Positions 1 through 64,000 of a DNA stretch of 64,000 bases are shown piece by piece. The stretch is from a phage. The DNA is taken from sequence record PZ242158.1. One strand, 5' to 3'. The stretch's first letter is position 1. The number at the start of each line of letters is the position of its first letter. The translations under genes were made by a program, and so were the position numbers. Under the pieces are notes generated by a model. That model did no database searches. It saw only the letters and a list, made by a program, of their open reading frames with translations, and was not told the origin of the DNA.

Positions 1-20
1 TACCTCCTTACAAGTTCCAA

Positions 21-473
21 GTGGTTGTGTTTGGTGGTGCAACGGAGGACATTTGCCAAGCGCTTTACCAAACTATCGCCTGTACGAACAGGACTTATGG
101 TAATATTTTCTACGATGTCACTACATCTGACGGTCAAACTGAAAGAATTTATTACTCCAAGGCAAATACCTACCGCTTGGATGTAAGAATTACCTACTCC
201 GGTGCTGCGCTTTCCACAACCGAAAAAGATGCCATTGTAGAGGCTCTTTTGCAGGTTGTTAACGGACTGGATGTTGCAGATACGTTATACAATATCCAAT
301 TGGTCGGTGCTGCATCCGCTGCTGTGTCAATAGGCAGATTTAATAGACTGGTAATTCAAGTTAAATCCGTAGGAGCTTCTGATGAAGCTTACACTACAAA
401 CGATATTGTTGCGAACATGACCGAGGTGTTTGACCTCGACGAAAGTAATATAACTTTCCAACAAACTATTTAA
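21..473 (+). CDS. hypothetical virion-module protein, probably 5'-truncated by window edge
   Basis: Frame is open from nt 3 to the GTG at 21 with no stop, so the gene likely starts upstream of the window; sits in the + strand structural operon; no motif recognised. Confidence 0.4.
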   Translation: MVVFGGATEDICQALYQTIACTNRTYGNIFYDVTTSDGQTERIYYSKANTYRLDVRITYSGAALSTTEKDAIVEALLQVVNGLDVADTLYNIQLVGAASAAVSIGRFNRLVIQVKSVGASDEAYTTNDIVANMTEVFDLDESNITFQQTI

Positions 474-484
474 GGCGGCGAGAT

Positions 485-1171
485 ATGGCAGAGATTAAGT
501 CGGATGTTAACCACATCCACACTCTGCCAGATTTTGTTCAGGGAGGTCTTGACTACCTACCTGGAGATTTTCTGGCTGAGAAGGTTAATTTAGTCACATT
601 CTTAACCGTATACCTTAAAAGGTTGGAGGATGTTGATAAGATGCTGGTAGGTTTGGCTGAAGGAAGATTGCTTAACAATGCCAGCGGAAGATACCTTGAC
701 GAAGTTGGTAATCAGCTTGGTATTCTTAGGAATGGACTTTCAGATGCTGATTTTCGTGCCACACTAATTATTCAGCAGGCTGCAGCATCAAGGGGCGGGA
801 CTCGCGAAGATGTCATCTCCACCTTGCGACAATTGTTCGGAAGAGACAATTTCGATACGTGGAAAGGAGACAACTTCAGGTTTGACATAAATATTAGAAA
901 AACTTGCTTTGACATATTGCAGTCTATCGATCAGATCTTAGATATGCTACCATTACCTTGTCATTTGCGTCTTACAGAATCGCAAGGGCAAGCTTTTGGT
1001 TTTGAAGGGGACTCTACAGCTCTTGGCTTCGGATCAGTGTGGGAAGAAAGCCAATTCGGAGTTGGTGGGCTGGCTACTTTGCTATATGTTCCTGACGTAA
1101 GACCTGATTGGGACACCACAACCATTTATTGTGAAAGTATTACAGTAAACGCAACTAGACAGGAGGGTTAA
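485..1171 (+). CDS. hypothetical virion-module protein
   Basis: 228-aa ORF, ATG 8 nt after GGCGGCGAG, stop overlaps next start (TAATG); no motif recognised. Confidence 0.45.
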   Translation: MAEIKSDVNHIHTLPDFVQGGLDYLPGDFLAEKVNLVTFLTVYLKRLEDVDKMLVGLAEGRLLNNASGRYLDEVGNQLGILRNGLSDADFRATLIIQQAAASRGGTREDVISTLRQLFGRDNFDTWKGDNFRFDINIRKTCFDILQSIDQILDMLPLPCHLRLTESQGQAFGFEGDSTALGFGSVWEESQFGVGGLATLLYVPDVRPDWDTTTIYCESITVNATRQEG

Positions 1172-3243
1172 TGGCAACAGCTGTTTTTAAACCTTACCGT
1201 GATTACTCTACAATGGCTGCACAGTTTCATTACCGAACAGTTCAGGATACTGCCGTTCCTGGTAGGGATTATAATCATGTTGAGGGCGATATAACTATCC
1301 CAGTTGGGGCAACAAGTATTGAGATCCCCGTGGAAATTGTTGACAAATTACCCAACAGGTTGCCAAGAAGCTTCTTTATGGAGTTTTCATCAAAATCCCA
1401 AGGGGTAATGATTGGAACACAAAGGGCGAAATGTACAATAGTTTCAGATGAGAATCTTGACAGGATATCTTGGGATACTGTTGAGGAGAGAATGTTTCAC
1501 CCAAGGTATTGGGTTACAACTACTCAGCAGACTGAAAGTACCTGTATTGTTGCAGATAACAACTGTTGTATTAACCGTTTAGTGTCAAGAACATATGGAG
1601 GTATGGCTGGGTGTATTTGGGAAACAGTTGACAAGTATGACCATTTCGGCATTGGGTTTGATGATCACTATGAGATGAGAAACACCAAGCTCTGGTTCAG
1701 AATGTCAATAACCAACGCCAGCAACTTCTCCACTCCTGAAAAGATGATTATGACTGTAGACCTTGTTGATGGCACAATCATCTATGTTCCTTTAGCTCAA
1801 TATGCTGTCAGCATCTCAGAGGATAAGAATGTTGCAGAAATTCATATTGATTTTGAGGACTGCGTCGGGATGGACCAGAACAACAACATGATGGGTGTTG
1901 ATCCTCGGCAGGTGAGAAGGATTTTAATACCACTCATGCCTAAAGACTGGGTAAGTAATAGCACAGACCCGAGAACGGAAAATGTAGAGTGTGAGTTGCG
2001 CCTAGATCTGCTTCAGCCAGACACAGGCTGGAAAATGATGCAACTTAACAATATTCAGGTTAAAGAGCACGACGTTGGGATCTGCACCGCATATGACGAT
2101 ATGTGGAACGTATCTCCTTTAAGGGTGTTGAACAATATCAAGCGTCTGGGCTATACCGGAACCATAAACCATTATGTTGGTATGAGTCATTATTATGACT
2201 ACACATGGTCAGGAACCCAATGGTCTATAAACAGAACAGGGGCGCTAAACGCTGCAGCTTATAAATGGCATGATGATTTTATGTACAATGCCAAACGACA
2301 TAACTTCGACGTTATGCAATCTGTAAGTTTTGAGCTTTTCAGCGATGCCTGCCCGTTGGAATGGACCCAAAGAGACTGGAACGATAACTACGCTAAAACA
2401 GGGTATACACCCTGTAGCTACCTCCTGTCTCCAACCATTGAAGAGGGTATGAATTTCCTTACTGCAGTATTTAAGAATTTTGCATCAGCCGCTATGAGAA
2501 ACAACCTGCCAGTGATTATGCAGGTTGGTGAACCGTGGTGGTGGTACAATACCGATACTCGTAGACCTTGTATTTATGATTACCCTACAAAACAGGCGTT
2601 TTATGATGAGACAGGCGAGTATGCATTAGATATTGGGACTATTGACGATCCTAAAACTGGCGGTGTTTACGATAAGTATGTAGCATTTTGTCGTGGTAAG
2701 CTTGGCGCTCGTATTGCGGCTATTTCAAAGGCAATAAAGGCACACGCTGCATCAGCTCAGATGACAGCTCTGCTGTTTTTCCCAACCATTATGGAAACCG
2801 AGCTTACGCAAAAGCTTAACCTTGCTGACCAATATAAAAAGGAAGCAGGTGCTCTTGATTTCTTCTGCACCGAGTGCTACGATTGGGTGATGCAGGGAGG
2901 TATTGAAAAGGCAAAAGAGTCTGTAAACATACCTATCGTTAAGTTAGGTTGGCAACCGTCTGAAATACAATACCTTGCAGGGTTCGTTCCTAGTAAAGAG
3001 CTTGCTCCGGTATATGGTTACGACCCAACCAGGAATTACCAAGAATTTTTATGGAGATGTATTTGCGGAAACATGGCAACTATAGAGTATAGATATCCTG
3101 AGGTAAAACAGTATGTGTGGGCATACCCGCAAGTAATGTCTGACAGCATCACTGTTACCGCTAGAGATTCTACCGTGCTTCATATGGGGCAGGTTGCTCT
3201 GAAAGGGTATGTAGAAGATGTTGTCCCGCCAGACTTCTCATAA
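1171..3243 (+). CDS. large virion structural protein (baseplate or tail associated, function unknown)
   Basis: 690-aa ORF translationally coupled to upstream gene, immediately 5' of the tail-fibre genes; no catalytic motif recognised. Confidence 0.45.
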   Translation: MATAVFKPYRDYSTMAAQFHYRTVQDTAVPGRDYNHVEGDITIPVGATSIEIPVEIVDKLPNRLPRSFFMEFSSKSQGVMIGTQRAKCTIVSDENLDRISWDTVEERMFHPRYWVTTTQQTESTCIVADNNCCINRLVSRTYGGMAGCIWETVDKYDHFGIGFDDHYEMRNTKLWFRMSITNASNFSTPEKMIMTVDLVDGTIIYVPLAQYAVSISEDKNVAEIHIDFEDCVGMDQNNNMMGVDPRQVRRILIPLMPKDWVSNSTDPRTENVECELRLDLLQPDTGWKMMQLNNIQVKEHDVGICTAYDDMWNVSPLRVLNNIKRLGYTGTINHYVGMSHYYDYTWSGTQWSINRTGALNAAAYKWHDDFMYNAKRHNFDVMQSVSFELFSDACPLEWTQRDWNDNYAKTGYTPCSYLLSPTIEEGMNFLTAVFKNFASAAMRNNLPVIMQVGEPWWWYNTDTRRPCIYDYPTKQAFYDETGEYALDIGTIDDPKTGGVYDKYVAFCRGKLGARIAAISKAIKAHAASAQMTALLFFPTIMETELTQKLNLADQYKKEAGALDFFCTECYDWVMQGGIEKAKESVNIPIVKLGWQPSEIQYLAGFVPSKELAPVYGYDPTRNYQEFLWRCICGNMATIEYRYPEVKQYVWAYPQVMSDSITVTARDSTVLHMGQVALKGYVEDVVPPDFS

Positions 3244-3255
3244 TCAGGAGATAAA

Positions 3256-4296
3256 ATGTCAAAACCTAGTTTTCCATTAGAGATTTGGGCAGAGGAGGAT
3301 CAGGTTCTGCCTAACACCCACAGACAGAACAGGCTACGCCCGATTGATGATTTGTGGAGAAAAGGTTGGGATCTTGGTCAAAAGCCCTCATGTGAAGAAC
3401 TTAACTATATTTTCAATATGCTCGGGACTTGGGCAAAATACATCGCTGACGAGCAGATTCCCGCTCAAGAAGGCCGTTATCTGGTACGTGATAATAACTT
3501 GAGTGATCTTTTGAACATTCCTGTTGCCCGTAGAAACCTTGGGATTATTACTAAGGAAGAGGCAGACGCCAGGTATGTAAAAGTTACAGGTGATACAATG
3601 ACAGGCCCATTGGGTTTGCAACGTATCAACTTTAAAGCTGCCGAGTCAGATAAGGCTTGGATAGAGACAACTATTGGCCCAGATAAGACAACTCTCGACT
3701 TTGGGTTAAGTGATAATACCGGGTCGTTTGATGATGGTGGTACATCTACAGTGGATGCGTTCCGTTGGAGATTCCAGCCAACTCAGCCGGATATTAATCC
3801 AGAGTTCACTTTGATGTACCTTAACGCGATCACGGCTAACCGTGCGCTGTTGAAAGTGGTAGGCAATGTTGAAGTTGTCGATAACATGAGGTGCAATAAC
3901 CTTACTATCAGCAATACAGCGACATTCACCAACTGTAATGTGGCTAGTCAGTTGACGGCTGGGTCAGTGTATGTTAATGGTGGTGCAAGTTGTGACAGTA
4001 TGGTTGTAAGAAGCCAGCACTGTGTTGTCGGTAACAGAAATGTGGTTCGCTCTGTGAACGGAGTGACGGCTAACGGTAACGGTGATGTAACGATCACTAT
4101 CCCGCAGACAGGTGTGCAAGACATCAGAATCGGTGCAAGACTTGTGGACGGAGTTTCTGAATCTCCAATCCGCAACGGCTACGTTGTCACAGGCTGGCAT
4201 TTCGGTGACAAAAAAGAGATGCGTGGTTCAACCTACTGGGCAGGACCTTTACAAAAACTTGTAAATGGTCAATGGATCACTGTTAATTATGCATAG
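3256..4296 (+). CDS. tail fibre protein, paralog A
   Basis: AGGAG SD; blocks LGLQRI, PDKTTLDF, FRWRFQP, LNAITANRA and C-terminus QKLVNGQWITVNYA shared with ORF 5308..6354; fibre-like Gly/Asn/Thr/Val-rich repeats. Confidence 0.6.
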   Translation: MSKPSFPLEIWAEEDQVLPNTHRQNRLRPIDDLWRKGWDLGQKPSCEELNYIFNMLGTWAKYIADEQIPAQEGRYLVRDNNLSDLLNIPVARRNLGIITKEEADARYVKVTGDTMTGPLGLQRINFKAAESDKAWIETTIGPDKTTLDFGLSDNTGSFDDGGTSTVDAFRWRFQPTQPDINPEFTLMYLNAITANRALLKVVGNVEVVDNMRCNNLTISNTATFTNCNVASQLTAGSVYVNGGASCDSMVVRSQHCVVGNRNVVRSVNGVTANGNGDVTITIPQTGVQDIRIGARLVDGVSESPIRNGYVVTGWHFGDKKEMRGSTYWAGPLQKLVNGQWITVNYA

Positions 4297-4310
4297 ATCG
4301 GAGGACTAGC

Positions 4311-4895
4311 ATGAAAATACTTCAAGAGTTTAAACTTTACCAACCGGGATCTGGCGAATACCGCACCAACAAGGAAACCAAGGAGCTGACCCCTCAAGAG
4401 GTTGAGGATTACACAGCATACACTGGGTATTTTTTACGTAATGATGATGGCGATTGGTATGTGCAGTCACGAACATTACGACAAGAAAATCCGGGGTGTA
4501 TCTTCCTACTTGTTGACGAGAAGGGAATTCTTAAGACATCTACAGAAGAACCTGATGCCTTATGGCCTGCTCCAGGTCTTCGTGTGGTTATCGCCAAAAA
4601 AGAAGAGGTACCAGAAAACATTATGCTTCACCACGACGCTTTGCGTTTAGTTGGTGATGAATTTGTCACAGACAATGAATTCTTTGTTCAACAGGCAGAG
4701 GGTGTCATAGAGACAGAACTTGCTTGGGCTACTGCTAGAATTGGTGCCTATCAAGACATGATTGACCTTGAATATGATCTTACTGATGACCAGAAACGTA
4801 ACATCAGAGATTTGAAAATGTACAGGGTAAAACTTCTTGAAATAGATACATCTAAAGCCCCTGACATTTTCTTCCCGGAGCGACCTACCCTCTAA
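4311..4895 (+). CDS. tail fibre assembly chaperone (Tfa-like)
   Basis: 194 aa directly after tail fibre A; C-terminus MYRVKLLEIDTSKAPDIFFPERP resembles the conserved C-terminal region of lambda/P2-type Tfa proteins (from memory). Confidence 0.5.
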   Translation: MKILQEFKLYQPGSGEYRTNKETKELTPQEVEDYTAYTGYFLRNDDGDWYVQSRTLRQENPGCIFLLVDEKGILKTSTEEPDALWPAPGLRVVIAKKEEVPENIMLHHDALRLVGDEFVTDNEFFVQQAEGVIETELAWATARIGAYQDMIDLEYDLTDDQKRNIRDLKMYRVKLLEIDTSKAPDIFFPERPTL

Positions 4896-4906
4896 GAGGA
4901 GGTGTT

Positions 4907-5221
4907 GTGGAGTTGGATTTGGCGGCATTGTACGGTATCTGCATGGGTACCGTTGTCCCGATCTGTGTATGGGCTTTCAACCAGTGGCACACCAAATGGA
5001 AAGGCATTTCCAAGAGGTTGGATGAACTGGAGAAAGACCTCATCTTAGTGAAAAACAGTATGGTTACAAAAGATAAACTTGATTCCGTTATCGAGACCCG
5101 GTTAAGTAAGCTAGAGGCCGATATTAACGACCTTAAGCAGGATGTCAGGACAGATGTCTCCGGTATCCGAGCTGATGTACAAAAGATTTTGCACATGCTC
5201 GTAGAGCATAGTAAAAGGTAA
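4907..5221 (+). CDS. membrane-anchored coiled-coil protein
   Basis: N-terminal hydrophobic segment LAALYGICMGTVVPICVWAF followed by a heptad-like charged region; lies between the two fibre paralogs. Confidence 0.35.
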   Translation: MELDLAALYGICMGTVVPICVWAFNQWHTKWKGISKRLDELEKDLILVKNSMVTKDKLDSVIETRLSKLEADINDLKQDVRTDVSGIRADVQKILHMLVEHSKR

Positions 5222-5307
5222 ACAAAGGTCAGAACGGAAAGGACTCCGTTCTTGCATTTTGTTCCCTAAAGTGTTAAAATAGTCCTAAGGAATTTTCTCA
5301 GGAGAAC

Positions 5308-6354
5308 GTGATGACTAAACCAGTTATCCCTCTTGATATTTGGGCCAATCAGGATGTTGTGCTTGAAAATACGGGAGAGTTGAATAAGTCTCAACCAAAA
5401 AAAGAAGAGAGATTGAAAGGTTGGGATATGACACAAAGAGTGGCATGTGAAGTTGTTAACTTTGAACTTCACATGCTTTCTGCGTGGTTAAAGCATTTAA
5501 CAGAAGATGTTGTCCCGGGATGGGATAATAGATTCTTAAGGGTCACTAATAATCTAGCAGACGTTCCAGACAAAGCTGCTGCACGTCAAGTTCTCAATGT
5601 ATACTCGCCTGAAGAAATGGACGATCTGTATGTTGACAAGTCTGGAGACATAATGACTCAGACTCAAACTTTAGGTCTTCAAAGAATCGAGTTTGCATCT
5701 GCGTCAACAGACAATGCGGCAATATATACCACCATAACTCCAGACAAGACGACGATGGATTTCTGGATTATGGACAACATCGGTGGTGCTGACGGCACAG
5801 ACCTTGATGATCCTTCTCACCAAATAGACGGGTTCCGTTGGAGATTTCAACCTTCTGGTGGGCAGCCTGTGTTTTCGGCTATGAAGCTCAATGCTATAAC
5901 TGCCAACCGTGCAAGACTGGCTATCCAAGGGAATCTTGAATGCAACGATGCAAAAAGTTCCTCTGCAAATGCCAATGCGGTCACGATACCAAGAGCCACT
6001 GTTAATGGACAACAATCCTGCGGAAGCGCTCAAATAGGTGGAAGAGTTGATTGTAACGATGAAACCGTCAGGGGCCAATATGCAACAGTTGGTGGAAGAA
6101 ACGTGGTCCGCAGGGTAAATGGTAACGGCGCAGACAGTAGTGGTAACCTTACTATTCCTATGCCTAGCAGAGGGGTTGATGATGTAAGGATAGCAAACCG
6201 TTTTAAAACCACCTACAGAGAGTCAAGAGTCTACCCTGGACATGTGATGTGCTCTGGTAACTACGCTTATAAACACCCTTATCAAGGTGATTACTGGACA
6301 GGTGCTATCCAAAAACTTGTAAATGGTCAATGGATCACTATATCTTATGCTTAA
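5308..6354 (+). CDS. tail fibre protein, paralog B
   Basis: 348 aa; same conserved blocks as 3256..4296 and near-identical C-terminus QKLVNGQWITISYA. Confidence 0.6.
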   Translation: MMTKPVIPLDIWANQDVVLENTGELNKSQPKKEERLKGWDMTQRVACEVVNFELHMLSAWLKHLTEDVVPGWDNRFLRVTNNLADVPDKAAARQVLNVYSPEEMDDLYVDKSGDIMTQTQTLGLQRIEFASASTDNAAIYTTITPDKTTMDFWIMDNIGGADGTDLDDPSHQIDGFRWRFQPSGGQPVFSAMKLNAITANRARLAIQGNLECNDAKSSSANANAVTIPRATVNGQQSCGSAQIGGRVDCNDETVRGQYATVGGRNVVRRVNGNGADSSGNLTIPMPSRGVDDVRIANRFKTTYRESRVYPGHVMCSGNYAYKHPYQGDYWTGAIQKLVNGQWITISYA

Positions 6355-6365
6355 AAAGAGGGTAA

Positions 6366-6632
6366 ATGAAACTAACTCAGTTTTTATGGGGACTGGTTGC
6401 GGCATCTGATGACCCTACGAAAGTGTCCCAATCTAAGCTATGGTCGAACATAGGCATGGCGGTGATGACTGGGGTGTTTATTCATATGGGGTATAATGAT
6501 ACGCTTCCTGAATGGTATGCGTGGATATACGCGCCTTCAGTAGCTTGCCCCCAGCTTATTAGCAAATTCATCTCGCTCCGGTGGGGTTGCCAGCACCCTG
6601 ACCACGTTAAAAACGAAGAGCAAAAAGCTTAA
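6366..6632 (+). CDS. small membrane protein
   Basis: 88 aa with hydrophobic segment WSNIGMAVMTGVFIHMGY; SD GAGGG upstream. Confidence 0.35.
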   Translation: MKLTQFLWGLVAASDDPTKVSQSKLWSNIGMAVMTGVFIHMGYNDTLPEWYAWIYAPSVACPQLISKFISLRWGCQHPDHVKNEEQKA

Positions 6633-6641
6633 GGAGAAATC

Positions 6642-8387
6642 ATGGCGCAAGACATGACAAGCTTTGAGCAGGCGGTAGATCAAGTAATTGTTGATTCTGA
6701 ACGTTTGCACCTGATTGTCAACGGTAACGCTGTGGATGAAGTTGTCGTAGAGGATGGGACCACCATCCCTACGGTACGAAAAGCCATGCTTGACACCCTT
6801 TATTTTAAAACGCCACCGATCCCTTGGGCGTATGGTGCATCCACAACAGTTTTTAACCAGCTGTACGAGTTTAAAGGGGACACAGGCCCTCAGTGGTGGT
6901 ACGCTCCCGCAGCATCAAAATCTAACCCGGTTAGAATGCCAGCAGATCCTTCACAATCTCCAAACTGGAGATTATATACCGATTCTGCAGTAATGGCAAA
7001 ATACTACGCAAAACTTAACAGTCCGAGGTTCGAAGGTGACCCGCGAGTACCTACGCCTCCAATGGACGACAAATCCGAGTCTATAGCAAACACAGAGTTT
7101 GTTGTTGACTATGTGGATAGCATATTTGAAGCCATGGAGGGAATGAAAGTTACTGTAGGGTCTTTGGTGGTAAAAGGTCTTACAGAACTTGCTAACACTA
7201 TAGTTGGTGGCACACTCACCTTACATGGGCCTGTTAATGGAGCAGATTCTACTGCACGCTTCAGGAACCTAATCCTCACGGCAAATACTTCTACACTTAC
7301 TTTTGCGTGGAGTGATCCTAAGCATGCAGACTGGAGAAGCACAGAGCTGCAACCTCATGAAGTGTCCACCCACAGGGTTATAGCTGACACTATAACTTCT
7401 GGGAAACCAGTGGCTAATAATAACGATGTGCATTTTGATGGTCTAGGTAATAACTTTTTTGACTACGTGTACATTCGTGGTAATGCCATGAAGGCAGCAA
7501 CCGAACCGACATTGCAGGTAGATGGAACCACCAGGGTTAAGAACCTTGAGGTGACAGGCACTGTTACAGGGATAACCTACTCTGTCGATGGCACCATGAT
7601 TTACCCTAGCTATATTGAAAGCACGGGGGACGCATTAATAAATGGTGATTTAGAAGTTGGCGGATCTGTAGTTATTCGAGGTACAGCCTCTATCCAAAAC
7701 ATAGCTCTGAATACCCTAAGAGTCAATGAGCGTGCAACTTTTGAAGGGGAAGGGCTTACAGCCAACAAAGGTGTAATTACCGAGCTGACAACCACTACTT
7801 TAACTGCAACAACTGCAAACTCTGAAAACTGCAACGTTACCAGAAACTTGCAGGTAAATGGAGATGTTAGTTTAAACGCAGCAGGGACGGGCACCACCTA
7901 CCTTCACAACCTTGAAATATCCGGCACAGTGACTGGGTGGCTGCCAGACTTCTCTAATGTCAACTTTGTTTGTAATGGCATTAACTCCAGTGGCAAGATA
8001 ACCACCTCTCAAGAAATTGAGGCGGGTAAAACCATCACTGCCCCTACTTTCCACGCAGGAAAGGTAGATTTTGATTTAGAGGAGGTTGACGCGTCCAGTG
8101 GGACATGGACACCTAACGGGCAGGCCAGTATGTATGTTGTCCACGCGAAAGGGGATTTTACAATAGGACAGTGGCCTGGGACATCAGCGGAAGATAAACC
8201 TTATCCATTCACTGCAGTTATCTATGTCATTCAGGATGCTGTAGGTCACAACGTGACTTTGCACGATAAGTATGCTATCCTGTCGGCAACACCTGTTATT
8301 AACAACAAGGCTAACAGTGTTACCTTGCTGCAATTAACGTATTGTGGTGTTGGTGATATTGTAGACGTAGTAATTGCACAACGTTAA
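6642..8387 (+). CDS. tail fibre or tailspike-like protein
   Basis: 581 aa, Thr/Gly/Val/Asn-rich repetitive beta-type composition; SD AAGGAG; in fibre cluster. Confidence 0.5.
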   Translation: MAQDMTSFEQAVDQVIVDSERLHLIVNGNAVDEVVVEDGTTIPTVRKAMLDTLYFKTPPIPWAYGASTTVFNQLYEFKGDTGPQWWYAPAASKSNPVRMPADPSQSPNWRLYTDSAVMAKYYAKLNSPRFEGDPRVPTPPMDDKSESIANTEFVVDYVDSIFEAMEGMKVTVGSLVVKGLTELANTIVGGTLTLHGPVNGADSTARFRNLILTANTSTLTFAWSDPKHADWRSTELQPHEVSTHRVIADTITSGKPVANNNDVHFDGLGNNFFDYVYIRGNAMKAATEPTLQVDGTTRVKNLEVTGTVTGITYSVDGTMIYPSYIESTGDALINGDLEVGGSVVIRGTASIQNIALNTLRVNERATFEGEGLTANKGVITELTTTTLTATTANSENCNVTRNLQVNGDVSLNAAGTGTTYLHNLEISGTVTGWLPDFSNVNFVCNGINSSGKITTSQEIEAGKTITAPTFHAGKVDFDLEEVDASSGTWTPNGQASMYVVHAKGDFTIGQWPGTSAEDKPYPFTAVIYVIQDAVGHNVTLHDKYAILSATPVINNKANSVTLLQLTYCGVGDIVDVVIAQR

Positions 8388-8435
8388 TATATCTAACCGC
8401 TCCTGACGGGGCGGTTTTCTTATCTGGAGAACACA

Positions 8436-11400
8436 ATGCTTCCAATCCCTTTGCTAAAACTTGGTCGTCATTTCCTCGATAAGAGGGGTGGAATTAAGGA
8501 ACTTGCTGTTCTGTCATACCCAATAGACAACAGTGATGGTACAAGCAACACAGTATCCTATGTAAATAGCTTAGCTATACTTTTTGATGATGGTCAGCTT
8601 AATATTACTGGCTATAATAGGTTCGGAGAGTGTCGGACTGGAGATCTTGATACAATAAACTATCCTAATGAGGCAGCTTGGAACGTAGACCATGTTTGGA
8701 GAGCTGACCGTGCATTTGTAATCCGCACATTCGATAATAAATTTTTCTATATTGGTTGCACAGCTGGTCTTATCGGATCGGAGGCAGCAGGTGGAAACGA
8801 TGTTTGTGTCAGAGAGTGGACACCTTTGCCGGAACAGATCGTAACAGGGTTGCATTTGGACACCCATCCTGAGAGACTTGTTGAAGTAATGGGTGGCGTA
8901 AACAATACAGTGTGGGTAATTGCTGCACCAGAGGATGATGGTATGCTTCACCTGTACGGCTCTGGCAATAATACTTACGGCTCTCTTCATGTTGACAAAA
9001 GTCAACACGCTACTCCAGTTAAGATCGGTGAAACATCTGAAAGTCCAGAGACAGGTCCTTGGAAAAATCCAAGAATTAATTGTGAAGTTCATGACAACTC
9101 GGTTATTTTTGGTGGTCCTAACGGATTCTGGATTGCAGGTTACGATTTCTTAAGAAATAACAGCAAAAACACACTAGTTTATCCAGCCGAGCATGTGACT
9201 CTTGACCAGTTTAAAGGCATCCCGGTGGGCGAGACATGGAAAGGATTCATGTGTGGACCTAATGGTGCAATTATAGCCACAGAAAGGATGCACAAACCTG
9301 ATGACCAACAGCTTGTTAATGTGTTTTATGGTCAGGATGTTTGGGGTGACGACACGTGGAGAAGCCTTAACATCACCTATACCCATGAAGTAATTATGGC
9401 TCGCGGGTACGGGACTAGTGGAATTTTCTTCAATAATGGTACAAAACAGTACCGTGGTTTCTCCAGAAACCTGTGTAACGATATTGGTGCTCAATCTGCT
9501 AATAATAGTCCTAGGGCCAATTTTATTCATTACAGAGCGCTGGCAACAGCTAAGTTTGTTGAACAGACAGAGCCAGTAAGCTGGACAGAAAGCGTTTATT
9601 TCCAGGGTATCCACAGAGAAGGTTTCTTAGGGACCTTTACTGTTGTTAATGGCAAACTTTGGTGGTCAGGCATCCCAAGGGGAAGTTTTGCAGGCTCTAA
9701 TAACCTGTTTGGCGGCAGACTTAATAGTCAGGGGTTCACAGAGGTTCCTGAGAATTGGTATAAAAATGTCCCAGTAGACAGTTGGGGCGTTGATGATATT
9801 TTCGACGTTAATGGTGTTAGTAGTGTTAGCAATATCTACATTGGTGACACGGTCAAGATGAAATTGAAGCCTCAGCCAGAGGGGGCTACGTTCATTATTG
9901 ACAAGATTGAGTTGGTAAATGCTGCAGGTACGGTTGTTACAGATGCAAATTACCAATTCTCCACCAACTGGAACCACGGTGGGGCCAACGAAGTTGTTGT
10001 TACCCAGTATAACAGAAATGTTAACAGACGTGGCCTGTACTCTGTAAAAATAACCTATCATGACAAGCATGGCACAGGCAGAACCCATACGACAAGAACT
10101 TTGAACTGGAACACCATAGTTCCTGCGTATCCGTCCAACGGCAAGTGGCATACTGTCGGTAGAAACAAACAGTTCCATGTCAACGATACTGTATACTTCG
10201 GGCTTAACGCAGCTCAACCTGTTGTAGAAGGCGATACATCGTATATGGTACGACTCCATAGAATGGATGCCGGGTCTGTAACCTACGATGTGACTCAAGA
10301 GATCTACGATCAGAGACGTACCACGTATGACAATGTTGTGAAAACACAAGCCTTGTGGGAGTTCAACCCTAACGGCAGAGGCGGTAAAATGTTGCAGGTC
10401 AACGAGCAAAACGGAACATCGTTGACTGTCCATGAACATCCAGATCCTTGGCCTGATCCTGGAAAACCTAACTCTGGGGCTCGTACACTGAAAATTGTCA
10501 GCCATGATGCAGGATATTTCGGAATACGCTGGGAAGCTACAGTAAGATATGTCGACGGGACAACAAACAACATAGGGATTACACTTGGCGGCACTAGTGA
10601 AGATAACTCGCTGAAAATTGCCTACACGCCCAGAGGTATCTCTATTGATAATATGGATGTTGTTCGCAATGGTTACGGCGATGTGAATGTCAAAGTTACT
10701 CTTGGCGAACATCTTGGTGGGGAAAGGATCATCATGTATGCCTTTGATCATGATCCGCGCACCAATGGGACTTATGCAAATCAGGCATGGAGTTACCTGA
10801 TAAATGCACCTGAGCCGAATACTAAAGAGTTCTACTATGGTATGAAGCGAGATGTGTGCAAGAAAACAGGAACACATGACTGGATTGCTATCTGCGTTAA
10901 AGATGAGCGCACAGCTTGGGATGAGCCTGTTAACAGATGGTTCATAGGTATTCCTACCAGAAGTGATAAGTATGTCGCAGAATATATTGTATGCATGGGC
11001 GGTACCAACCTGAACATGTGTTGGAACGAAGATGTAAACAAATACTCTGATTATGACTATATGAGGGATTACTCTTGCAATCTGTGGTTTAACCAAACTA
11101 CAGGTTACCCTCCGCGTCAGGCAAGGGTAAATCCTGCAATCTTTACAGATACTCAGGTTTTCTTGACAAAACAGGCAAACGAGGTTCAGACCTTCAAGAA
11201 TAACTATGACCCTAACAAGTGGTTCTATAATTGTTACGGGGCATACTTTTGGGGGCCTGCTGAACTGCCTGACAGCGGTTCTTGCTTCGAGGCTGCAACC
11301 TACGGCAGCGACTATATCATGGGACAGGTCAAGAAGTACAAGATGATCCCAGGGCCTGAAACTTTAGGTAACGCTGTTGACCCATACATAAATTTCGCAG

Positions 11401-14072
11401 CTTTGCATGCGAATATGGATGGTGCAAGGTATCCGTTCGACGTTCCAGTTGCCAATGGGTACAGACGTGTCGTGATGATTATTAAATGCGATCTGATCGG
11501 AAAGCAAGTTCTTGCAGAAAACGGAACATCCACACATCCTTTTGAAGTTGCTCTGCACTACCAGTTTGCAGACTCACCATATGCGGGAGATAAAAGAATC
11601 TCCGACACAGACTCTAAGCGCTGTAAGAAAGTTTTACTTGGAGCCGGGTGGTGGTGGTACGAGTTTGATTTGACAGATAAGTTCACAGATGATACCAAAA
11701 CTCTCACAGGTATCCGTCTGGACCTTGGTGAAAACATGCACAAAGCTGTTTGTGATGGCACCTACGGTGATCCTACAGTATACTTGAAGTATGTCTCTCT
11801 TGAGCATCCAGAGGATGCCGTAATCGGTCCTAAACTGAAATTGTTCGGCTCATGGATTGCCAAGGATAGGGTAGGAATGGGTAAGAAAGTGAGAGGATTC
11901 CTGATAGACGCAGGGACAGAGGACATGCTGGTTAATGCAGTGTGGCCTACGCTAGAAGGCACCGCCTACAACAATGCAGCCAGGTCTATAAATTGGTTCA
12001 ACATTCACAGGGCTATGTGGACCACTAACTGCTACTTGTGGAGAGAGCTTAACGATCAGGCCTTTGGCTTTAGTGACGGCAGAAGGATGGCGATCATTTG
12101 CTGGACAACATTGCAAAGATGTTATGACCATGACTACGAGATTGGCGGTAGAGCATGGAAAGATATCAGAGATAGGGTTATATACAATTTTGCAGACGAC
12201 AACGGTGGTGGAGCATATAACTTTGGCACAAGCAGACTCATCCATTTGAACGGATCCTCAGCCTACAAGAAAGAAGGTTACTCCGGGTCCATGATCGAGT
12301 GGGGTCTGGTGAAAGATGCTCGTGTATTGATGGGCCAGCAACTTGCTGCTGCAATAGGTCCTAGTGCAGTGCAGTCTGCTAAACCAGCGTGGTTCGATAT
12401 CCCATTATGGTCCTCTGGAACACCAGGAGCTGCTGCAATCAACCCTACCACTGGGGATCTAGAAATCTCCTGGGAAGACCTGAAGCAGGTCGGTGGTTGG
12501 GACAAAACAGGGTATCAGGTTCAATGGTGGAGGGCTGACGGATCTTTAGCCGCTGATGAGTTTGTTAAGGACAATTTCTACACCATGTCCTCTGCAAAAG
12601 CACAGCAATTGTTCGGACAGGCTACTCCGTCAACAATCACCATGTCTATGTGCTGTAAAGACAACAGAACTGGAGCTCTGGGGCCAAGGGTTGCTAAAGT
12701 TTTCTCAGGTATTAAATGGAATCTACCTGTCCAAAGTATTTCATGGAAGCAAATAGGTGATAACAAGCTGCTGGTTACCCCTGCCTGTCAGTTCAACGCA
12801 ACTCTTAACGTTGATCCTGCTGTTGCGGCAAACTCAGCTAAAGCTTCTGACTTCTCTGTGTCTAACACTGCTATGGCAGATGTGAGGAAGATTGACACGC
12901 TGAACGCCAGAATTACCTGTAAAAACACTTATGGCACATTCCAAATCATCAACAACTTCACAGATGCTGATTCTAAGGTAGTGAGGACAGCAAGCCAGAC
13001 TCTGAGTTTAGGAACTCTGGCCTATGCGGCCCTGATCACCGAGCAGTCGGCAACACTCCAAGGAGGTGGTGTAGGCAAGTCCATTGCAACACCTGTGTGG
13101 AAGCCAAATGAGTGGGTTGTGTTTGATTTGACTGTGGACTTCTCCAGCGATAATAACTGGACATGGGTAAGGAATTGTTTGTCACAATTGATGGGAGGTC
13201 CAAGCTCCGTTAGTGATAGTCACGACTCTACTGACCCGAGTGTGTTCCAGGTAGGTAAAACTCACCCAGAGACTGGAGAAACGTTGCCTGACAGGAAGTA
13301 TGCGTTGGTTTGCATCTCTTACGGGAAGGCAGATGTCACCTTCTCAGGGACACACACTTATAACGGAACCTACAACTTCTCAAGGAAGTATAGTCTCAAA
13401 GCAGGGAACATTGTAGACGAGGTTGGTGTGCTGTATAATCCAGGTAACGGCATAGGGATTGTGGGTGGTAAACTGCAGATGCAGGAACCTTCTATTACCC
13501 CTTCCAACGTATCCGGTATTAGAAAGACTTGGGAAAGTAGTAATACCAACATTGCAACAGTGGATGCTGCCACAGGGCTGGTAACATTTAAAGCTACTGG
13601 GAATGTCACCATAAAGTTTGTAGTTACTGATGATGCAGGGCGCAAAACGTCTTCAACATCTTTTACTGTCAAACAGATGGCACCACAGTGGAGAATGTGG
13701 ATAGGTACAGCAACAAACGGGGCATACCCTAATCCGGCAGGTACTTCTGGTATGAAGACTTTCTCTACAAGCAAACCGATGGAGTACGGCAGCGGTCCTA
13801 AGGTAGGGCAGATGGTGTACTTTGGTGCGTATATTCCTGAAATTATAGGGCTTCCTAGAAGTCAGCTTCAGTTGCTGTTTGGGGCTGGTGTTGACGATCT
13901 TGCCACTTTCGGGTATAGCGACAACATCGAGGCTGCAAGGAGTTCAGGATGGGTAGGGTTCAGAATGGAGTCCGGAAAGGAAGGCAGGATTCTAGGGACA
14001 GCCTCTATAGGTGTTATGTTCCCTGGTGACCAGCAGTATCGTCTAGAAGCCTACGCAACCTTTTCTCGTTAA
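8436..14072 (+). CDS. giant fibre/adhesin-like virion protein with bacterial Ig-like (BIG2) domain
   Basis: 1878-aa ORF; near C-terminus SGIRKTWESSNTNIATVDAATGLVTFKATGNVTIKFVVTDDAGRKTSSTSFTV matches the BIG2 Ig-like fold pattern; last gene of structural operon. Confidence 0.6.
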   Translation: MLPIPLLKLGRHFLDKRGGIKELAVLSYPIDNSDGTSNTVSYVNSLAILFDDGQLNITGYNRFGECRTGDLDTINYPNEAAWNVDHVWRADRAFVIRTFDNKFFYIGCTAGLIGSEAAGGNDVCVREWTPLPEQIVTGLHLDTHPERLVEVMGGVNNTVWVIAAPEDDGMLHLYGSGNNTYGSLHVDKSQHATPVKIGETSESPETGPWKNPRINCEVHDNSVIFGGPNGFWIAGYDFLRNNSKNTLVYPAEHVTLDQFKGIPVGETWKGFMCGPNGAIIATERMHKPDDQQLVNVFYGQDVWGDDTWRSLNITYTHEVIMARGYGTSGIFFNNGTKQYRGFSRNLCNDIGAQSANNSPRANFIHYRALATAKFVEQTEPVSWTESVYFQGIHREGFLGTFTVVNGKLWWSGIPRGSFAGSNNLFGGRLNSQGFTEVPENWYKNVPVDSWGVDDIFDVNGVSSVSNIYIGDTVKMKLKPQPEGATFIIDKIELVNAAGTVVTDANYQFSTNWNHGGANEVVVTQYNRNVNRRGLYSVKITYHDKHGTGRTHTTRTLNWNTIVPAYPSNGKWHTVGRNKQFHVNDTVYFGLNAAQPVVEGDTSYMVRLHRMDAGSVTYDVTQEIYDQRRTTYDNVVKTQALWEFNPNGRGGKMLQVNEQNGTSLTVHEHPDPWPDPGKPNSGARTLKIVSHDAGYFGIRWEATVRYVDGTTNNIGITLGGTSEDNSLKIAYTPRGISIDNMDVVRNGYGDVNVKVTLGEHLGGERIIMYAFDHDPRTNGTYANQAWSYLINAPEPNTKEFYYGMKRDVCKKTGTHDWIAICVKDERTAWDEPVNRWFIGIPTRSDKYVAEYIVCMGGTNLNMCWNEDVNKYSDYDYMRDYSCNLWFNQTTGYPPRQARVNPAIFTDTQVFLTKQANEVQTFKNNYDPNKWFYNCYGAYFWGPAELPDSGSCFEAATYGSDYIMGQVKKYKMIPGPETLGNAVDPYINFAALHANMDGARYPFDVPVANGYRRVVMIIKCDLIGKQVLAENGTSTHPFEVALHYQFADSPYAGDKRISDTDSKRCKKVLLGAGWWWYEFDLTDKFTDDTKTLTGIRLDLGENMHKAVCDGTYGDPTVYLKYVSLEHPEDAVIGPKLKLFGSWIAKDRVGMGKKVRGFLIDAGTEDMLVNAVWPTLEGTAYNNAARSINWFNIHRAMWTTNCYLWRELNDQAFGFSDGRRMAIICWTTLQRCYDHDYEIGGRAWKDIRDRVIYNFADDNGGGAYNFGTSRLIHLNGSSAYKKEGYSGSMIEWGLVKDARVLMGQQLAAAIGPSAVQSAKPAWFDIPLWSSGTPGAAAINPTTGDLEISWEDLKQVGGWDKTGYQVQWWRADGSLAADEFVKDNFYTMSSAKAQQLFGQATPSTITMSMCCKDNRTGALGPRVAKVFSGIKWNLPVQSISWKQIGDNKLLVTPACQFNATLNVDPAVAANSAKASDFSVSNTAMADVRKIDTLNARITCKNTYGTFQIINNFTDADSKVVRTASQTLSLGTLAYAALITEQSATLQGGGVGKSIATPVWKPNEWVVFDLTVDFSSDNNWTWVRNCLSQLMGGPSSVSDSHDSTDPSVFQVGKTHPETGETLPDRKYALVCISYGKADVTFSGTHTYNGTYNFSRKYSLKAGNIVDEVGVLYNPGNGIGIVGGKLQMQEPSITPSNVSGIRKTWESSNTNIATVDAATGLVTFKATGNVTIKFVVTDDAGRKTSSTSFTVKQMAPQWRMWIGTATNGAYPNPAGTSGMKTFSTSKPMEYGSGPKVGQMVYFGAYIPEIIGLPRSQLQLLFGAGVDDLATFGYSDNIEAARSSGWVGFRMESGKEGRILGTASIGVMFPGDQQYRLEAYATFSR

Positions 14073-14083
14073 CAAGGGGGTAA

Positions 14084-14116
14084 ATAAAAAAAGGGGCCGT
14101 TTGGCCCCTTTCTTTT
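14084..14116. terminator. bidirectional intrinsic terminator between convergent operons
   Basis: AAAAAAA + AGGGGCC-gttt-GGCCCCT (7-bp GC stem) + TTTCTTTTT; A-run on one side, T-run on the other. Confidence 0.65.
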
Positions 14117-14121
14117 TATAG

Positions 14122-14322
14122 TTAGTAATACTCCCAACATGCCCCATCTTCAGACGGCTTGACGCGCTTACCTTTATGGTCAACATAGGTATAGCCACAA
14201 CCTTCACAAATAACAGGTGCTGCATAGCCTTCCTTCCACTGATCCTCAGTGATCAATCCTTTCAGATCTCCGCAGTCACGACCAAACAACTCTTCAGAAC
14301 AGTCTTTACAAAAATCAGCCAT
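14122..14322 (-). CDS. small zinc-ribbon protein
   Basis: 66 aa with CxxC...CxxC (CKDC, CEGC) spacing. Confidence 0.4.
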   Translation of the reverse strand: MADFCKDCSEELFGRDCGDLKGLITEDQWKEGYAAPVICEGCGYTYVDHKGKRVKPSEDGACWEYY

Positions 14323-14391
14323 CTCTATCAGTCTCCATATTTAACCAATCTATATTACATATTGCCGAAGAAACAGTATTTCATTTCATCA

Positions 14392-14610
14392 TCACAGATC
14401 TCCAACAACTTCCCAAATACCCCAGTGAGCATCTATATCCTTGATAAAGTATCTTTCTCCACGGTTTGTCCACACACCTATCCCAACTTTACCATCTATC
14501 CCATTGTATACATCTGCCTCATACTCTTTGCCCGGTGTAAAGTGTACACCCATCATAAGGGCTGTTATTCCATTAGGATTTTTAAATTTAACAAATTTTA
14601 CTTTGCTCAT
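14392..14610 (-). CDS. hypothetical protein
   Basis: 72-aa ORF packed tightly with neighbours; no motif recognised. Confidence 0.35.
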   Translation of the reverse strand: MSKVKFVKFKNPNGITALMMGVHFTPGKEYEADVYNGIDGKVGIGVWTNRGERYFIKDIDAHWGIWEVVGDL

Positions 14611-14611
14611 A

Positions 14612-14941
14612 TTACTTAATCCTTGCAGTTACAGTAGCGCTATACCCCATGTAGTTATGAGACATAAAGAATGTAAGCCCTTTAAGTTCAGGATTCTTTC
14701 TAAGAAATCGTTTCAATTTTCGAATGCAATTAACACCATGATCATAGTTTGAGAAATTAAATTTAATACCCTGCTCCATCATAGTGCACACTTCTTCATG
14801 GGTATGCCATTGTCTATCGTGGTCACAAAACCAGTAACCAATACCTTCTTTTTCTTGGATATGCAATCCCCAAAATACTTTATGCATTGGATATTTTGGT
14901 TTTCTACCATGATAATGTAGTTTAATATTCACATGTGCCAT
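14612..14941 (-). CDS. hypothetical protein (His/Cys-rich)
   Basis: 109-aa ORF, stop-start abutting downstream gene; no motif recognised. Confidence 0.4.
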   Translation of the reverse strand: MAHVNIKLHYHGRKPKYPMHKVFWGLHIQEKEGIGYWFCDHDRQWHTHEEVCTMMEQGIKFNFSNYDHGVNCIRKLKRFLRKNPELKGLTFFMSHNYMGYSATVTARIK

Positions 14942-15110
14942 TTTTTTGTTACTCCGTTCTGTATCTGTGATAATGAGAATAGCAAACTGGGGTGTGTGCT
15001 GTCAACAACATTTTTAAGCGTTTTGGGGAAGTTTTTTGAAAGGTGGGTGTAATCACAAGAGAGGGTGGAGTTATTGAAGGCACAGGCCTCTTTTGAGGCC
15101 TTAAAATCGA

Positions 15111-15491
15111 TTATGACACTTTGACGTAGCGCTCTGACAGAGCTGGAAAGCCAAAAGCAGTACCTATACTACCGTATGCTACCCACCATTGAAGTTCATC
15201 GTGACACCATTTTCCGATCAGGAAGGTGCTGGGGTAGCGGGTCAGTATTTTGGCATAAGCTTTAGGGTCTGCATCTTCTGGGATAATGATACTTGGAACA
15301 TCTTTGTTATGGCCACAGCAGCAGTTTAGAGTTTTCAATCCTGCCGCCCATAGACTCATGATAGGCTTAGCCATGCACTTATCAAGGCACACACGTTTTT
15401 TGCCGTCACGGAGCTTTTTAGGCACATCAACGATAACATTTTGATGCTTGGCACCTTTCACTTTCCAATTATAGGATTTACACTTGCACAT
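15111..15491 (-). CDS. hypothetical Cys-rich protein
   Basis: 126 aa with several Cys clusters (CKCK, CLDKC, NCCCGHNKD); possible metal binding. Confidence 0.4.
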   Translation of the reverse strand: MCKCKSYNWKVKGAKHQNVIVDVPKKLRDGKKRVCLDKCMAKPIMSLWAAGLKTLNCCCGHNKDVPSIIIPEDADPKAYAKILTRYPSTFLIGKWCHDELQWWVAYGSIGTAFGFPALSERYVKVS

Positions 15492-15688
15492 TTAATCAGT
15501 CTCCATCTAGAAAGCAATACTTTACTTAAAATCTTTGTCACCTATTACGATTGCACGAATCCACTCATTGTGATGTTCAATGGCGGTAAGGTGTAACATA
15601 ATGCAGTGATTGTCATTACCAAACACGGTGCGGTAAGCTTTAGCAGCACCATGATATAACTTCCACATCAGGTAATGATATCTTCGCC

Positions 15689-16168
15689 TCATGGCTCTTT
15701 CTCCGGTTCAGGATCTGGGTAATCTTCAATAATAAAGGGCCATCCGTTCCGCTTAGCCTCAGACTTGTACTCAATCTCCTTCATTGCAAACTCTAACTGA
15801 TTTTTAGCCGGAATACATGCCGGAGAATCATCAACCCAGATATCTGGGTAGATATCAAACTGCGCCAGGTAGGCTGCCTTCTGAACACCGCCAGTATAAA
15901 ACACACCAACATCGAGCTCCTTGCGCCAATACTCAATATCCACATTGTCTTGAGTAATGAATCGGAAAGTCACAAGGTATACTGTCCACCCCTCCTTCTT
16001 CAGGTCCCTGATCAGGCGGGAGAAGATGAAAGGGCTCGCATTAAACGTTCCATCAAAGTCAATGGCAATGATGTGCGTGCCGTGGCGAGTCTCATATGGA
16101 TTGCTTGTGGTAAGATTGCTGTAGTTAAAAGGGACCTCTTCCCCGCAGTAGCTGTAGTCCATATTCAC
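15689..16168 (-). CDS. HAD-superfamily phosphatase (possible nucleotidase)
   Basis: HAD motif I IAIDFDGTF (DxDGT), motif II-like VYLVT, motif IV-like DIWVDDSP. Confidence 0.5.
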   Translation of the reverse strand: MNMDYSYCGEEVPFNYSNLTTSNPYETRHGTHIIAIDFDGTFNASPFIFSRLIRDLKKEGWTVYLVTFRFITQDNVDIEYWRKELDVGVFYTGGVQKAAYLAQFDIYPDIWVDDSPACIPAKNQLEFAMKEIEYKSEAKRNGWPFIIEDYPDPEPEKEP

Positions 16169-16440
16169 ACCTTCTCGTTGATAAATTTACGGGCGGTTTG
16201 GTGAGTTGTTTCTGCTGTCTTCAGAATAATATTAATTTTATCGTCAAGATCATTCATCTCAGCAGTTAATTCAGGAATCTCTCCGGCATGCATAGTGAAA
16301 TCATACATAGACATGCCAAGAATCTCATTGATTCGGCGGTTGCATTCTGCAGCACGCTGGTTCATTTTCCAAGCTAACACCAGAGCCTCTTGCGTAGCCT
16401 CCAGTGCAAAGTCTAATACGTCAGCTTCTTCTTTCGTCAT
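16165..16440 (-). CDS. hypothetical protein
   Basis: 91-aa ORF overlapping neighbour by 4 nt. Confidence 0.35.
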   Translation of the reverse strand: MTKEEADVLDFALEATQEALVLAWKMNQRAAECNRRINEILGMSMYDFTMHAGEIPELTAEMNDLDDKINIILKTAETTHQTARKFINEKV

Positions 16441-16495
16441 CTCAGTCTCTCTTGTTGTATTGTTGGTAGGTGCATGAACACCTTATATCTCACTT

Positions 16496-17062
16496 TTATT
16501 CAAACTGCAATAGTAAGTCCACCACCGCGCTAGGTCTGTCAACAAATTCCCCAGGTCCACATGCCCACAGAGGGTATCCGTCTACATACCGCCAAATCCA
16601 ACCTGCAGTGTGTAGCTCAAGCAGGGCAGTACCGTCCTTACTGTCAACCACTCTTTCCCACAGTGTTGGGCAGCGAAGCTTGAGAATCGGATCACCTCCC
16701 TTATACCCGTCCATGTAGATACCCATTGCAAAGTTCAGCATCATCTTTTTGTGCACTGATCTCTTACTGAGAGTGCTCATCACTTCCTCTTTGTGAATGT
16801 TTGTAAGCTTCTCTTTGGCTACCCGCAGATCGTTGCAACCATTGTTCAGCAGATCTTCCAGACACTTGATCCGAAGGTCGTGAATGTCTTTGTCGTGTAC
16901 CGTTGGCACAGGGTCGTAGCGGTATAGCACTGTTGATACAAGGTTGCTCGGGTGTGGGTCTGACAGCAACCCATAACCCCAATACTCTTCTGTATCTGAA
17001 AGGACAAGACACCCAATGTCTCTGTCAAGCTTTCCTGTGTTGTAAGCCACATTGACCGCCAT
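16496..17062 (-). CDS. hypothetical protein
   Basis: 188-aa ORF; no motif recognised. Confidence 0.4.
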   Translation of the reverse strand: MAVNVAYNTGKLDRDIGCLVLSDTEEYWGYGLLSDPHPSNLVSTVLYRYDPVPTVHDKDIHDLRIKCLEDLLNNGCNDLRVAKEKLTNIHKEEVMSTLSKRSVHKKMMLNFAMGIYMDGYKGGDPILKLRCPTLWERVVDSKDGTALLELHTAGWIWRYVDGYPLWACGPGEFVDRPSAVVDLLLQFE

Positions 17063-17064
17063 GA

Positions 17065-17310
17065 CTATAGCTCCACTAACAAAGTGCTTTCAAAGTGCCG
17101 TTCATGCAGACCGTTGTAAGGGACCACTTCTACAACGCCATCACGGACATATGGGGCCATCATGGTGGTATAATCTCCAAACGGGTTGGTATTGTCACTA
17201 ACCACAACCACCTTCTGCCCTTCCTTGGCAGAGTGCCAAATAGATCTGCACTTCATCAGGTGTTCGAGAGCTCCAGGTAAAATTTTGTTACGTTCTTTAC
17301 GGGTCTTCAT
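17065..17310 (-). CDS. hypothetical protein
   Basis: 81-aa ORF overlapping upstream gene by 4 nt. Confidence 0.3.
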   Translation of the reverse strand: MKTRKERNKILPGALEHLMKCRSIWHSAKEGQKVVVVSDNTNPFGDYTTMMAPYVRDGVVEVVPYNGLHERHFESTLLVEL

Positions 17311-17756
17311 AATAGGTATAGCTCCTTATGAAAGTAGTCTTTTAATTTCTCACTGAGAAACCTCTTGATACCTTCCTCTAAAGTGTTTTCGATGTAGTCC
17401 AGCTTAACTGCTTCGATGGACATATCATAGATCGCCAGCTCTAAGCTGTCAAGTCCCATCATAGCATGAACCATAAGATTTTCATCTTCAGATACATTCA
17501 GGGGACTTCCTATAACATCTGTAGGTAGGATAGTTTCCCAATTATTCTGGGGGGTAGTTCTCCCACCCTCCACTTTACGGCGCAGTTCGAAGGTGTTCTT
17601 AGTGTAGAACACTTCATAAGAAACGATACGACTATCGCTCTCATAATAAACGAAGTTCAGGTAGGAGCCTAGCCGCAGTCGGCAAACTTCTACCCCAAAC
17701 CATTGTTTCTTATAAGAATTCAGGCTAATGCTGTCGCATTCACGCTTGCTCAACAC
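17307..17756 (-). CDS. hypothetical protein
   Basis: 149-aa ORF; no motif recognised. Confidence 0.4.
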   Translation of the reverse strand: MLSKRECDSISLNSYKKQWFGVEVCRLRLGSYLNFVYYESDSRIVSYEVFYTKNTFELRRKVEGGRTTPQNNWETILPTDVIGSPLNVSEDENLMVHAMMGLDSLELAIYDMSIEAVKLDYIENTLEEGIKRFLSEKLKDYFHKELYLL

Positions 17757-17772
17757 GGCTATCTCCTTTTTG

Positions 17773-18006
17773 TTAATCTTCGTAAATCAGGATCTCTGCT
17801 TTAGGTTTTCGTGCTTTCAGGTCCAGCTCTATCCAGTGCACCATAGCTGTTTCAAGAAAAACAGCCTGTATGCATCCGTCTTCAGCGTGCCCTACCAGCA
17901 TAACAAGATCTTCACCTTCATCATCTGCATCACGAACATACAAAATCTCTCCAGATTCAAAGTCTTTCACAACCTGATTGCTGGATAATTTACGAATTTT
18001 TGCCAT
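17773..18006 (-). CDS. hypothetical protein
   Basis: 77-aa ORF. Confidence 0.35.
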   Translation of the reverse strand: MAKIRKLSSNQVVKDFESGEILYVRDADDEGEDLVMLVGHAEDGCIQAVFLETAMVHWIELDLKARKPKAEILIYED

Positions 18007-18007
18007 A

Positions 18008-18271
18008 TCAGAAACCCTCTAAAAAGCTCTTGTAGAAAATAATCTCAGTATCCACACCAGTCACGATCTTGTCGTTCCTGATTTCATCTGTAAGATAGGT
18101 GTCAAAACGCAGCACCTGTGTGGTATTGTCACACATCCACTCGGCTGTGACCATGGCAAAAATCTTAGCATCTTCATTATCCGGTGTGAATGTTACCACC
18201 TCACCGCATTTAAACTTTTCGATAGGTTGCGTGTTAGCTTTTGGTTCTGCAATAGTGATTTTTGTAGTCAT
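18008..18271 (-). CDS. hypothetical protein
   Basis: 87-aa ORF. Confidence 0.35.
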   Translation of the reverse strand: MTTKITIAEPKANTQPIEKFKCGEVVTFTPDNEDAKIFAMVTAEWMCDNTTQVLRFDTYLTDEIRNDKIVTGVDTEIIFYKSFLEGF

Positions 18272-18537
18272 TACTCTTCCTTCATAGTTTCACCAAATAC
18301 TTCGATACGAGCGTCAAGCTCTGTTGCTTTCAGCTCCCCAACAAAATCTTTTAGTTCTTTCTCGTCCAGATCGTAAGCCCACACACAAGAAGAACATGCA
18401 GATTTCACAATCAGCAGCGTAGATACACGACCTGACTCTGTGATCATGCTCACAATGGTTCCCACAGGGAACGTGTTGATAGCTTTTTTAACTGGGCGTT
18501 CAGCTTTAATTACTACCTCTGTTGCCATAAATAACAT
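18271..18537 (-). CDS. hypothetical protein
   Basis: 88-aa ORF, stop-start overlap with neighbour. Confidence 0.35.
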   Translation of the reverse strand: MLFMATEVVIKAERPVKKAINTFPVGTIVSMITESGRVSTLLIVKSACSSCVWAYDLDEKELKDFVGELKATELDARIEVFGETMKEE

Positions 18538-18543
18538 CCTCTC

Positions 18544-20004
18544 TTACTTAGCGTACTCGATTAATTCCACAGTTTTACCAAAGCTAGGGATATAATTTTT
18601 ATTATACCCTTCGGTGAGAACCCATAAAGTATCGTACTTTTTCCACTTGTTGTCAACAGCCTTTTGTTCAAAGTTATGCTCAAAGTATAGGTCGGTCAGG
18701 ACGATGACATCTTTTGCATTTGGTATGTTGGCATCTAGATACTCGAACACGCAAGCAGCTGTTGTGCCCCATGTTGAGTGGACCTCATAGTTGATCATTT
18801 CGTCTATGTTGCCGCGAGTATATACTTTAACCTCTCCGACTTCAGTTGACCAACAGAACATTGTAACCTTAAACTCTTTATACAGATTGCACAATCCGGT
18901 GATTTCATTGAACATTTTCTTTAAAGTTCTTTGAGAGATTGAGCCAGAAACGTCTAAAGCTACCACAATATCTATGGTGTTTTCCGGATTACGACCAGGA
19001 ACAATAACGTGCTGGTTCTTGTTTATAGCCCCAACTTTTCGCATTGTGCTGGTCAAAGACCCAGATCGGCGACCAGGTTTTCTGTAGGTCAGTTCAGCCT
19101 TTCGTTTAGACAATATGCGTTGCTTAATAATGTCTATATAGTTGATTACAGGCTTACCTCTGTTCTTGACGAACTCACGCACCGCCTCAGGGCAACGACC
19201 TCCGGAAGCTTGCATTGCTGCCTCCAGCATGTCACCAGAGTCCTGCATGGCCTGATCTTTATCAGATTGGCTGATTACAGGTTGTGGCTGATCATACCCC
19301 ATAGCCTTTCCAAGATCATCACTGGTGCCACCGTTCCCACTCATGTGATCATCGGTTTGTCGCTTATCCCCTTGAGAGTTCTCACCTTTACCGCTCTTAC
19401 TTTTACCGTTATTCTGATCTCTTTGCTTATCAAGAACTGCATAAACGTTCTCAGCAATCCATCCATGAAACTTCATGTCGCAGTAGCAGCTGGCTAAGAA
19501 GCCAAAAGGCTTACCTTCCACAAACGTAGTGCTTTTCCCCTTCGGGAAGAAAACACAAGGAGGCTTACTAAAGTCAACCACAAGACCTGTGTTGATAACG
19601 TGATCACAAGCAATATTGAACAGTTCCGGCTCAAAACTTTTACCACGGACCAGGTGATCACAGATAATATGCCCCACCTCATGTGACAGAAGAAAGGCCA
19701 CCTCCTTCACAGATTTGGGGGAATAGAAAACCTCAGCCATCCCAAACTGTTCGTCAGTTAGAGAAGCCTTAAGAATAGCCCTGCGTTCATCAGCCAATCC
19801 CATAATGAACTCAGGACTGTAATAGATGCGTTTATGGTCGGTTGCCATGGTAGAGCACCATGTGTGGTTTTCTACAAACTGCAACCCTGACAGTAGCGTG
19901 CCATAAAACGGCAGCTTTTCAAGGAGATACATACGTGCAGCCTGCAACATTCTCAGGGCATCATCTTTCTGTGAGGCAATGATTTCTGAACTTCTGCTAT
20001 CCAT
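18544..20004 (-). CDS. VWA-domain protein with N-terminal HExxH metallopeptidase-like motif (CobT/DUF2201-like partner of MoxR-type ATPases)
   Basis: SHEVGHIICDH in N-terminal half; MIDAS-like VVALDVSGSI in C-terminal half; start moved to ATG 20004 (GGAG SD) because the TTG at 20025 lies inside an upstream hairpin. Confidence 0.6.
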   Translation of the reverse strand: MDSRSSEIIASQKDDALRMLQAARMYLLEKLPFYGTLLSGLQFVENHTWCSTMATDHKRIYYSPEFIMGLADERRAILKASLTDEQFGMAEVFYSPKSVKEVAFLLSHEVGHIICDHLVRGKSFEPELFNIACDHVINTGLVVDFSKPPCVFFPKGKSTTFVEGKPFGFLASCYCDMKFHGWIAENVYAVLDKQRDQNNGKSKSGKGENSQGDKRQTDDHMSGNGGTSDDLGKAMGYDQPQPVISQSDKDQAMQDSGDMLEAAMQASGGRCPEAVREFVKNRGKPVINYIDIIKQRILSKRKAELTYRKPGRRSGSLTSTMRKVGAINKNQHVIVPGRNPENTIDIVVALDVSGSISQRTLKKMFNEITGLCNLYKEFKVTMFCWSTEVGEVKVYTRGNIDEMINYEVHSTWGTTAACVFEYLDANIPNAKDVIVLTDLYFEHNFEQKAVDNKWKKYDTLWVLTEGYNKNYIPSFGKTVELIEYAK

Positions 20005-20016
20005 TAAAACTCCAGA

Positions 20017-20033
20017 AGGGGCCAATGGCCCCT
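20017..20033 (-). terminator. weak hairpin terminator after HNH gene
   Basis: AGGGGCC-aat-GGCCCCT hairpin; downstream on the - strand TCTGGAGTTTT, only moderately U-rich. Confidence 0.3.
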
Positions 20034-20037
20034 GTCA

Positions 20038-21081
20038 TTATTTAACGTGTTTGAAAATACCTGCCAACTCGGTCATTGTCATGCGGGTGGTCTTCATAAG
20101 ATCTGTCATAGCTTTCTCCATAATTGGAGATACTACCATAAAGTTACCTTTGGTGAAACCTTTATTCCAGTCGGTCACTAACAGGGGCTTAAGTCCAGCT
20201 CCGAGACGTTCACCAGTTAAAGCACAGCATTTGCGAACATACGAACTCTTAAATTGGCTGAACGACAGATCAACTTTCATACCTGCATCGTAGAACGTTT
20301 GACAATAGAAAGTGTAAGCCTTAGCAACCTCAACATCATCAGGCAGTGCAGGAACCTCTTCTGCAATCTCCTCTTCGACCTCCTGAGGCTCTTTTTCCTC
20401 TTCAGAGTTCTGTTCTCCAATTTCTTCTGTCACAGTTTCGTTTACGATGTCTGAAATGTGTTTGTTGGCTGCACGATCAGCCATGAAATTTTTAAAGTCC
20501 TGCATTGGTGACATATCTTCTTCCTCTTCGTCAAAAAGTGCTAGTTTATCTTCTTCTGTCCCGTATTGCAAGATGAAATCTTCAAAAGTATAATCACCTT
20601 TCAATTTCTCCATACGCTCTTCGCTCAGGTGAAGCATCATCTGCTGGACAATTTTTCGATCAGTTTTGTCTTTTATCAATATTGCAGTCTTTTTATCTAC
20701 CAGACAGTCTTTCAGAGCGTTGCACCTCAACCCTACCACACAACAATTGTCAATTGCGTAAGGACCTTCATCATCTATCCGCTCCAGAGATGGGTAGAAA
20801 GGATTCCCCAGCCCGTTTTCATCTGTGTGCATGTCGAAAGGTATAAGAGTATAGTCGCATACCCCCTCTCCTAAAAGTTTTTTACCAAATAGGAGGTATT
20901 CTTCCCATGACAGGTTGAACTCTATATCTCGTTTCCGTGCATTATTTTGTTTGCGTCTGTATTTTTTGAGCAGGCGCTCTAACTCTTCTGGTGTATAATA
21001 TTTTTCAAGATTCATGAGTTGTCTCTCGTGCTCTATAGGTGAAGAAATCTTATCAAGTGCCTCGACAGATGTCAACCTCAA
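20038..21081 (-). CDS. free-standing HNH-family endonuclease with acidic C-terminal extension
   Basis: SLERIDDEGPYAIDNCCVVGLRCNALK (xRID...N...N..K HNH pattern); start uncertain (alternative ATG at 21015). Confidence 0.5.
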   Translation of the reverse strand: MRLTSVEALDKISSPIEHERQLMNLEKYYTPEELERLLKKYRRKQNNARKRDIEFNLSWEEYLLFGKKLLGEGVCDYTLIPFDMHTDENGLGNPFYPSLERIDDEGPYAIDNCCVVGLRCNALKDCLVDKKTAILIKDKTDRKIVQQMMLHLSEERMEKLKGDYTFEDFILQYGTEEDKLALFDEEEEDMSPMQDFKNFMADRAANKHISDIVNETVTEEIGEQNSEEEKEPQEVEEEIAEEVPALPDDVEVAKAYTFYCQTFYDAGMKVDLSFSQFKSSYVRKCCALTGERLGAGLKPLLVTDWNKGFTKGNFMVVSPIMEKAMTDLMKTTRMTMTELAGIFKHVK

Positions 21082-21088
21082 AAACGTG

Positions 21089-21117
21089 TTGACTTTACTA
21101 TAAATCTACGATATAGT
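21089..21117 (+). promoter_or_regulatory. sigma70-like promoter for the + strand early/replication operon
   Basis: TTGACT, 17-nt spacer, TATAGT; in the divergent intergenic region. Confidence 0.5.
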
Positions 21118-21157
21118 GCACCCATTCGAAAGAAAACGAACACAGGAGCACTTAATC

Positions 21158-22057
21158 ATGGCAAATCTTAACAGCTTTAGCACTCGGTGGAAACAAGATA
21201 TCACAACCAATCTCTCAGCAGGTGATATCCTTTCTGCAATTTACGAGGCTTTGGATGATAAAGCTACTTCAAAATCGGTTTGTACCAACCCGCTAATTCC
21301 TATAGTAATGAAGGTTATTGAGCGTAGGCTGGTATCCGGATCTGATAAGTGGACATATCTGGATAATGGAGGCCACACTTACTCCAACGGCTATGTCGAT
21401 ATAAAAGTAGAATATGCGGTATCATATCGCCGGAGCGGCTCTGTAACTTTCAACTTTTCTGGAGGTTTCCGATCTCTGGCAACTTCACCTTTTGTTTCCT
21501 CAGAGGAGAGGTTTGAACTTCCGTTCCTTTGGATGATGGCTAACGCGACAGGCAAAACCCCTGTAAGCATTCGCGTAAAATACAACTACAACGGATCTAG
21601 TAAGATCTATGCCGAGAGTGTCTCAGCAAGTTTTTATTTTGTGATGGGGGATGGAATCCTCAAACATATAAAGATGTGTGATATGCATGATGTTATAAAT
21701 GAAGTGACTGATAAGAATGTTCTGGTGAAGGATCTCAACAATTTTTATACACCGGGAGACTATTACGTCAACCGTCCACTGTGCATCTTTAATGCTGCAC
21801 ACCCTTTAGGTGAGTATTTGATTGCCAATAGTGATATTGCCAATAACCGCTTCGAGGTAGCAAGAGTACAGAATGAGGTATTGACATCTTGCAAGAGCGG
21901 TGATAAGTTCACCGAAGAAGAGATGGGCGTTTTAGAAATGATGGGATATAAGTGTAGCCTTTGGGTAGATGAGGTGTTTAATGACGGCATCTATGGACAG
22001 GATATTTACCCGTTAAAGAAGTATACTGATTCCAGTTTAATTTACGCGGAGATTTGA
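21158..22057 (+). CDS. hypothetical protein
   Basis: Start moved to ATG 21158 (MANLNSF, SD ACAGGAG) because the tracked start at 21116 overlaps the promoter -10. Confidence 0.45.
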   Translation: MANLNSFSTRWKQDITTNLSAGDILSAIYEALDDKATSKSVCTNPLIPIVMKVIERRLVSGSDKWTYLDNGGHTYSNGYVDIKVEYAVSYRRSGSVTFNFSGGFRSLATSPFVSSEERFELPFLWMMANATGKTPVSIRVKYNYNGSSKIYAESVSASFYFVMGDGILKHIKMCDMHDVINEVTDKNVLVKDLNNFYTPGDYYVNRPLCIFNAAHPLGEYLIANSDIANNRFEVARVQNEVLTSCKSGDKFTEEEMGVLEMMGYKCSLWVDEVFNDGIYGQDIYPLKKYTDSSLIYAEI

Positions 22058-22332
22058 CTATGATGAAGGCATGTGGTAGTGTATACTATGTGGGTGAAAA
22101 TGTTCAGGCAGACAATGTGTGGAAATCCATTAAGTCCACCACCGATGATGCCTTCTTGAGCGGGTTATGTTTCCCCAATCCAGGGGACATCCTCCCTCAC
22201 CCTGGAGATTTTGTTGTTAACAAGATGGACGGTTATACCGTGTGCCTGATGGTTGAAAAAATCTTTTTAGACACTAGACACAATCACCGTCTTGTGTTAA
22301 AATTTCAAGAATGTAAAATGACAATTGCCTAA
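22054..22332 (+). CDS. hypothetical protein
   Basis: 92-aa ORF with 4-nt overlap to upstream gene. Confidence 0.35.
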   Translation: MTMMKACGSVYYVGENVQADNVWKSIKSTTDDAFLSGLCFPNPGDILPHPGDFVVNKMDGYTVCLMVEKIFLDTRHNHRLVLKFQECKMTIA

Positions 22333-22345
22333 GGAGGCCTTACCG

Positions 22346-22702
22346 ATGTCTAAAGCTACTTATCGTGCAGCTATTTACTGCAATGAACACCCCATCAATA
22401 ATGATGGTCACTGCCTTTTTAAAGAAAATCAGTTGGGCTGTATTGTCCTACCTGATGAAGGGAAAGGTTATCTGATTGCATTGACAGGGTTCGAGCCTGA
22501 AGCTTTGGAAGCCAATCTGGACTATCTGGTAGAAGAGGGTGCTGCAGACCTGGTTTCCAATGGCCTCGCCATAAGCCTTGACGAGGTGGAGCGCTTCATG
22601 GGCAATTACCGTGTAGTGCGTGAGTTTACTATCGAGGTGGAAACTCCAGAGTGGGGTAGCACTGAAACTAACGCCGAAGAAAAAGAAGAGGAGGCAGAAT
22701 AA
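22346..22702 (+). CDS. hypothetical acidic protein
   Basis: Start at ATG 22346 after AAGGAGG; acidic C-terminus EEKEEEAE. Confidence 0.4.
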   Translation: MSKATYRAAIYCNEHPINNDGHCLFKENQLGCIVLPDEGKGYLIALTGFEPEALEANLDYLVEEGAADLVSNGLAISLDEVERFMGNYRVVREFTIEVETPEWGSTETNAEEKEEEAE

Positions 22703-22959
22703 TGAAAGTGCAGATCTTGACTAATGCCGAGAAGATGTTTATTGAAGATACACCTTTTGAAGCTGGTGAGCTACAGTTCGTTTATTTTGTTGACTTAGAT
22801 AAGGTGTTCCCTGCACTGAATCTGGGTCTGGATGAAGTTCCTCATAAAGTTTTGTGCCAAGTTGTTCGTGCCTTAGCGGCAGATGGGGATTTCCACACCC
22901 TTGAAGATATCCAGACCTACGGGTATCTTGAACTGCAACGAGAAGAAGAGGTGGACTGA
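22702..22959 (+). CDS. hypothetical protein
   Basis: 85-aa ORF, TAATG overlap. Confidence 0.4.
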   Translation: MKVQILTNAEKMFIEDTPFEAGELQFVYFVDLDKVFPALNLGLDEVPHKVLCQVVRALAADGDFHTLEDIQTYGYLELQREEEVD

Positions 22960-22961
22960 TA

Positions 22962-23342
22962 ATGGCCCGGTGGAAGACAACAGTTGACCTTCATGATCAG
23001 TGGTTAGGACGCATCGCTGAAGACGGGAAACTAGTAGAGTGGGACAATAAGCATGTTAGCGAGTTGGCAAGCATTGTGGCTGGCAAGTTACGCTCCAAGT
23101 TCCCTGAACAACTGGATCCTGATAGTTCAAAGTTCGATCCTGAGTTGGAGGATGTTGTATACTACTTCGATACCGTGGATGACTACGATGCGTGGTTTGC
23201 AGCACGGGAGCTTTACCCACAAGGCTCTGCTATGCGCCAGATGGAAGAAGATTATCCTCCGTGTGAGCAATTCAATAGTGCAATGACTTGCCTCTATGAT
23301 TGGGCAGATAAGAACCTTGTCTGGATTCGGACTGCATTTTAG
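22962..23342 (+). CDS. hypothetical protein
   Basis: 126-aa ORF. Confidence 0.4.
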   Translation: MARWKTTVDLHDQWLGRIAEDGKLVEWDNKHVSELASIVAGKLRSKFPEQLDPDSSKFDPELEDVVYYFDTVDDYDAWFAARELYPQGSAMRQMEEDYPPCEQFNSAMTCLYDWADKNLVWIRTAF

Positions 23343-23386
23343 TGGGCAGTAATGGCGGCAAGGATGCTGCTTAAGGAGTAGTAGAG

Positions 23387-23656
23387 ATGTTATACCAGCA
23401 ATATGAACTTCGTGCAGAAAAAGAGTTAAATTTTGACAAAGATATTCACAGATATTATTATGGGAAAGTTAGAGGGCAAGCAAGAAAGTGTACTCCAACA
23501 CTCTTTTATGCCAGCAGACGACTAGCGCCAGAAGAGGCAACAGCAGAAAGGGTTGCGTTCAACTGGAAAGTCACGTATAATATTGACAGATCCGATGTGA
23601 TATCTGTTTTGGAAAACTTTGAAAACACTTACACACAAGTAGAGGACTTTTACTAA
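23387..23656 (+). CDS. hypothetical protein
   Basis: 89-aa ORF, SD AAGGAG. Confidence 0.4.
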   Translation: MLYQQYELRAEKELNFDKDIHRYYYGKVRGQARKCTPTLFYASRRLAPEEATAERVAFNWKVTYNIDRSDVISVLENFENTYTQVEDFY

Positions 23657-24840
23657 TGTCAAGAAACGTATTCGAAAGTGGTCAAATCACTGTCCGTGAG
23701 TTGCCAGCTATTATTCAGTTTGCCCAACGTCATAGCCGATCTGTCCTAATTTTGGGACCAATGGGTGTGGGTAAAAGCCAGGTGATGAAGCAGATCGCTG
23801 ATAATATGTTCGGTGAGCGAGATGACAACCTTGTTGACGTGCGACTGTCAGATAAAGATCCTGCCGACTTATCTGGGCTACCTATCCCTGTAGAAGCGGA
23901 TGGAACTACACGTACAGTGTTTGCAATTCCAGAATTTTGGCCTGCGGATCCTGACTGGAGCGGAATTATCTTTCTGGATGAGCTCACTCATGCAGATAAC
24001 TACCTGCAAAAGGTTGCAATGCAAATTATGCTTGACCACAAGTGCGGCACCTATGCATTCCCTAAGGGTTCTGTTTTTGTGGCTGCGGGTAACCGTTCTA
24101 CAGATGGTGCGGTTCTTTCGGCGCTCGAAGCCCCTCTGGCTAACCGTTTTATCATTGTAGAGGTTACAAGCAATGCAGAGGTGTTTATTGAGGACTACGC
24201 ATTCCTCAACGGGGTTCACTCCTCTGTAATTGGGTATCTGAAAAGAGTTCCATCAGCTATTGATAATTATGAGGCTATGGCTGAGATTAATTGTCCATCT
24301 TTTGCCACACCACGATCTTGGGTTGCTGCATCTGACATCTTGCACGATTTTGACAGCGGTATTATTTCTGACGCTATGGCCCGTGTTCTTCTACAAGGTG
24401 CTATTGGTCACACTGCAGCGGTAGAGATCTGGACTTACCACACCAAGAAACGTAATTTACCGGAAATCGGTCGGATTATGGCAGGTGGCTGCAAAGAATA
24501 CGTAGGTCCTAAGCAGCCAGACATTTTGTGGATTCTTGGATCTGAAGGTTGTATCGCTATTCGCAATATGATGGAAAATGCAAGTATCTCAGACGAAGAT
24601 CTTGTCAGCTGCGTGGCAAACTTCCTCGATTTCCTTTGGGAAAACTTCAAGGACGAGAACCGAGATTTTGTATTCTCAGTCTTTATGGCGATGATGAAAC
24701 CTAATGCCTTAGGAAATGCCTTGCTTATCGGTAAAGGGCGTGACAAGATTGTTGCTCAGCTGATCAAAGCATACCCAAACCTGATGAAGATTGTAAAAGA
24801 GTTTGGTGAAGAGTTTAGCGCCATTTTGGCTAAAGCTTAA
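23656..24840 (+). CDS. AAA+ ATPase, MoxR/AAA_5 type (CobS-like)
   Basis: Walker A LILGPMGVGKSQ, Walker B IIFLDELTHA; about 390 aa as expected for MoxR-type ATPases. Confidence 0.6.
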   Translation: MSRNVFESGQITVRELPAIIQFAQRHSRSVLILGPMGVGKSQVMKQIADNMFGERDDNLVDVRLSDKDPADLSGLPIPVEADGTTRTVFAIPEFWPADPDWSGIIFLDELTHADNYLQKVAMQIMLDHKCGTYAFPKGSVFVAAGNRSTDGAVLSALEAPLANRFIIVEVTSNAEVFIEDYAFLNGVHSSVIGYLKRVPSAIDNYEAMAEINCPSFATPRSWVAASDILHDFDSGIISDAMARVLLQGAIGHTAAVEIWTYHTKKRNLPEIGRIMAGGCKEYVGPKQPDILWILGSEGCIAIRNMMENASISDEDLVSCVANFLDFLWENFKDENRDFVFSVFMAMMKPNALGNALLIGKGRDKIVAQLIKAYPNLMKIVKEFGEEFSAILAKA

Positions 24841-24850
24841 GGGGGGTTGT

Positions 24851-25231
24851 ATGGCTAAAGTAGGTAAGCGGGGAAACTACCTGGTGGTATTGACCGAGGA
24901 GCCGGAGAAGGAGTACGAATGCAGCTCCACTTGCGTGATCGATATCCGAGAAAAAGATGTAGATGAAGTCTGGTTTAAAATATTGGACGCTTGCGATAGC
25001 AGTGATTATTTCTTCATTTATGTCAACGATAAGGCTGGATTCTTCCATGACGACGGAGAGTTGCCGTATGAAATCTATGAACTTGTAGAGGCTTGCCATC
25101 GTGGAGATGCGGAGTTGTTTGGCCTACGGCTGAAAAGCGGTAAATTCTTCTATCAAGATGAGTGCATAAATCTTCATAACTTTGTAGAGGGAACTTGCAA
25201 CGATGGAGAGATTTTGGCACACTACGATTAA
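24851..25231 (+). CDS. hypothetical protein
   Basis: Start chosen at ATG 24851 preceded by GGGGGG SD (track start 24803 overlaps upstream gene). Confidence 0.4.
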   Translation: MAKVGKRGNYLVVLTEEPEKEYECSSTCVIDIREKDVDEVWFKILDACDSSDYFFIYVNDKAGFFHDDGELPYEIYELVEACHRGDAELFGLRLKSGKFFYQDECINLHNFVEGTCNDGEILAHYD

Positions 25232-25244
25232 TTTCTAAGACCTC

Positions 25245-25271
25245 CCCCGCTTCGGCGGGGATTTTCTATTT
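25245..25271 (+). terminator. intrinsic terminator
   Basis: CCCCGC-ttcg-GCGGGG (6-bp stem) followed by ATTTTCTATTT. Confidence 0.6.
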
Positions 25272-25280
25272 GGAGTTATT

Positions 25281-25781
25281 GTGAAAATTAAGATCTTTGC
25301 TATTATTTTGAGCGCATTTTTATCGCTGCCTGTTGTTGCAGCACCAAAACAAAAAGTATATCATACTTGCAAGCCCTCAGATACTAAGGAAAACATTCTG
25401 GCATGCAATATCTACAGGGAGGCTAGAGGGGATGGCACGATGGGTATGCTGGCATCAGGGTTTGCCACACTAAACAGGAAATCTCACCCCAAATACCCAG
25501 ACACTATAAGAAAGATTGTCTACCAACCTAACCAGTTTTCGTGGACAAACCACGGCAAAATTTTTAAGGTGACAGAAAAAGATTCATGGGATCACGCTAA
25601 AAGTCTTGCAAAGATGCTTCTAAAGGTCTATAATAACAACCATGTTGCATACATGGCTATGGACATAACAGGTGGAGCAACACACTACCATACAACCAAA
25701 GTACGACCGAAATGGGCAAAAAAGATGCAGAGGACAGCTCAATTCGGGAGTCATATCTACTACAAGGAGCGCAATAAATGA
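25281..25781 (+). CDS. secreted cell-wall hydrolase, SleB/CwlJ (Hydrolase_2) type
   Basis: N-terminal signal-peptide-like MKIKIFAIILSAFLSLPVVAAP; Hydrolase_2-like motifs YREARGDG, ATLNR, QPNQFSW; GTG start with GGAG SD. Confidence 0.55.
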   Translation: MKIKIFAIILSAFLSLPVVAAPKQKVYHTCKPSDTKENILACNIYREARGDGTMGMLASGFATLNRKSHPKYPDTIRKIVYQPNQFSWTNHGKIFKVTEKDSWDHAKSLAKMLLKVYNNNHVAYMAMDITGGATHYHTTKVRPKWAKKMQRTAQFGSHIYYKERNK

Positions 25782-27760
25782 TTGTAAACAGTAATGAAAC
25801 TAAAGCAGTACTAACCGGAAATATGGAGGTCACCAGGGGCTCAATTTCTCTTAACAAAGAGACTTTTGGGCTAATCATTAAAGGGATTTACGAAGATAAG
25901 GTGCTGGCAAGCTGCCGTGAACCAATCTTCAATGCTGTGGACTCTCATGTTGAGTCTGGACGGGGTGATGTGCCGATCATTATTCACTCTCCTACAGACC
26001 TTGAACCATACTTCTTTGTGCAGGACGTTGGATTGGGCATGTCAGAAGAGATGGTCCGCAACACTTTCATGAACCTCGGTGAGTCAACCAAGCGCAACAG
26101 CAACGCTCTGGTTGGCAATAAAGGTGTTGGTTCAAAGGCTCCGTTCAGCATGGTGGACACTTTCGATGTTATCAGTGTGCACAATGGTATTGAAAGCACA
26201 TATCTATTATTCTTGGATCAGGGTATCCCAAACGTTACCAAGATCCGCGAGCGGAAGACTGAAGAGCACAACGGGGTAAAAGTTCAGTTCCATGTTAAGA
26301 AAGAGCATGTCCTGAAATATCGCACTGCTATTGCATCGTGCTTACGCTATGCGAAGTTTCCGTTCATCGTCACCGATCCAATGACCAGTAAGATGTTAGA
26401 AGGTGACAAGGTTGAGGCACAGTATCATTACGAGAAGGATGGCTGGAAAATGACCATCCTGAAAGGTTATACCAGTTCTGATGAGAGCCGTGTTGTGATG
26501 GGTCACCAACCTTACCGCTCCAAGTTCCTGGAGACATTGACCGATTACCCTGCAATCTGCGTAGAGATCCCTATCGGGGATTGCAATATTAACCCTGGGC
26601 GTGAATGGACCATAGAGGGCCATGACGACGGTGGATTCCAGGATCGCCTGGAGGCATTTGTCAAAGAAGGTATACGTCTTCGCGGGGCAGAAGTTGTTGC
26701 AGAACTGGAGACGGCAAAAACCTCCGCAGAAGCACGTGAAATGATGAAGAATAGTGGGGTGTTCGGACACATCTTCGGCAAAAACTTTATGTGGAACCGT
26801 TGGGAAGAAACAGGGCTTGGAGACTTAGGCGATTGTGAAATTTTCGCTGGCGGCTTAAATAAAGGCCGCATAGGCTATGCTCGTTATGGAAAGTCAGAGT
26901 TTTTGCGGGGAGTCTATTTAGTATTTAACGACGGAGACGGCAAATATAACCGAAATAAGTGTAACTACTTAAGCGAGATCACCGGACGCAACGTTTTCTA
27001 TTGCCGTAACACGGATCTGGTGGAAGAGATTAAAGAAGCGGCACACCACCCGTTCTTTGCAGATACGGTCAAATTGTTATCAGAGCTCCCTCGCCGACCT
27101 GTCAAGAAAGGTGAAACAAAAACTCGTTATGAGCCAGGTTATTGGGTTAAAAAACTTGAGAAGGATGGTTACTTTCGCCGTGAGCGTATTACTAAGGCAG
27201 AGTTCCGGAAGATTAAACACTGCATCCCTTATGAGGGTGATATCCAACGTGGAAGTTGTTGGCTGGGACAGCTGAGTAACATCTACCAGCAAAATTATGA
27301 CCGTGTGCGTGCGGCACTTCAGATTCCTGAAGGGGAAGATCTGTACCTGGTATCAGAATCTCGTCTGCTTTGGACTGATCCTGATTGCCAGTATGTTACA
27401 GAGAAGAGTGTGGAACATTTGTTGAAAGAGGATGCTTGGAAATTCTTACTGACTCGCGCAGCAAATGAAACTTCATATGACAGCCTGTATAGACAATTGG
27501 GGAAAATTATCCCCATGCAAGATTTTGGAAATTATCGGCCACATTTCCACAAGTGGGAAGGTAACACCGCGTGGAAGCATAGTGAGCTAAATCATCGTGC
27601 CAAAATCTTAATCGCCAACCGAGTCAAATGCGGGAAGGCCTATATTGCAAGATTGGAAAAGAAATATCCACTTTTGAAGCATGTAGGCTTGAAATATTGG
27701 GACACCCCTGCTATGATTGAATACCGTGAGCTGATTGATACAAAGAATAACACCAAATAA
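25778..27760 (+). CDS. GHKL (HATPase_c) ATPase-domain protein, rIIA-like
   Basis: VQDVGLGMSEEMV...LGESTKRNSNALVGNKGVGSKAPFSM matches GHKL ATP-lid/G-box pattern; 660 aa; followed by a second large gene as in rIIA-rIIB pairs. Confidence 0.5.
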   Translation: MIVNSNETKAVLTGNMEVTRGSISLNKETFGLIIKGIYEDKVLASCREPIFNAVDSHVESGRGDVPIIIHSPTDLEPYFFVQDVGLGMSEEMVRNTFMNLGESTKRNSNALVGNKGVGSKAPFSMVDTFDVISVHNGIESTYLLFLDQGIPNVTKIRERKTEEHNGVKVQFHVKKEHVLKYRTAIASCLRYAKFPFIVTDPMTSKMLEGDKVEAQYHYEKDGWKMTILKGYTSSDESRVVMGHQPYRSKFLETLTDYPAICVEIPIGDCNINPGREWTIEGHDDGGFQDRLEAFVKEGIRLRGAEVVAELETAKTSAEAREMMKNSGVFGHIFGKNFMWNRWEETGLGDLGDCEIFAGGLNKGRIGYARYGKSEFLRGVYLVFNDGDGKYNRNKCNYLSEITGRNVFYCRNTDLVEEIKEAAHHPFFADTVKLLSELPRRPVKKGETKTRYEPGYWVKKLEKDGYFRRERITKAEFRKIKHCIPYEGDIQRGSCWLGQLSNIYQQNYDRVRAALQIPEGEDLYLVSESRLLWTDPDCQYVTEKSVEHLLKEDAWKFLLTRAANETSYDSLYRQLGKIIPMQDFGNYRPHFHKWEGNTAWKHSELNHRAKILIANRVKCGKAYIARLEKKYPLLKHVGLKYWDTPAMIEYRELIDTKNNTK

Positions 27761-27770
27761 GGAGACAGTT

Positions 27771-28976
27771 ATGATTTTCATCTACGAACACTTCAAAACT
27801 CGTAAAGAAGCACGCGACCGCCGTGCAGAACTTGAGAAGAAGGGTTTCACATGTGCTATTGAGAAAGGCGACACAACCTGGACACTGGCAGTGGGTGCCC
27901 CAGAGTTGTTCGATCCTGACCGTGACAGCGTCTGCTACACCCGTGAGGATTTTGAAACCCGCGAAGAAGCCCGTTTATTTCGATACGGTCTGGAAGATAA
28001 CGGTAAGTACGCCATGATCTTAGATTTAGGCGAAGGTTCCGTTAAACGTTGGGGCGTGGTATACCCACTGTGTGTTGTTCACGGTGTGGGGTTCACTGGA
28101 GTAGCAATCAAGTCAGAAGAACCTTTAGTAGAAGTCAAAGATCCGGTGCTGGAAGTGGTGAGTAGTGTGTCTCAGCAACAGACTCGAAGCATCGAACCTT
28201 TGGTAGTTATTTGCGGGGAACTCCTCCAGATCACCTGCAACGAAGGCATTTTTGAAATTCGCCGCAGCGAAAGTGAGGAAGTTTACCAGAAAGTCTTCGA
28301 CCATATCTCTGTTCAGGAATATGATGAGGCAATTGGTGAAATCCTTGTCTGGCTGGAACGCAAGAATGAGTTCACCACACTTGCAGACAACCTGATCATG
28401 AAAGATGGTAAGCTCTACTACTACGGTGTAGAGATGCGATCCACCATTGCAAAGAAAATTGAGAAAGATTATGCAGACGGAACACTGGATGACCGCTATG
28501 TGAAATTCCTCGTTCGCCTGCTACGCAATCCTTCTGCAAAATCTGTAAACATGCTCTACGACTTTATGCAGGCCAACGATATCCAGATTGCAGAAGATGG
28601 TCGAATCATTTGCTACAAAGGGGTTCAGTTTAACGGCAGCAAGTGGGTGGATTGGCACAGTGGTAAAGTCCCACAATACCAAGGTGCTTTTGTATCCATG
28701 CCTCGTAACTTTGTAGAGGATGATCCTGAAGCTGCGTGCTCCTATGGCTTACACTGCGCCAGCAAAGAGTATGCAAAGAGCTACGGCACTGTAATGACTG
28801 TTATGGTTGACCCTGCAGATGTGGTTAGTGTGCCATACCAACACAATAGCGCTAAGTGCCGTGCATGCCGCTATGAGATTGTGGTAGCTCCGGAAGCACG
28901 CAAAGATGGAGACCCTATTGAATATGTAGTTGATCGTGACGGTAACACTATCGACATTCTTTACGAGGAGGCGTAA
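27771..28976 (+). CDS. hypothetical protein, possible rIIB-like partner
   Basis: 402-aa ORF immediately after the GHKL protein; assignment by gene order only; start at ATG 27771 after AGGAGA. Confidence 0.3.
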   Translation: MIFIYEHFKTRKEARDRRAELEKKGFTCAIEKGDTTWTLAVGAPELFDPDRDSVCYTREDFETREEARLFRYGLEDNGKYAMILDLGEGSVKRWGVVYPLCVVHGVGFTGVAIKSEEPLVEVKDPVLEVVSSVSQQQTRSIEPLVVICGELLQITCNEGIFEIRRSESEEVYQKVFDHISVQEYDEAIGEILVWLERKNEFTTLADNLIMKDGKLYYYGVEMRSTIAKKIEKDYADGTLDDRYVKFLVRLLRNPSAKSVNMLYDFMQANDIQIAEDGRIICYKGVQFNGSKWVDWHSGKVPQYQGAFVSMPRNFVEDDPEAACSYGLHCASKEYAKSYGTVMTVMVDPADVVSVPYQHNSAKCRACRYEIVVAPEARKDGDPIEYVVDRDGNTIDILYEEA

Positions 28977-30346
28977 TGGAAAAAGGGCAGTATGATGTAG
29001 GCACAGATGCTGCCCTCGTTGCAATCATGAGTGGTGAGAATGTCTTCGTTTCAGGACCCGCAGGTTGTGGGAAGACGTACCTCATCAACATGATCCAGTC
29101 AATGTATGGAGACTCTTGCATAACGGTTGCCCCGACAGGGGTAGCCGCTTTAAACGTTAATGGAGCAACAGCACACCGAACCTTCGATCTTGCAGCAGGT
29201 GTGAGCATGGAGTCAGACTGGACCGCAATAAGGGCAAAAACAGCAAAGCCTTTGAAAAGCAAGGCATTTACCATCCTAATTATCGATGAAATCTCTATGA
29301 TCCGTGCTGATAAGTTTATAGAGATGGATAGGAAACTCCGCTTCCTTCGAAAAAATGACAAACCTTTCGGAGGCATACAGGTCATATTGTTTGGCGATTT
29401 TTACCAGGCCCCTCCTGTTGTCTCTTCTATGGAGAAGGAGGCCTATTTCAACTTCTACCATACGGACCTGTGTTGCTATACCGAATCTTGGAAAGAGCTT
29501 GACCTCCACAACATAGCCCTAATAGATCAGTTCCGACAGGAGTCTATTCGATTTGCCACAATGCTCAACTGTGTTCGTGAGGGTCGTCGCATAAAAGAGG
29601 TTGTAGCAGAACTTAATGCTCGCTGTTACAAAGGTGGTGTACCAACAGATGCTCTCACAATTTGCGCCACCAACAAACAAGCAGAGGAAGTGAACAGAAG
29701 GTTCTATGATGCCATCAACGCCCCAGAGAAGGTATACACTGGTGAAATGAAGGGTAAGTTTCCCTCCACCCTGCCAGTTGAGCAGGAGATGAAGTTGAAA
29801 ATTGGCATGAAAGTTATGATAACCGCCAACGATGTTGACCCGACGCACAAAGTACCTTATTATGTTAACGGAACACGTGCCACAATTGTTAAATTTAAGA
29901 ACAAGGCAGTGGTGGTAGAGCTTGAAGATGGAACACAGGTTGACATAGAGCAAAGGTTGTGGGAGAATAACGAGTATAAGCCATCTCAGAGATACAACAT
30001 TGCAGAAAGGAAGATGGAGAAGTTTATAGAGAGGGTAGTGATTGGGTCATACAGGCAACTTCCTCTGAAATCTGGGTATGCCGTAACATCTCATAAAAGT
30101 CAAGGACTTACGCTAGATTGTTACAACCTGGACCTTGGAAAGAACGGAGCTTTCTCTCCTGGGATGACGTATGTTGCTTTGAGTCGGGTTAAGACAATAC
30201 AAGGAATAAACTTGTTGCGTCCACTAAGAGAAGTTGACATTATTGTTGACCCGCGAGTCGTAGAGTTTTACAATACAACATTCCCTGACTTAGACAAAAT
30301 TGTCAGGAAAGATTTTGAAACCAGAGCAGAAGAGGGGGACGTATGA
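28976..30346 (+). CDS. SF1B DNA helicase (Dda/Pif1/RecD-like)
   Basis: Walker A VFVSGPAGCGKTY, motif Ia APTGVAALNV, Walker B LIIDEISMI, motif III LFGDFYQAPPV, motif V TSHKSQGLTLD, motif VI VALSRVKT. Confidence 0.8.
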   Translation: MEKGQYDVGTDAALVAIMSGENVFVSGPAGCGKTYLINMIQSMYGDSCITVAPTGVAALNVNGATAHRTFDLAAGVSMESDWTAIRAKTAKPLKSKAFTILIIDEISMIRADKFIEMDRKLRFLRKNDKPFGGIQVILFGDFYQAPPVVSSMEKEAYFNFYHTDLCCYTESWKELDLHNIALIDQFRQESIRFATMLNCVREGRRIKEVVAELNARCYKGGVPTDALTICATNKQAEEVNRRFYDAINAPEKVYTGEMKGKFPSTLPVEQEMKLKIGMKVMITANDVDPTHKVPYYVNGTRATIVKFKNKAVVVELEDGTQVDIEQRLWENNEYKPSQRYNIAERKMEKFIERVVIGSYRQLPLKSGYAVTSHKSQGLTLDCYNLDLGKNGAFSPGMTYVALSRVKTIQGINLLRPLREVDIIVDPRVVEFYNTTFPDLDKIVRKDFETRAEEGDV

Positions 30347-30684
30347 GTTTGTGGAGAAATATCGTTAACTACGTGTGCGGCAATCCAACTCCTGAAGAGA
30401 AGGATGTTGTGATTCACGATTTTACTAAAAGATCTCGTGAAAAAGATCTACTGCTAACAAAGGTGACTGATAAAGATCCTGCAGTAGGGGACTGGGCAGG
30501 TTTTGCGTTTACATCGGACAAATACACCTTTAACAAAGGTGACTACCTTGTTGTGGATTTTAACGAAGACATTGAGGGTGCTGAACCTTACTATCAAACC
30601 CTTATTGTTGCAGGGTGTGTTGATCTCTCTGCAGGCATGCACAGTTTGATTCTTTTTGAGCTTGACTCTGAAGACCTTGAGTAG
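30343..30684 (+). CDS. hypothetical protein
   Basis: 113-aa ORF overlapping helicase stop. Confidence 0.35.
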   Translation: MSLWRNIVNYVCGNPTPEEKDVVIHDFTKRSREKDLLLTKVTDKDPAVGDWAGFAFTSDKYTFNKGDYLVVDFNEDIEGAEPYYQTLIVAGCVDLSAGMHSLILFELDSEDLE

Positions 30685-30744
30685 TAAGATGTGAGTATAA
30701 AGGGGAGGCACTCCTCCCCACAAAAACTAAGGAAGCACTAAACG

Positions 30745-31047
30745 ATGAAACGTTATAAACCATACACTTTTGAAATCGATTTCGAACTTGACGATATGTT
30801 TACTGTGGAAGCTCAGGCAGTTGTCCAGTTGCCAGACTCGGAGTGCCGTGACTCTGATGTTGACTATTACGGGTTTAGACAAATTACCGATGTGCGTGTT
30901 TACCACAACGGTGAAGAGGTGGACTTCCACCAACTGCCAAACGATATGCGCCACTCAATTTACAAACGTGCAGCCCGTGAACTAGAGTCCTATCTGGATG
31001 CAGCGACGACAGCAGCTGCATTTGCTGAAGAAGTGGGAGGTTTCTGA
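30745..31047 (+). CDS. hypothetical protein
   Basis: 100-aa ORF, SD AAGGAAG. Confidence 0.4.
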   Translation: MKRYKPYTFEIDFELDDMFTVEAQAVVQLPDSECRDSDVDYYGFRQITDVRVYHNGEEVDFHQLPNDMRHSIYKRAARELESYLDAATTAAAFAEEVGGF

Positions 31048-31442
31048 TGATTACAGGTGTGAAGATTATCCAATACCACTTAACCAAATTGGAAGATGCT
31101 GAAAAAGAGCTTGCAGAAGTTCTGAATAGTGGATATACTTTGCTATCATGCGCCTGCTCAGACACATACGCTGTGTGGACACTTATCCGGAAGGAAGAGC
31201 CTGCGGGGATCTTGGTGCCAAACCCTAAGATCATTAGTGAGGTGGATGACTACGCTCAGGACGGCCTGCCAGAAGGCTGGGAAGTATGGGAAGGTGGTGA
31301 AAACCCTGCACCAGGTAAGTGGGTAAAATACAAACTGCGTAGTGGCGCACAGTACGCTGACTATTCTGATGACCTGGACTGGAGTCATTCTTCACCAGAA
31401 TCATCTGCAAGTTCCTATGATATCATAGCTTTTAAGGAATAA
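31047..31442 (+). CDS. hypothetical protein
   Basis: 131-aa ORF. Confidence 0.4.
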   Translation: MITGVKIIQYHLTKLEDAEKELAEVLNSGYTLLSCACSDTYAVWTLIRKEEPAGILVPNPKIISEVDDYAQDGLPEGWEVWEGGENPAPGKWVKYKLRSGAQYADYSDDLDWSHSSPESSASSYDIIAFKE

Positions 31443-31454
31443 GGAGAAGGTGGT

Positions 31455-31937
31455 ATGTCAGATTTTATGTGGAAAGTTGGTTATTCCTCCCCTGAAATGT
31501 GTAAGGCCTGTTTTGTGAAAATAGGTCGCGAGGATATCGACAAAGTGATTCTTAAGTTTCGTGATGTGGCTGTAATCGGCAACCGAGTGCTTAAGCACTT
31601 AAAGAATCTGAAGCTCACCAAAAAGAAGTTCTTTGGACTTTTCGAAGAGAAGGTTGATGCTTGGACCCATTGCATTCAGGAAGCTAAATCTCACTACAGT
31701 GCTATCATTACCCCAGAACGGGTAGCCAAGATGGAAGGATTCATCAACAGCACAGAGTTTGAGTGCCTGAAAGCTGCACTTGATAGTTATCCGAAATGCC
31801 TCAAGCACTTGGACAAGTATGTAGAAAAGGATGGGGAAATGTACCTAACCCTGGACGCATATTATGAGATGCAAGAAATTTTAAATTTAGATTTGACATT
31901 GGTATCCACCGAGTATACAATAGGTATCCGGGTTTAA
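31455..31937 (+). CDS. hypothetical protein
   Basis: 160-aa ORF, SD AAGGAGAAGG. Confidence 0.4.
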   Translation: MSDFMWKVGYSSPEMCKACFVKIGREDIDKVILKFRDVAVIGNRVLKHLKNLKLTKKKFFGLFEEKVDAWTHCIQEAKSHYSAIITPERVAKMEGFINSTEFECLKAALDSYPKCLKHLDKYVEKDGEMYLTLDAYYEMQEILNLDLTLVSTEYTIGIRV

Positions 31938-31943
31938 CACTAG

Positions 31944-31970
31944 GCCCTGCCCGAAAGGGTGGGGCTTTTT
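31944..31970 (+). terminator. intrinsic terminator (copy 1 of a duplicated hairpin)
   Basis: GCCCTGCCC-gaaa-GGGTGGGGC + TTTTT; the same 22-nt hairpin recurs at 43605. Confidence 0.6.
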
Positions 31971-31988
31971 GCATTAGGAGACAGCAAA

Positions 31989-32753
31989 TTGAAATTCATC
32001 TACAAAGAACACTACCACAAAGGTGTTGTGTGGAGTCTATTTGACGGGTCTGGTGGTGCAGTTATTGACTGGGCGAAAGCTGGGTACCTGTGCCTGTGCT
32101 TTAATGCAGAAGGTGCTGACCACGGCAGTTATGCAGAGGTGATAACCGATCATCCTAACATTCACTATGTGGATTATTGGATTGACCCATGGTTCCCTCA
32201 GGAAACTTTTTGCATGTATCCAGCTCCAGACTTTATTCTTGCATTTCCTCCGTGCACGCATTTAGCGGTATCAGGTGCTGCACATTTTAAGAAAAAGCTG
32301 GCTAAGGATCCTTTGATCCAAATTAATGCTGTAAAGGATGCTCGGGTTGCGGAAGAGTTGGGAGAGATTTACGATTGCCCGTGGCATGTAGAGAATCCTG
32401 TAGGGGTTATGTCCACACTGTGGCGAAAACCTGATTACCGTTTTCATCCTTCGGATTATGGTGGGTATTTACCGGAGGATGATGTAAACCCCTGGTTTCC
32501 TGAATTTATAGCTCCACGTGATGCCTATCCAAAAATAACTTGCGGCTGGATAGGCAATGGATTTATAATCCCGGCCACAAAACCTGTCCCGCAAATAGTT
32601 GACGCGGTTAGCGGGTATTCCATGCAACACGCCAAGCTGGGTGGAAAGAGTGCAAGAACGAAGATGATCCGAAGCCTCACGCCACGTGGCTGGGCAAAAG
32701 CCGTATTCTTAGCAAACGAGCCTGTAGTAAGGAGCAGAATTAATGGGAAGTAA
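31989..32753 (+). CDS. C5-cytosine DNA methyltransferase-like protein (small, atypical)
   Basis: Motif I-like LFDGSGG, motif IV-like AFPPCTHLAVSG (Pro-Cys), motif VI-like VENPVG; start placed at TTG 31989 after AGGAGA; the tracked GTG 31959 lies inside the terminator. Confidence 0.4.
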   Translation: MKFIYKEHYHKGVVWSLFDGSGGAVIDWAKAGYLCLCFNAEGADHGSYAEVITDHPNIHYVDYWIDPWFPQETFCMYPAPDFILAFPPCTHLAVSGAAHFKKKLAKDPLIQINAVKDARVAEELGEIYDCPWHVENPVGVMSTLWRKPDYRFHPSDYGGYLPEDDVNPWFPEFIAPRDAYPKITCGWIGNGFIIPATKPVPQIVDAVSGYSMQHAKLGGKSARTKMIRSLTPRGWAKAVFLANEPVVRSRINGK

Positions 32754-34821
32754 ATTTATGGCATCTGCATACAACCGTTTCGGTGAGCCAAACCCGAAAG
32801 CAACTAAGTATAAAAGTGGGGGGAGTGTGAAACGAGACTATCGTGATGAAAAAGAGGTTGAAACTGTAGAGACTGTTTTAGAAAATACTAAAATCGTCCC
32901 TGTCCCACAACAAAATATCGGTCTGATGGCTGCACAATATTTTGGTGTGCGATCAGCATTATCCCAAGAAGATGGTGTGACAGTCACTGCAACATATTTC
33001 CCATATTACGACCGCTACGGAAATCTGTCCGGTTTCAAAAAGCGTGACTGGACGATTCCTAAAGAGCAAAGAGGCCATTTCTCCGTTGTTGGCATAGTAA
33101 AGGCTAACTCTCAGATGTTTGGTCAAAAGCTGTGTGCATCTTCCAACAACCGTAAGCAGATTAACGTTTGTGAGGGAGAAGGTGATGTTATTGCAGCATG
33201 GCAGGCTGCATATCAGATACAAGTAAAAGGGATTCTCACCAACGCTAAAGCCCCGGCAAAGGTGAAACAGTGGGCTAAAGAGGTCCAGGACGGGATCGAT
33301 GCAGTTATCAACGGTGGCGATCTGGCAGGAAAACCATGCCTGCCTTTTGTTGGAATTAACTGTGGATGTGCAAACGCAGTAGATACTTTTGCAAACAATG
33401 AGAAGTTTATCCGTAGCTATGGAACAGTTGTGCTGGCAATGGATAACGATGCAGCTAACGAGGTAGAGAAGCAAAAACACGTCATTAAAGGTGTTGAGGC
33501 CACGCACAATATCGCAGCATTTTTGATGGCTGATAACGTTTACCACGTAGAATACCCTGGTGAAGTAAATGACCCTGACGGGGTAAAAGATATCCGTGAC
33601 ATGCTGAAGGCTAAAAAGCTGGAAGATATTGTCAACATGTTCCGGCACCCTGTTAAATATGTGCCTGATGCTGTGTCGGATTTAGAAGACTTCTCTATCG
33701 AGTCTTTGCGGAAAAAGACTTCCAACGGGGTAGATATCAGCGCAGAGTTCCCAAAACTGCAAAAAATGCTAAAAGGCTTGCACAAAGGGACACTCGTAAT
33801 GCTTACAGGGCCATCAGGGGGCGGTAAAACAACTGTAGCTAAAAAACTGGAACATTGTATTGCAAGATACCTAATGGACCCGACATGCCCGAAGGCTGAT
33901 GACTATGAAGAGGATGATCGTCTATGTATGATCCATCTTGAGGAGGACCCAGAGGAAGCAATTAACTCCTTGTATGCAAACCAGTTAGGGTTTGATGTTA
34001 AAGAGTTTGTTGAAGATCCTAGCCAGTTTTTAACTGATCAAGAACACGCAGAGATTCACCAATCATGGGCAAAAGCTGGAAAAATCAAAGTGTTCAAACA
34101 TTTCGGATCTATTCCGGTGGACGAGTTGATTACCAAGCTTAAGCAAATGGTTTGCCTGTACCATTGCCGTTATATTGTGCTGGATCACCTGTCCATGGTA
34201 ATTTCAGGGCTTAATGTTAAGGATGAGCGAAAAGAACTGGACATGGCTATGACTCAGCTGGCTGCGTTTTGTAAGCAGTTTAACGTGTTTATCTTGGTGA
34301 TCGCTCACCTCAAACGTACAGAGATTGTGCCTCCTAAGGACAAGGATGGTAACCCGTTACCTTTCTGGTATCCTGTGCGAAAAGAGAATTTGCGAGGATC
34401 GGCGGGGCTTGAACAGTTGAGTTGGGTAGTCATAGGTGTCGAGGCCGAAGAAATGGTGGATCGTTCTCGTGGACGTGTCCGTCTGGTAGGTCTTAAAAAC
34501 CGTCCAGCAAAAACTCTAGGTATTGCTGACACTTTGGTTATGGACCCGCACACAGGTAAGTTCCATGATGCCAGTAATTGGTACTGGGACAAAGAAATGC
34601 AAATGTTTACAGACGGAGAAGGTGGGGAGGTTGTTTGGAGACCTCAGGCTATGTTTGAGGATCAGGAGCATGCAGTTGTAGAAACACCTATGGGCAAGGT
34701 TGTGGCTGATAAGGTTGTAACTCCTACTGTTAAGCCTGTTGACACGCAGGAAGACCTCCAGTACGATGATCCATCCTCTGACCCGGTCCCTGGTTTTGAG
34801 GATGATGAAACGCCTTTTTAA
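32743..34821 (+). CDS. bifunctional DNA primase-helicase (TOPRIM + DnaB-family, T7 gp4-like)
   Basis: TOPRIM VCEGEGDVIAA and VVLAMDNDAANE; helicase Walker A LTGPSGGGKTT, Walker B-like IVLDHLS, H4-like RGSAGLEQLS; acidic C-terminus ending DDETPF. Confidence 0.8.
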   Translation: MGSKFMASAYNRFGEPNPKATKYKSGGSVKRDYRDEKEVETVETVLENTKIVPVPQQNIGLMAAQYFGVRSALSQEDGVTVTATYFPYYDRYGNLSGFKKRDWTIPKEQRGHFSVVGIVKANSQMFGQKLCASSNNRKQINVCEGEGDVIAAWQAAYQIQVKGILTNAKAPAKVKQWAKEVQDGIDAVINGGDLAGKPCLPFVGINCGCANAVDTFANNEKFIRSYGTVVLAMDNDAANEVEKQKHVIKGVEATHNIAAFLMADNVYHVEYPGEVNDPDGVKDIRDMLKAKKLEDIVNMFRHPVKYVPDAVSDLEDFSIESLRKKTSNGVDISAEFPKLQKMLKGLHKGTLVMLTGPSGGGKTTVAKKLEHCIARYLMDPTCPKADDYEEDDRLCMIHLEEDPEEAINSLYANQLGFDVKEFVEDPSQFLTDQEHAEIHQSWAKAGKIKVFKHFGSIPVDELITKLKQMVCLYHCRYIVLDHLSMVISGLNVKDERKELDMAMTQLAAFCKQFNVFILVIAHLKRTEIVPPKDKDGNPLPFWYPVRKENLRGSAGLEQLSWVVIGVEAEEMVDRSRGRVRLVGLKNRPAKTLGIADTLVMDPHTGKFHDASNWYWDKEMQMFTDGEGGEVVWRPQAMFEDQEHAVVETPMGKVVADKVVTPTVKPVDTQEDLQYDDPSSDPVPGFEDDETPF

Positions 34822-34879
34822 TGTTTAACAAAGAGTGGGAGGGGTAGTACAACCGCCTCCCCTTTAAGGAGAACTGTAT

Positions 34880-37303
34880 ATGAGCATGTGGTCGTTCGAT
34901 TTTGAGTCATCCGGTTTGCTGGAAGACCCAGATCTTTATTATCACTGCGGCCTGTTTAAAGAGCTGAATAAGAACCGTTTTATGCTGTTCCTTCCTCTGA
35001 ATGACCGCACACACTACTCCGAGGAGGATATAGAGAAGGCCAAGAACTTTATTCTGGCAAAGAAAACTCTTTATAAGGATTTTGAAGTTCGCATAGCAGA
35101 TTTTTCGGAGTTGGAAGGTTGGCTTACAGGAAATTCCGACTGGTCACCAACAGCTTTGAACTGCCATAACTGCTACAGTTATGACTTTATGCTGATGGAG
35201 AGATTATCCGGTATTCATTTTGATATGTTCCGTGATCCTAAATGCATGGGGACTATCAACGACCACCAGGTTAACCTGTTTGATACGTTGGCTATGAGCC
35301 GAATCTTGTGGCCTGATCGCCCTTTACCAAAAGGTTGTCCGGACGCTGTATTCAACCCGGTTACTAAGAAAATGCAACCTGTTGGTCCTCACGGCCTTAT
35401 GGCATGGGGCTACGCCCTTGGTAACCAGAAAGTTCAAATTGATGACTGGCGCGATCTTCCGCTGTGGAAATATGTGGATCGTGTGTTCGAGGACGTTATC
35501 ATCCAGGAGTTGCTCTGGAAAGAGTTGGTAGCGGAATCAAAAGGTGTATTCTACGGCAAATCTGACATGCAGAACTTTATGTATGACCCTGCCAAAGAGA
35601 AGCCTAAAGGATTCAAGAAGATTACCTGGAAGAATGCATTACGCCGAGGCATGCTGCAGCATTTCCTGATGGAGCTGCAGGCTCGACAGGGTGTGTATTT
35701 CGACATAGATGGGGCTATTGCTTTACGTGACCGCTGCGATGCGTGGATGAAAGAGATCGCTGATCGTGTTGAACCACAACTTCCTTTAAAAGAGTTATCA
35801 ATGTCTCAGCGGCCTAAGTTCCCTGAAAAGCCGTTTAACCAGGATGGGACAATCTCCAATAATGGTTGGAAATGGTTAAAAGACAAGCTTGGCTACCCTG
35901 TGGACATGAGTGCTTTAGAATTCAAAGCTCCTCCTAAGCGAGCATTTACCTCCACAGGAGATGTCAGTAAGATGGGGATAAAATGGTGTGAAGAGATGGG
36001 CTGTAAAGACCCTGACAAGATGGCGGATTTCTTGAGGGGCTATATCAAGGGCACCTCCACACCACAACCTTTACCTAAAGAGCTAATGGATCAGGCAATA
36101 AGTGATCTACAGCAGAAGCGAATGCCTGACTGCAAGATACCTATGAAAATCAGTAATCAGGACGATATTAAGCGATACCTGATCAGTGCTGGTTGGCTTC
36201 CGACAATGTGGAGAACTAAGGATGTAACTAAAGACAGCAAGAAGAAAGCTCTACCTGATGCAGATGTTGATGCACGAGTGTATGCATATATGGACGAGCT
36301 TTTAGAGTCAGAGTATTGTGACCTAATTATCAACTTCTGGAACAAAACTGATGCTAAGTTCCAGACAACCGTGCACAAGTTCCGAAGCTTTCCTAACTCC
36401 GAAAGGATTAAAAAGGAAGTATTCGGGAAAATACGTAGAAAAGCTAGGGCACTTATTACTTCTCCGCAACTGAAAGATACGTTTGGACACCTATGCCCGA
36501 ATCTTGAAAAATTGAACGGAGAGATGGCTAAAGATATCGTCTTGTGGTTATCATTGCGAAACCGCAGATCGGTCCTTGATCCAATCAAGGAGGATAAGGT
36601 TGATACTGGTCTTCTTAATCACCCACGTTTGAAGATTGACCATAAGCTTCCTGCTAAAAGTTCTGGATTAACAAACACTTCCCGACAGAAACACAGTATT
36701 TGTGCAAACATGCCTAAACCATCTCCTAAAGTGGTTATGGGTAAAGAGATGCGTAGTCTGTGGGGTGTTCCTCCAGGATACTTTGAGATCGGTATTGACG
36801 GGTCCAACTTAGAGCAGCTTATCGGGGCTTGGGGTGCCTTTGAGTTCGACAACGGCCTGTATTACGATGTTGTAAGTAACGGGGACGCACACCAAAACAA
36901 TGCTGAGGCATATACAAAAGTAGCAGGTAGAGAGGTGTCTCGTAACGACGGTAAACCTATCACGTATGGGGTTATGTATGGGGCACAAAAAGATAAAGTT
37001 GCAGATATGCTGGACATCTCTCCAGAGTTGGGACAAAGGGTAATCGATGCACTCTGGGATGCCAACCCTGGTCTTAAGGGGCGTAAAGAAGATCTGGAGA
37101 AATTCTGGGAAGCAACGGGTAAGAAGTTTATCTACTCTTTTGATGGTCATGCTATCTGGACCCGATCTAAACACTCTTTACTTAATGCATACCAACAAAA
37201 TGGCGGCGCATCGTTGTGTGACTTAGTTGGGATACTCATGCACCATCAAATGGTGAAGCGTGGGTGGTACGATGAAGGTGTTCGTCGTATTATCTATTAC
37301 CAT
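34880..37303 (+). CDS. family A DNA polymerase, exon 1 (3'-5' exonuclease plus polymerase motifs A and B)
   Basis: Exo I FDFESSG; motif A EIGIDGSNLEQL; motif B RNDGKPITYGVMYG; frame ends ...RIIYYH just before motif C, then K and stop inside the intron. Confidence 0.8.
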
Positions 37304-38145
37304 AAATAACATTGTGGCTTCGTGCAGTGATGCACGTCGAAAACCTCTTTAATTGACGGGAAGGCTAAGTTGACTTTTACACCTAAACATGGTAAAAGCT
37401 CAATATGCTAATCCGCAGCGAAGACTAAAGGGGTGTAGTTAAAATGGCTAGATCAGTTGATTATCACGGATATACCGTGTTTGATGATGGAACAATACCT
37501 TTATCGAAACGTGATCATACAACAATGTTTTGTTTTGATAATGGTCGAGGTTACCTTTGCGTAACCATGTTCATCGAGGGGAAGCAGTGCACAAAAGGTG
37601 TCCACCACTTGGTTGCTGAATGCTTTGTATCAAACCCTGATCCTGAAAGGCTCACATGGGTGAACCATAAGGACGGAAACAAATACAACAATGCATACTG
37701 GAACCTTGAATGGACCACCCCTGGTGGAAATATCAAACACGCTTATGATAATGACCTCAGAGTAAGGCCAGTCGGTGAGTATAATGCCAACGCTGTACTG
37801 ACCGAGGATGAGGTAACGGAGATTTGCGAACTGTTACAGAGTGGTCTACGACAATGCGAGATTAGGGATCTTGGGTATCCTTATGAGACGGTCAGAGCCA
37901 TAAAGCAAAGAAGACAGTGGAAACATATCTCTAAAAACTACACCTGGTAGTAACGTTCAGAGACTATCGAAAGCATAGCGCCAACATAAATTGGTGCGAA
38001 GAAGCGAGTAGAGTAGGCCAGCAAGTGCGGTCGAAATGGGAGGTGCCTTGGTAACAAGGTAGTGAGATAGTCCGATCCATACAGGAAACTGTATGGCTGT
38101 GCACGTAATGGTGCGGGGTAGCTTAACGACCTACCTGAACTATTG
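37304..38145 (+). mobile_element. group I self-splicing intron (842 nt) carrying an HNH homing endonuclease
   Basis: Conserved P (aattgacgggaagg, 37341), Q (aatccgcagc, 37400), R (gttcagagacta, 37955) and S (agatagtcc, 38065) elements; 5' exon ends in U, intron ends in G at 38145; splice joins YYH to DEYQLQV. Confidence 0.75.
37444..37950 (+). CDS. intron-encoded HNH homing endonuclease
   Basis: VNHKDGNKYNNAYWNLEWTT (HNH_3-type motif); own SD AAAGGGG; lies between the Q and R elements. Confidence 0.7.
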   Translation: MARSVDYHGYTVFDDGTIPLSKRDHTTMFCFDNGRGYLCVTMFIEGKQCTKGVHHLVAECFVSNPDPERLTWVNHKDGNKYNNAYWNLEWTTPGGNIKHAYDNDLRVRPVGEYNANAVLTEDEVTEICELLQSGLRQCEIRDLGYPYETVRAIKQRRQWKHISKNYTW

Positions 38146-38499
38146 GATGAGTACCAACTTCAGGTCCCTGACACACCTAAGTATAAGACTGTGTACACCT
38201 TCGACACAATTGAAGAATTGGAAGCATTTAAGGCAGAGCAGGAGGCCAAACTTCATGTGTTCGACGGTCATAAGTACAAAAAGGCACGCAAGGATGAAAA
38301 CGGAAACGAAGTGGTTGACAGAGACGGAAACACGGTGTACGATCCTATCCTGAACGATGACGGAAAGCTTGAACTTATCTGGAGCCCTGTGGGTGAAATG
38401 GTGGTGCATTGCTTCTGGCAAGCTTCTAAAATGATGGGAGTCCCGTTCCAGATCACAGGTGAATACTTGTGTGGTCGTAACTGGGGTGATTGTCACTAA
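38146..38499 (+). CDS. family A DNA polymerase, exon 2 (motif C and C-terminus)
   Basis: Frame opens at 38122, no ATG/SD; begins DEYQLQV (completes the HDE motif C) and ends GRNWGDCH with the C-terminal His conserved in Pol A enzymes. Confidence 0.6.
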   Translation, partial: DEYQLQVPDTPKYKTVYTFDTIEELEAFKAEQEAKLHVFDGHKYKKARKDENGNEVVDRDGNTVYDPILNDDGKLELIWSPVGEMVVHCFWQASKMMGVPFQITGEYLCGRNWGDCH

Positions 38500-38866
38500 T
38501 GTAAACTATCAACACATGGAAGTGTTGTTGAGCAAAGAGGAGACTTTTATGGTAGTAGAACCAACAAAAACATTTACATCCATGACTATCCCTGTTATTA
38601 TGCAGGTGGAGTGTGTTCAGGTATCTCAAGTGTGGCCAGGCACTAAAATCCCAACAGGGCCTGATTTCTTTCAGGTTGGGAAAGTGTACAATGTCTGGAA
38701 AGCACCAGATTGTCACCCTTTCATTAAAGAGAAGGCACCAAATTGCTACCCTTTCATCAAAGATGACCGTGGAATGCTGTGGTATCTTGGAAATGACTTG
38801 ACACTGCACCTTGGGAATGCTATTATTGCAGTATTCAGACTTAACAAGAAGGAGACTGATCAATGA
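38459..38866 (+). CDS. hypothetical protein
   Basis: 135-aa ORF overlapping the end of polymerase exon 2; start uncertain. Confidence 0.35.
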   Translation: MNTCVVVTGVIVTNVNYQHMEVLLSKEETFMVVEPTKTFTSMTIPVIMQVECVQVSQVWPGTKIPTGPDFFQVGKVYNVWKAPDCHPFIKEKAPNCYPFIKDDRGMLWYLGNDLTLHLGNAIIAVFRLNKKETDQ

Positions 38867-39090
38867 CGACTTTGGTTAAAGCTACCTTTGTAGAAGAAAA
38901 GATGACAGACCTGTCATTCTTTAAAGAAGGAAAGACCTACGAGGTTTATTACGATAAAGCTCGTGCAAACAAAATGATTAAAGACGAGGAAGGGGTTGCC
39001 TGGTATATCTCTCACCTGGCAAACGGTGAGTATCATATCTACGGAACCACTTTGCTTGCCAAGTTTGTAGTTGTTGAAGAGGACCTATGA
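38863..39090 (+). CDS. hypothetical protein
   Basis: 75-aa ORF, 4-nt overlap. Confidence 0.4.
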   Translation: MTTLVKATFVEEKMTDLSFFKEGKTYEVYYDKARANKMIKDEEGVAWYISHLANGEYHIYGTTLLAKFVVVEEDL

Positions 39091-39281
39091 AAGTAAAGTA
39101 TCTGGCTGAGGGTATGAGTAGGTATTTCACCCTTGGTGAAGAATATTGGCCCTTTACAAGCAACGGCGATGTCTACGTGAAAGATAATTTCGGCACGCCG
39201 TGGTTTCTGCACCCTAATGGGCTGGGATACTCCATTTACTGCGGTGCAGTGAACAACACAACACTTGCAGAGTTTGTATAG
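39087..39281 (+). CDS. hypothetical protein
   Basis: 64-aa ORF, 4-nt overlap. Confidence 0.4.
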   Translation: MKVKYLAEGMSRYFTLGEEYWPFTSNGDVYVKDNFGTPWFLHPNGLGYSIYCGAVNNTTLAEFV

Positions 39282-39291
39282 AGGAGGTAGA

Positions 39292-39663
39292 ATGTTAGTA
39301 AAAGGTACCCACACAGTCAAACAACGTATTGAAGTTGAGATTGATGACTGCGAGCTGAAGCATATTTTACGGTCATGCTCCAACGTTTTGCTCCTTAGCA
39401 TTCTTCAGGAGCGAGCAGAGAACGAGTTCTTAAATGCACTGGCAGGCCGTCCTGGTGACTTCTGTGTGCGTAAGCGTGGTGACAACAAGTCATGGCTGTG
39501 GGAAATCGATGCCGACTGGGATTACCACAAAAATGAGGGTATAGATGAGCCTATTCGTGAATTGACAGACAAAGAGGTTCAGACGTACAATGAAGTTTGT
39601 CATTGGGCAACACGCCAACAAATCTACCTCGACCCTGTGTGGCTGATTGAAAATAGCCATTGA
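39292..39663 (+). CDS. hypothetical protein
   Basis: Start at ATG 39292 after GAGGAGG. Confidence 0.4.
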   Translation: MLVKGTHTVKQRIEVEIDDCELKHILRSCSNVLLLSILQERAENEFLNALAGRPGDFCVRKRGDNKSWLWEIDADWDYHKNEGIDEPIRELTDKEVQTYNEVCHWATRQQIYLDPVWLIENSH

Positions 39664-39739
39664 CAAGAAGTAAGATTAGATATAAGATGCTTCACACAAA
39701 CAGAGCGTTGATTTTTAAATAACTAAGGAGACTGCCAAG

Positions 39740-39994
39740 ATGAAAATTACTTTGAAGCCAGAATGCGTTGCAAATGACCGAGCTTTTAAAGATTGCACAG
39801 TCGGTGCAATTTATGAAGCAGAGTTTTGTGAGAACCCTCTGGTAAAAGCCCTTCTGGAAGAAGGGGCCCCTTTATCACAAGAAGAGATTGATGAGCTGGA
39901 AAACTCAGCACAGTGCCTTACCTTTAAAGATGACGAAGGAGACTCTGTCTGGTGCACTGTTAATGAAGTAGTTTTTGTAAAACCTGAACATTAA
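39740..39994 (+). CDS. hypothetical protein
   Basis: 84-aa ORF, SD AAGGAG. Confidence 0.4.
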   Translation: MKITLKPECVANDRAFKDCTVGAIYEAEFCENPLVKALLEEGAPLSQEEIDELENSAQCLTFKDDEGDSVWCTVNEVVFVKPEH

Positions 39995-40057
39995 TACTTG
40001 ACAACAGTGATGGGGCCTAATATAATGGCCCTATCAAAACGAAAGGGGACCACAGCA

Positions 40058-40330
40058 ATGACCAAACAATATCAACGAATTAAAGCCAAGGTTAAGCCAG
40101 ACTATCTGGAAAAGGACTCTGCTTTTCGGGACTGCACAGCTGACAAAGTTTACACAGGGGCCGTCCTGCTGAACGATGAATTTGAAGTATATGTTCTGGG
40201 TAAAGAGGCCACTATTAAGGACGACCAAGGAGATTATGTTTGCTGCACCACACGTGAGCTAGAAATCTTAGAATACTTCGGTGAAATCTTCACCTCTCTT
40301 GATGATTACTTAGACGACGAGGAAGCGTGA
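40058..40330 (+). CDS. hypothetical protein
   Basis: Start at ATG 40058 after AAAGGGGA; resembles the 39740 product (KDC/RDCT...EVYVLGKEA pattern), possible paralog. Confidence 0.35.
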   Translation: MTKQYQRIKAKVKPDYLEKDSAFRDCTADKVYTGAVLLNDEFEVYVLGKEATIKDDQGDYVCCTTRELEILEYFGEIFTSLDDYLDDEEA

Positions 40331-40719
40331 TGAAAAATATTTGGGATATTGATATCTTTGAAGCCTCTAAGCTTGACGGTGCTGATGGAGTGATTATGGT
40401 GTCTGATGGCAAGGCAACACTAACTTCAGGAGATATCATCTATGCCTTGGACGAGCTGGCGCTTCTGAAATCTACCGGTAACACTTTAGAGGAGCGTCTT
40501 CAAGGCTTCGCCTTCAAAGAAGGCACAAATACAGCCATGATGTGCACCACACGGACAGTTCAGGTGGGTAACGGTGTCTATATGATCATTGCTGTGTGTC
40601 CTAAATTCAGCAACGTCAACAAAGATGATGCTGACGCTGTCAACGATGTGGTTGTTCTCTTCGTGGGTGACGCTATGGCAGACCTGATGAATGCAGGAGA
40701 AGCGGCAAATGAAGACTGA
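40327..40719 (+). CDS. hypothetical protein
   Basis: 130-aa ORF. Confidence 0.4.
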   Translation: MMKNIWDIDIFEASKLDGADGVIMVSDGKATLTSGDIIYALDELALLKSTGNTLEERLQGFAFKEGTNTAMMCTTRTVQVGNGVYMIIAVCPKFSNVNKDDADAVNDVVVLFVGDAMADLMNAGEAANED

Positions 40720-41011
40720 AAACATTACCCCAGCAGGGTTCTTAAAAGTATACCGTGAACTGCTATATACTACAGAGGACAGTGTTCTAGAGTATCCAGA
40801 ATATCTTTTGCTGTATAAGTATCTACAGGAAGCTGGTGAAAATCTGCCAGTTAGTGCAGAAGGCGGTCCGAACTGGGTATACAGCGCATGGAGAAAGGTT
40901 GGCATTCTCCCAGATCCAGGTAAAGATATGGTAGTTTGGCAGCTTATCAACAACATCGGGATTCCAATCTTTGATGAAGCTGTTAAAATCTATTTTGAAC
41001 TTGACGATTAA
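40709..41011 (+). CDS. hypothetical protein
   Basis: Start at ATG 40709 after GCAGGAGAAG. Confidence 0.35.
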   Translation: MKTENITPAGFLKVYRELLYTTEDSVLEYPEYLLLYKYLQEAGENLPVSAEGGPNWVYSAWRKVGILPDPGKDMVVWQLINNIGIPIFDEAVKIYFELDD

Positions 41012-41028
41012 TATCAGGAGACCTTAAG

Positions 41029-41274
41029 ATGACTGAAGTAGTTGCTCGCGCAGGACAGAAAGTACGTTGTGTTGAAGTAGGTTTTGGTGGCAAAGGGTGT
41101 CAAAACTTGACTCAAGGTAAGGAATACGCTGTTATTTCTGGTGGTGGCGACGAAAGTATTGTGTTCGAGGGCCACATCCTGGATGCTGAAAACTTTGAAA
41201 TCTTTGACGACGATGGGGATCCGATCACCTGCCTGCTGGACGGGAATTGGGGAACTTTTGAAGTGATTGGCTAA
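41029..41274 (+). CDS. hypothetical protein
   Basis: 81-aa ORF, SD CAGGAGA. Confidence 0.4.
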   Translation: MTEVVARAGQKVRCVEVGFGGKGCQNLTQGKEYAVISGGGDESIVFEGHILDAENFEIFDDDGDPITCLLDGNWGTFEVIG

Positions 41275-41357
41275 CAAATATCTATTGTAATTTACAGAAG
41301 GGGATGCTAAAATAGTGTCTCCTTCTATGTTGTTCAAATAAAATCGGAGATTCCATA

Positions 41358-41723
41358 ATGGAACAAATGAACGATCAAGCGTCGGTTGCGATGAACGAGC
41401 AAGAACAACCTCAAGAATTTTTCTTAGGGTTAAGTAAAGATCAAGTGTCTCTTCTGCTAGTGCTTTCTTCTTTCATGGGAAGACTTCAGGAGCTTACACA
41501 ACAGCCAGAGGCTGAACAATTATTTCAGGCTCTGCGCGAAGAAGAAAAATATCGTCGTTTGGACTATGCCTTAGGTTGGGTAGCTCAACAACGAGATATG
41601 CTGATGGCTCTCTCTGGGACCACAAGTTTTGCAATGGGCCTGTTGGCTCAAGTTCAGGACAAATTAATTCAGGCAGGGTTTGCACACACGGCGAACACTA
41701 ACGAAGAACAAGGAGACAAATAA
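41358..41723 (+). CDS. hypothetical protein
   Basis: 121-aa ORF, SD ATCGGAGA. Confidence 0.4.
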   Translation: MEQMNDQASVAMNEQEQPQEFFLGLSKDQVSLLLVLSSFMGRLQELTQQPEAEQLFQALREEEKYRRLDYALGWVAQQRDMLMALSGTTSFAMGLLAQVQDKLIQAGFAHTANTNEEQGDK

Positions 41724-42994
41724 TGAGCGTTATTCAACAATTCGCTAACCCGATGAATCCGCGTGAAACTGTTTTACTGGCTCACGGCATGATTAAACGT
41801 GTCAGCATCAAACCTATCAAAGGTGCTGATCCTACAACAGGTATTAAAACCACTGTGTGGCAAGGTAAGAAAATTGAATCCAGCCACACCATCTCTTTAC
41901 TGATTTCTGAACTGGATTCCTCTGATAACCTGCTTCAAGGTGGTGAAGAAGTTTGGATCAGTATGGGTGATAAGCTGCTTAAACCTGGTCATCAAGACTC
42001 TGTCTCTGTTAAAATTGATGACAAGTGGGAAACCGTAACGCCGGGATGGATCGTAAATATCCCTTTGAAGGCAAACGAGCATAACGGTAAGACCTATTAC
42101 AAAGGCTCACTGGCTAAGATGGTCAAACTGGGTGCAGGAGAGGCTCCAGCAGCGACTCAGCAGCAAAAACAGCAACAAGGTGCACAATCACAAGGTCAGA
42201 AGCAGAAACCCCAGCAGAATGCCAATCAGGACGTTTTACGCATCTATGGGGATGTGACTCAGATTGTTGGCAACGTGGTTACTGTAAATGACCACAAGAT
42301 TGGCGAAGGTGCTATGGTTGTAACTGATGAGCAGCTTAAAGACCTGGTGGTAGGTGGTCGTGTTGCAGCCATTGTTGACAAAGACACCGGAAACATTATC
42401 AGTGGTTTCAAAGCCTATCCACCTAAGGCAGAGAACGGCACTCAAGGCTCTGGTGGCAAGCGTAAATCCTCTTACGACCCTATTGGTGTAGAGACGGGGC
42501 ATAGCATCAATGCTTTGCAGATCATCCTGGATCGCGGGTTTAAGGTGGATGACCCACTAAGCGTGGCTAAAACACTGCACGTAGTCACCATTGAGCTTAA
42601 GAAAGAGTATGCTCAAGCCACCAACCGAACTGAAGATGAAGTAGGTGCCAGTGTCGGTAATGCGGTGTTGAACGCTTGTCGCCGTATTGACAAGAAAACG
42701 AAAGTTGATGATTTTGCAGCGGCAATTACTGCAGAAGCAAAAGATGTCTTGACTAATCTGGCTGAGCCGTTGTACGATTGGATCAAGAACGGTGCTGAGT
42801 CCACTGACCATCAAGAACCTCAAGCTGCCAAACAGGAAGCCGCTCCACAGCAAAACACTGTAGACGCTCCTCCTGTAAATGATGAGGAAGATGACCCGAT
42901 GGGTCAGAATCCGGCGCAGTATGACTTCTGTGATGACATACCTTTCGCTCCGGTAGGTTTGCAATATGGCAAAAGTAGAATCCACGCATTGTAA
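41723..42994 (+). CDS. hypothetical protein, possible single-stranded DNA-binding protein
   Basis: 423 aa; central Gln-rich linker [20 protein letters not shown]; acidic tail with ...YDFCDDIPF; in replication module; assignment speculative. Confidence 0.3.
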
Positions 42995-43589
42995 GAGGTG
43001 CATCAAGTGCGGAGAGGTGAAAGACCTCTCCGAGTTCTACAAACACCCAAAGATGTCTGACGGTCATCTTAATAAGTGCAAAGAGTGTTGCAAGAAGGCC
43101 AGCAGGGAGGCTGACCAATTTTCCCACGACTCTTCAGAAAAAGGTGTAATACGCGTGCTGTACAAGGCTCAAAAGTGCAACAGCAAGCAAAGAGGTCACC
43201 CGCCTCCGACTTACACCAAAAAAGAGTTTAAGGAGTGGCTATACCTAAACGGTTACAAAGAGTTGTATGATCAGTGGGTAGCCAGCGGATACGACAAAAG
43301 GAAAAAGCCTTCTTGTGACAGGATAGATGATTTCAAAGGGTACTCTTTTGATAATATCCGTTTAACGACTTGGGGAGAAAATAAAGACAAGCAGACAGAG
43401 GATATTCTGTTGCATAGAAGCACCAGCGGTAGACGGTGTAAAAATGTAAGGAGGCTGGACATGAATGGCAACGTTCTTAAAGAATGGGTATCCCACAATT
43501 CTTGTAGAAGAGAAACCGGAATATGTGTTGATTACTACATTCATGAAAAAATTCCAGCCCCAGATGGATACCTCTATGAATACTTTTAG
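42966..43589 (+). CDS. free-standing HNH endonuclease with N-terminal zinc ribbon
   Basis: Cys4 cluster CKRCIKCG...CKECCK; HNH motif [23 protein letters not shown]. Confidence 0.6.
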
Positions 43590-43604
43590 CACCTAACTAA
43601 CATA

Positions 43605-43632
43605 GCCCTGCCCGAAAGGGTGGGGCATTTTT
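43605..43632 (+). terminator. intrinsic terminator (copy 2 of the duplicated hairpin)
   Basis: GCCCTGCCC-gaaa-GGGTGGGGC + ATTTTT; identical hairpin to 31944. Confidence 0.6.
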
Positions 43633-43651
43633 GTATAAGGAGATCTGAAAA

Positions 43652-44068
43652 ATGACATTAGAAGATATCATTGTTAAACCTGAGAACTATGACCAATACA
43701 ACCTGTCAACTCAATCTGTAGACTTTGGATGCGCCACGGTCAGTGCGTGGCTGGTTAACGGAAAAGAGCTGGATAAATGCTTAGAAGCTCACATGTCTAT
43801 TAACAAGTTTCTGGATGAAAATACTCACTGGCTTGAGGGTGCAGGCGTATATGCTTCATGGTTGGAGAGTATGGGATTCGACTACCAATCTGAAGAGGGG
43901 TGGTGGAGCTATTTAGCTATCTGCCCAGAGACGCTGCAATGCTTCATGAAATATTCTGAAGATTTAGAGTATCGCGCTGTGGTTGACAGTGCTATTGCCC
44001 GTTATAGCCGTAAACCTTTTTCCCACGACATTAAAACTGTGGAAGAATTTGTTGAAGTTTTCTGTTGA
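43652..44068 (+). CDS. hypothetical protein
   Basis: 138-aa ORF, SD AAGGAGA. Confidence 0.4.
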   Translation: MTLEDIIVKPENYDQYNLSTQSVDFGCATVSAWLVNGKELDKCLEAHMSINKFLDENTHWLEGAGVYASWLESMGFDYQSEEGWWSYLAICPETLQCFMKYSEDLEYRAVVDSAIARYSRKPFSHDIKTVEEFVEVFC

Positions 44069-44164
44069 CACAGGTTGAAAGGTGTGCAATTATAACTTCA
44101 TAGAACGGGAGGACGTGATGAACGAAGAAAACTGGGATGTATAACTAACAGGAGGCCACTGCCC

Positions 44165-44362
44165 ATGATTTATAGAATCCGTGTAAGAGAAGATGCACCA
44201 GGTTGTTACTTTGACTGGCGTGGGTGGTGGTTTCTCCACCCGATGGATGGACTCACAGATAGAATGCTGGATGCTGCCCTTTATACAGATACCGATATAG
44301 AATATAATCTCTATCTGAAGGATGGTATAGATAACGGTCTATTTGAAGCAATTCCTGTGTAA
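44165..44362 (+). CDS. hypothetical protein
   Basis: 65-aa ORF, SD CAGGAGG. Confidence 0.35.
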   Translation: MIYRIRVREDAPGCYFDWRGWWFLHPMDGLTDRMLDAALYTDTDIEYNLYLKDGIDNGLFEAIPV

Positions 44363-44430
44363 GAAACTGTGATAGCCATGTTTTATGATCTTCCTGTAGC
44401 ACCACCACCTGTTGAACCCGGAGAACTAAG

Positions 44431-44856
44431 ATGATCTATGAAATGCCAAAACTGATTCGTGATGATGCCCAAAACGCTCACACCATTATTATGGGCAAAC
44501 GTATGGATATTATTTGTCATAAAGATTTCTGGGAAGGAAGTTACTTCACAGAGTATTTTGGTAAACTGGACAATGGTCTGCTGATCCAGTTCTACACCGA
44601 TGCGGAAAACAACATTCACTGGGAGTTCGAAACTGAAGATATCCATAAACTTTTCACCTTCCTCGGTATTAAGGTTGAGGCCAAGTTTGAAGAAGGTGAG
44701 TGCGACGATTGTGGATTCTATGAGGTAACAGATTTCTACCTTCCAAGTGGTAAAAATCTCTACTACGAAAGCCACTTCGGCAACTCAAATATGCCACAGG
44801 GTTGGGATGAGTTTTTGGAAATTGCAGAAGAGGAGCTGGAATACCGTGATTATTGA
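44431..44856 (+). CDS. hypothetical protein
   Basis: 141-aa ORF, SD GGAGAA. Confidence 0.4.
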   Translation: MIYEMPKLIRDDAQNAHTIIMGKRMDIICHKDFWEGSYFTEYFGKLDNGLLIQFYTDAENNIHWEFETEDIHKLFTFLGIKVEAKFEEGECDDCGFYEVTDFYLPSGKNLYYESHFGNSNMPQGWDEFLEIAEEELEYRDY

Positions 44857-45304
44857 TACTGTAAAGGGAGATCTAATCTCCATTTTCAAGAAAGGGTCAG
44901 GCCACATGATCCACGGTTGTAACTGCTTTCACACAATGGGTGCAGGTATAGCGAAAGATATTGCCCGTGAGTTCCCTCAAGCACTGGCAGCCGACAAAGA
45001 GACTGCTTATGGTAATCTAGACAAGCTGGGTATGTTTTCTTGTTGGGAGCATTTTGCCAAGGCCAGGGTCGTATATGGAATCAACCTGTATACCCAGTTC
45101 TACCCAGGGCCCAATGCTGAATACTTCTCAATCATGAAAGGTTTTGAGCGAGTCAACGAGGTATTCAAAGGTATGTCATTGCCGTTCTACATTCCTAAAA
45201 TCGGATGCGGTATTGGAGGTCTAAAGTGGAAACATGTAGAAGATGTAATTAATCTTGCAACCACAGATATTGATGTGGTTGTAGTAGAGTACAAAAAGTG
45301 TTGA
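44846..45304 (+). CDS. macro-domain protein (ADP-ribose binding/processing)
   Basis: MIHGCNCFHTMGAGIAKDI (macro N-terminal Gly-rich loop), YGINLYTQFYPGP, SLPFYIPKIGCGIGGLKW (macro diphosphate-binding loop pattern); GTG start at 44846. Confidence 0.55.
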   Translation: MIIDTVKGDLISIFKKGSGHMIHGCNCFHTMGAGIAKDIAREFPQALAADKETAYGNLDKLGMFSCWEHFAKARVVYGINLYTQFYPGPNAEYFSIMKGFERVNEVFKGMSLPFYIPKIGCGIGGLKWKHVEDVINLATTDIDVVVVEYKKC

Positions 45305-45555
45305 CGACCATCTTCTGAGGTGATATAGTTTCCACAACAACTAAGAGAGGAGAGCACTGTGGAGACTAAAATCTTAATTCTTGCTGTGGTAGATACAACC
45401 GAAGGAGCTATATTCGAATCTGCAGGAGGGTATTTCTACCTACCATACGGAAAAAGAACTTCCGAGCCAAGTAAAGATTCAATCCTCAAAGTGTTCCCGT
45501 GTGCTTTCTGGCTGGAGATTTTGGTATAAGATTGCAGATGATTTGGGAGAGAATT

Positions 45556-45750
45556 ATGAGAAACAAGAAAGAACTTTACTCTGGTGAGTGGATCAACGAT
45601 CAACAGGTGGGAGAGGTAACCTGCTTCCGATGTTTTACCAGGTACAATCTTAAAACTGCACCAAAAAGTGTTCCAAAGACTGATGGTTATTATATAAAAG
45701 AACCTCATTGCCCAAAATGTAAATGCCGATTGTACTGGAGCAATCTGTAA
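45556..45750 (+). CDS. small zinc-ribbon protein
   Basis: Start at ATG 45556 after GGGAGAG; CFRCF...CPKCKC. Confidence 0.35.
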   Translation: MRNKKELYSGEWINDQQVGEVTCFRCFTRYNLKTAPKSVPKTDGYYIKEPHCPKCKCRLYWSNL

Positions 45751-45813
45751 GAGGTTGACATCTGAAAACTGCAGTGTATAATATACGCATAAACTAACAG
45801 AGAGCGATGTATT

Positions 45814-46005
45814 ATGGTAATTTTTAACCGAGATGGTATCATAGTTAGACAGCACCCGTTCCTTGAATACTATCAAATTGAGCAATGGTGCTACGGGGAT
45901 TGCAGTCACTCCTATGGGCAAAGTTGGGGATACCGTACAGTTTTTGAATCCACAGACCTTGACAAAGTAAGACAGAAAGTTTTAGAACTTATTAACAACA
46001 AGTGA
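45814..46005 (+). CDS. hypothetical protein
   Basis: 63-aa ORF. Confidence 0.3.
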   Translation: MVIFNRDGIIVRQHPFLEYYQIEQWCYGDCSHSYGQSWGYRTVFESTDLDKVRQKVLELINNK

Positions 46006-46012
46006 GTATGAT

Positions 46013-46348
46013 ATGGTAACATTGGAAAGACGTAAAGCTATCGCCGCCACACTGGCAGACATCTTTTGGGATTGCAATTTAAAAGATACCCGATATTGTG
46101 GCGCATCTGTAGATGCATTATTCCCACGGCCCACTATTGTTGCAATGGGAAACCTGTCAAACGTGGTGTATGGAGCATGGGACAAAGAAGGTGGATTTTA
46201 TATCTGGCAACCTGACTACGGGACCTGGAAAGAGGTAAGGGGTGCGGATGACTTTGGGCCTGCAGTTGCCAAAACGATGGATGGCTGGCAAATTTATGTT
46301 GGAAATGACATGAAGCTGAAAGGCGAGATTGTTTACTGGTTACCTTAA
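46013..46348 (+). CDS. hypothetical protein
   Basis: 111-aa ORF. Confidence 0.4.
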   Translation: MVTLERRKAIAATLADIFWDCNLKDTRYCGASVDALFPRPTIVAMGNLSNVVYGAWDKEGGFYIWQPDYGTWKEVRGADDFGPAVAKTMDGWQIYVGNDMKLKGEIVYWLP

Positions 46349-46368
46349 GAAAGTGCAGGAGATAAAGT

Positions 46369-46614
46369 ATGAACAAAGGGTGGACATTTGTAGACGGCGT
46401 TGAAAACATGCCTCTAGGAAAGTATATTGTAGCCATGGCAGATGAGAATGGTAAGGTAGATTTCGGAGCTTGCGAGATTGTTCTTGCAGGATCTGGTGAC
46501 CATGTGCACAAAACTGGGATAATTAACGGTCATTTCTACTTTGATTACAACCCTGTTGTGGCGTATATGGCTATGCCAGAATTCGAGTTCCCAAAGGAGG
46601 GTGCGGATGTTTAA
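46369..46614 (+). CDS. hypothetical protein
   Basis: 81-aa ORF, SD GCAGGAGA. Confidence 0.4.
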   Translation: MNKGWTFVDGVENMPLGKYIVAMADENGKVDFGACEIVLAGSGDHVHKTGIINGHFYFDYNPVVAYMAMPEFEFPKEGADV

Positions 46615-46804
46615 GCTTAAATCTGCATGGAACATCGCTGTGGGAGACGAGATCCGCATCCCAGGCGGAAAGACAATCATGAAGATATCTCGTATCGAGT
46701 ACGAAGGTGATCGTGTATTCCACATCTTTGCAGAAGATGGTCGAGAAATTTATATACAGGCAGGTTCTCACATTTATATCCGTAAGAAAGGGGACGACAA
46801 ATGA
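46607..46804 (+). CDS. hypothetical protein
   Basis: Start at ATG 46607 after AAAGGAGG. Confidence 0.35.
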   Translation: MFKLKSAWNIAVGDEIRIPGGKTIMKISRIEYEGDRVFHIFAEDGREIYIQAGSHIYIRKKGDDK

Positions 46805-47130
46805 CAGAGATCATCATTTCAACTGCAGGGTATGTGTTCCTGACAATCATTGCACTGACTATTTTGGTTACAGTGTATGGGTTTGTTATCCTTCCTATCC
46901 TTGAGACATTTAGTTTGTGTCGGTGTTGGAGAAAAGCTTACGGGCCACAACCGTGGAAGGACTGGCCTCACCTGGTGCGCTTAGCGTTCTCTTATGCTTA
47001 CGATCACTCTAGCAGTGCATGCATAACCGGATACCACGCCCACAATTGGAGCTGGGAAGGGTTGAGGAAGTGGAATGTTACAAAGACTATACCTCTCCGC
47101 ATGTATAAACCTAAAAACAAAGATAGCTGA
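46801..47130 (+). CDS. membrane protein
   Basis: N-terminal hydrophobic stretch IIISTAGYVFLTIIALTILVTVYGFVILPIL. Confidence 0.4.
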   Translation: MTEIIISTAGYVFLTIIALTILVTVYGFVILPILETFSLCRCWRKAYGPQPWKDWPHLVRLAFSYAYDHSSSACITGYHAHNWSWEGLRKWNVTKTIPLRMYKPKNKDS

Positions 47131-47441
47131 TACTTGAAAATTTCTGGCATATCAAGTATAAGGGGGATTTCTAAAATGGATTTCCTCCTTTTTGATATTT
47201 CACCAGGCCAGATATTTTAAAATTCTTAGAAAATCAGAAAACGGATAGAAAACTAAAATGGATTTTTCAGGGTAGACACGATGAGCTGAGCCACTCATCC
47301 TATCGTTTGCGTCATATTCCGGGCTACCATTCCAGATTTTCCGCGTATGCTCACACCCTTCTACCAGAACTTTCCCACTCGCCCTTGGCCTTTTATGGCA
47401 ATAATCCAGCCACTATCTTGAAGTTGCGGTACAGCTCTCCA

Positions 47442-47529
47442 AGTACTCGATCTGTTTTTCGTTTCAAAGATTGAATTTTCTGAAAATTTTTCTCGATAAA
47501 TTTCTCAGTACTCGATCTGTTTTTCGTTT
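47442..47529. repeat. 23-bp iteron pair in an AT-rich region (candidate replication origin or protein-binding array)
   Basis: AGTACTCGATCTGTTTTTCGTTT at 47442 and 47507, a degenerate third copy near 47560; nearby (C)TAAAATGGATTT x3. Confidence 0.5.
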
Positions 47530-47732
47530 TCTGAATCGGATTTTCTGGAAATCGTTCCAGCTCTCGACCTGAAATTTTTGGGGACGAAATCGATTTTTCG
47601 TTTTCAGAAATGGATTTTTAAAATTTCTATATGGGAATATTTTATGGGATACTGTTTTATAGGAAATTGTTACGGAGGGTAATTAGCATGCTAATTAAAT
47701 TTATTAAATGCGAGGAGTTCTCATTTAGAATT

Positions 47733-47751
47733 TTGAATGATAATCATTCTC
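47733..47751. promoter_or_regulatory. Fur-box-like palindromic operator, site 1
   Basis: ttGAATGATAATCATTCTC matches the Fur consensus GATAATGATAATCATTATC at 15 of 19 positions. Confidence 0.4.
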
Positions 47752-47868
47752 GTTTGCAGAATAACGGGCAGGCCCGGTGATTGTCTCCCGGCCCCTGTTG
47801 CCCCGGCTTGTTATTATAGTATCACACAGGACAAAGAAAGCAAGGATTTTTTGCATAAATTTTTAAAT

Positions 47869-47887
47869 GATAATGATAACCGTTCTC
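47869..47887. promoter_or_regulatory. Fur-box-like operator, site 2
   Basis: GATAATGATAACCGTTCTC matches the Fur consensus at 16 of 19 positions; followed, like site 1, by ..gcag..ccccggtgRttgtctccc. Confidence 0.4.
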
Positions 47888-48406
47888 ATTTTATGCAGCG
47901 CCCATCCCCGGTGGTTGTCTCCCCCGTCACCGGTGCCTGCCGTCCTTTCGATAGGCATATTGTGCCACCTGGCGGGGCCGCTGTCAACACTTCTTCAAAA
48001 ATTTTTTCTAACATAATGCACCAACCGCTGCAACCTGGCGGGGCCAGCCTGGCAGGACCTGACTGACCAGGTAGGAGAGAGTGAAAACTTGCAAACCTGG
48101 TAGGCCTATGCTACAGGGCAGGTAACAATTGAAGAGGAGGTACAAAAATGAAAAGTAATATAATCCCCTGGAAAATGTAGCGATCAACGCCGCTGAAGTT
48201 ATCACCCTGGTTGAAAAGGCTATGGCGGGAGCGTTGGAACATAAAGAAGAGTACGAAAAATGATGGTTAACCTGGCAGGGGCGGCGGCTGGAGAATTCTT
48301 CCCAAAAAATAATTCTAACTAATGGTTGACAGCTCGGAGAGTTCTGTTATTCTTATCCTCGCAAGGTGAACAACACCACACTAATTAACAGAGAGGATAA
48401 AAAATC

Positions 48407-48604
48407 ATGAACGCCTACGGAATTAAAGTACGTCGCAACACTCACCAGGCCGTCACCGATCAAATGGTTTGCCAGGTGGACGTAACCATCAACAACGGGC
48501 AAGGCCTTTATAAATTCCGTCGCGGTCAGAGCTATACCCGGCAACAGCTTAATCGTTGCGCCCTGACAAAAGGCCAGATCAACCACTGGTTTAATAAAAA
48601 ATAA
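48407..48604 (+). CDS. hypothetical small basic protein
   Basis: 65-aa ORF, SD GAGAGGA. Confidence 0.4.
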   Translation: MNAYGIKVRRNTHQAVTDQMVCQVDVTINNGQGLYKFRRGQSYTRQQLNRCALTKGQINHWFNKK

Positions 48605-48607
48605 GTA

Positions 48608-48636
48608 TTGACATATAGTCTGACACCAAATACACT
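48608..48636 (+). promoter_or_regulatory. sigma70-like early promoter
   Basis: TTGACA, 17 nt, TACACT. Confidence 0.55.
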
Positions 48637-48668
48637 AAAAGCACAAAAGACACTAAGAGGATAAAATC

Positions 48669-49067
48669 ATGAAAACCACTACCTTTAATTTTGATAATGC
48701 GGACTTTTCTTTTTCTGATGTCAAGAACTGCCGCCGTGATCGTGGATTTTACAAGGCTTATAATCTGGTGGGCCTGGACGATGACAATAATTTGCACGAA
48801 GTAGCTGAGATCCGGTATTATGCCGCCGCCAGTGGTAACACTCACTACTGCGTGTTTTGGATTCACGACAACAAGAACAATAAGTACGGTTATACTGGCG
48901 GCAAGGCGAGCGGTCACGGTTACGATAAAGCTAACGCAGCACTTGAGAGCGCATTAAATGCTATGGGGATCACTGCCGACGGCTGGATCTACGAAGAAGA
49001 GTTTTTGTCGGCACTTGCTGACCACCTGGGCTATAAAAAGCACATTGTGACATGCGCCCACGAATAA
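48669..49067 (+). CDS. hypothetical protein
   Basis: 132-aa ORF, SD AAGAGGA. Confidence 0.45.
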   Translation: MKTTTFNFDNADFSFSDVKNCRRDRGFYKAYNLVGLDDDNNLHEVAEIRYYAAASGNTHYCVFWIHDNKNNKYGYTGGKASGHGYDKANAALESALNAMGITADGWIYEEEFLSALADHLGYKKHIVTCAHE

Positions 49068-49074
49068 AAATCAT

Positions 49075-49102
49075 TGACACGCTGCAAAATTTAAGTAAAC
49101 TA
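49075..49102 (+). promoter_or_regulatory. sigma70-like early promoter
   Basis: TTGACA, 16 nt, TAAACT; followed by leader hairpin GGCGGGAA-tgt-TTCCCGCC (49113..49131). Confidence 0.5.
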
Positions 49103-49149
49103 GACACAAAAGGCGGGAATGTTTCCCGCCAACACAAAGGAAAAAGATC

Positions 49150-49554
49150 ATGAATAAGAACGTACGCCGCATCATGAATGAACTGGCAAACGATGAAAAA
49201 ATTATTGACATGCATTTGATCAACATTTGCCGCCGTTGTGTAACATATAACAACCGCGCCGCAAAAGCGCGTGAGATGAACGCAAAAGGCACCTTAAAGC
49301 CATTCCAGGTGGTGGTAAAGGCCATTAAAGATGTAACTAATACGGCAAACCAGGTACAGGGGAGCACCAACGAGAGTACCAATATTGATCCGGCTTACAT
49401 CATGAAACGGATCCGGACCTGCAAGAACAAAGAGCAAGTGTATAATGTCATAGACTGGTTGGATTCTATGGGCGATGTGGTGTACAATAGATTCTCTGCA
49501 GCTATTGAGATCCAGCTTGACAGGTTAGACGGTAAAGTACTTAAAACTTACTAA
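49150..49554 (+). CDS. hypothetical protein
   Basis: 134-aa ORF, SD AAAGGAAAAAG. Confidence 0.45.
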   Translation: MNKNVRRIMNELANDEKIIDMHLINICRRCVTYNNRAAKAREMNAKGTLKPFQVVVKAIKDVTNTANQVQGSTNESTNIDPAYIMKRIRTCKNKEQVYNVIDWLDSMGDVVYNRFSAAIEIQLDRLDGKVLKTY

Positions 49555-49559
49555 ATTTA

Positions 49560-49600
49560 TTTTTAGATGGCCTTGACTCCAGGGCCATCAATAAAGTAAA
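49560..49600 (+). repeat. repeated intergenic hairpin element, copy A
   Basis: TTTTTAGATGGCCTTGACTCCAGGGCCATCAATAAAGTAAA; 9-bp stem GATGGCCTT/AGGGCCATC, loop GACTCC; TTGACT in the loop. Confidence 0.6.
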
Positions 49601-49634
49601 TTAATCTCAGCTAAGCGAAAAAGGGGGCTTTAAG

Positions 49635-49754
49635 ATGAGCACTACACGCCAATACACAAAGGTAACTATTATCGCCTGCGTTGTCGGTTACATCCTGGCG
49701 CAAATGTTAATGAGCAGCGCTAACAGTTTTGCAAAATTTTTCTTAAATTTTTAA
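49635..49754 (+). CDS. 39-aa hydrophobic peptide (below ORF-track cutoff)
   Basis: ATG 49635 after AAAGGGGG; MSTTRQYTKVTIIACVVGYILAQMLM... Confidence 0.3.
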   Translation: MSTTRQYTKVTIIACVVGYILAQMLMSSANSFAKFFLNF

Positions 49755-49782
49755 TTGACAAGCTAACTTAGATTGATATACT
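49755..49782 (+). promoter_or_regulatory. sigma70-like early promoter
   Basis: TTGACA, 16 nt, TATACT. Confidence 0.6.
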
Positions 49783-49833
49783 TAAACACGTAAACGGGAA
49801 AACTTCCCAGAGCACACAAAAGGAGAAAACACC

Positions 49834-50175
49834 ATGACTACTATGACCGCCGCAGAAAAAGCTATTCAGATCGCCGCACTGAAAAAACAGATCGCAGACC
49901 TTGAGAACAAGATCGATAACTTTGAAATCGACGAGGACAAGTACGACGAAAACTATGATGAATGGTTAGACGAGATCTACGGCGAAATTATGATCGGAAA
50001 CATTTCTTTTCTTCCGTCGCGTATCCTCAAGGAGCTAGATCCTATCGCTTACCGCTGCGGATTTAGCGACTACATCGACAGCCTGGATATTGAGGACGAT
50101 GAAGAATACCAGGAATTACAGACAGAGTTAGAAGAAGCAAAAGAAGAGCTTGCAGAACTGGAAGAAAACGAGTAA
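49834..50175 (+). CDS. highly acidic small protein
   Basis: 113 aa with long Asp/Glu runs (DEDKYDENYDEWLDE, DIEDDEEYQELQTELEEAKEELAELEENE). Confidence 0.45.
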   Translation: MTTMTAAEKAIQIAALKKQIADLENKIDNFEIDEDKYDENYDEWLDEIYGEIMIGNISFLPSRILKELDPIAYRCGFSDYIDSLDIEDDEEYQELQTELEEAKEELAELEENE

Positions 50176-50180
50176 GATTA

Positions 50181-50221
50181 TTTTTAGATGGCCTTGACTC
50201 CAGGGCCATCAATAAAGTAAA
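50181..50221 (+). repeat. repeated intergenic hairpin element, copy B
   Basis: Identical 41-mer to copy A. Confidence 0.6.
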
Positions 50222-50264
50222 CTTTATACTGTTAACACTGAACTAATGCATAGGAGTTAAAACC

Positions 50265-50510
50265 ATGGCAGCACTAATCACCAAATATTATGCCCCTACC
50301 AACACCAAAAGCGCCCGTATCATGGTAAAAGGCTTCGGACGTAAAAAGGTGTACACCTGGGATTATGCCTTAGACACGGAAGACAACTACACCAACGCGA
50401 TGACCGATTTTATTAATGATCTGAACACGCGGATCTTGACAAATTATAAAATTACCGATATTGCCTATATAGGGGAAGGCGGGATCTGTTTTGTCGGTAT
50501 CGTCAAATAA
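50265..50510 (+). CDS. hypothetical protein
   Basis: 81-aa ORF, SD TAGGAG. Confidence 0.45.
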   Translation: MAALITKYYAPTNTKSARIMVKGFGRKKVYTWDYALDTEDNYTNAMTDFINDLNTRILTNYKITDIAYIGEGGICFVGIVK

Positions 50511-50514
50511 GCTG

Positions 50515-50556
50515 TTTTTTCGGTGGTCCTGGTAGCAGGGCCATCTATAAAGATAG
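50515..50556 (+). repeat. repeated intergenic hairpin element, variant copy D
   Basis: TTTTTTCGGTGGTCCTGGTAGCAGGGCCATCTATAAAGATAG; 3' arm identical to other copies, 5' arm has two transitions (A>G, C>T) that keep pairing only as G-U wobbles. Confidence 0.5.
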
Positions 50557-50585
50557 TTTATCAATACAATGAAAGGAGAAAGTAC

Positions 50586-50939
50586 ATGATCAGCGGGGCA
50601 AGTTTTATTATTGGCGCTATTGCTACGGCTTTAATTGTAAACAAGATCCAATCTAAAAACGAAAAAGATAGCAACGCCCTTACAGAATACCCGTTTTGGG
50701 TATTCAACGACAATGAAGACTATATTATCAAGTACAAGAATGAGAAGGGCGACCAGGTAACACCGCGACCGATCCCGGCTTACAAGATGCAAGAAACACT
50801 ATACCGCCTAAAGGCTGGAGGCGCAAAAATCGTAGACTTTTGGGGATACGATCACACAGATCAGGAAGTTATAAAGCGCCGTATCCGGGCTATTCAGGCC
50901 AATATTGAAGTTAGCAAGGGGGGAATATATGAAGATTAA
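50586..50939 (+). CDS. membrane protein
   Basis: Start at ATG 50586 after GAAAGGAGAAAG; N-terminal hydrophobic helix ISGASFIIGAIATALIV. Confidence 0.4.
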   Translation: MISGASFIIGAIATALIVNKIQSKNEKDSNALTEYPFWVFNDNEDYIIKYKNEKGDQVTPRPIPAYKMQETLYRLKAGGAKIVDFWGYDHTDQEVIKRRIRAIQANIEVSKGGIYED

Positions 50940-51126
50940 TTTTGAGAAGATTGTAAAGCGATCTCATGCTTCCGAAGAGCTGCCGGAACGCCGCCAGCGC
51001 AACAATAAACTGAATAAGCCAAAAAGATTTGGGAAGATCTGGCGAAATCATTATGATCGCAAATTACCGGGCCTGCTTTTGGAACGTGAACGACAGGCGG
51101 AACGATACCGCCACAAAGGCAAATAA
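50929..51126 (+). CDS. small basic protein
   Basis: Start at ATG 50929 after AAGGGGGGAA; Lys/Arg-rich. Confidence 0.35.
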   Translation: MKINFEKIVKRSHASEELPERRQRNNKLNKPKRFGKIWRNHYDRKLPGLLLERERQAERYRHKGK

Positions 51127-51134
51127 CAACCAAC

Positions 51135-51160
51135 GCCCCGCCATTGTGCGGGGCTTTTTA
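51135..51160 (+). terminator. intrinsic terminator
   Basis: GCCCCGC-cattgt-GCGGGGC + TTTTTATTT. Confidence 0.6.
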
Positions 51161-51307
51161 TTTCTATCCTACGAATAGCGCCCCCGGTTGGCCCTGTAAG
51201 CGCCAAAAAGGCCCCACCTATGCAATCGCCCCCCTTTAACCTGAAAACATCGCTTAGGGCCGTTTTATGGCGTTAAAAATATCATTGACAGTGATTTTAT
51301 TTAAAGC

Positions 51308-51335
51308 TTGACATCTTAAACAGGTTAGCTATACT
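51308..51335 (+). promoter_or_regulatory. sigma70-like early promoter
   Basis: TTGACA, 16 nt, TATACT. Confidence 0.55.
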
Positions 51336-51367
51336 AACCACATCAAAGAGAGAAAGGAGTAAACGCC

Positions 51368-51628
51368 ATGCGTAAATTAAAAAATTTTGATAAAGTTGAT
51401 GTTGTCCTGAATAATTTTTACTACTGCAACAACAAGGCCATTTGGTGGCGTGATAGTTCCACCGATAAAGTTAAAGCTCGCTTTCTCCAAGGGCACTGGC
51501 AAGGCCGTCCAGTGATTAAAATACTGGGGCAACTGGTAGCGTTTAAAAATTGCCGCCGTGTTGATGACGTTGAAGAGATCTTGAACATTTTACGCCACAA
51601 TAATTTAAAAAATAGTGTTGACAAGTAA
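51368..51628 (+). CDS. hypothetical protein
   Basis: 86-aa ORF, SD AAAGGAG. Confidence 0.45.
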   Translation: MRKLKNFDKVDVVLNNFYYCNNKAIWWRDSSTDKVKARFLQGHWQGRPVIKILGQLVAFKNCRRVDDVEEILNILRHNNLKNSVDK

Positions 51629-51645
51629 ATCTCGATAAGTATACT
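51618..51645 (+). promoter_or_regulatory. sigma70-like early promoter
   Basis: TTGACA, 16 nt, TATACT; followed by leader hairpin GGCGGGAAAACTTCCCGCC (51656..51674). Confidence 0.6.
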
Positions 51646-51702
51646 TAAACACACAGGCGGGAAAACTTCCCGCCACTAACAAAGAAAATAGGAGAAAATA
51701 TC

Positions 51703-52326
51703 ATGACCACCGTTAACATTACCACAGGTTACAATTTATCTTTCGACGTGCTGACCGACGAACAAAAAGAAAAAGCTATTGAAATGGTCCGCGAAAGAGA
51801 AGAACACAGCGGGGATAATTTTTTTGCAGAAAGTGTAATTGAACACTATAAAGAATATGTCTTTCCAGAGTACGGCCTTGAAGATACCGAAGTACGTTGG
51901 TCCGGCTTTTGGTGTCAAGGCGATGGCGCGTCAATCAGTGCTGAAAACGTGGATTTAGAAAAATTCTTGCGTAAAGTAAAGGCCCTGACCAAGTTCCGAT
52001 CAATTCGTCACTTGTTCGGCACAATGCACGATGGCGAGTTATCAGCCAGTGTTGAACGTATCCCGTTTAGCCATTATCATCACGAAAACACAATAGGAGG
52101 GTGCATCGATACTAATTGGCTAGACCTGACCACCAAGCAAGAGGACAAAGTTGAAGAGCTGGAAGAGCTGATCACCGAGACGGTACGGGAGCTATCCCGC
52201 AAGGTTTACGTAGACCTGGAGGAGGCCTATCTTGAACAGTTTACTACCGAAAACCTGATCGGCCTTATTGAAGCCAATGATTGGCGGTTTGATGTGGATG
52301 AATATGGGGAGATGAGTTTTTCATAA
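51703..52326 (+). CDS. hypothetical acidic protein
   Basis: 207-aa ORF, SD TAGGAGAAAA. Confidence 0.45.
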   Translation: MTTVNITTGYNLSFDVLTDEQKEKAIEMVREREEHSGDNFFAESVIEHYKEYVFPEYGLEDTEVRWSGFWCQGDGASISAENVDLEKFLRKVKALTKFRSIRHLFGTMHDGELSASVERIPFSHYHHENTIGGCIDTNWLDLTTKQEDKVEELEELITETVRELSRKVYVDLEEAYLEQFTTENLIGLIEANDWRFDVDEYGEMSFS

Positions 52327-52334
52327 ATAAAGTG

Positions 52335-52362
52335 TTGCAATAATCTAAAAACCTGCTATATT
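52335..52362 (+). promoter_or_regulatory. sigma70-like early promoter
   Basis: TTGCAA, 16 nt, TATATT; followed by leader hairpin GGGGCGAG...TTGCCCC (52373..52392). Confidence 0.5.
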
Positions 52363-52416
52363 AAAAACTCAAGGGGCGAGATGACTTGCCCCCCACAAAA
52401 CAAAGAGGAAAACATC

Positions 52417-52797
52417 ATGAAAAACACTACTAAAGCTATTGACACCGTTATGTTTAACCTGGTTACATTCCGTGAAGATATGAAAGATCTTCCACGTGAA
52501 ACAGTGTGCGACCATATCGAAAACTATCGCAAACTAATCAAAGAGTTGCCTTTAAAACGTGACCAGTACGCGGCTAACGCTATGCTTAACGCCATGATCA
52601 AAAAGATGATCCAGTGTGATTTAACTCTGGCCTATGATTATGCAGGCGGTCGTTTTGCAGTATACAATCAGCCCGTGCCCGGTATGAGCACCACCGAAGA
52701 ATTGCACGCGTTAAATCTGAAACAAGATGTATGGGATAACATGCCCCGCGTGGTGGTGTGGGCAGAAAGCGGAAAGATTTACGGCGATAATTTTTAA
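52417..52797 (+). CDS. hypothetical protein
   Basis: Start at ATG 52417 after AAGAGGAAAA. Confidence 0.45.
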   Translation: MKNTTKAIDTVMFNLVTFREDMKDLPRETVCDHIENYRKLIKELPLKRDQYAANAMLNAMIKKMIQCDLTLAYDYAGGRFAVYNQPVPGMSTTEELHALNLKQDVWDNMPRVVVWAESGKIYGDNF

Positions 52798-52861
52798 TCA
52801 GGTAACAGGCGGCATATTTGCCGCCTTATTGTTAAACAGAACTGCAAAAGAGGTACATAGA

Positions 52862-53233
52862 ATGGAATTTATTATTTTGGCTGTAGTAGTTGCCTTGTTC
52901 AACGCCTGGATCGCTGGCAAGATGGGTAGATCCGCTTTTTTATGGTTTATTATATCTATTTTCCTGGGGGTGGTTGCAACTATTGTACTTGTTATCCTTG
53001 CAATTGTTGACAAGGGGAATAATAGAAAGGGTAAAGTATTTTCAGACCTGTACGACGCTCAAACATTTGTCAACGCCTACTACAGCGATCTTCCAGTCTC
53101 CCTACGTTGCAGCCTTGCACAACAGGTTTTCGATGAAGCTAAAACCAGAGATCACGCCCATGAGATTTGTTTAACTGAGGCGGATCGCCTATTTGAGAGG
53201 AATAGAAAATATGTGGACCAGCCGTTTAAATAA
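52862..53233 (+). CDS. membrane protein
   Basis: Start at ATG 52862 after AAGAGG; two hydrophobic helices (FIILAVVVALFNAWIA, FLWFIISIFLGVVATIVLVILAIV). Confidence 0.4.
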   Translation: MEFIILAVVVALFNAWIAGKMGRSAFLWFIISIFLGVVATIVLVILAIVDKGNNRKGKVFSDLYDAQTFVNAYYSDLPVSLRCSLAQQVFDEAKTRDHAHEICLTEADRLFERNRKYVDQPFK

Positions 53234-53432
53234 TGCCACGTTAATTAACCCCTTTAGTGAAGATTTGAAGCCAGCCGCCTGGCGGGATGGATTCAATAAC
53301 GAAAGCTTTATTTTCAGGCCTGATCTTAAGGAATTTTATAACAATGGATCGAACAACGACAGAGATAATTTTTCTTGTAATGTGCGTGGTGATAATACTC
53401 CTGGGAGCCATTGCAAACCACGTCACTGCTAA
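53211..53432 (+). CDS. hypothetical small protein (weak)
   Basis: ATG 53211 after GAGAGGAA; overlaps end of upstream gene. Confidence 0.25.
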   Translation: MWTSRLNNATLINPFSEDLKPAAWRDGFNNESFIFRPDLKEFYNNGSNNDRDNFSCNVRGDNTPGSHCKPRHC

Positions 53433-53452
53433 CAGGAGGAAAGGGGGAGACG

Positions 53453-53572
53453 ATGACACCCAAGGATAAGCCCCGCACCGATAAGGCGCGCCGTGTTATG
53501 GTATGGCTTGAGATCATCGCCCTTGAAATATTGTTAGGCGTAGGGATGTATTTTATCGCTGTAAGTAATTGA
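53453..53572 (+). CDS. 39-aa membrane peptide (below ORF-track cutoff)
   Basis: ATG 53453 after AGGAGGAAAGGGGGAG; hydrophobic VMVWLEIIALEILLGVGMYFIAV. Confidence 0.35.
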   Translation: MTPKDKPRTDKARRVMVWLEIIALEILLGVGMYFIAVSN

Positions 53573-53576
53573 TAAC

Positions 53577-53615
53577 GGCCCCGATCCCTGGGGCCTAACT
53601 TTTCAAATTTTTTTT
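53577..53615 (+). terminator. intrinsic terminator
   Basis: GGCCCC-gatccct-GGGGCC followed by TAACTTTTCAAATTTTTTTTC. Confidence 0.5.
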
Positions 53616-53626
53616 CTCCCTGAGTG

Positions 53627-53655
53627 TTGCAATCCGATCCAGAATATGGATAATA
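53627..53655 (+). promoter_or_regulatory. sigma70-like early promoter
   Basis: TTGCAA, 17 nt, ATAATA; shares core AATATGGATAATAA with the promoter at 54791; followed by hairpin GGGGAG-aca-CTCCCC. Confidence 0.5.
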
Positions 53656-53713
53656 ACAATCAACGGGGAGACACTCCCCACCGCATAGACAAAGTTCCAA
53701 AAGGAGAAACAAA

Positions 53714-53914
53714 ATGAGCAACAATATCCGCGTTATTAACTTCAAAAAAGAAGAAAAAATTGCCGTGCTGATTGACGGTCAAGAAATCTTTAAAGGTGAT
53801 TATGAAGATCATCAAACGGCGATTAGTATCACTCGCGTGATTGGTTACCATAATTTTTACCCTCAAGGCGCTGAGGCAGCAGTAAAACTAATTAAAGAGA
53901 TTGTAGGCCTGTAA
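53714..53914 (+). CDS. hypothetical protein
   Basis: 66-aa ORF, SD AAAGGAGAAA. Confidence 0.45.
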   Translation: MSNNIRVINFKKEEKIAVLIDGQEIFKGDYEDHQTAISITRVIGYHNFYPQGAEAAVKLIKEIVGL

Positions 53915-53920
53915 AATTTA

Positions 53921-53961
53921 TTTTTAGATGGCCTTGACTCCAGGGCCATCAATAAAGTAAA
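53921..53961 (+). repeat. repeated intergenic hairpin element, copy C
   Basis: Identical 41-mer to copies A and B. Confidence 0.6.
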
Positions 53962-54005
53962 TTTAAACCCTGTTAAAATAATCAGTGCAAAAAGGAGTAA
54001 TGATC

Positions 54006-54305
54006 ATGTTTATCCAGGCTAATAATCTTTATTTCTTTGATGGTCAGATCGTAGACGGCGTGGAGGTGGAAATCACCGGGTGCCCTGGCGGTCAGGTTAT
54101 GACTTTTCGGAATAATGCCTTTGATGATTCTCATATCGTTATGAGAATGGAAGTTAGTAAGCTGGATGACAAGAAAACACTCATTGATTATTCCGTGAAA
54201 GATCATCCAGACTACCACATGATCTATGGTGATTTGTGCATTGTTGACCGTGACAAGGTGGGCGGCATTGTGATCGCTATTGTGAACGATGTTTTCTCAA
54301 ACTAA
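54006..54305 (+). CDS. hypothetical protein
   Basis: Start at ATG 54006, 8 nt after AAAGGAG. Confidence 0.4.
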   Translation: MFIQANNLYFFDGQIVDGVEVEITGCPGGQVMTFRNNAFDDSHIVMRMEVSKLDDKKTLIDYSVKDHPDYHMIYGDLCIVDRDKVGGIVIAIVNDVFSN

Positions 54306-54322
54306 TTTCAGCAGGTGATTTT

Positions 54323-54673
54323 ATGAAAGTAAAACTATATTACCTTAATGAGCTTAACCCCCTTGCCCAGGTCCGCGCCCTGGCTAATACCTTGATTTGT
54401 GAGAAATCTGTATATTGTGTTGAGCTTAACTCCATGCGTGAACGTCTCAAAGGTGGTTACTTTGACATCCATGCTGCAATCAACGGCCTGAATATGGAAT
54501 TTATCCGCTTACGTAACAGCCGCCAGAATCTGGCAAGAATGGAACAAGATCCGGCCCACCTTCGTAAGCTGGTTATTGAAAATCATCTAATGTTTAATGC
54601 CGATGGTGATTATTACCATTTTCACCGTAAACGCTGGTACCGTAGCGGCAATATAGGAAAGAATGCAAAATAA
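54323..54673 (+). CDS. hypothetical basic protein
   Basis: 116-aa ORF. Confidence 0.4.
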   Translation: MKVKLYYLNELNPLAQVRALANTLICEKSVYCVELNSMRERLKGGYFDIHAAINGLNMEFIRLRNSRQNLARMEQDPAHLRKLVIENHLMFNADGDYYHFHRKRWYRSGNIGKNAK

Positions 54674-54708
54674 GGCCCCTGGCAGGGCCTGCAGCGATAT
54701 AATCACAT

Positions 54709-54742
54709 AAAGGCTATGCGGTTGCATAGCCTTTATTATTTT
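54709..54742 (+). terminator. intrinsic terminator
   Basis: AAAGGCTATGC-ggtt-GCATAGCCTTT (11-bp stem) + ATTATTTTGG. Confidence 0.6.
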
Positions 54743-54790
54743 GGCGTTACAGCGGCCCCCAAGGCGCTTAAAAAATTTTTAAAGAAGTAC

Positions 54791-54819
54791 TTGCATCAAG
54801 TCCTACAATATGGATAATA
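54791..54819 (+). promoter_or_regulatory. sigma70-like early promoter
   Basis: TTGCAT, 17 nt, ATAATA. Confidence 0.5.
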
Positions 54820-54879
54820 AAGGGTGTCGGGGGGCGGTGAGGCCTCCAATCATTAACCGGATAGATAGGAGTTAAAACC

Positions 54880-55164
54880 ATGGCTATTGTTACCGTTGGC
54901 GATGTAGTAGAAATGGAAGCCAAATACTTAAAAGCTGGTATGCATATCATACGGAATGATCAAGAATTGTTATTAACCATGGTTGAATATAATCCCGGTC
55001 AGGATTATCCAAGCATTGACTACTTTTTCCAGTATGTTGATGAAGAATTAAAAGAGGATGAGGCTTATCAGGGTGAATTTTGTAATTTCTTTTGCCCTGA
55101 TGAGGTTGTAAAAGTTATCTATCAACCTGGCGTACCTTTCCCGCTGCACGCTATCAACAAATAA
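54880..55164 (+). CDS. hypothetical protein
   Basis: 94-aa ORF, SD TAGGAG. Confidence 0.45.
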   Translation: MAIVTVGDVVEMEAKYLKAGMHIIRNDQELLLTMVEYNPGQDYPSIDYFFQYVDEELKEDEAYQGEFCNFFCPDEVVKVIYQPGVPFPLHAINK

Positions 55165-55219
55165 ACCTGGCGGGGCCGAAAAGGCCCCCAATTATGAAAA
55201 TAAAGAGAGGCAAATCATC

Positions 55220-55453
55220 ATGATGGAACAAATTAAACGCGCCGAGGCTATTAATGGCAACGTGATCTATTTTGTCAGCAAAAACGAAAAAGGCGTACCC
55301 TATGCGGCGGTAATAGTACAGCCTGACGGCGATTATTGGTGTACTGTGTACGGCGCTTATTCTTTTGGGCGTCCAGTGCATGATAAAATTTTGAAAGTAG
55401 CGAACCCTACCGGGAAAAATATCACAGCAGAAAAATTTTTTGAAAATAGTTGA
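55220..55453 (+). CDS. hypothetical protein
   Basis: 77-aa ORF, SD AAAGAGAGG; leader hairpin GGGGCC-gaaaa-GGCCCC upstream. Confidence 0.45.
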   Translation: MMEQIKRAEAINGNVIYFVSKNEKGVPYAAVIVQPDGDYWCTVYGAYSFGRPVHDKILKVANPTGKNITAEKFFENS

Positions 55454-55477
55454 CATGACCATATAAGACTGTAGTAT
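55450..55477 (+). promoter_or_regulatory. sigma70-like early promoter
   Basis: TTGACA, 16 nt, TAGTAT; followed by leader hairpin GGGGC-aa-GCCCC. Confidence 0.5.
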
Positions 55478-55524
55478 ATAAATCAAAGGGGCAAGCCCCA
55501 CCAACCACAAAGAGGATAAAAATC

Positions 55525-55704
55525 ATGGCTATTATTGCAAAGACTGAGATCGTAGGCTTGGATTCTATTCTCCTCGCATATGAGGAAGCTATAGAAATGT
55601 ATGTGGTTTCCTATGGTGAGTATATCCGTGAATATAAATCTATTGATCTGGCTTTTGAATGTTATATTCGCCAGGTTAATAAAGCGTACGATGATTATCG
55701 TTAA
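55525..55704 (+). CDS. 59-aa hypothetical protein (below ORF-track cutoff)
   Basis: ATG 55525 after AAAGAGGATAAAAATC. Confidence 0.35.
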   Translation: MAIIAKTEIVGLDSILLAYEEAIEMYVVSYGEYIREYKSIDLAFECYIRQVNKAYDDYR

Positions 55705-55794
55705 AATAGTTTGAAAACAAACAACCATCTTACAAAGCATAATACATAAGGCGGTGGAATGGTCCGCCACCTGGAACAAGAAGAGGAAAACAAA

Positions 55795-55899
55795 ATGAAA
55801 CAGAAATTAATTGATGCGGTGATCCTGGTTATTGCCCTGGGTATTGGCCTGATTGCAACCATGGCTAATGTGATCTTGTCTTCCAACGGTATCGGGTGA
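55795..55899 (+). CDS. 34-aa membrane peptide
   Basis: ATG 55795 after AAGAGGAAAA; hydrophobic DAVILVIALGIGLIATMANVIL; leader hairpin upstream. Confidence 0.3.
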   Translation: MKQKLIDAVILVIALGIGLIATMANVILSSNGIG

Positions 55900-55908
55900 G
55901 GTTGGCAA

Positions 55909-56124
55909 ATGATCACTAACAAAACAGGCAAAACGGAATTTTTACGCAACTTACAGATCGGCAAGCCTGAGATCTGGTATTGCACTAAAACACCACGTGA
56001 CGAAATGAAAGACTTCACCGCCACGCTGCAACGGGTAAAGATATCCATCACGCAGAAAAAGGCCTTGATAGTGGTGGAAGGTGAGATCCCTCAAACCGTT
56101 GTTATAGTTGAGCGTACAGCATAG
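55909..56124 (+). CDS. hypothetical protein
   Basis: 71-aa ORF. Confidence 0.35.
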   Translation: MITNKTGKTEFLRNLQIGKPEIWYCTKTPRDEMKDFTATLQRVKISITQKKALIVVEGEIPQTVVIVERTA

Positions 56125-56215
56125 TTTAATTTATACCGATACCCGAAAATTAACCAACAAAGCATAAACAGGCGGTTACCGCCGCCTTAAACGTAGCAGA
56201 AAGAGGATAGACACA

Positions 56216-56500
56216 ATGAAAAAGATGATCGCAGTGGTTGCCCTGGTTGTTGGACTTAATGCGCCTGTAATGGCTAAAGAGCTGGCAAAAGAGGTTGATC
56301 TAACGGATATCCATGCCGTCAATCAAATCGGGGTTACTTATCGCTTATGCCTTGCCGCTAAAACTTTTAATGACGGCACAACAGAGTACTACGGATTCGA
56401 GGGTATCCGGTGCGGTGAGCTTGCTCGCGACCTTAAGGAAGATCCAGACCTGGAAGATCTGCCCATCACCGTAAACGGTAAAGCTTACGTAAACCGTTAA
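56216..56500 (+). CDS. secreted small protein
   Basis: Signal-peptide-like MKKMIAVVALVVGLNAPVMA; SD AAGAGGA; leader hairpin AGGCGG...CCGCCT upstream. Confidence 0.45.
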   Translation: MKKMIAVVALVVGLNAPVMAKELAKEVDLTDIHAVNQIGVTYRLCLAAKTFNDGTTEYYGFEGIRCGELARDLKEDPDLEDLPITVNGKAYVNR

Positions 56501-56502
56501 CC

Positions 56503-56640
56503 ATGAGAAAGATAATCATCACCTTGGGGATTGTGGCGGGATCGCTGGCGCTCTTTCTCCTTATGGTTAGGTATGTGCTGATCGGTATTGTCCTGGTAGT
56601 CAGTGATCTATTGGAAACGGTTGGCACCTTGTTTTAAAGA
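56503..56640 (+). CDS. 45-aa membrane peptide
   Basis: ATG 56503; IIITLGIVAGSLALFLLMVRYVLIGIVLVV. Confidence 0.3.
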
Positions 56641-56649
56641 GCGGTAAAA

Positions 56650-56841
56650 ATGAATATCGAACAAGTTAGAAAGGTATTGGCGGTACTGCGTTATCATAAT
56701 CATAGAAAGGTCATAGACGATCCTGATTATGTCGATTCAAGCCTGGAAGGGGATACACTACAAGCCATAAGTAATATGCAAGAATTGCTAAAGCGCATGA
56801 CAGAGAAAAACCGACCGGACTACATAGGCGAAAAAATATAA
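56650..56841 (+). CDS. hypothetical protein
   Basis: 63-aa ORF. Confidence 0.4.
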   Translation: MNIEQVRKVLAVLRYHNHRKVIDDPDYVDSSLEGDTLQAISNMQELLKRMTEKNRPDYIGEKI

Positions 56842-56856
56842 TCCTTATAAACTACA

Positions 56857-56887
56857 AAACAGGGCTTGCAATGGTCCTGTTTTTTTG
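56857..56887 (+). terminator. intrinsic terminator
   Basis: ACAGGGC...GTCCTGT hairpin + TTTTTTTG. Confidence 0.55.
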
Positions 56888-56970
56888 TTATACTTGTTTC
56901 ACGGCAGGCACCTGGCGACGGGGGGAGACAATCACCGGGTGTGCCTGCTATATAAAAACTATAAAAACCG

Positions 56971-56999
56971 TTGACATCTGCCAGGTGCTGGGGTAGCAT
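56971..56999 (+). promoter_or_regulatory. sigma70-like early promoter
   Basis: TTGACA, 17 nt, TAGCAT. Confidence 0.5.
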
Positions 57000-57054
57000 T
57001 TATCTCGAAGGGGGCAAAAGCGCCCACACAACAACCGGAAGAGAGGAAAACGCC

Positions 57055-57327
57055 ATGTTAAGCTGGATTAACCAAGAAGTTGAATCACGTTTTAATGCTA
57101 TTTGGGATCTCATCGAAAAAGAAGACGGCACATCAAGCCCCTACCTCAACAATTTGGAATTCCATTTTGTGGAAGCGATGAACGCAGAACATGATCACGA
57201 AGGTGGCGCGGATGAGTTCGCTAAAGGTTATGGCTTTAACAATGCCAACGAAATGATCGAGGCGGTAGTACTCCAGGCTGAGGAAGATTATCAATTAAAA
57301 ACGCTTGAATTCTGCCGCCGCAAGTAA
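57055..57327 (+). CDS. hypothetical acidic protein
   Basis: Start at ATG 57055 after AGAGAGGAAAA. Confidence 0.45.
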   Translation: MLSWINQEVESRFNAIWDLIEKEDGTSSPYLNNLEFHFVEAMNAEHDHEGGADEFAKGYGFNNANEMIEAVVLQAEEDYQLKTLEFCRRK

Positions 57328-57389
57328 TAAGATAATGACACGGGCCAAAAGGCCCACTAAACAAAAACCACATAAAGAGGAAAAACATC

Positions 57390-57653
57390 ATGAAACGCCT
57401 TGATCAGCTCAAATTAGTTCAATATATGGCTTATCGTGTTCTTGAAGTCCAGAAAGGTAGCAAAAAAGAGGTTTGCGAGAAAGCTTATAAGATCTTCACT
57501 CGCAAAAAAGATGACTGGATGCTACGCCAGACCAAAAAGGCTGACATCTTGGGGTACCTGGAAGAAGAGATCCGACTTGAAGAGCAAGAAGAGATCCGCC
57601 GTAGTGAGGCAGATTATCAGGCAGCTTGGGAAAACTGGATGAGCAACAAATAA
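57390..57653 (+). CDS. hypothetical protein
   Basis: 87-aa ORF, SD AAAGAGGAAAAA; leader hairpin GGGCC-aaaa-GGCCC upstream. Confidence 0.45.
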   Translation: MKRLDQLKLVQYMAYRVLEVQKGSKKEVCEKAYKIFTRKKDDWMLRQTKKADILGYLEEEIRLEEQEEIRRSEADYQAAWENWMSNK

Positions 57654-57718
57654 TACAACAAGGTGCACGGTCAGGGGCTTAAAGCCCCTTGATCACATAA
57701 AAATTATGCTATCCCTGG

Positions 57719-57747
57719 TTGACAGGGATCGGCAGTTTTGCTATATT
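57719..57747 (+). promoter_or_regulatory. sigma70-like early promoter
   Basis: TTGACA, 17 nt, TATATT. Confidence 0.55.
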
Positions 57748-57796
57748 CTTTTTTGAAGGGAAGTTGTAAGAAAATTAACTAAGAGGTAAAAACACC

Positions 57797-58216
57797 ATGA
57801 ACATTAAATCTAATAATCCGGCATATAGCTTTGATAACGCTTTTTGTCACGGTCCGGCGGCGAAAGGATTCGAAATCGATGGTAAACTAATTATTGTCAA
57901 TGTTGACGGGGAAGAGGTTGCAGTATATCCGGTGGCAGACGTAAAAAGCCGTTTACAATGCCGCATGGATGTTACCGCCTATCAGCTTGATCCGGTCCGC
58001 ATAGTTGCCCTGGTCCTGGAAGAAGAAATTAAAGCCATGCACCATAGCAACAGGTTTATTGGTGACGCTCAGGATAATATGAAGGTGTGCCGCCATAAAG
58101 TTAATGAAGTGCTTAAAGAGTACGGCTATAAAGATCTTATGATCAAACGTGATGAAAAATTCCGGTACCGTAACGACCTGGCAAATCGGATTTTTGAAAT
58201 ATACGAATCATTATAA
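57797..58216 (+). CDS. hypothetical protein
   Basis: 139-aa ORF, SD TAAGAGGTAAAAA. Confidence 0.45.
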   Translation: MNIKSNNPAYSFDNAFCHGPAAKGFEIDGKLIIVNVDGEEVAVYPVADVKSRLQCRMDVTAYQLDPVRIVALVLEEEIKAMHHSNRFIGDAQDNMKVCRHKVNEVLKEYGYKDLMIKRDEKFRYRNDLANRIFEIYESL

Positions 58217-58234
58217 TTTTTTAACTGAATTATC

Positions 58235-58259
58235 AAGGGGCTTAGGTCCCTTTCTTTTT
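58235..58259 (+). terminator. intrinsic terminator ending the + strand early array
   Basis: AAGGGGC-ttag-GTCCCTT + TCTTTTT. Confidence 0.5.
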
Positions 58260-58870
58260 GTCTGCTCTTCCTCCCTACCATAAACGGCCCTACCTGGCAA
58301 GTGGAATAATTGACGAGCCATCAATCCCACACACTGTACAAATATACATGTAAAATAACTATTGCATAACCTTTCATTGTGTGGTAGCGGTGCTATTTTT
58401 ACCCGTTTTCCTTCCAAAATTGCACGTAATGCAGCTATTGCACAAAATTTAACCTGATGCGCATCTTCAATATCTTGTCAACAACTAAAAATCTTTATAA
58501 GTCATACACTTACACAAACCAAAAAGCGTGTTCTACGTGAAAAATCGAGTATAACTATAGCCGACAGATCTCAGAATTTACGTACGCTCACCATTCTATA
58601 GCCTGCTAAGTATTTATTCCGACCATAGAATAACAGAATAGTCAATACCTGCATAAAATAATTATTCGTTTAAATTGCATAACATAAATCAGCTCAGGTG
58701 TCAACATTTTTCGTAAACAGTCTGAAATTGTCACGGCAAGTTATCATAATCAGAGAAATCTTTAGTCGTCTAATGTTTACTGTACGTTACTATACTAACT
58801 GGAATCATTAGATGACTAATAGAAAGATAAGAAATAATTAACAATACAATTATTTTATCTGTAACAATAA

Positions 58871-59044
58871 GGCAACTATGCAAACGAATGGCATGGCGCG
58901 ACGGAGTCGCGACATAATATAAAAGCAGTAACCATCACCCCCGTGATAGTTTGTCTGCAATCTATTAATCAGATCATAGTTGCCTTGTATTTAGTTAATC
59001 ATGACATAACAAGCAAGGCAACTATAGATCTTCTAATAGTTGCC
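58871..59044. repeat. array of inverted 9-bp half-sites GGCAACTAT/ATAGTTGCC (operator- or centromere-like)
   Basis: Half-sites at 58871 (+), 58976 (-), 59017 (+), 59036 (-); the last pair forms a palindrome with a 10-bp spacer; 20-mer ATGCAAACGAATGGCATGGC repeated at 58878 and 59150. Confidence 0.45.
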
Positions 59045-59282
59045 CTGCTTTTATATTATGTCATATATTATTAACTTGTTAATTGTTAGTCAGTCAAATC
59101 AACAGCGTTATCATTTCAGTCTTTATTGTTGTTGATCGTTATTGTTATCATGCAAACGAATGGCATGGCTTATCATCTCTGTATAAACAGTTTATGCGTG
59201 AACAGTGAGGCATGCAATAGTAACAATTGTTATTGTGTCATCATGTCAAGGGTAAAGTGTCATAGTATGTCAGACATGTTTT

Positions 59283-59716
59283 TCCCCTCTTTGTCAAGTG
59301 CTGCATGAAAAAATTTACAAGCTGGTATGGTAGCATTTTTGCGGCCTTGTTTACATTCAGGAGTGTATGTATAATCCTTGTTGTGTGGGCGTTTATACGT
59401 CTGGACGGTCAGAAGTCTGCAGGTTAATATCTAATCTATTGGCTGCTAACTATATCCCACACAAATGATAAGAAATATAATTGTTATATGCGTAAACTGT
59501 AACTCATGTTATCAATCCCTGTATGTATCGCCAGTGGTGCGCATAATGGGTATTATGTTAAATTGCCCGTAATGATAACAGTTCTCACAATGATAGGTAT
59601 TCTCATTCATCCACACAAAATAGGTTGCAAATGTTGTGCCACTGTGTGAACGGCCTGGCCTATTAATTTCTCTCACTGCCTCGATATTTGAGAATTGTTA
59701 TAAGAATGAGAAGTAT
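59283..59716. repeat. 434-bp perfect direct repeat, copy 1
   Basis: Identical by eye to 59843..60276 over the full 434 bp; contains a promoter-like TTGTTT, 17 nt, TATAAT. Confidence 0.8.
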
Positions 59717-59842
59717 CCATGTTTATATTACATCTACTTGGTTCAGAACCAAAATGCGCGAAAGCGTTTCACGATAACTAGCGACCACGGTCTGTTCCCT
59801 GGCGGCCATACGGCTTCTACTGAACGCAGCAGAGGGCGATAA

Positions 59843-60276
59843 TCCCCTCTTTGTCAAGTGCTGCATGAAAAAATTTACAAGCTGGTATGGTAGCATTTTT
59901 GCGGCCTTGTTTACATTCAGGAGTGTATGTATAATCCTTGTTGTGTGGGCGTTTATACGTCTGGACGGTCAGAAGTCTGCAGGTTAATATCTAATCTATT
60001 GGCTGCTAACTATATCCCACACAAATGATAAGAAATATAATTGTTATATGCGTAAACTGTAACTCATGTTATCAATCCCTGTATGTATCGCCAGTGGTGC
60101 GCATAATGGGTATTATGTTAAATTGCCCGTAATGATAACAGTTCTCACAATGATAGGTATTCTCATTCATCCACACAAAATAGGTTGCAAATGTTGTGCC
60201 ACTGTGTGAACGGCCTGGCCTATTAATTTCTCTCACTGCCTCGATATTTGAGAATTGTTATAAGAATGAGAAGTAT
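59843..60276. repeat. 434-bp perfect direct repeat, copy 2
   Basis: Offset exactly 560 bp from copy 1, separated by a unique 126-bp spacer (59717..59842). Confidence 0.8.
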
Positions 60277-61304
60277 TCCCATTCCGTCCGCCTGGCAGCG
60301 CTCCTGTAGGTCCTGCAAGGACTCTAGCTTTCAGCTAGACCCTTCGGGCCTCCCTACAGGTCAGGTCAAAATCGTGGTAGAATTGGGCCTATTCAGATAT
60401 TTCTGGCTGACTCTTCAGGTCTGTGTGGGAAAAGCCAACCTCTCCGGCGGGGCAGGGGGAGGTCAATTAAAAAATTTACGTGGTGTATGAAGCGCTCTTC
60501 AGGTAAGGCAGGTATTATGGGATGAAACCCTCTTCAGGCAATGATATTTGTGGGTGTGATATTTGCTGGAAAGCCAGATATGACGGGACTCCCGGCGGGG
60601 CAGGGGTAGTACAGACAGGGAAAATATGAGAATGTAGTTGGGGAAATTGATCAGACAGGTAGAGTATGGAATATGTTACAAGTATGTTAAATATGGAGGT
60701 TGAATATCTGTAGGATTTGTGTGTAAAATCAAAGACTTAAGGGGTGTTGTGATATTTTCTATAAATAATTCAAGTTTAATAGGTGATATTTGTCTCTATC
60801 CGCTTTGTGTGGTAAACAGATTCAGATGAGATTGGTTTACAAGTGTATACATAATATACAAATTAAAGATACAAGAAACCCCCCATCCCCCTTCGGCTAC
60901 CATTCACCTTTTCCTCTGACTGGTACTTAAACACTTATTCAGACTCTTCAGGTTATCACCCATATATCATATGGCAGTGACTGGTGTCCTCCGGCCCCTC
61001 TTTCGTCACCCGTCCGCTTCGCCATGCTAATGCCATAGCCAATGGTTCGGTTGTTCACCCTGTTCACTCAGGTGTATCTCCATACCCCTTCAAACCGAAG
61101 AGAACAGAAAACCCGAATTACTCGGTAAAAGAAAAGAGAAGAACTTAATTTTATCAGGATAGGCAAGAATGTCAAGGCATGACTGCTCACTAAACAAGCA
61201 AACAGTCATGTGTGGGAGGTAAGTGATTGTGGTGGTGGGAAATTTAGTTGAAAGATGTGTTATAGGTGCGCTTCCAGCACTTTAGCCGGGCAGCTAATTG
61301 TGTG

Positions 61305-61520
61305 TCAGTCCAGTGGTTCATCACCTACTTCACTGAAATCAATGTTCATGGTCTCCTCCCAACCATCAATCTCAGCACCAGAGTAGAGATCTTTAGGACT
61401 TACTCCCAAAGCATCAGCAACAGAGTCCATATTTAACACCTCTGGCAGGTATGATTCATCGAATTCAAGGTAAATCAGGCCACGAGTGTTGTCAGCTCCA
61501 CCAAATATTTCTATCTTCAT
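61305..61520 (-). CDS. hypothetical acidic protein
   Basis: 71-aa ORF, SD on - strand (GGAGA); first gene of the - strand small-gene block. Confidence 0.4.
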   Translation of the reverse strand: MKIEIFGGADNTRGLIYLEFDESYLPEVLNMDSVADALGVSPKDLYSGAEIDGWEETMNIDFSEVGDEPLD

Positions 61521-61641
61521 GAAATCTCCTCTGGAAATGAGAGTGTGAACAGGGTTTTATACGTTCCGATGCACAGGAATTATGCACGTTTGCCTCTTCA
61601 GGCCATGCTTTAGCATGAGGAACCTGTGTGGGCTCGGTGCT

Positions 61642-61854
61642 TCATAGTCTACCACCCCTGAACTCTTCGTGCTCAGGCATAATAGAGAACCAGATATCTA
61701 CGATGTCTTCCCACGTTAGGTCATCAGCCTCAGGATCTACCTGGAGCGAAGATGGAGAATCTTCAGAATCTAAGTTTTCCTCTTTCACTGGCTCAGCCAA
61801 GGGACATATAGTCACTCCTTTGGATGTCTCTTCAGATGCATGTGTGTTTATCAT
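61642..61854 (-). CDS. hypothetical acidic protein (weak)
   Basis: 70-aa ORF, no clear SD; an overlapping + strand ORF (61628..61867) is equally plausible by eye. Confidence 0.25.
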   Translation of the reverse strand: MINTHASEETSKGVTICPLAEPVKEENLDSEDSPSSLQVDPEADDLTWEDIVDIWFSIMPEHEEFRGGRL

Positions 61855-62214
61855 GTTCCACCCGTGAGTATTCCGGCAACAGCCGCTATGGACGTAATGA
61901 TCATCAGGATCACCACTAAAACTTCGGACAATGTTCTCATTGTGTACTCCATATTCTACAAACTATGTGTGGATACTATCACTGGATCGGTAATGTGTCA
62001 ACAGAAACGCCGCGAGGGTTTGGTTAAAATCCGAGCGTATGGTGATTTGGGTCAAAACGGACGTGCGTTCTCGCTACGCTCGAAATATGGAGTTGTTTGT
62101 AGGGAGCTCTTAAACGCTCTGTAATGAGATTAACTGCCCAAGGTATGCAATCGTGCACCAGATAAAGAAAAGGACGCCACAGAGCGTCCTAGGTGTCTTA
62201 AATTTGATATTTTG

Positions 62215-62526
62215 CTATACCCACGAGGGCTTATCAAGGTTGGAGTAGCTGAAAGGTGTCAAAAGGTGACTGTCAAAATCTCTCAAACTATCCAAATCTT
62301 TTTCCTCGTCCTGACACCATCTGTGCCTACATTTGTTGTTGTAGTGCATGGAATGCATAGCGTTCTGCAACTTAACAGGCACAAGTGATTCAGGAGTAGA
62401 TAGTATTGTTGGGTATGCCAGAACCACCTCAAACAGTGGAAACACATCGAAACTAAAGTCTACCTCTGCAGAGGTTGATGGCATGTAGGAGTATTTAGCC
62501 GCCTTTGTAGACATAATCCACCTCAC
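62215..62526 (-). CDS. hypothetical protein
   Basis: 103-aa ORF, 4-nt overlap with upstream gene. Confidence 0.4.
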   Translation of the reverse strand: MRWIMSTKAAKYSYMPSTSAEVDFSFDVFPLFEVVLAYPTILSTPESLVPVKLQNAMHSMHYNNKCRHRWCQDEEKDLDSLRDFDSHLLTPFSYSNLDKPSWV

Positions 62527-62855
62527 ACAGGTTTGATAATACCTTCACCGAATAGCTCTTCGTATCTAATCTTGTCCGGATCCCACTCCTGGAGAATTTC
62601 GAAGACAATATCCAACCCAGGAACAATCACTTCTCCAGTGTCAAGCTTAGCAAGAACAAAACCGGAAGGTTGAATGGTTTCCCAGTTACGGCGATCAGAA
62701 TAAAATACTTCGAAAATATCACCAACCTCAATCCGTTTCTGTTGCTCAAGATGCTCAAGGTTCTCTTTCATACGGATGCAGCGTATTTTTCGTGCAGGCC
62801 ATAGACCACCTGCATCACGTTCATTCAATTCTTTTACAGTGATCGGTATACCCAT
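62523..62855 (-). CDS. hypothetical protein
   Basis: 110-aa ORF, SD GAAGGAGA on - strand. Confidence 0.45.
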   Translation of the reverse strand: MGIPITVKELNERDAGGLWPARKIRCIRMKENLEHLEQQKRIEVGDIFEVFYSDRRNWETIQPSGFVLAKLDTGEVIVPGLDIVFEILQEWDPDKIRYEELFGEGIIKPV

Positions 62856-62871
62856 CTCAAATCTCCTTCAT

Positions 62872-62901
62872 AGATAGTAAAAGAGGGGCCCAAGCCCCTC
62901 T
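62872..62901 (-). terminator. hairpin terminator between - strand genes
   Basis: AGAGGGGC-ccaa-GCCCCTCT (8-bp stem); on the - strand followed by TTTACTATCT. Confidence 0.4.
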
Positions 62902-62909
62902 CTTTGTCA

Positions 62910-63215
62910 TTATTCTACAGAGCGTTTGAACAGAATGTCTGCCTCGGACATGTGCTCAACCTCTTCTTCGATTTTAGCTCGACGTTTTTCAGCCTCATAG
63001 CGAATATCGAACTCGGTAGCCACCAGAGATTTGATGAATTTAGGAGAATACAGGTGATCCTGCTTCTCAACGAGAATGATATCCTTAATGGCATCTTTCA
63101 GATCTTTAATCTGAAGTTGGAGTTCCACCAGTTCTTCGATTGTCTTGCGAAGGCGATCACGCTCTGCAGTGTCAGAAGGAAGAGAGGTGAACAGTTCAAC
63201 TTTAGATTTAGCCAT
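62910..63215 (-). CDS. coiled-coil protein
   Basis: 101 aa, heptad-like charged sequence; SD AAGGAGA on - strand. Confidence 0.45.
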   Translation of the reverse strand: MAKSKVELFTSLPSDTAERDRLRKTIEELVELQLQIKDLKDAIKDIILVEKQDHLYSPKFIKSLVATEFDIRYEAEKRRAKIEEEVEHMSEADILFKRSVE

Positions 63216-63243
63216 AGTAAGAGTCTCCTTATGTTGTTTTAAA

Positions 63244-63561
63244 TTAACGTTCTACAAAAATATCGTTCAGTTCAATAACCAGGAATTTCTGGTCTTCACT
63301 GTCGTCTCGTGCCAGCACCTCACAGACGTATCGGTCATCTCCATCATCATCGCAGTCAAATACAAGACTGAGGACTTTATCATGGTAAACCTTCGCCACT
63401 ACCGCCTCGTAAGTATTGCCGATTGTGAATCCAAGATAATCTCCGATGCATTTGACAACAACATGGTCTCCAGCATTTAAGTCAATCTTCGTCATTACTG
63501 CGCTCCTTGGGTAATAATACTGTATGTAAAACTTTAACCAGAGATGTGAATAACGCCCCAA
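63244..63561 (-). CDS. hypothetical protein
   Basis: 105-aa ORF, SD AGGAG on - strand. Confidence 0.45.
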   Translation of the reverse strand: MGRYSHLWLKFYIQYYYPRSAVMTKIDLNAGDHVVVKCIGDYLGFTIGNTYEAVVAKVYHDKVLSLVFDCDDDGDDRYVCEVLARDDSEDQKFLVIELNDIFVER

Positions 63562-63650
63562 AACACACCGATAGCGCTAAAACAGACAAGGCCATCATTA
63601 AAGCTTCAGTAAAATCAGTCACCCCTCACCTCTTGTTAGTCACTATACTG

Positions 63651-63914
63651 TCATTTATCCTTGCCGTCAAGAACTTTTTTAAATCTTTCAGGGATATCGC
63701 CTGTTCTTAGATAGCTCATGACCTCACAAGGTTCCCACTTAAATTTCTTACAAAGCAGGGCGGCTGAGATTGTTTCATTGCGAAAAGAAAGGATATTAAT
63801 ATCCCATTCTGAGAACCCCAACTTCCGAAGGGTAGCTACAGAAATCCTCACCGCAACCCAGCAGCAAAAACATGCAACAAACGCCACTGCTATAACCCAC
63901 ATCAGGATGTTCAT
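63651..63914 (-). CDS. membrane protein
   Basis: N-terminal hydrophobic helix MNILMWVIAVAFVACFCCWVAV. Confidence 0.4.
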   Translation of the reverse strand: MNILMWVIAVAFVACFCCWVAVRISVATLRKLGFSEWDINILSFRNETISAALLCKKFKWEPCEVMSYLRTGDIPERFKKVLDGKDK

Positions 63915-64000
63915 ACAAGCACCTCACTGAAATACAAGACACAGTGTTAAGGTTACTGACCAGCAAATAATTAACAGTGCCGTTGCAACCTTGGCAAGAT

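What the first reader, a model, noticed from the sequence alone, without database searches (positions are those of the whole stretch)
32743..43589. T7-type replisome signatures: acidic C-terminal Phe tails, and an HNH gene overlapping the end of a putative SSB
The primase-helicase ends ...SDPVPGFEDDETPF, an acidic tail ending in Phe like the polymerase-docking tails of T7 gp4 and gp2.5. The 423-aa ORF 41723..42994 has a Gln-rich linker and an acidic ...YDFCDDIPF motif, but then continues for 15 more residues ([15 protein letters not shown]) into the start of the HNH gene at 42966. The HNH gene may have altered the original 3' end of an SSB-like gene.
Basis: inference. Interest (0 to 1): 0.45.

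Follow-up and report, generated by a model that had tools for sequence, protein, structure and literature searches.

The report
Homing endonuclease caps an SSB tail
In this rV5-like coliphage a mobile endonuclease gene has landed exactly on the last codon of an SSB-like gene and added a 15-residue "cap" over its DDIPF docking tip; that cap belongs to a conserved, apparently undescribed peptide family found on the same tip in many unrelated phage replication proteins.

Summary
The window is an rV5-like Vequintavirus. The primase-helicase is a T7 gp4 homologue, and its acidic ...D-x-P-F end is kept in nearly all of about 120 homologues.

The 423-aa protein has an OB fold, two further domains and a disordered acidic tail. 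The tail tip, DDIPF, matches E. coli SSB-Ct rather than T7.

About 65 of 116 related genomes lack the downstream endonuclease gene. The two HEG-free loci I read (Murica, JLBYU08) encode a 408-aa ortholog that stops right after ...DDDIPF; L059 likewise stops at ...CDDIPF.

Three things go beyond that reading:
- **The cap is a conserved peptide.** AP[IV]GLQY followed by 7-9 residues is under purifying selection in the host-gene frame.
- **It sits on unrelated proteins.** These include canonical SSBs, other ssDNA-binding proteins and primase-helicases, with or without the endonuclease.
- **The endonuclease is site-specific.** This zinc-ribbon, PacI-like ββα-Me family recurs directly after genes ending in ...IPF, so it probably homes on tip-coding DNA.

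The cap's function is unknown. No paper in the library contains the motif.

The parts
32743..34821 (+). T7 gp4-type primase-helicase, 692 aa, uncapped
   Evidence: phrog_239 E 6e-160; DnaB_C and AAA_25; T7 gp4 structures E 4e-16.
34795..34818 (+). Acidic C-terminal tip FEDDETPF of the primase-helicase
   Evidence: Nearly all listed homologues, down to 42% identity, end in an acidic ...x-P-F.
34880..37303 (+). Family A DNA polymerase, exon 1 (ends ...RIIYYH)
   Evidence: phrog_17 and phrog_8888; splice point set by alignment to an intron-less homologue.
37304..38145 (+). Group I intron, 842 nt, interrupting polymerase motif C (YH|DE)
   Evidence: RF00028, 40.5 bits, E 1.8e-7, full-length model match but below the gathering score of 50. 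Removing it gives a 925-aa ORF, the length annotated for JeffSchatz's uninterrupted polymerase. Present or absent among relatives.
37444..37950 (+). HNH_3-type homing endonuclease ORF inside the intron (168 aa)
   Evidence: phrog_59 E 9e-38; weak PF13392 hit.
38146..38499 (+). DNA polymerase exon 2 (DEYQLQV...GRNWGDCH)
   Evidence: phrog_8888 positions 185-295, E 1.6e-58.
41358..41723 (+). Conserved 121-aa gene whose stop overlaps the SSB-like start (ATGA)
   Evidence: phrog_7310. A 113-121-aa gene precedes the SSB-like gene in L005, L007, L008 and L059.
41723..42994 (+). SSB-like protein, 423 aa: OB domain (1-138), Q-rich linker (140-169), small beta domain (171-232), four-helix domain (253-355), acidic tail (360-408), cap (409-423)
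42932..42946 (+). SSB-Ct-like tip D-D-I-P-F, which is the true C-terminus in endonuclease-free relatives
   Evidence: E. coli SSB ends NEPPMDFDDDIPF.
42947..42994 (+). 15-codon cap [15 protein letters not shown] plus stop codon
   Evidence: Absent from HEG-free rV5-like genomes. Conserved on unrelated tip-bearing proteins. pN/pS 0.18 in this frame.
42947..43586 (+). 640-bp inserted cassette (cap plus endonuclease gene); boundaries ambiguous by 3-4 nt because of a repeated (C)TTT
   Evidence: The 2401-nt query spans only 1761 nt in HEG-free records; junction alignments.
42966..43589 (+). Free-standing homing-endonuclease-like gene, 207 aa: Cys4 zinc ribbon, PacI-like ββα-Me domain, NUMOD-like C-terminal region

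Best explanation
The region is the replication module of an rV5-like myophage. Two of its proteins carry a disordered acidic tail ending in -PF: the gp4-type primase-helicase and a three-domain OB-fold SSB-like protein. This is the sequence type of the E. coli SSB C-terminal tip. By analogy with E. coli SSB-Ct and with the T7 gp4 and gp2.5 tails, it is a docking peptide for partner proteins.

In this genome a 640-bp mobile cassette sits exactly at the Phe codon of the SSB-like gene. It removes the stop codon, adds 15 codons (the 'cap', [15 protein letters not shown]) and carries a free-standing endonuclease gene whose ATG lies inside the cap codons.

The endonuclease has an N-terminal Cys4 zinc ribbon and a PacI-like ββα-Me domain. 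Most likely it cuts cassette-free alleles at or near the DNA encoding ...D-I-P-F-stop and is copied in by recombinational repair (intron-less homing). That tip-coding stretch is the only thing its host genes share, so the element and its cap can move between unrelated genes.

The cap is a member of a conserved 14-16-residue family: AP[IV]GLQ[YF], then 3-5 variable residues, a hydrophobic residue, [N/H/Y], [C/A/V/S] and a final hydrophobic residue. It is selected at the peptide level. It turns the terminal Phe into an internal residue, so it must change how the tip is read. My best guess is a removable or conditional mask that remains compatible with tip function.

- **Shown:** the insertion, the presence/absence polymorphism, the recurrence on unrelated genes, the selection on the cap, and the folds.
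- **Inferred:** endonuclease cleavage and its target, docking by the tips, and any cap function.
For: **Insertion**
- 116 rV5-like records match. 51 carry the endonuclease; 32 of those have this cap junction and about 19 have the endonuclease after an intact 408-aa gene. About 65 lack it.
- HEG-free alleles end ...DDDIPF-TAA. The flanks are collinear up to the Phe codon on the left and from TTTTA(A/G) on the right.

**Mobility across genes**
- The same cap with an overlapping homologous endonuclease follows ...ENDTPF of a primase-helicase in L010.
- Cap subtype GKSRIHAL sits on an unrelated 155-aa canonical SSB (L035) at 80% nucleotide identity, with nearly all differences synonymous.
- Four of five arbitrarily chosen homologues of the endonuclease (45-50% identity) lie directly after a gene whose product ends in, or in one case (L075) continues 22 residues past...(D/E)(E/D)IPF: an SSB, a 107-aa protein and an SF2 helicase.

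**Selection on the cap**
- In six loci found by homology to the protein body and not by the cap, codons 1-7 give pS 0.83 and pN 0.15 (ratio 0.18). The other two frames give 0.78 and 2.65.
- In 48 viral loci the codons not fixed by the search pattern have saturated pS (0.8-0.9) with pN 0.19-0.44.
- Capped proteins keep the acidic IPF tip.

**Folds**
- OB fold.
- PacI-like nuclease with invariant D118, Y126 and N139. PacI uses Asp and Asn for the metal and Tyr as general base (PMC4081073).

**Tail function by analogy**
- The last six residues of phage HK620 SSB are needed to stimulate its partner Sak4 (PMC5928155).
- Two paper titles in the reference list of PMC12339929 (those papers were not read) report the T7 gp2.5 C-terminal Phe as essential for strand-displacement synthesis, and its loss as dominant lethal.
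Against: - No cleavage activity, target site or super-Mendelian inheritance has been shown.
- The nuclease lacks the canonical His (an invariant Arg sits in its place), and activity is assumed by analogy with PacI.
- Most capped genes (about 40 of 48 in IMG/VR) have no endonuclease next to them, and 19 rV5-like genomes have the endonuclease without a cap. Cap and endonuclease are therefore separable, and which came first is unresolved.
- AF2 gives no structure for the cap (pLDDT about 30).
- Roughly 65 relatives do well without the cap, so it is dispensable in this lineage.
- ssDNA binding by the 423-aa protein is untested, and it has no Pfam SSB hit.
Confidence: 0.72

Rival explanations
1. 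The 15 extra residues are a neutral read-through scar, left when the endonuclease gene displaced the stop codon. They have no function of their own.
For: - The cap is disordered in the AF2 model.
- HEG-free relatives lack it and are abundant.
- Another member of the endonuclease family is associated with a quite different 22-residue read-through...DEDIPF|SLSIAIPLASLSLYLEWYNLII in L075. Arbitrary extensions therefore do occur.
Against: - The same peptide recurs on unrelated proteins with saturated synonymous divergence and few amino-acid changes. pN/pS is 0.18 in the host frame against 0.78 and 2.65 in the other frames.
- It persists in lineages with no endonuclease: L005, L007, L009 (whose protein cluster has 89 member sequences) and cultured Vibrio phages.
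Confidence: 0.12
2. The cap is an old, functional C-terminal module of some phage SSBs that pre-dates the endonuclease. The endonuclease merely targets the 3' end of tip- or cap-bearing genes and borrowed a start codon from the cap sequence. HEG-free capped genes are then ancestral targets, not deletion products.
For: - In HEG-free capped genes the sequence ends cleanly at the cap's stop codon, followed by a terminator or the next gene.
- In L018 the endonuclease remnant starts 13 nt after the stop codon of a 14-residue cap.
- About 40 of 48 capped loci lack the endonuclease.
Against: - Among 116 rV5-like genomes the cap occurs only together with the endonuclease: 32 with both, none with the cap alone.
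- Among the 120 listed primase-helicases the cap appears in just two clusters, joined exactly at PF, which points to acquisition rather than ancestry.
- This rival concerns deep origin only. It is compatible with the cap having entered this genome together with the endonuclease.
Confidence: 0.3
3. The two -PF tails do not dock on the phage polymerase as in T7. They recruit host SSB-interacting proteins (chi, PriA, RecQ, ExoI and others) by mimicking E. coli SSB-Ct.
For: - Family members carry EPPMDFDDDIPF, identical over 12 residues to E. coli SSB.
- The cap and tip occur across phages and prophages of many Gammaproteobacteria, so a host partner is the simplest common denominator.
Against: - The primase-helicase is a gp4 homologue sitting next to a family A polymerase. 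In T7 both tails contact the polymerase (my own knowledge of the Richardson laboratory's work; only the gp2.5 papers are cited).
- Nothing here tests either partner.
Confidence: 0.4
4. The overlap and extension result from a sequencing frameshift or a mis-called ORF in this assembly.
For: None beyond the unusual 29-nt overlap.
Against: - The identical junction is in 32 independently sequenced phages, including the rV5 reference.
- The 423-aa product falls in a protein cluster (representative P0001, 423 aa with the same ...[21 protein letters not shown] end) that has 533 member sequences.
Confidence: 0.01

Closest known systems
E. coli SSB C-terminal tip (SSB-Ct, ...MDFDDDIPF)
   Same: A disordered, Gln/Pro-rich linker follows an OB fold and ends in an acidic D-D-I-P-F. 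Family members carry EPPMDFDDDIPF, identical to the E. coli sequence.
   Different: - The host protein has no Pfam SSB domain and carries two extra domains.
- In this genome the Phe is internal and followed by 15 residues. From my own knowledge of the ExoI and chi complexes with SSB-Ct, known partners bind the terminal Phe side chain and its free alpha-carboxylate.
T7 gp4 and gp2.5 acidic C-terminal tails ending in Phe
   Same: The replisome is gp4-type helicase-primase plus family A polymerase plus SSB, and both the helicase and the SSB end in an acidic tail with a terminal aromatic residue.
   Different: - From memory, the T7 tails end in -DF and are not similar in sequence to these -PF tips.
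- The polymerase-docking site was not examined here.
- No capped form is known for T7.
Free-standing homing endonucleases of T4-like phages (seg and mob genes; intron-less homing)
   Same: An endonuclease ORF lies between or at the end of conserved genes. It is present or absent at one fixed site in otherwise collinear genomes, and the flanks are more divergent close to the junction.
   Different: - This element re-writes the 3' end of its host gene and overlaps it.
- It recurs after unrelated genes that share only a 5-6-residue motif.
- Cleavage is untested.
PacI restriction endonuclease and I-HmuI (ββα-Me / HNH superfamily)
   Different: - It is not part of a restriction-modification system.
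- An invariant Arg replaces the canonical His.
- There is no Pfam HNH hit.
Genes-in-pieces and altered host genes caused by phage homing endonucleases (for example mobE in Aeromonas phage Aeh1 nrdA; my own knowledge)
   Same: A homing endonuclease changes the coding structure of an essential replication or nucleotide-metabolism gene without killing the phage.
   Different: Here the change is a conserved in-frame C-terminal peptide, not a split gene.

Membership tests
Bacterial/phage SSB (OB-fold ssDNA-binding protein with SSB-Ct tip) | OB-fold DNA-binding domain | tested here: met
Bacterial/phage SSB (OB-fold ssDNA-binding protein with SSB-Ct tip) | Sequence membership in Pfam SSB (PF00436) | tested here: not met
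   No Pfam family at E <= 0.01. The only hit is phrog_4477, of unknown function.
Bacterial/phage SSB (OB-fold ssDNA-binding protein with SSB-Ct tip) | Disordered linker ending in an acidic tip with a C-terminal Phe | tested here: inconclusive
   Met in the HEG-free orthologs, which end ...DDDIPF*. In the window the tip is present but internal, followed by 15 residues.
Bacterial/phage SSB (OB-fold ssDNA-binding protein with SSB-Ct tip) | Binds ssDNA | not testable with these tools
   Needs EMSA or fluorescence titration with purified protein.
T7 gp4-type primase-helicase | RecA-type hexameric helicase domain homologous to gp4 | tested here: met
   phmmer E 4e-16 to gp4 structures 6n7i, 1q57 and 1cr0; DnaB_C; phrog_239 E 6e-160.
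T7 gp4-type primase-helicase | TOPRIM primase domain N-terminal to the helicase | tested here: inconclusive
   Only sub-threshold alignment to the gp4 TOPRIM region, including the EGEGD/EGEID motif. The PHROG profile covers residues 18-678.
T7 gp4-type primase-helicase | Acidic C-terminal tail ending in an aromatic residue | tested here: met
   The window protein ends ...FEDDETPF. The feature is conserved in nearly all listed homologues.
Free-standing homing endonuclease | Presence/absence polymorphism at one site in collinear genomes | tested here: met
   51 records with it and about 65 without, among 116. The boundaries are clean.
Free-standing homing endonuclease | Nuclease fold with catalytic residues | tested here: inconclusive
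Free-standing homing endonuclease | Cleaves the endonuclease-free allele and is inherited preferentially | not testable with these tools
   Needs in vitro cleavage assays and mixed-infection crosses.
Free-standing homing endonuclease | Recurrent association with the same target sequence | tested here: met
   The window, L008, L010, L052 and 4 of 5 arbitrary homologues lie directly after a gene whose product ends in, or continues past...xPF.
Group I intron (DNA polymerase gene) | Match to the Rfam RF00028 covariance model | tested here: inconclusive
   40.5 bits, E 1.8e-7, full-length model match, but below the gathering score of 50.
Group I intron (DNA polymerase gene) | Removal restores the uninterrupted ORF; U ends the 5' exon and G ends the intron | tested here: met
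   Removing 37304-38145 gives a 925-aa polymerase, the length annotated for intron-less JeffSchatz. Exon 1 ends ...CAT and the intron ends ...TTG.

The most novel reading that the evidence does not exclude
The AP[IV]GLQY... cap is a previously unrecognised, horizontally spreading regulatory peptide for SSB-Ct-type tips. It would act as a pro-peptide or conditional mask that controls when the -IPF tip can dock. It is carried between unrelated replication genes by a zinc-ribbon endonuclease family whose homing site is the DNA encoding a short protein-interaction motif rather than one particular gene.
Probability: 0.35. Interest if true: 0.8.

Novelty: new variant of a known kind. Interest (0 to 1): 0.6.

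Why it matters
SSB C-terminal tips organise replication, repair and recombination, and known partners read the terminal Phe and its free carboxylate. A conserved, selected peptide that buries that Phe would matter in three ways if it is functional:
- It would point to an unknown layer of control, such as proteolytic unmasking, an alternative partner, or avoidance of host factors or defences.
- It gives a simple handle for experiments, because capped and uncapped alleles exist in nature in otherwise near-identical phages.
- It bears on annotation. The SSB-like genes are labelled 'hypothetical protein' in all but one of the rV5-like records examined, and capped SSBs in cultured Vibrio phages are deposited simply as SSB genes, cap included.

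The endonuclease side suggests a selfish element that targets a motif-coding sequence shared by unrelated genes. That is an unusual route for ectopic homing.

Tried and rejected
- **Literature.** A full-text search for APIGLQY, IPFAPIGLQY, GLQYPALL and DDIPFAP found no paper. The rV5 genome paper mentions neither the SSB-like gene nor the polymerase intron.
- **Pfam.** It gave nothing for the SSB-like protein or the endonuclease, even at E <= 5.
- **Counting uncapped tips.** The overall fraction of capped tips is therefore unknown.
- **Structure jobs.** I re-ran it with the window protein first.
- **PDB.** A search with tip plus cap matched only the tip, in E. coli SSB and SSB-tagged myosin constructs.
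- **Motif comparisons from memory.** I compared the cap with the beta-clamp-binding motif (QL[SD]LF), the PIP box, the ssrA/ClpX degron, PDZ ligands and intein C-terminal junctions. None fits both the 14- and the 15-residue classes, so I claim none.
- **Cap derived from the endonuclease's own C-terminus.** The window endonuclease ends ...[12 protein letters not shown], which resembles ...[10 protein letters not shown]. Other endonucleases next to caps have unrelated C-termini, so this stays a weak lead.
- **RNA structure or RBS conservation.** This is rejected as the cause of cap conservation, because wobble positions are saturated while the peptide is kept.

Full report
**What the window is.** A megablast of 41300-43700 finds 116 phage records at 90-99% identity. 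Nearly all are Escherichia rV5-like myophages of the genus Vequintavirus, including the rV5 reference. The finding covers their replication module:
- a gp4-type primase-helicase (32743-34821);
- a family A DNA polymerase (34880-38499, interrupted);
- a run of small ORFs;
- a 121-aa gene (41358-41723);
- the 423-aa ORF (41723-42994);
- a 207-aa ORF (42966-43589).

**Check of the observation.** The primase-helicase ends ...SDPVPGFEDDETPF. The 423-aa protein ends ...YDFCDDIPF followed by [15 protein letters not shown]. The downstream ORF starts 29 nt before that stop codon. The junction is identical or nearly so in 32 independent records, so it is not an assembly error.

**The two tailed proteins.**
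- *Primase-helicase.* It matches T7 gp4 crystal and cryo-EM chains at E 4e-16 and phrog_239 at E 6e-160. Among the 120 listed homologues, down to 42% identity in Vibrio phages, almost all end in an acidic stretch followed by x-P-F: DNDTPF, DSDSPF, DEDCPF, DIDEPF. The tail is therefore a conserved functional element.
- *The tip sequence.* Homologues end in DDDIPF, DESIPF or DDSIPF, and several carry EPPMDFDDDIPF. That is the E. coli SSB C-terminus residue for residue (PDB 1eqq). Both tails are -PF tips of the E. coli SSB-Ct type. The resemblance to T7 is one of architecture and logic, not of sequence.

**The insertion.** Three alleles coexist among the 116 records.
- *No endonuclease (about 65 records).* These lack 640 bp. 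In Murica and JLBYU08 the SSB-like gene is 408 codons and ends ...YVFDDDIPF-TAA.
- *Endonuclease without cap (about 19 records, for example WalterGehring).* A 192-aa version of the endonuclease starts 8 nt after an intact ...DDSIPF-TGA.
- *The window's arrangement (32 records, including rV5).* Cap plus overlapping endonuclease.

The junction alignments add detail. Collinearity stops right after the Phe codon on the left. It resumes at TTTTAG-CACCTAACTAAC on the right, against TTTTAA-CAT(T/C)TAGTTAAC in empty alleles. The endonuclease ORF therefore appears to terminate on the host gene's original Phe and stop codons. One HEG-free allele (L059) has the window-type left flank (DFCDDIPF*), so the extra divergence just upstream of the junction is allelic and not necessarily made by the element.

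**The extension is a conserved module.** Distant members of the SSB-like family (34-85% identity) carry the same extension: [60 protein letters not shown] and AYAGLQYATHAIHCLY.
- *Capped without an endonuclease.* In L007 and in L005/L006 the stop codon is followed directly by a terminator hairpin and convergent genes.
- *Capped with the overlapping endonuclease.* L008 has this arrangement.
- *Capped primase-helicases.* Two clusters end ...ENDTPF|APIGLQYANHAIYVL and ...DDDTPF|APIGLQYAKHAIYVI. The first (L010) is overlapped by a homologous endonuclease. The second (L009, a cluster of 89 sequences) keeps only a few codons of the endonuclease start.
- *Viral contigs.* A degenerate DNA pattern for PF-AP[IVM]GLQY finds 48 loci in IMG/VR. 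Nearly all are 3' ends of short canonical SSBs or other ssDNA-binding or helical proteins with tails such as ...YNEPPMDFDDDIPF. The tip is followed by APIGLQY plus [38 protein letters not shown] and similar.
- *Bacterial genomes.* The same pattern finds eight true cases in Gammaproteobacteria: Vibrio, Pseudoalteromonas, Oceanisphaera, Providencia and Glaciecola.
- *Cultured phages.* Vibrio phages such as Valp1 and 1.106.O have capped SSBs, while related phages stop at the tip.
- *Literature.* No paper in the searchable library contains the motif.

**Selection on the cap.** I used six loci ascertained through the body of the protein, not through the cap. For the first seven cap codons, which lie upstream of the endonuclease ATG, pS is 0.83 (saturated) and pN is 0.15, a ratio of 0.18 in the host-gene frame. 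The same DNA read in the other two frames gives 0.78 and 2.65. In the 48 pattern-ascertained loci, the codons not fixed by the pattern also have saturated pS (0.8-0.9) with pN 0.19-0.44, and they keep a C-terminal pattern of hydrophobic, [N/H/Y], [C/A/V/S], hydrophobic. Conservation therefore acts on the peptide and not on an RNA structure, a ribosome-binding site or a DNA target. Capped proteins also keep the acidic IPF tip, although only P-F was imposed by the search. This argues that the tip still matters when capped.

**The endonuclease.** The 207-aa protein has no Pfam hit even at E <= 5 and belongs to phrog_1035, 'endonuclease VII'.
- *Conserved residues.* An alignment of 29 homologues shows four invariant Cys (a zinc ribbon) and the motif P-S-x-D-R-x-D...Y...N...N, with no invariant His.
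- *Catalysis.* PacI is a ββα-Me enzyme with Cys4 sites in which Asp and Asn hold the metal and a Tyr replaces the usual His as general base (PMC4081073). Invariant D118, Y126 and N139 fit that arrangement. I did not inspect the superposition residue by residue.
- *DNA-binding modules.* Some homologues carry NUMOD-like domains.
- *Domain shuffling.* The N-terminal zinc ribbon (about 45 aa) is also found fused to a classical HNH domain in the endonucleases next to capped genes in L010, L043, L053 and L055. In L018 it survives as a 45-aa remnant. The ribbon is thus the part that travels with the site.
- *Neighbours.* I looked up the neighbours of five arbitrarily chosen homologues (37-50% identity). 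Four sit directly after a gene with an ...IPF tip: a Proteus prophage SSB (...DWDDQEIPF), a 107-aa Vibrio phage protein (...DFDTEIPF) and an SF2 helicase (...DEDIPF followed by a different 22-residue read-through). The crAss-like case does not.
- *Conclusion.* Together with the window, L008, L010 and L052, this is strong circumstantial evidence that the family homes on DNA encoding the tip and its stop codon.

**Most likely mechanism.**
- *Shown.* A cassette of cap plus endonuclease is inserted at the Phe codon of a tip-bearing gene. The cassette or its parts occur at the same position in unrelated genes. One cap subtype (GKSRIHAL) is shared at 80% nucleotide identity, with almost only synonymous differences, between this three-domain protein and a 155-aa canonical SSB.
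- *Inferred.* The endonuclease cuts empty alleles near ...CCNTTTTAA, and repair from a cassette-bearing genome copies it in. Short homology in the tip-coding DNA sets the left junction at P-F, which explains the ectopic moves into primase-helicase and helicase genes.
- *Cap function.* The cap converts the terminal Phe into an internal residue. The tip stays conserved in capped lineages, including primase-helicases where it is conserved across the family. The cap must therefore be compatible with tip function. I favour a removable or conditional mask, with low confidence.
- *Deep origin.* Whether the cap pre-dates the endonuclease is unresolved. Most capped genes have no endonuclease nearby, and endonucleases occur without caps.

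**Also in the region.** The polymerase gene is split by an 842-nt group I intron (37304-38145) that carries a separate HNH_3-type endonuclease ORF (37444-37950). The Rfam match is full-length but below the gathering score (40.5 against 50 bits, E 1.8e-7). Removing the intron joins ...RIIYYH to DEYQLQV... and gives a 925-aa polymerase, the length annotated for the uninterrupted gene of phage JeffSchatz. The intron is itself polymorphic among relatives: 33 records have it in full, and others have a shorter insert or none.

**Verdict.**
- *Observation:* confirmed.
- *Interpretation:* partly supported. The altered 3' end and the SSB-like nature hold. 'T7-type' holds only by analogy. The extension is a conserved mobile peptide and not an accident.
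- *Novelty:* free-standing homing endonucleases and SSB tips are known kinds. The conserved cap and a homing family tied to a motif-coding sequence appear to be undescribed.

Noticed in passing
window 37304-38145 (intron), 37444-37950 (ORF): The family A DNA polymerase gene is split at motif C (YH|DE) by an 842-nt group I intron carrying an HNH_3-type endonuclease ORF. Splicing gives a 925-aa polymerase. Among relatives, 33 records have the full intron, rV5 itself has a shorter insert (535-nt span), and others have none (259-nt span).
   Followed up: yes
relatives of window 32743-34821 (proteins P0062-P0064, P0103-P0151): Many primase-helicase homologues are 975-1025 aa instead of about 670-690 aa. 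BLASTP query coverage is only 52-81%, consistent with an intein-sized insertion. The window's copy is uninterrupted.
   Followed up: no
L075:641-3118: An SF2 helicase ends ...DEDIPF followed by a different 22-residue extension (SLSIAIPLASLSLYLEWYNLII). A member of the same endonuclease family starts 24 nt later. This looks like an independent case of tip read-through.
   Followed up: partly
window 43548-43589 versus 42932-42967: The endonuclease's own C-terminus (...[13 protein letters not shown]) resembles tip plus cap (...[11 protein letters not shown]). Its last Phe and stop codons align with the host gene's original TTT TAA. Other cap-adjacent endonucleases do not share this ending, so its meaning is unclear.
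   Followed up: partly
window 34813-34840, compared with L002:3142-3170: The DNA just after the stop codon is similar in the two tip genes. The primase-helicase has CCTTTTTAATGTTTAAC and the HEG-free SSB-like allele has CCATTTTAACATTTAGTTAAC. This could be part of a shared endonuclease target, or chance in AT-rich sequence.
   Followed up: no
window 42479-42787 (residues 253-355); L014, L018: By eye, the four-helix domain of the SSB-like protein (motifs GVETGHxINA and [15 protein letters not shown]) resembles motifs (e.g. GNTVGNAVINCAN) in small proteins of other phages that lack the OB domain but carry the same tip and cap. Its function is unknown.
   Followed up: no
window 41358-41723: A 121-aa gene (phrog_7310) overlaps the SSB-like start by ATGA. 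A gene of similar size precedes the SSB-like gene in distant relatives. One GenBank record (JLBYU08) labels both genes 'putative single-stranded DNA-binding protein'.
   Followed up: no
phage records MG0656xx: Sixteen records named 'Campylobacter phage', with Campylobacter jejuni as stated host for 15 (Campylobacter for the other), are about 97% identical to E. coli rV5-like phages across this region. The host labels look doubtful.
   Followed up: no
window 31959-32753: A DNA methyltransferase-like gene (phrog_757, no Pfam hit) ends 11 nt inside the start of the primase-helicase ORF.
   Followed up: no

Follow-up and report, generated by a model that had tools for sequence, protein, structure and literature searches.

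The DNA polymerase gene of an rV5-like coliphage (Vequintavirus) is, with high confidence, interrupted by a group I intron of 842 nt that is removed from the pre-mRNA, restoring the HDE of motif C, and that contains an HNH ORF presumed to drive its homing. The window analysed here is the whole 64,000-nt stretch of record PZ242158.1, and all features described below lie on its + strand. The preliminary description had proposed a group I intron with an HNH homing endonuclease, and this reading is supported by a covariance model match, by covariation among homologous introns and by the likeness of the ORF product to I-HmuI. The element is real but already known, since it is annotated in near-identical phage genomes.

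Directly 5' of the polymerase gene lies a T7 gp4-like primase-helicase gene (32743..34821; Pfam DnaB_C E=1.9e-13, AAA_25 E=2.1e-15), whose counterpart in phage Mangalyan is labelled DNA primase/helicase. The polymerase frame in the ORF list (34880..37309) encodes 809 aa and has the C-terminus ...RRIIYYHK*, with the His codon CAT at 37301-37303 and the stop TAA at 37307-37309, and thus ends without motif C, as originally noted. A second frame, open since 38122, reads ...LLDEYQLQV... and terminates in GRNWGDCH* at 38499. This frame had been described as having neither start codon nor Shine-Dalgarno sequence; the absence of a Shine-Dalgarno sequence stands, but a possible start codon, TTG, is present at 38143. 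Gene callers take this TTG as the start of a CDS of its own for exon 2.

Joining 37303 to 38146 in silico gives a 2778-nt ORF of 925 aa, in which YYHDEYQLQV forms residues 806-815 and HDE is restored, both as predicted from the two frames. Exon 1 (34880..37303, codons 1–808) spans the 3'-5' exonuclease domain and both motif A and motif B, and runs through the opening strand of the motif C hairpin as far as His808. Exon 2 (38146..38499, codons 809–925 and the stop) contributes Asp809-Glu810 of motif C, a clade-specific insertion of ~65 aa and the C-terminal ...NWGDCH. Exo I (FDFESSG, residue 6), motif A (EIGIDGSNLEQL, residue 636), motif B (RNDGKPITYGVMYG, residue 688), motif C (HDE) and the C-terminal His are found in one polypeptide only once the exons are joined, and the junction-spanning peptide includes ...IIYYHDEYQLQVPDTPK.

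The spliced product is predicted to be a T7-like family A replicative polymerase. Exon 1 matches PHROG 17 (E=1.2e-90), and its tail covers profile positions 1–185 of PHROG 8888, which exon 2 continues at positions 186–295 (E=5.8e-58). The exon-joined protein aligns straight across the junction with this profile and with T7 DNA polymerase (residues 633–813 against 468–658 of T7 gp5). The Pfam DNA_pol_A match extends from 620–742 before joining to 620–822 after it, at 31.8 bits against a cut-off of 34.3. More than 100 uninterrupted proteins of 925 aa are 99–100% identical to the in-silico spliced polymerase over 100% of its length. For the near-identical intron-less polymerase P0002, an AlphaFold model (pLDDT 84, pTM 0.77, from an alignment of 18 polymerase sequences) places strands 802–807 and 810–816 as the motif C hairpin and has T7 DNA polymerase as its best PDB match (E ~1e-25, target-normalised TM-score 0.62–0.70). 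About 60 extra residues had been remarked upon after motif C; 115 residues follow HDE in the spliced polymerase versus 49 in T7 (PDB numbering), and the corresponding tail is 84–136 residues long in 20 diverse relatives, a long tail being a general trait of this phage polymerase clade and not peculiar to this genome.

The boundaries of the intron (37304..38145) are defined by its exact absence in relatives. Six intron-less Vequintavirus genomes (slur16 and five others) lack exactly 37304-38145 and retain ...YYH|DEY..., and the splice boundaries 37303|37304 and 38145|38146 match these natural alleles exactly. Excision at these positions restores the polymerase reading frame, as seen in the 925-aa proteins of the intron-less alleles. 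The intron begins with AAAUAA, giving Lys-stop in the exon 1 frame of unspliced RNA; it follows a U (U37303) and ends in a G (G38145, omega-G), as had been observed, and this terminal G is present in 13/13 homologous introns. The BASEL annotation, in which the CDS is joined over the same 3620 nt, implies the same boundaries, and the same insert occurs at the same coordinates in about 31 independently sequenced phages.

The covariance model and the covariation of homologous introns show that the insert has a group I fold. RF00028 matches 37294-38095 over its full model (1–253 of 253) with 40.5 bits (E=1.2e-8 for the region, 7.2e-7 for the whole 64-kb window), and no other Rfam family reaches E<=0.01 at any place in the window. 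A default Rfam gathering search reports nothing because 40.5 bits falls below the curated gathering score of 50. Scoring against RF00028 penalises the 510-nt ORF insertion in P6 and a 68-nt insertion containing P7.1 and P7.2. The P1–P9 fold is supported by ten homologous introns, drawn from Vequintavirus, Avunavirus, Seunavirus, an unclassified Vequintavirinae phage and a Vibrio phage, in which 65 pairs in P1–P9.2, including the P3/P7 pseudoknot, are 98.6% paired and 26 of the 65 show compensatory change, in an alignment where some of the ten sequences are closely related and from which the structure was partly derived. None of 500 shuffles was as good, and slid controls gave <=4 compensatory pairs. 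Placement of P7.1 and P7.2 between P7 and P3' is a hallmark of subgroup IA in the Michel-Westhof classification. Since P7.1/P7.2 here sit between the P7 5' strand and P3', the intron is assigned to subgroup IA, putatively IA2-like.

The conserved elements P (37351-37364), Q (37410-37419), R (37955-37966) and S (38065-38073) occur in the order originally reported. P1 (37300..37317) pairs CCAU|AA with the guide UUGUGG (37312-37317), placing the wobble U37303-G37314 at the splice site, and all six of its pairs, the U.G included, are invariant in 10/10 introns; CAUU (37310-37313) could pair with exon 2 GAUG to form P10. The P2 hairpin CGUGCA-GUGA-UGCACG (37321..37336) has compensatory changes at 5/6 pairs. 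In P3, the 5' strand CCUCUU (37344..37349) pairs with GGGAGG (38038..38043), and its 6 pairs are 100% paired, 2 of them with compensatory changes. The P4/P5 region (37351..37419), whose P4 and P5 pairs are in the covariation alignment, encompasses elements P and Q and a P5 extension hairpin (P5a; CUUUUAC/GUAAAAG, 37374-37398) that is found in the MFE fold and covaries in Av-05 (CUUAUAA/UUAUAAG).

The 5' strand of P6 and its extension (37420..37443) contain ACUA (37424-37427) and GGUGUAG (37432-37438), which pair with UAGU (37948-37951) and CUACACC (37938-37944) respectively at the 3' end of the ORF. The P6 3' strand (37938..37954; CUACACC, UGG, UAGU) thus contains the last HNH ORF codons and the UAG stop, while the 5' strand overlaps the Shine-Dalgarno-like AAAGGGGUG of the ORF at 37427-37435. 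Equivalent stems of different sequence enclose the ORF in Av-05, SSE121 and A5-4. The P7 5' strand, within element R (37955..37966; G37960, a bulged A and GACUA), pairs with UAGUCC at 38068-38073, the P7 3' strand within element S (38065..38073), in 6 pairs that are 100% paired and supported by covariation, with 2 compensatory changes (G-C to A-U, U-A to C-G). Between P7 and the P3 3' strand lies the P7.1 and P7.2 region (37967..38037), the 68-nt insertion relative to RF00028; P7.1 (GCGCCAA/UUGGUGC, 37978-37997) is found in the MFE fold and covaries in Av-05 and 19-1-2, and P7.2 (38016-38032) has 6 pairs, 2 of them compensatory. The remaining helices are the P8 hairpin (38044..38061; 7 pairs, 5 compensatory), P9 (38077-38096; 8 pairs, 4 compensatory), P9.1 (38101-38114; 4 pairs, 1 compensatory) and P9.2 (38116-38136; 6 pairs, 3 compensatory).

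The HNH ORF (37444..37950, 168 aa) is looped out of P6 and, as first described, is preceded by a Shine-Dalgarno-like sequence of its own. Its closest solved structure is I-HmuI (PDB 1U3E, E=4.5e-6), with VNHKDGNKYNN...NLEW aligned to VDHKDGNKDNN...NLRW and the catalytic His and Asn matched, and it also matches the PHROG 59 HNH endonuclease family (E=9.3e-38); the Pfam HNH_3 match (E=2.8e-3) is below the cut-off. From these matches the 168-aa product is identified as a putative I-HmuI-type HNH endonuclease. Copies in about 29 phage records are 95–100% identical to this ORF, and the Av-05 copy is 72% identical.

We infer splicing in this phage because homologous introns splice and because a functional polymerase is needed. 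In the proposed mechanism, the whole polymerase gene would be transcribed as one pre-mRNA, in which the 842-nt intron would fold as a subgroup IA ribozyme and probably excise itself by two-step, guanosine-initiated transesterification. In the first step, P1 would present U37303 in the U.G wobble; in the second, G38145 would be the leaving group, aligned by the short P10. Ligation would connect His808 to Asp809, rebuild the HDE of motif C at the tip of the β-hairpin and yield the 925-aa product, whereas translation of unspliced RNA would stop at the second intron codon (AAA UAA), giving only a product without motif C. The endonuclease would presumably nick or cut intron-less polymerase alleles of co-infecting relatives, and repair would then copy the intron, together with a little flanking exon sequence, into those alleles, resulting in homing. 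The stem that encloses the ORF may serve in translational control.

Among phages more than 90% identical, introns with the ORF, ORF-less introns and intron-less alleles coexist, in keeping with a mobile element. In HMD-6 and JEP1 a 15-nt hairpin replaces the ORF of the same intron (328 nt), the rV5 intron is 276 nt long, and the ORF-less copies overall (254–328 nt) keep the fold. All six intron-containing Vequintavirus alleles compared share the exon 2 flank GATGAGTACCAA, from which most intron-less alleles depart at four synonymous sites. Two classes of empty site are found: one (roughly 14 database records, e.g. Murica) has the intron-type flank, and the other (roughly 29 records, e.g. slur16) has GACGAATATCAG, with four synonymous differences clustered in the first four exon 2 codons, the expected binding and nicking region of an I-HmuI-like enzyme. 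Vequintaviruses thus appear to display the homing cycle in all its stages at a single site, including two independent ORF-less introns and two empty classes, and with these co-existing states the genus is a handy natural setting in which to study how introns are gained, endonucleases lost and target sites made resistant. Tentatively, slur16-type sites might be resistant alleles produced by an arms race, Murica-type sites recent precise losses or susceptible targets, and the stem between the ORF 3' end and its ribosome-binding region might couple endonuclease translation to intron folding or splicing.

The same distribution bears on whether the intron splices but carries an inactive or decaying HNH gene, persisting by vertical descent and recombination during co-infection instead of by homing. 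Repeated loss of the ORF in HMD-6, JEP1 and rV5 and the sub-threshold HNH_3 match point in this direction, but the ORF is intact at 168 aa and conserved in about 29 records, the DH...N...N catalytic residues of I-HmuI are kept, and the exon 2 flank shared by intron-containing alleles fits co-conversion during homing; a passenger ORF is therefore unlikely.

Experimental support for splicing comes from a homologue in Pectobacterium phage CB7: RT-PCR and Sanger sequencing showed that the intron containing CB7_50, between exons CB7_51 and CB7_49, is removed during infection (PMC7344957). The CB7 intron and its homologue in phiTE (Certrevirus) share with this one their occurrence in Vequintavirinae, the YYH|DEY insertion point, and a homologous 5' end (AAGUAACAUUGUGGC) and 3' half (about 75% identity over 108 nt). 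The CB7 intron differs in its P5 extension and in its HNH ORF, which is another, shorter one (127 aa) with its opening codons (MGNQQ) overlapping the Q element. The CB7 polymerase gene also has a second intron upstream that is absent here.

The splicing of this homologue also argues against retention of the intervening RNA, with two polypeptides, of 809 aa and of about 118 aa from TTG 38143, assembling post-translationally. The TTG lies one codon before Asp809 and many GenBank records list exon 2 as its own CDS; moreover, the HNH-associated CB7 interruption CB7_245 did not splice, and the study cites as precedent Aeromonas phage Aeh1, in which nrdA is split into two halves by the homing-endonuclease gene mobE (PMC7344957). 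Here, however, the TTG has no Shine-Dalgarno sequence ahead of it (ACCUGAACUAUUG) and the spacer has a group I fold supported by covariation; a split of the Aeh1 nrdA/mobE type was rejected on these grounds. In addition, the break would, judging from the model, lie at the very tip of the motif C hairpin, between His and Asp. Compensatory changes preserve the complete group I fold in different genera, which would be purposeless in a non-ribozyme RNA, and the ORF-less copies retain this fold too. Assembly from two polypeptides is consequently very unlikely. That the interruption is some other element has next to no probability: the polymerase gene of relatives does contain an intein at another place, but an intein is excluded here by the in-frame stop two codons into the insert, group II families gave no match in either Rfam scan (region or 64-kb window), and an assembly or insertion artefact is excluded by the recurrence of the insert in the independently sequenced phages.

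The spliced group I intron therefore remains the preferred reading, and the closest relatives carry the same element. The 3620-nt locus is 95–98.5% identical in WalterGehring (MZ501111), HeinrichReichert, EmilHeitz and AlexBoehm (all BASEL), CM1, FV3 and APECc02, where the 842-nt insert and its 168-aa HNH ORF are likewise present with no substantive difference. The WalterGehring record gives the polymerase CDS, over this same span, as two joined segments that enclose a 'putative homing endonuclease', and intron boundaries in the BASEL phages were set by comparative genomics (PMC8594841). No ribozyme structure or splicing test of the Vequintavirus copy was found in the searchable literature, and the rV5 genome paper (PMC3606486) mentions an intron only in the terminase gene and lists a polymerase of 775 aa.

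Introns at this position are also known from T7-like phages. Those of phiI and W31 lie at site 881 in E. coli Pol I numbering, between the motif C His and Asp (PMC3428280). The K1F polymerase intron, at WVH|DELQ, occupies the same His|Asp site, and in phiI, W31 and K1F alike the host gene is a family A polymerase beside a gp4-like primase-helicase. Only universally conserved core elements of the K1F intron align with those of the present one; it has no counterpart of P2 or P9.1/P9.2 and uses a different guide, GUGCAC, and the two could represent independent colonisation of the same conserved site. In a 2004 study, a T7-like phage polymerase intron with an HNH gene in P6a was reportedly found to self-splice in vitro and in vivo. 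SPO1 and SP82 (I-HmuI, I-HmuII), Bastille (I-BasI) and Pf-WMP3 (I-PfoP3I) also have HNH-encoding group I introns in family A polymerase genes, and the similarity of this ORF to their endonucleases is limited to the N-terminal roughly 90 residues. SPO1/SP82-type introns differ in lying at site 674, in the fingers subdomain and not at motif C (PMC3428280).

There is accordingly little new biology in the element: SPO1 first revealed HNH-bearing group I introns in phage polymerase genes, phiI and W31 revealed this insertion site, and some GenBank records already have the correct join. Its main value is for annotation: the coordinates and covariation-supported structure allow correction of records for an intron that the default Rfam threshold misses. 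The records of many relatives, among them the type phage rV5, CM1, FV3, HMD-6 and JEP1, give the polymerase as at least two separate CDSs or as a truncated protein of 775 aa or 809 aa, and some of them list spurious small ORFs inside the intron.

Three plus-strand ORFs lie within 34880–38499: the first part of the family A DNA polymerase gene (34880–37309; 809 aa, C-terminus ...RRIIYYHK), an ORF encoding an HNH protein (37444–37950; 168 aa), and the exon 2 frame, which is open from 38122, ends at 38499 and reads ...LLDEYQLQV...GRNWGDCH before its stop codon. A T7 gp4-like primase-helicase gene is located upstream of the polymerase at 32743–34821. The polymerase His codon (37301–37303) is followed by AAA TAA, and joining 37303 to 38146 creates a 2778-nt ORF of 925 codons whose product contains FDFESSG at residue 6, EIGIDGSNLEQL at 636, RNDGKPITYGVMYG at 688, YYHDEYQLQV at 806 and a C-terminal His, restoring the HDE of motif C as the preliminary description had proposed. 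The conserved group I elements that it quoted were also found, with P at 37351–37364, Q at 37410–37419, R at 37955–37966 and S at 38065–38073. Its observation is accurate because the ORFs, junction, motifs and P, Q, R and S elements are all located as it stated, with one exception of detail: exon 2 was described as having neither start codon nor Shine-Dalgarno sequence, and whilst no Shine-Dalgarno sequence is present upstream, there is a TTG at 38143, one codon ahead of Asp809, which gene callers take as a start.

The intron boundaries, which had been predicted to the nucleotide, are fixed by natural intron-less alleles that lack exactly 37304–38145. In the Vequintavirus phage slur16 the polymerase is a single 2778-nt CDS, and alignment to the window leaves precisely this segment absent, with the junction ...TATTACCAT/GACGAATAT...; five more intron-less phages have the same junction. 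The protein spliced in silico is 99–100% identical over 100% of its length to more than 100 uninterrupted 925-aa proteins. The spliced RNA is predicted to be 842 nt shorter than the DNA and to contain the junction ...UAUUACCAU/GAUGAGUAC, and a peptide made from it would span IIYYHDEYQLQVPDTPK.

The polymerase locus is 95–98.5% identical to those of rV5-like coliphages of the genus Vequintavirus, and 123 records match it, including Shigella phage CM1, I29, WalterGehring, FV3 and APECc02. About 31 records among the relatives contain the full 842-nt insert and dozens contain none, whilst shorter inserts are found in rV5 (276 nt) and in HMD-6 and JEP1 (328 nt). Sixteen records (MG0656xx) labelled 'Campylobacter phage', with Campylobacter jejuni as host, are 87–96% identical to the locus over its full length and represent all three intron states; the host or name labels of these unannotated records look doubtful.

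At the gathering threshold neither RF00028, the Rfam group I intron model, nor any other Rfam family matches in the whole 64-kb window, and the intron is detected by Rfam only under an E-value threshold. The match expected to RF00028 was obtained in this way: 37294–38095 aligns with the whole model (positions 1–253) at E = 1.2e-8 for the region and 7.2e-7 window-wide, and no other Rfam family matches the window at E ≤ 0.01, but the score of 40.5 bits is below the gathering score of 50. Relative to the model, P6 is enlarged by a 510-nt insertion that corresponds to the ORF, and another 68 nt are added between the 5' strand of P7 and P3'.

A homologous intron is present at the same point (TACCAT/A...UG/GAUGA) in 12 other retrieved genomes, namely rV5, HMD-6, JEP1, Mangalyan, Av-05, 19-1-2, SSE121, A5-4, phiTE, Pectobacterium phage CB7, Aeromonas phage 4L372D and Vibrio phage K412. 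RNAalifold applied to an alignment of ten homologous introns with their ORFs deleted (A1) recovered P1, P2, P3, P4, P5, P7.2, P8, P9, P9.1 and P9.2, and P7 was entered manually as a pseudoknot with P3. Across the resulting 65 pairs, 98.6% of cells are standard pairs and 26 pairs show compensatory changes, values attained by none of 500 shuffles; sliding the 3' partners by 1–3 columns reduces pairing to 35–41% and compensatory pairs to at most 4. In P7, G-C is replaced by A-U and U-A by C-G, whilst P1 (CCAU/AA with UUGUGG) does not vary at all, its splice-site U.G wobble included. Both fold and covariation back a P1–P9 architecture, and the window intron without its ORF folds with z = −3.9 relative to shuffles. 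Hairpins P7.1 and P7.2 between P7 and P3' are the criterion for subgroup IA, to which their presence assigns the intron. Exon 2 starts with GAUGA in every intron-containing genome in all genera examined, which would allow a four-pair P10 with CAUU (37310–37313).

The 168-aa protein encoded within the intron matches PHROG 59 'HNH endonuclease' (E = 9.3e-38), with only a weak match to Pfam HNH_3. Among solved structures it is closest to I-HmuI from the Bacillus phage SPO1 (1U3E, E = 4.5e-6), in an alignment that takes in the catalytic DH...N...N region. Its NHK motif contains His75. A second 168-aa ORF in the window (52727–53233), considered as a paralogous endonuclease, has no similarity to it (E = 0.58).

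A long-range stem formed by ACUA and GGUGUAG (37424–37438) with CUACACC and UAGU (37938–37951) encloses the entire ORF; its 5' side overlaps the Shine-Dalgarno-like AAAGGGGUG and its 3' side spans the final codons and stop. Equivalent stems of other sequence enclose the ORFs of Av-05, SSE121 and A5-4, and in the latter two the AUG lies within the stem. In T4, translation of intron endonucleases is repressed by RNA structure, and by analogy the stem in the window intron may act similarly. A local hairpin over the ribosome-binding site was not supported, the fold of 37410–37470 being no better than shuffles (z = −0.62); the relevant pairing at this site is the long-range one with the 3' end of the ORF. 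Within the P5 extension, TTGACT-N17-TAAAAG (37370–37398) was considered as a sigma-70 promoter that would serve the endonuclease gene, and was rejected because the promoter scan makes no call, promoter-like sites in the region are not in excess (8 found versus 6.8 expected), and the presumed hexamers make up the two sides of a hairpin (CUUUUAC/GUAAAAG) whose pairing covaries in Av-05.

The sequence flanking the intron differs between alleles. Exon 2 starts with GATGAGTACCAA (38146–38157 in the window) in all six intron-containing Vequintavirus alleles and with GACGAATATCAG in five of six intron-less ones, the two differing by four synonymous changes in the first four codons. The intron-type flank GATGAGTACCAA also occurs in intron-less Murica, MaxBurger and JohannBauhin. 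Across the database, the junction is of the intron type (≥96.7% identity over 90 nt) in about 14 intron-less records and of the other, commoner type (93.3% or less over 90 nt) in about 29. As judged from these sequences, the pattern would fit homing with co-conversion, a need for P10 pairing and resistance to the endonuclease alike. It is less likely that the endonuclease is a dead passenger of the intron, as this flank pattern and an ORF that is intact and conserved speak against it.

A different endonuclease gene (127–130 aa) occupies this intron in phiTE, CB7 and 4L372D; its first codons, AUG GGU AAU CAG CAG, overlap the conserved Q element, and the P5 extension upstream of it contains a consensus-like TTGACA-N16/17-TATGAT or TATAAT. 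The comparison suggests that two endonuclease genes invaded one intron independently.

The spliced polymerase aligns with T7 DNA polymerase without a break across the junction (633–813 versus 468–658, YYHDEYQL against WVHDEIQV), as a comparison with Pol A enzymes was expected to show. The Pfam DNA_pol_A span is extended from 620–742 with exon 1 alone to 620–822 in the spliced form, and PHROG 8888 is matched at positions 1–185 by the end of exon 1 and at 186–295 by exon 2. An AlphaFold model of P0002, a near-identical intron-less polymerase, built with an alignment of 18 diverse polymerases (A2), has a mean pLDDT of 84.1 and a pTM of 0.77, and its top hits in the PDB are structures of T7 DNA polymerase (E ~1e-25). 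In the model, the motif C hairpin consists of strands 802–807 and 810–816, with His808-Asp809 at the tip. It is unlikely that the polymerase is instead made as two separately translated halves, of 809 and roughly 118 aa, since exon 2 lacks a ribosome-binding site, such a break would interrupt this catalytic hairpin, copies without an ORF still keep the ribozyme fold, and the CB7 homologue splices. The CB7 intron, which contains the HNH gene CB7_50 between exons CB7_51 and CB7_49, was found by RT-PCR and Sanger sequencing to be spliced in infected cells (PMC7344957), and it shares with the window intron the YYH/DEY junction and common sequence. An intein, a group II intron and an artefact are excluded by in-frame stops in the insert, by Rfam results that include no group II family and by recurrence of the insert in dozens of independent genomes, respectively.

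The roughly 60 extra residues noted after motif C are real: 115 residues follow HDE, compared with 49 in T7 (derived from the 704-residue chain and alignment numbering). This tail has 84–136 residues in 20 diverse full-length relatives from a representative search and about 67 in Aeromonas and Vibrio phages with the same intron. The insertion responsible (38170–38400, residues ~817–882) is modelled as a strand (823–827), a helix (830–842) and a loop (845–872, KLHVFDGHKYKKARKDENGNEVVDRDGN...); the last is probably flexible and charged, given its pLDDT below 50. The insertion is a clade feature of variable length without visible link to the intron.

As a mobile group I intron the element is standard: both its type and its insertion site have been described before, and it is annotated in sister genomes. 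In the BASEL record of WalterGehring the polymerase CDS covers the same 3620 nt, is joined from two pieces and encloses a 'putative homing endonuclease'; the BASEL paper attributes its intron boundaries to comparative genomics (PMC8594841). Introns of the T7-like phages phiI and W31 lie at E. coli Pol I position 881, the His of HDE (PMC3428280, second-hand), and the polymerase of K1F, also T7-like, is split at WVH/DELQ. Common descent of the K1F and window introns was considered, but only core elements align, and the claim is therefore held to the same site and not orthology. A literature search found no paper on the Vequintavirus polymerase intron itself; the rV5 genome paper mentions the terminase intron alone and reports a polymerase of 775 aa (PMC3606486). 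The RefSeq entry of the type phage rV5 (NC_011041) divides the polymerase between two CDSs and adds the hypothetical ORFs 226 and 227, and its retrieved locus (L002) contains a divergent 276-nt ORF-less intron copy at 705–980. ORF 227 lies inside this intron and ORF 226 starts within it, and both are probably spurious. The practical use of these assignments is the correction of many records that still split the polymerase gene.

Other insertions interrupt the polymerase gene in relatives. The exon 1 product of JEP1 and Mangalyan has 1132 aa, compared with 809, owing to an in-frame insertion of ~323 aa after ...NGDAH that starts with CYSGDTQILTEKG, contains LAGLIDADG-like segments and ends ...VAVCGN, followed by a Cys replacing Gln. 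By sequence this insertion carries an intein signature, although Pfam identifies no intein domain in protein P0121; the window lacks it, the equivalent site being after codon 671 (~36892/36893). Av-05 (locus L005, 583–1300), SSE121, phiTE and CB7 have a second HNH-containing insertion upstream in the gene, beside motif B, equivalent to a point near codons 697–699 (~36970) in the window. Many database polymerase fragments terminate at query residues 697–699 or 808–817, and the gene therefore seems to be interrupted recurrently at these two sites throughout the clade.

Follow-up and report, generated by a model that had tools for sequence, protein, structure and literature searches.

The gene at positions 44846..45304 (+ strand) of the window (the whole 64-kb stretch of phage DNA analyzed here) encodes a real, well-conserved stand-alone phage macrodomain of 152 amino acids plus stop. 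It is the ortholog of bas59_0089 of phage EduardKellenberger, whose product is 99% identical, and a homolog of T4 tk.4/adfM, and we consider it an ordinary additional member of the T4 Tk.4/AdfM family. By analogy with characterized relatives, the protein is probably an ADP-ribosylglycohydrolase of the ALC1/TARG1 class that undoes DNA ADP-ribosylation by DarT2 and so defeats the DarTG2 defense, a reading that we hold with a fair but limited degree of confidence. The anti-DarT2 role has already been published for the T4 homolog and is not new with this gene.

Gene structure and selection

The open reading frame extends from a GTG at 44846 to a TGA at 45302-45304 on the + strand and gives a 152-aa product. 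An earlier, sequence-only reading had placed a macro-domain gene here with the same start, and both the gene and the start were retained. We favor this start because homologs begin at the equivalent residue (MIVKYIKGD in T4 Tk.4, and MIIDTVKGD, from an ATG, in the homolog of the Krischvirus G37-3), because the annotations of EduardKellenberger and A6-1 use the identical GTG, and because both the GTG and a Shine-Dalgarno-like GAGGAG located 10 nt 5' of it (44830..44835, + strand) are kept in phage A6-1, whose ortholog is 80% identical. In A6-1, an in-frame stop also separates the upstream alternative ATG (44807) from the GTG. The homolog starts and this stop rule out two longer gene models, one from ATG 44807 (165 aa, as in the PMBT16 record) and one from GTG 44747 (185 aa, as called by an ORF finder). 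The gene is under purifying selection, with a dN/dS of ~0.10 relative to the A6-1 ortholog, at a dS (~1.24) that is near saturation.

Fold and family membership

Both macro-fold motifs named in the sequence-only reading are present in the translation, where HGCNCFHTMGAGIAKDI spans residues 23-39 and SLPFYIPKIGCGIGGLKW spans residues 111-128, and the fold suggested there was borne out by profile and structure searches. Residues 22-134 match positions 1-117 of the 118 in the Pfam profile PF01661 (Macro) with an E value of 1.4e-5 and 25.5 bits, relative to a gathering score of 22 bits, and the macro signature is far above chance level. The AlphaFold2 model (pLDDT 94.6, pTM 0.89) contains seven strands and seven helices, predicted to form the three-layer alpha/beta/alpha macro fold around a central mixed sheet. 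Foldseek placed TARG1, Poa1p and the DarG macrodomains of Thermus and M. tuberculosis on top (E 2e-9 to 1e-7, TM 0.73-0.75), and the best 50 of the 150 PDB chains at E <= 0.001 are macrodomains or macrodomain-scaffold designs. A profile of 74 homologs matches BT1257, SCO6735, TARG1, DarG and Poa1p at E values of 6e-16 to 2e-11.

The protein matches PHROG 335 (E 2.5e-59), as does T4 Tk.4 (E 1.3e-65), and the two align over 152/155 residues with 39% identity and 66% positives (E 1e-43). Tk.4 is also a stand-alone phage macrodomain of ~150 aa, and shares the motifs HGCNCFHTMG(A/S)G, NLYTQF(x)PGPN and P(K/R)IG(C/A)GIG, including a glutamine at the position of the DarG lysine. Both genes are surrounded by small genes in a virulent myovirus of E. 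coli, but the lineages differ (Vequintavirus here, Tequatrovirus for T4), as do the neighborhoods: the gene studied here is located downstream of the DNA polymerase gene, and tk.4 is flanked by vs and tk. Single-domain, phage-encoded and with no toxin linked to it among the eleven flanking ORFs, the protein resembles the Tk.4/AdfM family in these respects. PhiKZ gp104 (AdfM) is also found in PHROG 335 but is distant, with only 21% identity to the protein studied here (E 8e-4). Homologs were detected by tblastn in 2,729 of 50,697 phage records, and a bacterial homolog from Pelagimonas (41% identical) has housekeeping genes as neighbors and no toxin close to it, which hints at nothing more than orphan status.

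DarG was the only match of the protein in PADLOC (E 9.6e-13, profile positions 3-143/329) and antitoxin_DarG (NF048014) the only one in NCBIfam (E 5.2e-12, positions 2-144/338). The NF048014 score of 45.7 bits does not reach the equivalog cut-off of 250, whereas PhiKZ gp104 scores 133-138 bits on DarG models. The DarG macrodomains of Thermus aquaticus (5M31/5M3E) and M. tuberculosis (5M3I) have the same fold (Foldseek E 8e-9 to 1e-7, TM 0.74), and the Asn of their first strand-loop (N26 here) and the two glycine-rich loops are conserved in the phage protein. However, the phage protein stops at residue 152, right past the macrodomain, and thus has no counterpart of the C-terminal DarT-binding domain of DarG; K80 of DarG (FPTK) is replaced by Gln (YTQ), and the darT neighbor of DarG systems is absent near the gene. 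The missing C-terminal domain, darT neighbor and lysine, together with the sub-cut-off score, rule out a bona fide DarG antitoxin.

In Foldseek, the top match is human TARG1/OARD1 (4J5R/4J5S; E 2.3e-9, TMq 0.73), which cleaves thymidine-linked ADP-ribose and has the same size and topology, with 22-25% identity and a catalytic dyad that is not kept in the phage protein. SCO6735 of Streptomyces coelicolor (5E3B) and BT1257 (2FG1/2AFC), both of the ALC1-like class, are the best PDB profile matches (E 6e-16 to 4e-15); they are about 24-26% identical to the phage protein and, like it, stand alone without a toxin partner. Yeast Poa1p (6LFQ-6LFU) ranks fourth in Foldseek. The N-terminal motif I-H-x-C-N-C...G-x-G-I-A is common to Poa1p and the phage protein and contains the His that was mutated in 6LFS (H23A); IHGCNCFHTMGAG of the phage protein aligns with IHSCNCNGSWGGG of Poa1p, with H23 kept and S30 replaced by T30 (the residue roles come from the titles of PDB mutant entries only). 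Poa1p is longer (~180 aa, with insertions), and its pairwise HMMER alignment with the phage protein alone covers only the two domain ends, whereas the 74-sequence profile spans the whole domain.

Active site

Catalytic-site alignments were taken from HMMER profiles; a seven-reference MAFFT alignment was set aside because the middles of SCO6735 and BT1257 were misaligned. We predict that ADP-ribose binding and catalysis involve D9, H23, N26, the G32-A-G34 loop, Q84 and the G120-C-G-I-G-G125 loop. Across the 74 homologs, Q84, N26, G24, G34, G120, G122 and P117 are invariant, H23 is kept in 72, and N26, G32-A-G34 and G120-x-G122-x-x-G125, which form the predicted ADP-ribose pocket, are invariant or nearly so. 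The whole ligand pocket is kept down to 38% identity.

Where DarG (K80) and TARG1 (K84) have their catalytic lysine, the phage protein has Q84. In the HMMER alignment with 5M3I, T83-Q84 faces the T-K of INFPTKK, the DarG FPTK motif, and in the profile alignment with 4J5R, YTQ faces ITK and GCGIGG faces GCGLDR, such that Q84 and G124 stand at the TARG1 catalytic dyad K84/D125. TARG1-type catalysis is ruled out by the absence of this dyad. By comparison, NaYTQ aligns with NMIGQ of 5E3B and 2FG1, and both SCO6735 and BT1257 share with the phage protein the Gln at the lysine position and a Gly/Ala in place of TARG1 D125. Judging from these alignments, the active site is of the glutamine type, as in SCO6735, whereas DarG and TARG1 have the lysine type. 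The SCO6735 mutants Q85A and Q85E are dead, and Q85 is essential to hydrolysis (PMC9411070).

Around this site, the phage protein differs from SCO6735. The mobile loop of SCO6735 is five residues longer and bears K89 and K94 (Gln-to-Tyr spacing of 14, versus 8 here), whereas the corresponding loop of the phage protein, FYPGPNAE, with eight residues from Q84 to a conserved Tyr, is short, of TARG1 length and lysine-free. SCO6735 K34, in the first glycine loop, corresponds to A33, a position occupied by Ala in 69 and by Lys in 2 of the 74 homologs. The SCO6735 fragment is also strongly basic (pI 9.7), in contrast to the near-neutral phage protein (pI 7.6); PhiKZ AdfM is acidic (pI 5.05) yet works on DNA. 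The glutamine-type active site had been missed in the sequence-only reading.

Genomic context

Vequintavirus (rV5-like) myoviruses of E. coli match the window at 96-99% identity, in agreement with the lytic phage assumed in the sequence-only reading. That reading had also placed the gene among uncharacterized early genes, which fits its position: the gene is downstream of the DNA polymerase gene, in a series of short + strand ORFs that match no Pfam family, in a region enriched in sigma-70-like promoters (17 found versus 9.5 +/- 2.9 expected). Of the eleven flanking ORFs, one has only a phage zinc-binding domain by Pfam and the other ten match nothing in Pfam; one of these ten matches a PHROG endonuclease VII family (HNH-like), and the other families found were of unassigned function. 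We found no link to NAD or ADP-ribose metabolism among the eleven flanking ORFs by Pfam and PHROG, and neither an ADP-ribosyltransferase family nor darT among the ten to eleven scanned against Pfam; the eleven nearest ORFs hold no toxin partner. No tRNA was detected in the whole window, and an Rfam scan of 43-62.5 kb found no matches.

The ORF immediately upstream (44431..44856, + strand) encodes 141 aa, with a match to PHROG 8157 (function unassigned) and none to Pfam. The region of the GTG at 44846 overlaps the stop of this ORF by 11 nt, from which we infer that the two genes are probably co-transcribed and translationally coupled; the location of the GAGGAG within the 3' end of the upstream ORF also suggests coupling. 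A sigma-70-like promoter candidate at 44065..44093 (+ strand; TTGACA-17-AATTAT with an extended -10 TG, a consensus match only) precedes a small ORF at 44165..44362 (+ strand; 65 aa, PHROG 9903, function unassigned), and a terminator-like hairpin is present 5' of this candidate at 43605-43626. The candidate promoter likely starts a putative three-gene transcription unit that begins with the small ORF and ends in the macrodomain gene. The next sigma-70-like candidate (45301..45329, + strand; TTGACG-17-TATAGT with TG) overlaps the macrodomain stop codon and may be the start of the next small-gene unit.

Proposed function

We propose that the protein is probably expressed early, from host-type promoters, and would bind the ADP-ribose that host DarT2 puts on thymidine N3 at TNTC motifs in single-stranded DNA of the phage. 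Hydrolysis of the ribose-base bond would release free ADP-ribose and replicable DNA, and with replicable DNA restored, the abortive defense by DarTG2 would fail. The protein would thus be an ‘orphan antitoxin’ that corresponds to the enzymatic half of DarG but has neither the C-terminal domain for binding DarT nor a toxin partner. Catalysis would be of the glutamine type and water-mediated, as described for SCO6735, with Q84 positioning the distal ribose, and would be independent of the lysine on which DarG and TARG1 rely.

The anti-DarT interpretation is supported by the full-length homology to T4 Tk.4, deletion of which sensitizes T4 to DarTG2. T4 tk.4 was the single significant HIDEN-SEQ hit on a DarTG2 host (bioRxiv 10.1101/2025.11.20.689424), and a clean tk.4 knockout is DarTG2-sensitive, genetic evidence from a 2025 preprint in which Tk.4 was renamed AdfM (‘anti-DarT factor macrodomain’) because of this phenotype (10.1101/2025.11.20.689424). 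Of the two genes, T4 tk.4 is the one with a phenotype, DarTG2 sensitivity upon deletion. [quoted passage not shown] Cells are rescued from DarT by SCO6735, which cleaves thymidine-linked ADP-ribose (PMC9411070). DNA de-ADP-ribosylation by Tk.4-type phage proteins would be argued from PhiKZ gp104 and SCO6735, the evidence for T4 Tk.4 being genetic only. Reversal of DarT-type DNA ADP-ribosylation, raised as one option in the sequence-only reading, gains plausibility from the homology to T4 Tk.4, the membership of PHROG 335 and the DarG-only matches in PADLOC and NCBIfam. Neither TNTC nor TCTC is depleted in the 64-kb window (TNTC, the DarT2 motif, occurs at ~2,400 sites, with an observed/expected ratio of 1.06-1.07), which shows that targets are plentiful and suggests that the phage cannot escape by motif depletion, at best weak support for the proposed role. 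Counted against it are the identities of only 39% to T4 Tk.4 and 21% to the biochemically tested PhiKZ AdfM, the absence of the catalytic Lys of DarG/TARG1 and of both the DNA-positioning lysines (K34, K89) and the longer mobile loop of SCO6735, and the near-neutral pI. We found no report in the literature on how Vequintavirinae (rV5-like phages) fare against DarTG2.

Processing of soluble ADP-ribose derivatives, whether by a Poa1p-like phosphatase, an O-acetyl-ADP-ribose deacetylase or an enzyme that degrades NAD signals or toxic metabolites of TIR, SIR2 or RES-type defenses, appears unlikely to be the function of this protein. Such a function would fit the ‘phosphatase’ or ‘Poa1p-like’ label given to the family by GenBank and PHROG, the rank of Poa1p among the best sequence and structure matches, and a genomic survey that favors low-molecular-weight ADP-ribose derivatives as substrates of phage macro domains (PMC9503650). 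The N-terminal IHxCNC is also kept, and its His, equivalent to Poa1p H23 and present in 72/74 homologs, leaves room for a small-molecule substrate. However, the annotation originates from Poa1p, and ‘phosphatase’ is an old domain-name transfer (‘A1pp motif’) with no measured activity behind it. The substrate of Poa1p is the soluble metabolite ADP-ribose-1''-phosphate, and no phage phenotype is associated with such an activity, whereas the sole phenotype in the family, that of T4 tk.4, is a specific sensitization to the DNA-modifying DarTG2. The tested ALC1/TARG1-class enzymes (DarG, TARG1, SCO6735 and PhiKZ AdfM) all cleave thymidine-linked ADP-ribose. The T4 phenotype likewise speaks against ADP-ribosylated RNA or protein (uracil-linked ADP-ribose on RNA, Glu/Asp-linked ADP-ribose) as the main substrates, by which the protein would counter other host ADP-ribosyltransferase toxins or tune ADP-ribosylation by the phage itself. 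SCO6735 and TARG1, the closest characterized proteins, also hydrolyze protein- and uracil-linked ADP-ribose (ssRNA) (PMC9411070, PMC13036486), and SCO6735 has the glutamine-type site as well, but a Pfam scan of ten flanking ORFs detected no ADP-ribosyltransferase domain, and CmdT-type adenine ADP-ribosylation of mRNA is described as irreversible (PMC13036486). We regard this function as improbable; a broad substrate range could coexist with an anti-DarT2 role.

The invariant Q84 and N26 and the pocket kept in 74 homologs form the pattern expected of an enzyme, and a non-catalytic role, in which the protein would bind ADP-ribose or ADP-ribosylated DNA or inhibit DarT2 directly and so serve as a stoichiometric inhibitor or a sensor, is very doubtful. 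The classical Lys/Asp dyad is missing, and in vitro the dead mutants SCO6735 Q85A, DarG K80A and TARG1 K84A retain inhibition of DarT through interaction (PMC9411070). Yet the dedicated DarT-binding domain of DarG is absent from this protein of only 152 aa, Q85 of SCO6735 is needed for hydrolysis, and the equivalent-Asn mutation weakens PhiKZ AdfM. A variant of the enzymatic reading, that the Tk.4/Vequintavirus clade is mechanistically distinct and was recruited apart from the lysine-type PhiKZ AdfM, with a glutamine site (SCO6735/ALC1-like) and perhaps broader substrates, is put forward only tentatively. As the lysine-rich DNA clamp of SCO6735 is absent, substrates broader than, or different from, DarT2 damage alone might follow, and uracil-ADPr RNA, protein ADPr and soluble ADPr derivatives might be among them; the protein would then guard the phage from more than one ADP-ribosylating defense simultaneously.

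Implications

Assignment of an anti-DarT2 hydrolase function would matter for annotation because homologs are common and most copies are labeled ‘hypothetical’ or ‘phosphatase’. The replacement of lysine by glutamine is the one point of mechanistic interest, and the protein, a smaller scaffold without the DNA clamp, is a natural test of the water-mediated mechanism proposed for SCO6735. The rV5-like phages are candidates for therapy and biocontrol, and if the protein is indeed an active anti-DarT2 hydrolase, it would help to account for their possible ability to withstand a DNA-ADP-ribosylating defense present in E. coli. The ‘orphan antitoxin’ form of counter-defense (AdfN against DarTG1, AdfM against DarTG2) would then reach a third myovirus lineage.

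Fold and class of the macrodomain protein

We identified Macro (PF01661) as the sole Pfam match of the 152-residue window protein, at 25.5 bits (gathering score 22) and across nearly the entire profile. An AlphaFold2 model built from an alignment of 74 homologues is confident (pLDDT 94.6, pTM 0.89). Its closest solved structures in Foldseek are human TARG1, yeast Poa1p and the DarG macrodomains of Thermus aquaticus and M. tuberculosis, followed by SCO6735 and BT1257 (E 2e-9 to 1e-6, TM about 0.7-0.75 for the whole set), and a family sequence profile recovered the same set from the PDB (E 6e-16 to 2e-9). The Pfam score, the model and these neighbours bear out the macro fold proposed from the sequence. 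The Foldseek and profile neighbours further place the protein in the ALC1/TARG1-like class, and we therefore rejected the MacroD/YmdB class.

The top viral structural match in BFVD is A0A481YV05 of Marseillevirus LCMAC103, a 302-residue giant-virus protein (40% identity, TMq 0.92, rmsd 1.5 Å). Its label, ‘SNF2 subfamily protein’, known here from annotation, recalls the ALC1 architecture of an SNF2 ATPase joined to a macrodomain.

Gene structure and selection

The gene (44846-45304, + strand) is read from a GTG at 44846 and closed by a TGA at 45302-45304. Both strings quoted in the sequence-only reading occur in its translation, HGCNCFHTMGAGIAKDI at residues 23-39 and SLPFYIPKIGCGIGGLKW at residues 111-128. 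The motif GAGGAG (44830-44835) precedes the GTG by 10 nt, and the start overlaps the stop of the upstream ORF (44431-44856) by 11 nt, suggesting translational coupling of the two genes.

Two longer versions were considered and disfavoured, one from GTG 44747 (ORF finder) and one from ATG 44807. The latter is annotated in the related phage PMBT16 (7208-7705 of record L001, equivalent to 44807-45304 of the window), where the gene is 39 nt (13 codons) longer and begins within the upstream gene. The start at 44846 is supported by the equivalent residue being the ATG start of T4 Tk.4 and of the Krischvirus G37-3 protein, and by annotation of the same GTG in phages EduardKellenberger (Bas59) and A6-1. 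The A6-1 orthologue retains both GAGGAG and GTG and has an in-frame stop immediately 5' of the GTG; because this stop lies inside the extension, the PMBT16 annotation is probably wrong. Compared with the 80%-identical A6-1 orthologue, dN/dS is ~0.10 at a dS (~1.24) that is near saturation, and the gene is under purifying selection.

Genomic context

The 2.8 kb around the gene share 96-99% identity with over 100 E. coli myoviruses of the Vequintavirus (rV5-like) group, and the protein shows 99% identity to bas59_0089 of the BASEL phage EduardKellenberger. The DNA polymerase lies ~6 kb 5' of the gene, which belongs to a long series of small + strand ORFs. Its predicted setting among uncharacterised genes was recovered, as 9 of 11 flanking ORFs match solely PHROGs of unknown function. 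Pfam matched just one of the 11, an 83-residue ORF two genes 3' of the macrodomain gene (45499-45750, +), to its phage zinc binding domain (PF23903, E 1.6e-22).

The interval from 42.8 to 47.3 kb is enriched in matches to sigma-70-like promoters (17 observed, 9.5 ± 2.9 in shuffles). These matches include a perfect consensus, TTGACA-16-TATAAT (45755-45782, +), between two small ORFs. The ORFs 44165-44362 and 44431-44856 may form a three-gene unit with the macrodomain gene, given a terminator-like hairpin (43605-43626) and, 3' of it, a promoter candidate (44065-44093, +). A further promoter candidate overlaps the stop codon of the macrodomain gene. As judged by consensus matching, the pattern is consistent with a multi-promoter early region in which the host polymerase would transcribe the macrodomain gene.

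The hairpin follows the remaining one of the 11 flanking ORFs, a 207-residue ORF (42966-43589, +) that matches PHROG 1035, ‘endonuclease VII’ (E 2.6e-41), and, more weakly, HNH endonucleases. This ORF occupies a segment of about 638 bp (42946-43583) that is present in PMBT16 and missing from EduardKellenberger and A6-1, and looks like a free-standing mobile gene of the homing-endonuclease type inserted 1.3 kb 5' of the macrodomain gene.

Elsewhere in the window, a perfect, non-coding 434-nt direct repeat (59283-59716 and 59843-60276, 126 nt apart) has stop codons in each of the six frames. In Bas59 it is present as a single copy at 95% identity. The zone is ORF-poor and low in GC (37%), its GC skew switches sign, and Rfam and tRNA scans of it gave no match. 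It probably corresponds to an intergenic region of roughly 2 kb in the related phage Bas54, flanked by divergently transcribed genes, in which no transposon insertions were tolerated according to the HIDEN-SEQ preprint (10.1101/2025.11.20.689424). Possible roles of the zone are those of an origin, a regulatory region or a non-coding RNA region.

Relationship to the Tk.4/AdfM family

By sequence and architecture, we assign the protein to the macro superfamily and, within it, to the Tk.4/AdfM family (PHROG 335, ‘phosphatase’, E 2.5e-59). T4 Tk.4, also in PHROG 335, is 39% identical over its full length (E 1e-43). In the HIDEN-SEQ preprint of November 2025, tk.4 was the only significant transposon-sequencing hit for T4 on a DarTG2 host, and its clean knockout made T4 sensitive to DarTG2. 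The authors gave the gene the new name adfM, ‘anti-DarT factor macrodomain’; that its product removes ADP-ribose from DNA is their proposal, presented without an assay (10.1101/2025.11.20.689424). A 2026 Cell Reports paper independently gave the name AdfM to PhiKZ gp104, which took DarT2-made ADP-ribose off a TNTC ssDNA oligonucleotide in vitro and rescued cells from DarT2, with activity reduced by mutation of a conserved Asn (PMC13309987). PhiKZ gp104 also belongs to PHROG 335, yet shares just 21% identity with the window protein (E 8e-4).

Homologues are present in 2,729 of 50,697 phage records, and near-identical proteins have been deposited in many, in part under the names ‘macro domain protein’ or ‘phosphatase’. 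Our literature search found no experiment on any Vequintavirus copy; Bas54 was studied with HIDEN-SEQ, and a DarTG2 experiment on it is not among the results in the available part of that preprint (10.1101/2025.11.20.689424).

The T4-like Krischvirus vB_EcoM_G37-3 carries a macrodomain gene (L005, 3001-3456) in the place of T4 tk.4, with regB and tk on either side. Its product is 67.5% identical to the Vequintavirus protein, compared with 39% for T4 Tk.4, which suggests that the gene was laterally exchanged between Krischvirus and Vequintavirus lineages with common E. coli hosts. A stand-alone bacterial homologue (41% identical) is encoded on the Pelagimonas phthalicica chromosome (L007, 6001-6459) among housekeeping genes (peptidase M23, tryptophan halogenase, biotin genes). 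No ADP-ribosyltransferase was found among the neighbouring genes, and the homologue is thus an ‘orphan’ like SCO6735.

Active site

HMMER alignments place T83-Q84 of the window protein opposite the T-K of DarG (INFPTKK; K80) and TARG1 (LITKK; K84), and G124 opposite TARG1 D125. A TARG1-type enzyme was rejected, as the dyad is absent. DarG is the only model matched in PADLOC and in NCBIfam, through its macrodomain part (E about 1e-12), at a score far under the equivalog cut-off; with no C-terminal domain, darT neighbour or catalytic lysine either, identity as a DarG antitoxin was also rejected.

Q84 is invariant among the 74 aligned sequences (homologues down to 38% identity), as are G24, N26, C27, M31, G34, N80, Y82, T83, P117, G120 and G122. 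The YTQ motif recurs in T4 Tk.4 and the glutamine is kept in the Pelagimonas homologue, while PhiKZ gp104 has a DarG-like FPTK. SCO6735 and BT1257 (NMIGQH) share the glutamine, which is reportedly common to ALC1 homologues (PMC9411070). SCO6735 hydrolyses thymidine-linked ADP-ribose and shields cells from DarT, its activity is abolished in Q85A and Q85E, and a water-mediated, backbone-assisted mechanism has been proposed for it (PMC9411070). Given that SCO6735 is active with a glutamine, the missing lysine does not argue against DNA de-ADP-ribosylation, and the analogy points to a SCO6735-type mechanism.

The likeness to SCO6735 is partial, covering the glutamine but not the DNA-clamp loop. 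SCO6735 has a mobile loop that is five residues longer and contains lysines, both absent from the window protein; the spacing from Q84 to the conserved Tyr is 8 residues as opposed to 14, and A33 replaces the DNA-positioning K34. The pI is near neutral (7.6, versus 9.7 for the SCO6735 fragment), but overall charge is not decisive, because the acidic PhiKZ AdfM (pI 5.05) works on DNA.

Proposed function

We consider it probable, on balance, that the protein is an orphan-antitoxin-like ADP-ribosylglycohydrolase. It would strip DarT2-installed ADP-ribose from thymidines in single-stranded phage DNA and would thereby neutralise DarTG2. The window shows no avoidance of TNTC, the DarT2 motif (observed/expected about 1.06), so the phage DNA offers ample DarT2 targets.

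Action on soluble ADP-ribose derivatives would fit the label ‘Poa1p-like phosphatase’, the conservation of His23 and the argument that phage macro domains target mainly low-molecular-weight ADPr derivatives (PMC9503650); as the substrate, these nevertheless seem unlikely to us. We are equally doubtful that ADP-ribose on RNA or protein is the main substrate, although SCO6735 and TARG1 also process such targets. Both activities could coexist with an anti-DarT2 role. A binder or inhibitor acting without catalysis appears quite improbable.

The sequence-only reading correctly recognised a macrodomain gene (both strings, Pfam Macro, structure model), and its interpretation as a counter-defence factor against DarT-type ADP-ribosylation is supported. 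The finding is an ordinary one, the anti-DarTG2 role of the family having been published for T4. Mild surprise attaches only to an active site of the glutamine type within a compact scaffold, which suggests that Tk.4-type and PhiKZ-type AdfM are different branches of the ALC1-like class.
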